Shown: piece after piece, positions 1 to 16,240 of the stretch
Position numbering within the stretch: position 1 is the first letter of the stretch
Layout of the letters: every line of letters begins with the position of its first letter
Source: a virus
Taxonomy: Duplodnaviria; Heunggongvirae; Uroviricota; Caudoviricetes
Length of the DNA: 16,240 nt
Virus record (IMG/VR): IMGVR_UViG_3300025011_000002
Reading direction: 5' to 3' (one strand)
Translations under genes and position numbers: made by a program
Notes under the pieces: generated by a model
The model's database searches: none
Seen by the model: the letters and a program-made list of their open reading frames with translations, nothing else
What the model was told of the DNA's origin: nothing

Positions 1-215
1 TTAGATGTTAGAAAATCTATTCCTTGAAGTTTTATTGCAGAAATGTCAAGTGGTTTTTCAACTACCACTCCGTCAACAACAATTACTTCTTTGTCATATA
101 ACTCGATAGGAACTTCAATATAATCAGGATAGTAATTGTAAGCTATAAGATTTCCTTTTGTTGGTTGGAAATCAATGTTTATCTTTTGGTTTGTATTTAT
201 ATTTATTATTTGCAT
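1..215 (-). CDS. Partial gene downstream of the tail fibre, running off the left edge; possible fibre assembly chaperone or fibre-associated protein
   Basis: Not in the ORF track. Manual translation from ATG at 213-215 gives MQIININTNQKINIDFQPTKGNLIAYNYYPDYIEVPIELYDKEVIVVDGVVVEKPLDISAIKLQGIDFLTS..., open to position 1. An SD-like AGAGGGG lies just upstream. Function is inferred from position only. Confidence 0.7.
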   Translation of the reverse strand, partial: MQIININTNQKINIDFQPTKGNLIAYNYYPDYIEVPIELYDKEVIVVDGVVVEKPLDISAIKLQGIDFLTS

Positions 216-1943
216 CTAAAAACCCCTCTTTGCATTGACTTGTAAATCCCATTTGCTTTCAACTAAAGCCCCTAATGCTCCAGTAGATTTTGCAAATGCC
301 ACCAACCCAGTGGCATTACAGGCATATAATATGGTATTATCTGATGCAGAACCAATTCCTAGCTGTGATGTAGATGTTGCGTAAGATTGGGGATTGTACA
401 AAACATCACCAACTGACCAACCTTGGTCAGCATCTTTACAGGTGCATATAGTTGAAAATTGTTGCAAAGTCTTTTCAGTTCCTAAGTTATGTATAATTGA
501 AGTTATTGATGCTGCTGAAGGATGTGTAATTTTAGAAGTAATTACCTCACCATTAAAAGCATAACTGATTGGTGTTCCAAGAGTTGTTGACTTTGTAACT
601 TCACCGATTTTAACAAACTGTTTGTCTGTCCATTCAGAGCCATTAAACAATTGAGGTATTAGTGGATTTTGATTTATAAGTAAATTTAAATCACCATTGG
701 CTGAAGTTGTGGGTAAAACATATTCTTCTGTTATATTTCCACCTTCATAAGTCACAGGATACCAAAATTTAACTTCGTTCATTATAGCATATCCCTGCGA
801 ATATCCACCAACAAGGTTCGCTTGAGGACGAATAGAATAGTAAGAATACGCAGTCGTATTTGGAATAATAATAACAGGATTAGTTCTAAAATCTGCACTA
901 TAGCTAGATAATAAAACTGTCCATGTTGTTCCATCATTAGAGCCAGACACAGTAACTCTGCTCATACCACAATAAACAGTAGGATTTGAATTTGAATATA
1001 TTTGTACTTTATTTAAAATTATTGGTGTAGAGCAAGATATTCGCATATAGTTTGCAATAGTTCCTGATTGAAAACTTGTGTATGTTGAATTAACGCCATC
1101 TATGCAGTTCCAGCAGTCTCCCAACAAAGTATTGTTTGAATATAAATATTTGCCTACAGTAAATGTGTCTTTTGTTGCAGATGTAAATATGGGCGATATT
1201 ACATCGGCACTATATCCAATATTAAAAGCAATTGCAACAACACTATATGTTCCATCATAAAGATTTATTAAATCGTCTTCTTGAATAATAATTTTATAAA
1301 CACCGTCAGCACTTATTCCTGTAATATTTGCAATACTTGAAATCTCATAATGTTTGCCATTCGGGAAAGTTATTCCCAGATTTGCATAAGAAGAACCTAC
1401 TTTGAAACTTACTTCTGTATCAGAAACTTTTGTAATTATATCTGCATATCCGTTAACATCTGTGTTTCCTGAATTAGCACAGTAGGTTGTATAATTTTGT
1501 TTATTATTCAGTTGTCCTAAGTTTACAGCATTAGTTAAAACCAATCCATCTGACACAGAGAAAATTTCGTCTGCATTTCCATTTGTTAATGCTCTTTCAT
1601 TTAATTGAGTTTGAATAGCCGATGTAACACCTGATACATATTCTAATTCAGTTGATGTAACAGATGACGAATCTATTTTACCATCAGCATCAGCAATTAA
1701 AGCTGTACTTGCTGTTAATTCATTTGTTAAATAATAATCAAACATGGCAACAAACCAAGTTAACCAAGCGAATGTTAAATCCCATTCCCAGTTAAAATGA
1801 TTTGATTCTGGTTTTTCAGCAGATGTAAAGCCCAATGTTAATTTCTCATCACTTGGTCTTTCTCTGTTTGTTGTTCCAAAAGAAGCAGGAATATCATATT
1901 CATCTCCTGTTGTTAATAAATCTGGTTTTATAGGTGCAGTCAT
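216..1943 (-). CDS. Tail fibre / receptor-binding protein (575 aa) with an internal discoidin (F5/8 type C-like) domain
   Basis: Follows the baseplate wedge genes. N-terminal anchor-like motif PSDEKLTLGF..EKPESNHFNWEW; fibre shaft motifs TASTALIADADGKIDSSSVTSTELEYVSGVTSAIQTQLN and AVNLGQL; discoidin-like IDG...SGSNDGTTWT...YSYY...NEVKFW. SD AAGAGGT upstream. Confidence 0.85.
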   Translation of the reverse strand: MTAPIKPDLLTTGDEYDIPASFGTTNRERPSDEKLTLGFTSAEKPESNHFNWEWDLTFAWLTWFVAMFDYYLTNELTASTALIADADGKIDSSSVTSTELEYVSGVTSAIQTQLNERALTNGNADEIFSVSDGLVLTNAVNLGQLNNKQNYTTYCANSGNTDVNGYADIITKVSDTEVSFKVGSSYANLGITFPNGKHYEISSIANITGISADGVYKIIIQEDDLINLYDGTYSVVAIAFNIGYSADVISPIFTSATKDTFTVGKYLYSNNTLLGDCWNCIDGVNSTYTSFQSGTIANYMRISCSTPIILNKVQIYSNSNPTVYCGMSRVTVSGSNDGTTWTVLLSSYSADFRTNPVIIIPNTTAYSYYSIRPQANLVGGYSQGYAIMNEVKFWYPVTYEGGNITEEYVLPTTSANGDLNLLINQNPLIPQLFNGSEWTDKQFVKIGEVTKSTTLGTPISYAFNGEVITSKITHPSAASITSIIHNLGTEKTLQQFSTICTCKDADQGWSVGDVLYNPQSYATSTSQLGIGSASDNTILYACNATGLVAFAKSTGALGALVESKWDLQVNAKRGF

Positions 1944-1986
1944 TATTTTAATACCTCTTATATAATATATTTATTTTTAATAATAT

Positions 1987-2601
1987 TTAAGTAATTTTAT
2001 CAAAGTTAGTAAGTAAAACTCCAGAAGGTAAAGCAACCTGTAAAAATTCTGACATATATTGTCTTTGATTATCTGTTAATTCTTGATTTGAATAATAAAT
2101 AGAAACTCCACAAGGAAAAACACTTGAATAATTTACTGTTTCTGAATTTGTTAATATTTTTACAATATTTATTATTTCTTCAGGGGTGCAACTTCCTATA
2201 TTTCTTTTAATTTTTGCCTTAATTGCATTTCTATAAACAATATCTGTTCTTGTTTCCCCTACTGAGCCACCAAGTACATTTGAGTCATACCAAAAGCCTT
2301 CATTAAACCCAGAACCCAATGTATTATCAGAAAAAGCAAAGAATCCAATATCTAAATTAACTGTATATTTTCTTGGCTCTCCGACTATTTCACCAACATG
2401 GTCAAGGTTTATTCCTTCAGCTTCATTTATAGTTCTTAAATATCTCAAATCATAAATTGCTTGATATATTAAATCTAACTCTTCTGAAATAGCTTTTAAA
2501 TACATTTCAAAGTTTGGTTGATTAAAATAGTTTTGAGGAATACTTTGTATCTTTTCAAATACAGAGCTTGGAATAAAAATATCTTTAATATCTTGCATCA
2601 T
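1987..2601 (-). CDS. Baseplate wedge protein (DUF2612-like, P2 gpI analogue)
   Basis: Motifs INEAEGINLDHVGEIVGEPR, FFAFSD...GFNEGFWYD, YRNAIKAKIKRN and LPSGV; located between baseplate J and the tail fibre. Confidence 0.85.
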   Translation of the reverse strand: MMQDIKDIFIPSSVFEKIQSIPQNYFNQPNFEMYLKAISEELDLIYQAIYDLRYLRTINEAEGINLDHVGEIVGEPRKYTVNLDIGFFAFSDNTLGSGFNEGFWYDSNVLGGSVGETRTDIVYRNAIKAKIKRNIGSCTPEEIINIVKILTNSETVNYSSVFPCGVSIYYSNQELTDNQRQYMSEFLQVALPSGVLLTNFDKIT

Positions 2602-2613
2602 ATCTTTAATCCT

Positions 2614-3780
2614 TTAAACTATTGTTATTTTATCATCTGAGAATACAGCTATTTCGTCATAAGCTATTGTAATATCTTGTTCTACTTCATCTGATGTTGT
2701 GCCAACAGTTAATCCTAATTTAGTAATATTTGAAATTCCTGGAATTGCATAAATAATAGAATATAATCTTGTTCTTATTACATCATCTGATATTAACAAA
2801 TTTGAAGAAGCATAAGTTGTTAATGCCTCTTTTATTTGGTCGTCTCCATCATCAGGAAATAATGAGTTTGTTTCTATATCTATATAAATAAAAATTGGAA
2901 CACTTGTCGGTATTGTAAATCCAATATTTTGATTATTACCTTGAGAGTCAACAACCACTTCTGTTGTTGTTCCATAAGCTTGTATTCCAGCAGGACCTTT
3001 TAGCCAAATTGTTTCTGCTATTTCTGCCGAATCTCCACCATAAACAATTAATTCATAAGAATTTGCAGGTTGACCATCAACTACATTAGATGTTCTATTT
3101 TCCCTTATATTAACATCCAATACATTATCAACATCAGATACGTTTGAAATTAAAGCTTCAGAAGATGAAGTTCCACCTATTGATAATTGAAGTTCTCTTC
3201 TCTCTCTATATTCTGCATCTGTTTCTTCGTATCTGCCCAATGTGGTTTGTACATTTGCATTTGTTACAGATGCCCAACCACTTACAGGTGTTTCAATTAC
3301 AGTTAAAGTTCCAGATAATACAGAAATATCGCCATATTCTTGAGCAATAACATTGGCATCAATTGTACCTACAATTGGTATTATTATTTCTGATTCTGTT
3401 TCAAATTTATAAGATGTTCCCGTTACTGATATTATTGAACCAATTGGTATTATAGTTCCTACAGTTCCAACAAATGTACAATTAACAACAGTTTTGACTC
3501 CTGCTAATCTTTCGCAAGATGTATATTCTCCAATATTATCAAGTTGCAAGCCTTGTGAGCCTGAAGGATATTGACTGTAATATAGAGCTTCTAAATTATC
3601 CCAGACATCAGCTAATTCACTTGATATTGTTATTAGAAGCACATCATTGCTTGTATCTGACTCAGATGGGCGAATTTGATATGAAGGATAGTAATTATCT
3701 TGAATATAAGCCTCTAAGCTCGATTCAATATCGGTTTGTTCTTTTTTAGAAAATCCGTCACTTGAAAGACCAAAGGTCAT
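2614..3780 (-). CDS. Baseplate J-like wedge protein (Mu gp47 / P2 gpJ family)
   Basis: Motifs MTFGLSSDGF, YPSGSQGLQLDNIG, GRYEETDAEYRERR, ENRT...DGQPANSYELIVYGG and KGPAGIQAYG; 388 aa; synteny. Confidence 0.93.
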   Translation of the reverse strand: MTFGLSSDGFSKKEQTDIESSLEAYIQDNYYPSYQIRPSESDTSNDVLLITISSELADVWDNLEALYYSQYPSGSQGLQLDNIGEYTSCERLAGVKTVVNCTFVGTVGTIIPIGSIISVTGTSYKFETESEIIIPIVGTIDANVIAQEYGDISVLSGTLTVIETPVSGWASVTNANVQTTLGRYEETDAEYRERRELQLSIGGTSSSEALISNVSDVDNVLDVNIRENRTSNVVDGQPANSYELIVYGGDSAEIAETIWLKGPAGIQAYGTTTEVVVDSQGNNQNIGFTIPTSVPIFIYIDIETNSLFPDDGDDQIKEALTTYASSNLLISDDVIRTRLYSIIYAIPGISNITKLGLTVGTTSDEVEQDITIAYDEIAVFSDDKITIV

Positions 3781-3802
3781 ATTTAATACCTCTTATAATA
3801 TA

Positions 3803-4165
3803 TTATAAATTAAAATTTAATCCGTTTGCTGTTGCTGTTCCATAAATTGTATTAATTTTGAAACTGATTGACAAAACTCTTGTTTGGTTATTAAAATCAT
3901 AAGAAAACTCAATTACTGATTTAACGCCTGGTGTTTTTAAAATTCTATCTTTTATTGCTTCTGCTGCAATATATTTATTCTTTTTGCCCAAAACATATCT
4001 GAAATAATCCATTCCTGCTTCGGGATATATGCTAAAATTACCAACAGCAAAACTTAATCTGCTTTGTATATGTTGTAATATAGCATCTACGCCATCTATC
4101 CAGACTGGCATTCCAGTTGTGAGGTCAATATCCCCATCCGATGTTAATTTAACCTGTAGTGTCAT
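3803..4165 (-). CDS. Baseplate sheath-initiator / wedge protein (gp25 / gpW / Mu gp46-like)
   Basis: 120 aa; DGDIDL...IDGVDAILQHIQSRL...GMDYF..VLGKK...IKDRILKTPGVKSV...RVLSISFKINTIYG; located between spike and J. Confidence 0.88.
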   Translation of the reverse strand: MTLQVKLTSDGDIDLTTGMPVWIDGVDAILQHIQSRLSFAVGNFSIYPEAGMDYFRYVLGKKNKYIAAEAIKDRILKTPGVKSVIEFSYDFNNQTRVLSISFKINTIYGTATANGLNFNL

Positions 4166-4167
4166 TA

Positions 4168-4869
4168 TTAAAACGCTCCTGTATTTCCACCTTCTGGATT
4201 TGTATGAACATGTCCATTTACTGATTTTTCACCACTTAAAACATTTGAGCCAGCAATAGTTGAATCAGAACTTATTGCACCGCCTGAATGAGTTGTTCCT
4301 GTTATTGTTACATTACCTGTTATTGTGGTATTGCCAATTATTTCCCATGTTCCATCAGTGTTTAATTTAAGTTTTGTTGCGGTTGCTTGTTTAACTAAAC
4401 ATTCATCATCTTTTGTTAATGTTAAAGTAACACCTGAATTATATTTGCCAATTACTAAATCGTCAGCACTATGGTTTGGTATTGATTTATTAAAAGGATT
4501 AAAGCAAGGAATAAATATTGAGTTTGAATAATTAAAATTATGATTTGGGTCAAGCTTATTTAAACTTCCTGTTGTTTTTGCCAAATCAATATCCATTGAC
4601 AATATATGTAAAATTCCTAAATCACCATCTTTTAAAGGCATTGATATAAAGAAATCACCAGTTAATAACATAAATACAGGAATATCAGTTAATACGGGGA
4701 CTTCTTCATATATATCTACATCAACCTCAAAAGCACCCATTATTTTAACATTTGCTCTTCTTGTTGTGCTATCATATTTTTCAATTCTTGCAATGTATGA
4801 AGTGCGAATACTGTTTTGTATATATTCCGCATATATAGTTTGCCATTGTAGCCATGAGTCAGGAGACAT
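4168..4869 (-). CDS. Baseplate central spike (Gp138 / gpV / gp45-like)
   Basis: OB-fold-like N-terminus (ARIEKYD...LTDIPVF...MPLKDGDLG), beta-helix-like repeats (IIGNTTITGNVTITGT) and a C-terminal HxH apex motif (NGHVHTNPEGGNTG). SD GAGGA upstream. Confidence 0.92.
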   Translation of the reverse strand: MSPDSWLQWQTIYAEYIQNSIRTSYIARIEKYDSTTRRANVKIMGAFEVDVDIYEEVPVLTDIPVFMLLTGDFFISMPLKDGDLGILHILSMDIDLAKTTGSLNKLDPNHNFNYSNSIFIPCFNPFNKSIPNHSADDLVIGKYNSGVTLTLTKDDECLVKQATATKLKLNTDGTWEIIGNTTITGNVTITGTTHSGGAISSDSTIAGSNVLSGEKSVNGHVHTNPEGGNTGAF

Positions 4870-4891
4870 ATTTTCCTCGCTTTATTATATA

Positions 4892-4920
4892 TTGTATTTA
4901 TTTTTAAAATATGTTATAAT
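4892..4920 (+). promoter_or_regulatory. Sigma70-type promoter for the endonuclease gene
   Basis: TTGTAT (4892-4897), a 17-nt spacer, then TATAAT (4915-4920), with an extended -10 TG at 4912-4913; ends 35 nt upstream of the ATG at 4956. Confidence 0.7.
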
Positions 4921-4955
4921 TTTATTATGTTAAAATTTATTATAAAGGTTTATGA

Positions 4956-5627
4956 ATGAGAGAAATTAAAAATTATATTAATGAAAAATTTGGAAGACTA
5001 ACAGTTGTGAAATATAGTCACACTGATAAAAATTATAAAAAGTATTATATATGTTTATGTGATTGCGGAAATATTACTACTGTATCTATAGGTAATTTAA
5101 AAAATTGCATAAAATCATGTAGATATCTTAAGAAGGAATTACACTTAAAGAGGAATATTATCCATAATTTAAGTAATACTAGATTTTATAAAATACATAA
5201 ATCTATGAAAGAGAGATGTTTAAATAAAAATAATAAAAATTTTAAAAATTATGGAGGAAGAGGAATTACAATACAAAAAGACTGGTTGAATTTTAATAAT
5301 TTTAAAAATGATATGTATGAATCATATTTATCTCATATTGAACAATATAGCGAAAAGCAAACAACCATAGATAGAATAGATGTTAATGGCAATTATGAAT
5401 TAAATAATTGCAGATGGGCGACTTGTAAAGAGCAAGTACACAATAGAAGGAGACAAAAGAGTCAAAAAGAATTTAAAGCAATATCTCCCGAAGGGATAGA
5501 ATATATTAGCGATAATCAAATGAAATTTGCCAAAGAGCATGGATTATATTTTACTTATATAAGTAGATGTTTAAATAAAAAATACGGTTTTAAATCGCAT
5601 CATAAATGGACTTTTGAGTATATTTAA
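4956..5627 (+). mobile_element. Free-standing HNH-type (His-Me finger) homing endonuclease gene, antisense to the operon
   Basis: N-terminal FGRLTVV..CLCDCG; middle YKIHKSMKERC.N.NNKNFKNYGGRGITI; nuclease-like core TIDRIDVNGNYELNNCRWAT..EQ..NRR; C-terminal NUMOD1-like HTH (FAKEHGLYFTYISRCLN). SD AAAGG 7 nt before the ATG. It is the only well-supported plus-strand gene. Confidence 0.88.
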
Positions 5628-6586
5628 ATTATGATAGCTTCTATATCACAACCAAAGTCCCCATCTGTATTATTTCCTGCCAATGTTATATTTTTAACAA
5701 TACAATAATTTTTAGGAAAGAATTTACTTTGTATTTGTAAATAGCTGCCAGGTATTATTTCTGGTATCATCAGTGTTTTAAACTGAAGCTTATGTTCTTT
5801 ATCATATTGCTTAGTTTCAAACTTTTGTGTAGCTTCTGCAATACTTCTATTTCTTGCAGCAATTGATTTTGGAGTTGGTTTCTTAAGTGGTTTTCTTGTC
5901 TTGTTATATTTTTTATGAATTTTGGTAATCGTTTTCTCTATACTTCCAACCAATCCTGTTTCTTCACTTATTACAAAAGCATTGCTTGTTATTGCTGTAT
6001 CGTCTTTTTTTATAATAAGTTTATTATTCTGTATTGAATATCTAACACCATTTTTATAACAATATTCTTTTAAATATTTGGCAGAACTGCCAAATAATGT
6101 ATGGGAATTTGTTATTACTGCTGTTTCATCAACATCTAATATTTTTGGGTCTGGAAGTCCCATTGAATTTGATATATCTTTTAATATTTTATAATAAGTT
6201 GTTCCCGAAGGATAAGTTTTATTTATTCTTGAATCTCTATATTGATTGCTTCCGTCTTCAAAAGTAATCTCAGTGGAAACGGTTGCACTATCATAAGAGT
6301 GTTTAACTTTTGAAATGTTTCCCATTCCAATAAGTTTATATTCTTCTTCGTAACCACCATATATAACACAATAAATATACTTATCTTCTATTGCTCTTCT
6401 TGTTTCTTCGTTAAGGTTGTATAGCGTACAAGATGATTCATTTGGTTCTTTCTCTGATGTTTTAACAACAGAAAACGACATATCAAAACCGTCTTTATTA
6501 TTTGTGGTTCTGGCATTAAATTTTTGACCTTTGCCATTTTCATCAGCAAGTTCTATATATAAACATCTGTTGAATAATGTACTCAT
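5624..6586 (-). CDS. Baseplate hub protein (Mu gp44 / P2 gpD-like)
   Basis: Motifs FSVVKT..EPN...LYNL, YGGYE, EDG, YSIQN, ETGLVGSIE and TLMIPEIIPG; located between plug and spike. Confidence 0.88.
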   Translation of the reverse strand: MSTLFNRCLYIELADENGKGQKFNARTTNNKDGFDMSFSVVKTSEKEPNESSCTLYNLNEETRRAIEDKYIYCVIYGGYEEEYKLIGMGNISKVKHSYDSATVSTEITFEDGSNQYRDSRINKTYPSGTTYYKILKDISNSMGLPDPKILDVDETAVITNSHTLFGSSAKYLKEYCYKNGVRYSIQNNKLIIKKDDTAITSNAFVISEETGLVGSIEKTITKIHKKYNKTRKPLKKPTPKSIAARNRSIAEATQKFETKQYDKEHKLQFKTLMIPEIIPGSYLQIQSKFFPKNYCIVKNITLAGNNTDGDFGCDIEAIII

Positions 6587-6607
6587 TAAATAAACCTATT
6601 AATATTA

Positions 6608-6976
6608 TTATTGATTTTCAAAAACTATATTTGATATTGATAATTTATGTTCATCGCCTAAATTAAATTGACTTGGATAATCATTCTTATTAACTATATT
6701 ATAAGAGAATAAAAATGGTGTATTTAAATCAAAGAGATGTTGATAATTATGATATAAGTTCCAATTGGGAACAATCTTTGTTGTGCATAATAATTCTTCT
6801 AATTGATTATAAACTTCCAATGACCAGAACTCATAAAGATTATTCCATTTATACCAAAATATAAACTCTTTATTGTTTATATTTATATTATATTTAAAGG
6901 AAGAGTCTGCAAAAAGTGGTAAGTCTTGAGCCGTTATATTTTCTACCATATCAATAAAAGATTCTATTTTTATCAT
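6608..6976 (-). CDS. Small baseplate protein (plug-like)
   Basis: 122 aa; FKYNININNKEFIFWYKWN...FWSLEVYN pattern and position between tube initiator and hub, as in related myovirus modules. Confidence 0.65.
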   Translation of the reverse strand: MIKIESFIDMVENITAQDLPLFADSSFKYNININNKEFIFWYKWNNLYEFWSLEVYNQLEELLCTTKIVPNWNLYHNYQHLFDLNTPFLFSYNIVNKNDYPSQFNLGDEHKLSISNIVFENQ

Positions 6977-6998
6977 TTTATTATCCTTTATAGATTGA

Positions 6999-7862
6999 TT
7001 AATTAATCATATATTTTTGTATATCTAAATTAAACTCTCTTCTGCCTATCTCTATAATTTGATTTCTTTTACTGTCTGATACTGTTGGCATCCAAGCATA
7101 TTTTCCATCCATTCCAGGCACAGAGACAAAATATGTATCTGGATTTGTAGCAAAACTATTTCTAAAATTTTCTATAGGGTTATTTACAACACCCTTTTGA
7201 TTTCCTTTATCTTTTGCTCCTGCTGTTTTATTTGCATTTGCTATTTTAGCTAGAATACTAGCGTTCGAGCCATCATTTTTTGCCAAAGAAGCAGCCAAAG
7301 CAGCTTTTAATTTTGCAATAATTTCTTTTGATAAAGTTGTTTTCTGAGAATTTACTTTTGGAGTTTCTTTAAATGTTAAACTAACATCCCAGCCATCTCC
7401 TGAGTCTATATTTTCCTGAAAAGAGATAGACTTTAGCATAAATCCAGAGTAAACCCTGCTGTTTATATCTAAATAATCAATTACAACGGCTTTTGCTTTT
7501 ATCTTTTCTAATAATGCTAAAACATCTTCTTTTTTTCTTTTTTGAATGCCTGTTGTTGTCGAAGAAACTTGCATACCATTTGAATCAATTGGGATTGCAT
7601 TAACAATGGCTCCATTTTTTAAAAAAGTTGTTATATCTTCTTTTCTTATTATGAGTTCAACTTCTTCTTCAGCAGGAATAAATATTATTGCAGGAACTTC
7701 TCTAAGATTTTCAATTGAATTATCTGTAAAGCTTTTTCTTGTCTCCGAAGGGTGTTCTGTTATTGTATTCTCAGAACTATAATCAGAGCTTAAACAAACT
7801 TTTATAAATAATTCTTTATTTTCCTGTGTTTCTGGGTCTTTATATGTTAAAAATAATGACAT
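6999..7862 (-). CDS. Baseplate tube initiator / Dit-like protein
   Basis: Immediately follows the tape measure gene; ITEHPSE..SFTDN resembles the TEHPVE.G..I.DH motif; RVYSGFMLKSISF...SLTFKE. Confidence 0.78.
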   Translation of the reverse strand: MSLFLTYKDPETQENKELFIKVCLSSDYSSENTITEHPSETRKSFTDNSIENLREVPAIIFIPAEEEVELIIRKEDITTFLKNGAIVNAIPIDSNGMQVSSTTTGIQKRKKEDVLALLEKIKAKAVVIDYLDINSRVYSGFMLKSISFQENIDSGDGWDVSLTFKETPKVNSQKTTLSKEIIAKLKAALAASLAKNDGSNASILAKIANANKTAGAKDKGNQKGVVNNPIENFRNSFATNPDTYFVSVPGMDGKYAWMPTVSDSKRNQIIEIGRREFNLDIQKYMIN

Positions 7863-7876
7863 TTATTTATTCCTTA

Positions 7877-9775
7877 TTATGGAAAGTTTAATATAGATGG
7901 AGAGCCAGGTAAATTATTTTTTAATCCAGAAACTATAGCGTTTGGATTATCTAATGTATTTATTTGGAAACCACCATAATTATATGTTGTATTGGCATTA
8001 GAATTATTTGATAATTGGTTTGCTTTATAGCCACCATATCCACCTATTGCCATACCAGGGATAATTCCTGCTGGACCCATAGTAACTAACCCTAATATTC
8101 CTCCGCCAATAGCTCCAGAAAATATAGACTTCATTTGTTCTTCTAATTTACTCAAAGCTATTTTTGCATGGGTAAATAAAATACTGATAGTTCCAACACC
8201 TTCTACTTCAAAAGTTCTTCTCCATTTTTGAAGCCTATTTAACCAATTCATTACTTTATCAATATTATTGTATATTAACGTAGACACCAACCCTATAGAT
8301 AATCCCCATAATCCCATAGAAAGAGTAGCTGCCCTGCTGGTTGCAGAAAAGGCTAAAATGAGAGCATTTCTTGCCGAAGAAATAGCTTTTATGAGCGAAA
8401 CACCTATTATGTTATTTATTAAAAAGGCAACTAATGGAACTATAGTTTTCATTTGCTTGGAAATATCTAATAAAATATTTCCAAGACTCTTCATTGTTCT
8501 TTCAAACTTATCGCCTTGAATAACAGCGGTTATTGCATCCGCCACATTACCTATCGCTTCACTAAATCCACTTTCTGAAAGTTTCATTTGCAATTCCATA
8601 ATGGCGTTTTGCATGTTTATTATTTTTGACTGAGATGATGCTAAAGCAGCACTTAATCCTTGTCCTAATTCTTGTTTTAATTGTTTTGCAAATTTTGGCA
8701 AAAACTCATTGGCAAATACCTTGCCATCTTTTACCATTTTGTTAAATTCTTTTTCAGACTTCCCCATTGCTCTTGCAGCAATACCGAAGGCACCAGGTAT
8801 ATGTTCTCCCAACTGTCTTCTTAATTCTTCCATTGAGATTGTACCCTTGGAAGCCATTTGTTCAACAGCAAGTGAAACTAATTTAAATTGACGAGGAAGG
8901 ATATGCATAACTGTAGAAGCTTGCAATAAAGAATCATAAACACTTCTCATGTCTTTTTGAGATAATGTTTTATTAGCAGCAGCATAGAATTTAGAATAAC
9001 CTTCTGCTGCATCCAACATAGGTTGTCTTAATTCTTTTGCTCTTTTATAAATCCAATCCATTTCTTCTTTAGCCATACCAACATTGGGAGCTAAAGCTTT
9101 AAATCTTACATCAACTGCAATGAGTCTATTGTTTACATCAATTAAGTCTCTTACAAACTTTGCCATATAAGAAGCGGTAATTAACATTAATGCATTTTTT
9201 ACATTAAATAATCCATCAAGAAAACCTTGTTGAGATTGCTTTTGTCTTTCAATTGCTTTTTGTTGCTTTTTTAATTCTCTGGTTACTTCTTTTTCATCAG
9301 ATATTCTTTTTCTTGCGTAACCATTAGCTTGGCTATATGATTGTCTATCTATTGCTGCTTGGTTTTTATAATTTTTAAATGAAGCCATAGCATCAGCTTC
9401 ACCAGAAGTAAAGCCTCTTGTTTTTTTAAGAAATTGAGAATGTTCTGCTCTTGCTTTTGCTATTTGGTCAGATGTTAATGGAGCTTTAAAGTTTCTATTT
9501 ATAGAAGCATTGCCAACAGAATCAACATACATTATCTTAGACTTTGTATCTAAAACTCTCTTATAAGATTTATTTAATCTTTCGGCATTAGATATGTCTC
9601 TACTGACATTTTTGCCAAGGGTCATCCCAAGTGAAGATTTTTTAAATTGTCTTTCAATATTGGCTAATTTTTTAGACAAAGATGTTAATAAACCATCTAC
9701 GGCTTTTAATCCTGCAATAGCTTTTTCGCTATCTATTTGTATTAAACCTTCTAGTCCAAAATCTTTATTAGCCAT
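7877..9775 (-). CDS. Tape measure protein (632 aa)
   Basis: Tape-measure domain motif AVEQMASKGTISMEELRRQLGEHIPGAF.IAARAMG...EFNKMVKDGKV...FLP; helical and Ala-rich; hydrophobic Gly-rich C-terminal segments; follows the chaperone genes. Confidence 0.95.
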   Translation of the reverse strand: MANKDFGLEGLIQIDSEKAIAGLKAVDGLLTSLSKKLANIERQFKKSSLGMTLGKNVSRDISNAERLNKSYKRVLDTKSKIMYVDSVGNASINRNFKAPLTSDQIAKARAEHSQFLKKTRGFTSGEADAMASFKNYKNQAAIDRQSYSQANGYARKRISDEKEVTRELKKQQKAIERQKQSQQGFLDGLFNVKNALMLITASYMAKFVRDLIDVNNRLIAVDVRFKALAPNVGMAKEEMDWIYKRAKELRQPMLDAAEGYSKFYAAANKTLSQKDMRSVYDSLLQASTVMHILPRQFKLVSLAVEQMASKGTISMEELRRQLGEHIPGAFGIAARAMGKSEKEFNKMVKDGKVFANEFLPKFAKQLKQELGQGLSAALASSQSKIINMQNAIMELQMKLSESGFSEAIGNVADAITAVIQGDKFERTMKSLGNILLDISKQMKTIVPLVAFLINNIIGVSLIKAISSARNALILAFSATSRAATLSMGLWGLSIGLVSTLIYNNIDKVMNWLNRLQKWRRTFEVEGVGTISILFTHAKIALSKLEEQMKSIFSGAIGGGILGLVTMGPAGIIPGMAIGGYGGYKANQLSNNSNANTTYNYGGFQINTLDNPNAIVSGLKNNLPGSPSILNFP

Positions 9776-9776
9776 A

Positions 9777-10046
9777 TTATTTCGCTTCCATATAAACTTG
9801 TTGAATCATATCAAAGTCAGATAAGGCTTGAAACATCACAACCATATCTTCAAATGTCCACTTATTACATATATCTATAAAACTATCTTTATTTTTTTCA
9901 TTAAAGTATAGTTGATATATAGGTCGCATATAATCTGGAACTTCAGAATTAGACATTATCATTTCAATTTTTGTTTGAATGTTTTTATCTACTTTTGTAC
10001 CAATTCCAGGAATTGCAACTTTTTTGCTATCTTTTTTAACCCCACT
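9777..10046 (-). CDS. Tail assembly chaperone C-terminal extension (gpT-like), probably made by -1 frameshift
   Basis: The frame of the 61-aa track ORF (9777-9962) stays open upstream to a TGA at 10047-10049, overlapping the chaperone 3' end and both slippery heptamers. No SD precedes ATG 9962. W.FED...M..AL resembles small pre-TMP chaperone proteins. Confidence 0.78.
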   Translation of the reverse strand, partial: SGVKKDSKKVAIPGIGTKVDKNIQTKIEMIMSNSEVPDYMRPIYQLYFNEKNKDSFIDICNKWTFEDMVVMFQALSDFDMIQQVYMEAK

Positions 10047-10471
10047 TCAAAGTTAAACTTCATTGCTTCAATGAAGATTTCTGCTAATTCGTCAAGTTCG
10101 TCAATGCTTAAATCTTCTAAATTGAATTTAACTTCTTTAATGCCATCATCTGATTTTTCAGAAACGATTGCATCTGTTAAAATTCTTTCAAATATTAATA
10201 TAAATAAATCTATATTATCTGCTATTAATTCTATTAATTTGGGAATATTTTCCTTAAAAGAATCAGCATTGGATAATAAACTATTTAATGTATCAATATT
10301 TTCTTTTTGGTCTTCTTTGCTTTTAAATAATAAATCTATTATCATAGAGATTATGGGAGTCGCAGTTATTTTTGATAACTGCGAACTAACCCATAAAGCA
10401 TCTTTTAAGCCCATCTTTTTTAGCTTATATTCTTTATCATCTATATTAAATTTATGATATTTTATACTCAT
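9989..10471 (-). CDS. Tail assembly chaperone (gpG-like)
   Basis: 160 aa, acidic, between tube and TMP; N-terminal F.IDDKEYKLKKM pattern; ends with slippery sites. Confidence 0.85.
   Translation of the reverse strand: MSIKYHKFNIDDKEYKLKKMGLKDALWVSSQLSKITATPIISMIIDLLFKSKEDQKENIDTLNSLLSNADSFKENIPKLIELIADNIDLFILIFERILTDAIVSEKSDDGIKEVKFNLEDLSIDELDELAEIFIEAMKFNFEVGLKKIAKKLQFLELVQK
10019..10037 (-). promoter_or_regulatory. Two in-frame -1 frameshift heptamers A_AAA_AAG (10031-10037 and 10019-10025)
   Basis: The mRNA reads GTG GGG TTA AAA AAG ATA GCA AAA AAG TTG. Both heptamers are in the X_XXY_YYZ phase of the chaperone reading frame. Confidence 0.8.
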
Positions 10472-10511
10472 TTGGTCACTCTCTTTATTATATTGTATTA
10501 TTATTTAGTTT

Positions 10512-11048
10512 TTATAATGGAGATATTACATTGTTAGCGTTTTGTATTTGTCCTGCCAAGGCTGTAACTGACTGTAATGTTGCAGATGCGGTTTCTATTT
10601 TAGATGTACAAGTGCCTGTTAATTCAACATCTACTGTTTCTAAACTCCCCTGATATTTTAATGAAGGATTGCCTTTTATAGCACCTATAAAATTATAAGA
10701 GATATTTAACATAGGGTCTTTGAATGAACAGGTTACTAACATATCAGCAGGAGCATTCATTATTTTAGCTGCACCGATTAAACTTCTGCTTTTTGCAACC
10801 AATTTATGAATTTCTGAGCCATGCATTGCGCTTATTTTAATTTCTGTTTTCTTTGAGTTTTTGAAAGAGAATTGAGTATATTCTCCTGTAACATCTTCTT
10901 TAACATCTACTTGGTCTTGAGGAAATGTTACTTCAATACTACCGTCTGCATCAACTCCACCTTCTTTAACAACATCAATGGTTTTTAAACCTGAAATTGA
11001 CATTGTAAAGTTTATTGCAGCCATATTATATATAGTTGGTGTTGCCAT
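10512..11048 (-). CDS. Tail tube protein (DUF3277-like)
   Basis: Located between sheath and chaperone; TIYN...INFTMSISG...DADGSIEV...KEDVTGE...KTEIKISAMHGS; 178 aa; SD AAGGA. Confidence 0.85.
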   Translation of the reverse strand: MATPTIYNMAAINFTMSISGLKTIDVVKEGGVDADGSIEVTFPQDQVDVKEDVTGEYTQFSFKNSKKTEIKISAMHGSEIHKLVAKSRSLIGAAKIMNAPADMLVTCSFKDPMLNISYNFIGAIKGNPSLKYQGSLETVDVELTGTCTSKIETASATLQSVTALAGQIQNANNVISPL

Positions 11049-11091
11049 TTTTATATATCCTTTATTTATAAATTATAAATTATATTGAACT

Positions 11092-12267
11092 TTATACGTT
11101 CATGTCGCCATCAATATCAACGCTATGAATAGCAGAACTGTATCTGAATTTAACATTTATATAACCAACATATTGTCTAGCTATTCTGTCTGCATCTGAA
11201 ACTTCTGAAACAGGTGTCACTGTTATTTCGTAAGGAACAAGAACTGACTCTGCGTTATAATCTCTTGTTTGATATGTTATAAGTCTGCCTTTAGAAATTT
11301 CTCTATCTAATACTTTAGAAATAGCTGCTGTTATTTGAGCAACGCCACTATCAGTATAAGGAACTTTATTTCCATATGCAGTGTTAACAAATACCAATGA
11401 AACAACGCTCAATGTTTCTTGTTTAACATATCTTGAATATCTTTGTGTATCGCAGAATCTACCAGAAGCCATTACACCTTCTTCATAAATATCTCCGACA
11501 TTAGAAGTTGATATATAGTTTCCATTTTTATTTTTAACATTGGTTTTATTGGTTGCTGTAAGTCTTGTGCCTACTGCCAATGTTTTAGAATCTACCGCTG
11601 TAACTCCTGTTAATTGTAAGAATTTTTCAGTATACATACCTGGTTTTAATGCAGAAACAAACCCTGTTATCGCAGCATCATGTCTTACTAATTCATCATC
11701 TGAGTCTTTTTCGTTTGTTACTACACAAGATGTTGAGTTATAGTTTGCTGCCTTTAAAACAGAAACAATATCAGAAGAGCCAGAGCCTTTAACATCAGCA
11801 TTTGTTCCGTCAATTAATGCTTTATATTCTCTGTCATTAGCTTCAGCCCAGATAGCTACTTCAAGAATGGTTGTATCATCTGAATCAACATCATTGATAA
11901 AATAAAAGTTATCTTCTTCTTCTAATATTGCATCTAAGGCCGATGCTCTTGTTGTATCTGATGATTTAACCATTCCCACAAATACTTTAGCAGGAATTAT
12001 TTCTTGAGAATACATTTTGGCTAAATGTTTACCAAGTTTGCTTGTTGTTGTGAATACTTCTTCTACTTCATCAATGCTTGTAAATTCCATAACTCTTATT
12101 TGAGTTCCGCCTACAAGGGTATCATCTGTAAAGTAAACACCTGTTTGTAATGGACCAGTTGTGTTATCATCATAAGCAAATTCCCCAAGAATCAGAGGGT
12201 ATGATAAGCTTGATTGATTAGCTGTCGCATCTTTTATTTGTAAATTAAATGTTACAAAATTAGACAT
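11092..12267 (-). CDS. Contractile tail sheath protein (DUF3383-like)
   Basis: Motifs EKFLQLTGVT, KNKNGNY, EGVMASGRFCD, KVPYTDSGVAQI and YSSAIHSVDIDG; SD TAGGAG. Confidence 0.93.
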   Translation of the reverse strand: MSNFVTFNLQIKDATANQSSLSYPLILGEFAYDDNTTGPLQTGVYFTDDTLVGGTQIRVMEFTSIDEVEEVFTTTSKLGKHLAKMYSQEIIPAKVFVGMVKSSDTTRASALDAILEEEDNFYFINDVDSDDTTILEVAIWAEANDREYKALIDGTNADVKGSGSSDIVSVLKAANYNSTSCVVTNEKDSDDELVRHDAAITGFVSALKPGMYTEKFLQLTGVTAVDSKTLAVGTRLTATNKTNVKNKNGNYISTSNVGDIYEEGVMASGRFCDTQRYSRYVKQETLSVVSLVFVNTAYGNKVPYTDSGVAQITAAISKVLDREISKGRLITYQTRDYNAESVLVPYEITVTPVSEVSDADRIARQYVGYINVKFRYSSAIHSVDIDGDMNV

Positions 12268-12339
12268 TTTTTTCTCCTAAATATATATTAAATTAGCCAA
12301 TTACTTAGCTCTCTGAGTGTTGAGGAACATCCTCTATTT

Positions 12340-12837
12340 TTATACTTCTTCTATTTCCGCTATAACTTCTTCAAATTCTATGTCTGCATTTTCAATATAT
12401 GATAAATCTTCTGTTATAGAAAGGTTAATATTGAAAGTTAAATCTATTTGAGCTTGTGGTAAAAATTCTGTTATATAAAATTCATTCAATGTTTTTATTT
12501 CAGTTGACCTTGCAATAGATATTCCATGATTATAAAGATATGTTGGAACTACTTCTCCATTTAATGATGATTTAATCAAGAATGCTTTAGATGTACAATC
12601 TTCCCCATAAACTGTCAATCTAACCATCCATTCACAATCATAATAAGTGTCAAAATAGCCTGTTGTTGAATTATATTCTCTTTGTCCCTTATCTAAAGGT
12701 CTTAATAAAAGTTGTTCAAAAAAGAAATAAGAATCAGGATATGCTTTAATCTTTTTCCCTGCAAAAAAGCCATCTAATCCGCTTACTTGTTTTGCAAAAT
12801 ATACAAGATGAGGTTCAAATGTTTTAACATCAAACAT
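12340..12837 (-). CDS. Tail terminator / neck protein
   Basis: Directly before the sheath gene; VRLTVYG...A..IK.SL...AQIDLTFN...YIENADI pattern; its ATG overlaps the upstream stop (TAATG). Confidence 0.72.
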   Translation of the reverse strand: MFDVKTFEPHLVYFAKQVSGLDGFFAGKKIKAYPDSYFFFEQLLLRPLDKGQREYNSTTGYFDTYYDCEWMVRLTVYGEDCTSKAFLIKSSLNGEVVPTYLYNHGISIARSTEIKTLNEFYITEFLPQAQIDLTFNINLSITEDLSYIENADIEFEEVIAEIEEV

Positions 12838-13262
12838 TATTGACCTTCTTTCATAATAAGCAATCCTTCACAATATACAAATTCTTGACCACCAACACCA
12901 TCAGAAACATATCTTTCGGTCATTTCTTCAACTTCATATTGAAATCCATCACCATGAGTATAAATATCTTTGTTAAGTATTTTATCAGTGGATTTGAACT
13001 TTAATAATCCTCTTTGAATATATCCTCTTTTTTGATAGTCTGCAAAATTGCCGTCTTTTCTGTCATTGGCTGAAATATGTTGAATATTTATTCTAACATC
13101 TATTTCGTTCTCGCCATCTCCTGTAAGATTTCCATAATTTACATTTGTGTGTGGAGTTCCAGTTAAATCAACTTCTCCTTCTGTTATTCTTGTCAATGTT
13201 GTATAAAATGATAATTTAGGATGATTTATAGCTTTTTGTATTTGATTTTTTAAAACGCCCAT
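12837..13262 (-). CDS. Head-closure / head-tail joining protein
   Basis: 141 aa, beta-rich (INIQH.S..DR...G.L...D.Y...G.QYEV), within the neck cluster; synteny. Confidence 0.62.
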   Translation of the reverse strand: MGVLKNQIQKAINHPKLSFYTTLTRITEGEVDLTGTPHTNVNYGNLTGDGENEIDVRINIQHISANDRKDGNFADYQKRGYIQRGLLKFKSTDKILNKDIYTHGDGFQYEVEEMTERYVSDGVGGQEFVYCEGLLIMKEGQ

Positions 13263-13865
13263 TTATTTTACCTTTTTATATTTTATTGCAAAATCTACAG
13301 CTTCTAAAAGTTTTCCAGAATCAGTAAGAGGTTGGCTGTGTCCTTTTTTCCAAATTTGGTCAGCTTGACCTTCTTTATCGCTGTTATCTTTTAGTTGATT
13401 AAAAACACTACCTTTAAATTCAGATATTTCTTTTTTAACAGTTTCAGAACAATACTTACCAATTTGAGTCAACATATTTTTAACATTACTACTATTGGAC
13501 ATTAATAGTTTTATTTGTATTTTAGCTACACCAGGTATATCTTTTTTAATATTAGTAAAAGCGTATGTAAAGAATGGTCTTGAAGGAATATGGATTACTG
13601 TTCCTGGTTTTATTCTCCAGACTCTTTCTTCTCCTGTATGGTTTTTAAATCTAACCACACCGCCTTTATGAACATATGTTCTGCCTTCTTCAATGATTCT
13701 TGCTAAATGACCTACACTAATTCTTCCCCCAGATTTAGAAATAGTCCATTTATCATTATCAATTCTTCTGGCTTTATGTCCAAATATACCAAATCTAACT
13801 TCGGAATTATTTAGTTGTTTGAGTTTGGCTATTTTATTTTCAAGCCCTTTTTTATTAAGTTTCAT
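13263..13865 (-). CDS. Tail completion / virion morphogenesis protein (HK97 gp10 / Mu gpG-like)
   Basis: Motifs LARIIEEG...IPSRPFF and KKGHSQPLTDSGKLLEAVDF. Confidence 0.82.
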   Translation of the reverse strand: MKLNKKGLENKIAKLKQLNNSEVRFGIFGHKARRIDNDKWTISKSGGRISVGHLARIIEEGRTYVHKGGVVRFKNHTGEERVWRIKPGTVIHIPSRPFFTYAFTNIKKDIPGVAKIQIKLLMSNSSNVKNMLTQIGKYCSETVKKEISEFKGSVFNQLKDNSDKEGQADQIWKKGHSQPLTDSGKLLEAVDFAIKYKKVK

Positions 13866-13874
13866 TGATATAAA

Positions 13875-14315
13875 TTATTCATTTGGTTCGTAAAATGTAT
13901 CATATGTATTCCTTTTAAATGAATTTTTAACAATATATCCGTCTTCTTGAGCATCATTATTGTCATCAATATCCATTTCATACACACCACCAAAATATGC
14001 TTCTAATATAGAATCTGCTGATAGTCCAGATATTAACTGGTTTTCTAAATCTTTAGCTAAATCTAAATAATATTTATGCTTACTTCCTTCTCTTATAGTT
14101 ATATCATCTATTGATACTTCTTGAGAGGAACCTTGCATAAATTTCATTGCTAAAGTTCTACATATTTCTATAGCAGTTCTTGTTATATTATTATCATTTC
14201 TCCCAAGATAAAAACTTAATTCTTCATCTTCAAAAATATAATTATCTATATCTTTATCTTGAATAATTAATCTTATTTTTCCAATATTTGTTGATATATC
14301 ATAAGTAAAGGCCAT
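13875..14315 (-). CDS. Head-tail connector / adaptor protein
   Basis: N-terminal TYDISTNIGKIRLIIQDKD...IFEDEEL motif and helical A.EICRTLA.KF; first neck gene after the capsid cluster. Confidence 0.8.
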   Translation of the reverse strand: MAFTYDISTNIGKIRLIIQDKDIDNYIFEDEELSFYLGRNDNNITRTAIEICRTLAMKFMQGSSQEVSIDDITIREGSKHKYYLDLAKDLENQLISGLSADSILEAYFGGVYEMDIDDNNDAQEDGYIVKNSFKRNTYDTFYEPNE

Positions 14316-14339
14316 TATTATTCTCTATTATTCTCTATT
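14316..14339. repeat. Tandem repeat of TATTATTCTC (2.4 copies)
   Basis: Read directly: 14316-14325, 14326-14335 and a partial TATT at 14336-14339; spans the stop of the upstream gene and the RBS region of the connector gene. Confidence 0.85.
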
Positions 14340-14874
14340 CTTCTGCTTTAAAAGCTACTCTATCAAGAAACTCTCTAAATTTAGGCAACATTTCTAATTT
14401 TATATTAGAGTTATGAGATTTTACTTCAATCTCAAATTCACTACTAATAGCTAATTTTAAATCAGTAAAAGAAAGATTATATTCTTTAGCTAAAGCACCA
14501 TATTTAATTGGTTTTACTTCTTCAGTTTCTACAATTTCTTCTTGTATAACTTCTTCTTTTATTTCTACAATTTCTTCTTTAACTTTCAATTCTTGTTTTA
14601 AAGAACCACAAGCAACAAATTTTTCTGCCTGTTTAAATGTTAAAAAAGAATTTACTTTCTCATTAAAATCGTAATAAACTCCATCAATATAAGTTCTTCT
14701 ATTAGCATAATATTCATATTCTTCATCATTATATGGAATTATAATATTTGCTCTTATTAAAACTCTTGTTCTTGGAGATTCTACATATATGAATTTGTCA
14801 CCTTGTTTATAACTAATTCCACAATAAGGAAAATCTTTATTTACCTTATATACGAATTTACCTTTACTTTTCAT
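14335..14874 (-). CDS. Post-capsid accessory protein: two N-terminal repeats, an acidic linker and a C-terminal IF2-N-like domain
   Basis: SD AGAGG. Repeats YKVNKDFPYCGISYKQGDK and YYANRRTYIDGVYYDFNEK; linker EEIVEIKEEVIQEEIVETEE; C-terminus IKYGALAKEYNLSFTDL...IEVKSHNSNI. Confidence 0.75.
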   Translation of the reverse strand: MKSKGKFVYKVNKDFPYCGISYKQGDKFIYVESPRTRVLIRANIIIPYNDEEYEYYANRRTYIDGVYYDFNEKVNSFLTFKQAEKFVACGSLKQELKVKEEIVEIKEEVIQEEIVETEEVKPIKYGALAKEYNLSFTDLKLAISSEFEIEVKSHNSNIKLEMLPKFREFLDRVAFKAEE

Positions 14875-14891
14875 AAAACCTCTTTAATATT

Positions 14892-14922
14892 AAAATGTGA
14901 GGGAAATAATTTTTCCCTCACA
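14892..14922 (-). terminator. Intrinsic terminator after the major capsid gene
   Basis: Perfect 11-bp inverted repeat TGTGAGGGAAA (14896-14906) / TTTCCCTCACA (14912-14922) with a 5-nt loop, followed on the minus strand by TTTT then an AT-rich run. Confidence 0.85.
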
Positions 14923-14936
14923 AATTAAATTTTATC

Positions 14937-15884
14937 CTATATAACATCATCCAATAAAAGGGCAGCATCGGCACTTTGAAGAATATGTGTGAAGAACTGT
15001 TCAACTCTGATAACATCAGATTTAATTTTTTCTTCTCTATATTTAAAGATACCAATACCATTAGATGTTGTTCCTTGAGCCATATCTTCATAAAGAATTT
15101 TAGCATATCCAGCAGAACCTATTGTATTTCCACCTTTAAGATATAATAAAGCTTTATCAGTAGCTATTTGGGAAGGAGCTTGATTAGCATCACCTTCTTT
15201 GCTCGCATTAGTAACAGCTTCCATTACTTCGATATTTTGAATACCAAATAATTCTTTTAAAACAGCTAATTTAACTGTTCTAAGTTGATTATCAGGCAAT
15301 CTTCCTATAATATCAGAGTGATTTACTAATTCAAGATAAACATCTTCTGAAAGTAATAAAGAATCAGGGTTTACACCAATTTTATCTTTAACAACTTTTT
15401 TAAATGCCCACATGTTATTAATAGGGTCGCCACCGCTTGAAAGCCATTTTGTGAAGTCAGCTCCACCAGTTTTTGTAGTTCCAGCACCAGCAGCGAATAG
15501 ATTAGCATAAGCATATCTTTCATATCTTCTCATACCATTAAGCATGAATTTGTCTGCGATGTCTTGTTCTACAGAAACAGGAACGATTTGTCTTTCTCTA
15601 TCATCAATAGCTTCTTCAAGACCGTAATCTTTTGTTAAGAAGCTATTGTTTCCATAGTTGCTTTTTGTTCTTTTGTATTCAGAACCAGGGTTTCTTTCAA
15701 CGATTTCATCTGTTTGAAAATCTCTGGCGTTAAATGTGTTATAATTTCCATTAGGTCCATCAACTTTTACAAAAGGGAAAGCTTTTAAAGCTACGAATGT
15801 GTCCAATTGAGGTCTTAAAGCTTCTGCTGCGGAAACTGTATAGACTTTTTGGAAAGTTGCCTTAGTTATTCCGTCAATACTCAT
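14937..15884 (-). CDS. Major capsid protein (HK97 fold, lambda gpE-like family)
   Basis: 315 aa; AFPFVKVD...Y..F...RNPGSE...F...DYGLEEAIDD.E; G.DPIN...KIGVNPDSLLLS..VY..L.NH.DI; follows the decoration gene and precedes a terminator; SD AAGGA. Confidence 0.92.
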   Translation of the reverse strand: MSIDGITKATFQKVYTVSAAEALRPQLDTFVALKAFPFVKVDGPNGNYNTFNARDFQTDEIVERNPGSEYKRTKSNYGNNSFLTKDYGLEEAIDDRERQIVPVSVEQDIADKFMLNGMRRYERYAYANLFAAGAGTTKTGGADFTKWLSSGGDPINNMWAFKKVVKDKIGVNPDSLLLSEDVYLELVNHSDIIGRLPDNQLRTVKLAVLKELFGIQNIEVMEAVTNASKEGDANQAPSQIATDKALLYLKGGNTIGSAGYAKILYEDMAQGTTSNGIGIFKYREEKIKSDVIRVEQFFTHILQSADAALLLDDVI

Positions 15885-15914
15885 TATTTGTATTTCCTTT
15901 TCTTATTCTATATC

Positions 15915-16240
15915 TTACTTAACGTGTAAATCTTTTTTATAAACTAATACTAACTGGTCTACTGCTGTAGCTGCTTCATAAGCAATAGCAATAACTTTAT
16001 CATCACCAGTTCCACCAGCAGCAACTAATTTTCCATCTGCATCTGTTTTAAGTTCTGTTCCTACTGCGAATGTTTCGCCAGCTTTTGCTTTAACAAATCC
16101 ATGAACACAAACGGTCATAGAATAACCATTACCTTCTGGAACTTTTGTTATAATAGCTTCTGCTTGTTCGTTAGCACCAGCTTTAACACATGTTGGTAAT
16201 GTTGAATTTGTAGCACCAACAGAAAGCTTAACTGCTAAAC
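15915..16240 (-). CDS. Capsid decoration / cement protein (DUF2190-like), 5'-truncated by the window edge
   Basis: The frame of the 67-aa track ORF is open to the window end: ...LAVKLSVGATNSTLPTCVKAGANEQAEAIITKVPEGNGYSMTVCVHGFVKAKAGETFAVGTELKTDADGKLVAA...IAIAYEAATAVDQLV. The V.AG.A.AVG..L..DADGK motif is characteristic. Confidence 0.85.
   Translation of the reverse strand, partial: LAVKLSVGATNSTLPTCVKAGANEQAEAIITKVPEGNGYSMTVCVHGFVKAKAGETFAVGTELKTDADGKLVAAGGTGDDKVIAIAYEAATAVDQLVLVYKKDLHVK

Follow-up and report, generated by a model that had tools for sequence, protein, structure and literature searches.

A phage protein encoded directly after the major capsid gene carries a probable IF2_N-type domain behind tandem DUF7210-like units

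The post-capsid gene and its surroundings

The DNA analysed here (hereafter the window) is a stretch of 16,240 nucleotides with a G+C content of 30%. Near one end of it lies the gene for P0001, a 179-residue protein from an uncultured groundwater phage. In the translated open reading frame, nucleotides 14514-14359 of the minus strand encode residues 121-172, an exact match to the peptide singled out by the original prediction, which had read this segment as a domain related to the N-terminal domain of the translation factor IF2 (IF2_N, PF04760). The features of the locus are as follows.

14335-14874, minus strand: P0001 open reading frame, 179 aa, with two DUF7210-like units, a flexible linker and an IF2_N-like domain (from the translation, the five-member family and the AF2 model)
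14725-14856, minus strand: DUF7210-like unit 1, residues ~7-50, a small beta-beta-beta-alpha-beta unit
14584-14724, minus strand: DUF7210-like unit 2, residues ~51-97
14515-14577, minus strand: flexible linker, residues 100-120, with 10 D/E and 1 K (pLDDT below 50 at 100-119; charge table)
14353-14514, minus strand: IF2_N-like C-terminal domain, the feature under study
14879-14885, minus strand: Shine-Dalgarno-like AAAGAGG, 4 nt 5' of the ATG at 14874 (read from the sequence)
14896-14922, minus strand: terminator-like hairpin with an 11-bp stem (5 GC pairs) followed by a T-run, between the capsid stop codon and the P0001 gene
14937-15884, minus strand: gene next upstream, for the 315-aa major capsid protein (phrog_1005 'major head protein', E 5e-39)
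13875-14315, minus strand: downstream gene, 146 aa, probably a head-tail adaptor or connector (phrog_1732, E 1.7e-10)
13263-13865, minus strand: Neck1/tail-completion gene, after the 146-aa gene (phrog_222 'tail completion or Neck1', E 6.8e-20)
15915-16238, minus strand: cement/decoration protein gene, upstream of the capsid gene and cut by the window end (PF09956 Phage_cement_2, E 4.2e-5, 24.3 bits against a cut-off of 24)

The P0001 gene thus directly follows the major capsid gene, as had been predicted, at a distance of 62 nt. Elsewhere the window is taken up by a morphogenesis module of myovirus type, encoded on the same strand in the order adaptor-like protein, Neck1/tail completion, tail terminator, sheath, tube, chaperone, tape measure and baseplate. 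The same gene order surrounds the homologues P0007, P0005 and P0008, and the immediate post-capsid position is common to P0001, P0005 and P0007. The sole plus-strand gene, which encodes an HNH endonuclease (4956-5627; phrog_374, E 1.5e-56), lies between baseplate genes. We also note an 11-nt direct tandem repeat (TAGAGAATAA twice, then TAATG) at 14317-14340, which extends over the P0001 stop codon and the stretch with the ribosome site of the gene that follows.

Our terminator scan returned two matches, which represent one palindromic hairpin scored on both strands, compared with 0.5 +/- 0.8 matches in shuffled sequences. The presence of this strong hairpin at 14896-14922 suggests that P0001 may be made at a lower level than the capsid protein. 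Placed after the capsid stop codon, it is likely an attenuator that would set the ratio of the capsid protein to the proteins encoded downstream. We considered and rejected a role of P0001 as a head decoration protein, because a cement protein gene (PF09956) already lies upstream of the capsid gene and fills the decoration role. The name given to this cement gene in PHROGs is 'head scaffolding', and it weakly matches the E217 gp24/Pam3 gp6 family.

A small family with a common layout

Taken as a single sequence, P0001 has no Pfam match even at E<=10 and yields nothing useful against PHROGs. An exhaustive search of 1.8 billion representatives recovered four relatives and a word-index search one more; further word-index protein searches returned the same handful of relatives and none that was new. 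Neither tblastn nor megablast against 50,697 phage records gave a match at the DNA or protein level, and no relative was confirmed when the family alignment was used to scan metagenome contigs from IMG/VR and JGI. Metagenomic contigs, the longest of 123 kb, carry identical copies of the P0001 gene.

The five full-length members (P0001 and P0005 to P0008) share 30-41% identity and a common layout. Both the family profile and the structural model described below rest on these five sequences and are therefore shallow. The AlphaFold model of P0001 from the single sequence was unusable (pLDDT 32), and the model used throughout was built with the five-sequence alignment. It has a mean pLDDT of 75.8 and reveals two folded regions, residues 1-99 and 121-174, separated by a disordered stretch at residues 100-119.

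The C-terminal domain resembles the N-terminal subdomain of IF2

Profile searches place IF2_N at the top for the C-terminal domain. It is the best Pfam match both of the homologue P0006 (E 0.0024, 18.0 bits, profile positions 2-50 of 53) and of an HMM consensus of the five C-domains (E 0.0021, 18.2 bits), although the gathering cut-off of 25.3 bits is reached by neither of these nor by P0001 itself. For P0006 and the consensus, IF2_N is also the sole plausible Pfam match at E<=10, a status that MerR and HTH_17 do not share. The proposed relation to PF04760 is therefore borne out in rank, while formal assignment to the family is not.

We compared the family directly with IF2, using as a reference set genuine Pseudomonadota IF2 genes located with PF04760, which provided 35 N-terminal copies of the domain. 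With hhalign, the C-domain alignment (A3, five sequences) matches these 35 N-termini across 50 columns (probability 75%, P 2.6e-5). Its score is 27.0, whereas 100 column-shuffled templates reach 13.0 at most, with a median of 7.6. Against the second copy of the domain in IF2, which precedes the G domain, only the first 23 columns of A3 align (P 2.7e-4). Searching all PDB sequences with the consensus in phmmer returned solely six Thermus thermophilus IF2 entries, at a non-significant E of 0.58-0.85; in all six the match covers residues 3-53 in one register, and the motifs LAKE and KSH.S..EE are shared. PDB searches with real sequences or alignments did not list IF2. Their top matches were an acyl carrier protein and FtsY (E 0.01-0.7), which we judged to be chance matches.

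The predicted structure leads to the same family. Residues 121-174 of the AF2 model (pLDDT 76-81) comprise a strand at 124, helices at 125-131 and 136-147, a bridge at 157 and a helix at 163-172. The resulting order, strand-helix-helix-(strand)-strand-helix, matches the topology described for the IF2 N-subdomain (PMC4611024). Superposition of the predicted C-domain on the solved IF2 N-subdomain gives an rmsd of 1.3 A over 53 residues at ~21% identity, and five IF2 entries stand at the top of the second list obtained by comparing the C-domain with PDB structures. At so low an identity to the solved IF2 N-domain, we rejected recent capture from a host infB gene.

The original prediction had named a better match to a generic helix-turn-helix fold as one result that would count against it. 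We find the opposite order. IF2 exceeds the best winged-helix match by 1.5 Z units when the C-domain model is compared with the PDB, and the winged-helix matches superpose at an rmsd of 2.2-2.9 A with 8-14% identity, compared with 1.3 A and 21% for IF2. Foldseek likewise retrieves the IF2 structures 4b43 (probability 0.95) and 4kjz (0.89) at an rmsd of 1.6-1.8 A, although these E-values are non-significant; in fact, no E-value in the Foldseek searches of the PDB and BFVD reached significance. In the ESM Atlas, queries with residues 118-179, taken from the Atlas model or from the present model, return almost only IF2/IF2_N clusters, with a TM-score by query of 0.65-0.78.

Profile comparison, pairwise sequence comparison and structure are three independent routes, and they converge on one common register. 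We conclude that the C-terminal domain probably has an IF2_N-type fold, its scores lying below those of formal Pfam membership. The original assignment of the C-terminal ~55 residues thus holds: no PDB structure matches it better than IF2, and IF2_N ranks first in Pfam, albeit below threshold.

In the predicted model, the next-nearest structures appear to be MerR-like winged-helix DNA binders. In SCOP, the IF2 N-subdomain presumably shares the superfamily 'putative DNA-binding domain' with MerR, Xis and lambda gpNu1. The IF2_N and winged-helix readings would therefore be nested, not competing. In P0001, the C-domain is charge-neutral, with 10 K/R and 10 D/E and a pI of 6.8.

IF2_N matches also occur in two bacterial reading frames other than infB, one of 469 aa (G021:C3:969258-969389, E 1.6e-7) and one of 385 aa (G055:C37:12225-12374, E 5.9e-4). 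The IF2_N module is therefore found outside IF2 in bacteria too.

The N-terminal half is a tandem pair of DUF7210-like units

The consensus of the N-terminal half matches DUF7210 (PF23843) in two stretches with E 3.6e-5 and 23.6 bits, and P0007 matches it in the first unit with 18.6 bits; the cut-off of 27 bits lies above both, and P0001 itself has no match. The two halves of the N-domain also align to each other (P 3.5e-4). Because the DUF7210 match falls in two stretches and the halves align, we regard the N-terminal half as a tandem pair of DUF7210-like units. The DUF7210 rows in BFVD (P74-26 A7XXR7, Pseudoalteromonas phage B8b and ctMBu2) match with probabilities of 0.98-0.99 and an rmsd of 2.0-2.4 A over 42-47 columns, yet with E 0.16-0.28, and the Atlas DUF7210 cluster matches the N-domain with a TM-score of 0.45-0.48.

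DUF7210 proteins also occupy the post-capsid position in the two reference phages in which we checked it. In Thermus phage P23-45, the DUF7210 protein gp90 (27.5 bits) directly follows the major head protein gp89, and in Vibrio phage VP882 a 54-aa DUF7210 open reading frame (22.1 bits) directly follows the capsid-fusion gene. An hhalign comparison of the family with P23-45 gp90 was weak or null. The post-capsid ORF088 of Pseudomonas phage KPP23, which lies outside the ORFs annotated 'virion protein', shows a weak likeness to unit 1 (hhalign P 0.06).

The Atlas neighbours of residues 1-99 are viral and prophage clusters that carry DUF7210, Rho_N together with Ribosomal_L9_N and DUF7210, YqbF_HeH, or HeH/SAP. 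This agrees with the earlier remark that the slot usually holds Rho_N, HeH or SAP domains. Among other neighbours, the same small domain stands ahead of a glycosyltransferase or of Flg_new. P0001 is thus a member of the slot's usual class, the carriers of Rho_N, HeH and SAP, with a different C-terminal module. From the predicted structures, the C-terminal module may be swappable across post-capsid N-domain proteins.

The linker and a split allele

The module had been described as tethered through an acidic linker. A flexible linker does connect it to a preceding domain, and in P0001 that linker is acidic; acidity, however, is not a feature of the family. Linker charge is acidic in three members, whereas in two of the five both the proteins and the linkers are basic, and linker length varies as well.

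A metagenomic contig (L148, JGI 3300025309) that is nearly identical to the window carries a variant of the gene whose DNA is the same as in the window across both domains. At L148:395-540, which corresponds to window 14527-14554, 27 nt of the linker are replaced by ~104 unrelated nt, and the replaced segment matches nothing else in the window and nothing at related loci. The outcome is two open reading frames in different frames, encoding the 110-aa N-domain protein P0009 and the 79-aa P0004; in P0004, a leader of 15 new residues, with a start codon that is also new, precedes the IF2_N-like domain. The fused form was seen on 21 contigs, the split form on a single one. If real, the split allele suggests modular halves that can be separated, with the linker as a possible recombination-tolerant joint. 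Judged from its sequence, either the covalent tether is not strictly maintained or the variant is defective.

Possible roles of P0001

The position of the gene, the domain layout, the probable IF2_N-type fold, the kinship to DUF7210 and the modularity seen in the split variant are the observations from which we start. Our preferred, though tentative, reading is that P0001 is a modular head-cluster protein of a widespread post-capsid class resembling lambda gpFI, and that it would serve as a bridge or chaperone at packaging or head completion. If lambda gpFI, with its head-binding domain, is taken as the model, (I) the DUF7210 units would dock on the prohead or capsid, (II) the IF2_N-like winged-helix would contact DNA or the terminase-DNA complex, and (III) the likely job of the whole would be that of a gpFI-like bridge or chaperone during DNA packaging or head completion. 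Binding to the capsid, binding to nucleic acid or terminase, and a role in packaging are all inferred by this analogy. Four observations weigh against this reading: the scores lie below the family thresholds for IF2_N, DUF7210 and Packaging_FI alike; the charge-neutral C-domain is unlike the usual strong DNA binder; the family is shallow; and the split variant, unless it is defective, weakens the need for a tether.

The gene position and domain content that argue for a packaging adaptor would serve equally well for an accessory of the capsid surface, in which the DUF7210 units anchor on the mature head and the IF2_N-like tip points outward on its linker as a ligand binder, with no role in packaging. 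The neighbours in which the N-domain precedes enzymes or adhesin-like repeats (the glycosyltransferase and Flg_new) are in line with such an arrangement. However, a dedicated cement protein is already encoded, the upstream terminator-like hairpin points to sub-stoichiometric synthesis, and the post-capsid ORF088 of KPP23 is not annotated 'virion protein', its likeness to unit 1 being weak. We consider this alternative unlikely.

A second alternative concerns the C-domain itself, which could be a generic winged-helix of the MerR/Xis/gpNu1 type whose likeness to IF2_N is convergent or extends only to the superfamily; P0001 would then be a small DNA-binding protein of the head module. Every IF2_N Pfam score is below threshold, and IF2 is absent from the PDB profile searches with real alignments, as this reading would have it. 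It accounts poorly for the advantage of IF2 over the best winged-helix in Z units, rmsd and identity, for IF2_N as the sole plausible Pfam match, for the hhalign P value to the IF2 N-termini, and for sequence and structure alignments that fall in one register including the KSH motif. Consequently, we regard it as quite improbable.

The original prediction had also proposed that the module could imitate IF2 or compete with it while late messages are translated. Such a protein would bind the ribosome or an IF2 partner and favour phage messages late in infection, or couple translation to capsid assembly. The IF2_N-type fold itself invites this proposal, anchoring of IF2 on the ribosome is reported for its N-terminal region (PMC4611024), and phages are known to carry ribosomal-protein domains (PMC6375957). 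The genomic context argues otherwise. The gene belongs to a head-to-neck operon and not to early or translation-related genes, its N-domain is of a capsid-linked class, nothing around it is translational, and equivalent proteins bear Rho_N, HeH or SAP in place of the module, which are not ribosome ligands. The ~21% identity to the real IF2 N-domain gives no sign of recent host mimicry; furthermore, the function of the compact N-subdomain within IF2 is poorly defined and no specific ribosome contact is established for it (PMC4611024). Mimicry of IF2 is therefore very unlikely, and repurposing of the module for binding to the head or to DNA, the other option originally raised, is the more likely of the two. 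It is likewise highly doubtful that the two units, read as bL9-N-like, act together with the IF2-N-like module to bind ribosomes or rRNA and so bias late initiation or couple capsid translation to head assembly.

Genes of the post-capsid slot are among the commonest unexplained phage genes. The IF2_N-type domain joins Rho_N, HeH and SAP among the modules hung on a DUF7210 anchor. It also places the IF2_N fold outside translation factors and beside MerR-like DNA binders, which may help to explain the role of the IF2 subdomain. For annotation, the lesson is that an IF2-like match in a phage head module should not be taken to mean a translation factor. As the original prediction supposed, we found no description in the literature of an IF2_N-type domain on a post-capsid phage protein.

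Comparison with known systems

Among known structures, the closest likeness of the C-domain is to the IF2 N-subdomain (PF04760; 4b3x/4kjz residues 2-54; E. coli 1ND9), on which the P0001 module superposes at 1.3 A over 53 residues. As in IF2, LAKE and KSH.S..EE occur in the same register and a flexible linker leads to the rest of the protein. Unlike in IF2, the module is C-terminal, on a 179-aa phage head-module protein without a GTPase, and the family scores 18 bits against the 25.3-bit cut-off at ~21% identity. The MerR-like winged-helix proteins (pSK1 Par 8csh, RacA 5i41/5i44 and the MerR regulators) fit the C-domain less well than IF2, at 2.2-3.4 A and 8-14% identity, and the C-domain has no Pfam match to these families.

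With the DUF7210 proteins (P23-45 gp90 and the 54-aa ORF of VP882), P0001 shares the post-capsid position and, judged from sub-threshold profile matches and predicted structures, probably a small beta unit. It differs in having two such units in tandem and, beyond a linker, an additional C-terminal domain, and in that the scores of the P0001 family (18.6-23.6 bits) are below 27.

Two further systems resemble P0001 in layout. YqbF from a B. subtilis prophage (2HJQ) consists of a small beta domain and a helical HeH/SAP-like domain joined by a flexible linker, and a flexible linker also joins the beta and helical domains of lambda gpFI; neither protein has detectable sequence similarity to P0001. 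No member of the P0001 family matches PF14000 (Packaging_FI), which lambda gpFI itself does match. An hhalign comparison of the family alignment A2 with lambda gpFI gave P 0.77, i.e. no sequence similarity, and the structural match of P0001 to the gpFI C-domain (2LSM) is at noise level. In lambda FI (L143:1703-2101), the helical N-half has a weak SAP match of its own (E 0.0018, below the cut-off), which fits a pattern of a small helical binder combined with a head-binding beta domain.

The likeness to lambda gpFI (PF14000; C-domain 2LSM) is one of position and plan. Gene FI directly follows the capsid gene E, as the P0001 gene follows its own capsid gene, and both proteins have two domains on a flexible linker, which in P0001 is disordered at residues 100-119. 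In contrast, the domain order is reversed in P0001 and its helical module is IF2_N-like instead of SAP/HeH. Lambda gpFI links the capsid to the terminase-DNA complex and accelerates the turnover of terminase (PMC13595911). In sum, P0001 strengthens the view that the post-capsid slot may hold a modular device, a capsid anchor combined with a small nucleic-acid-type binder, comparable to lambda gpFI.
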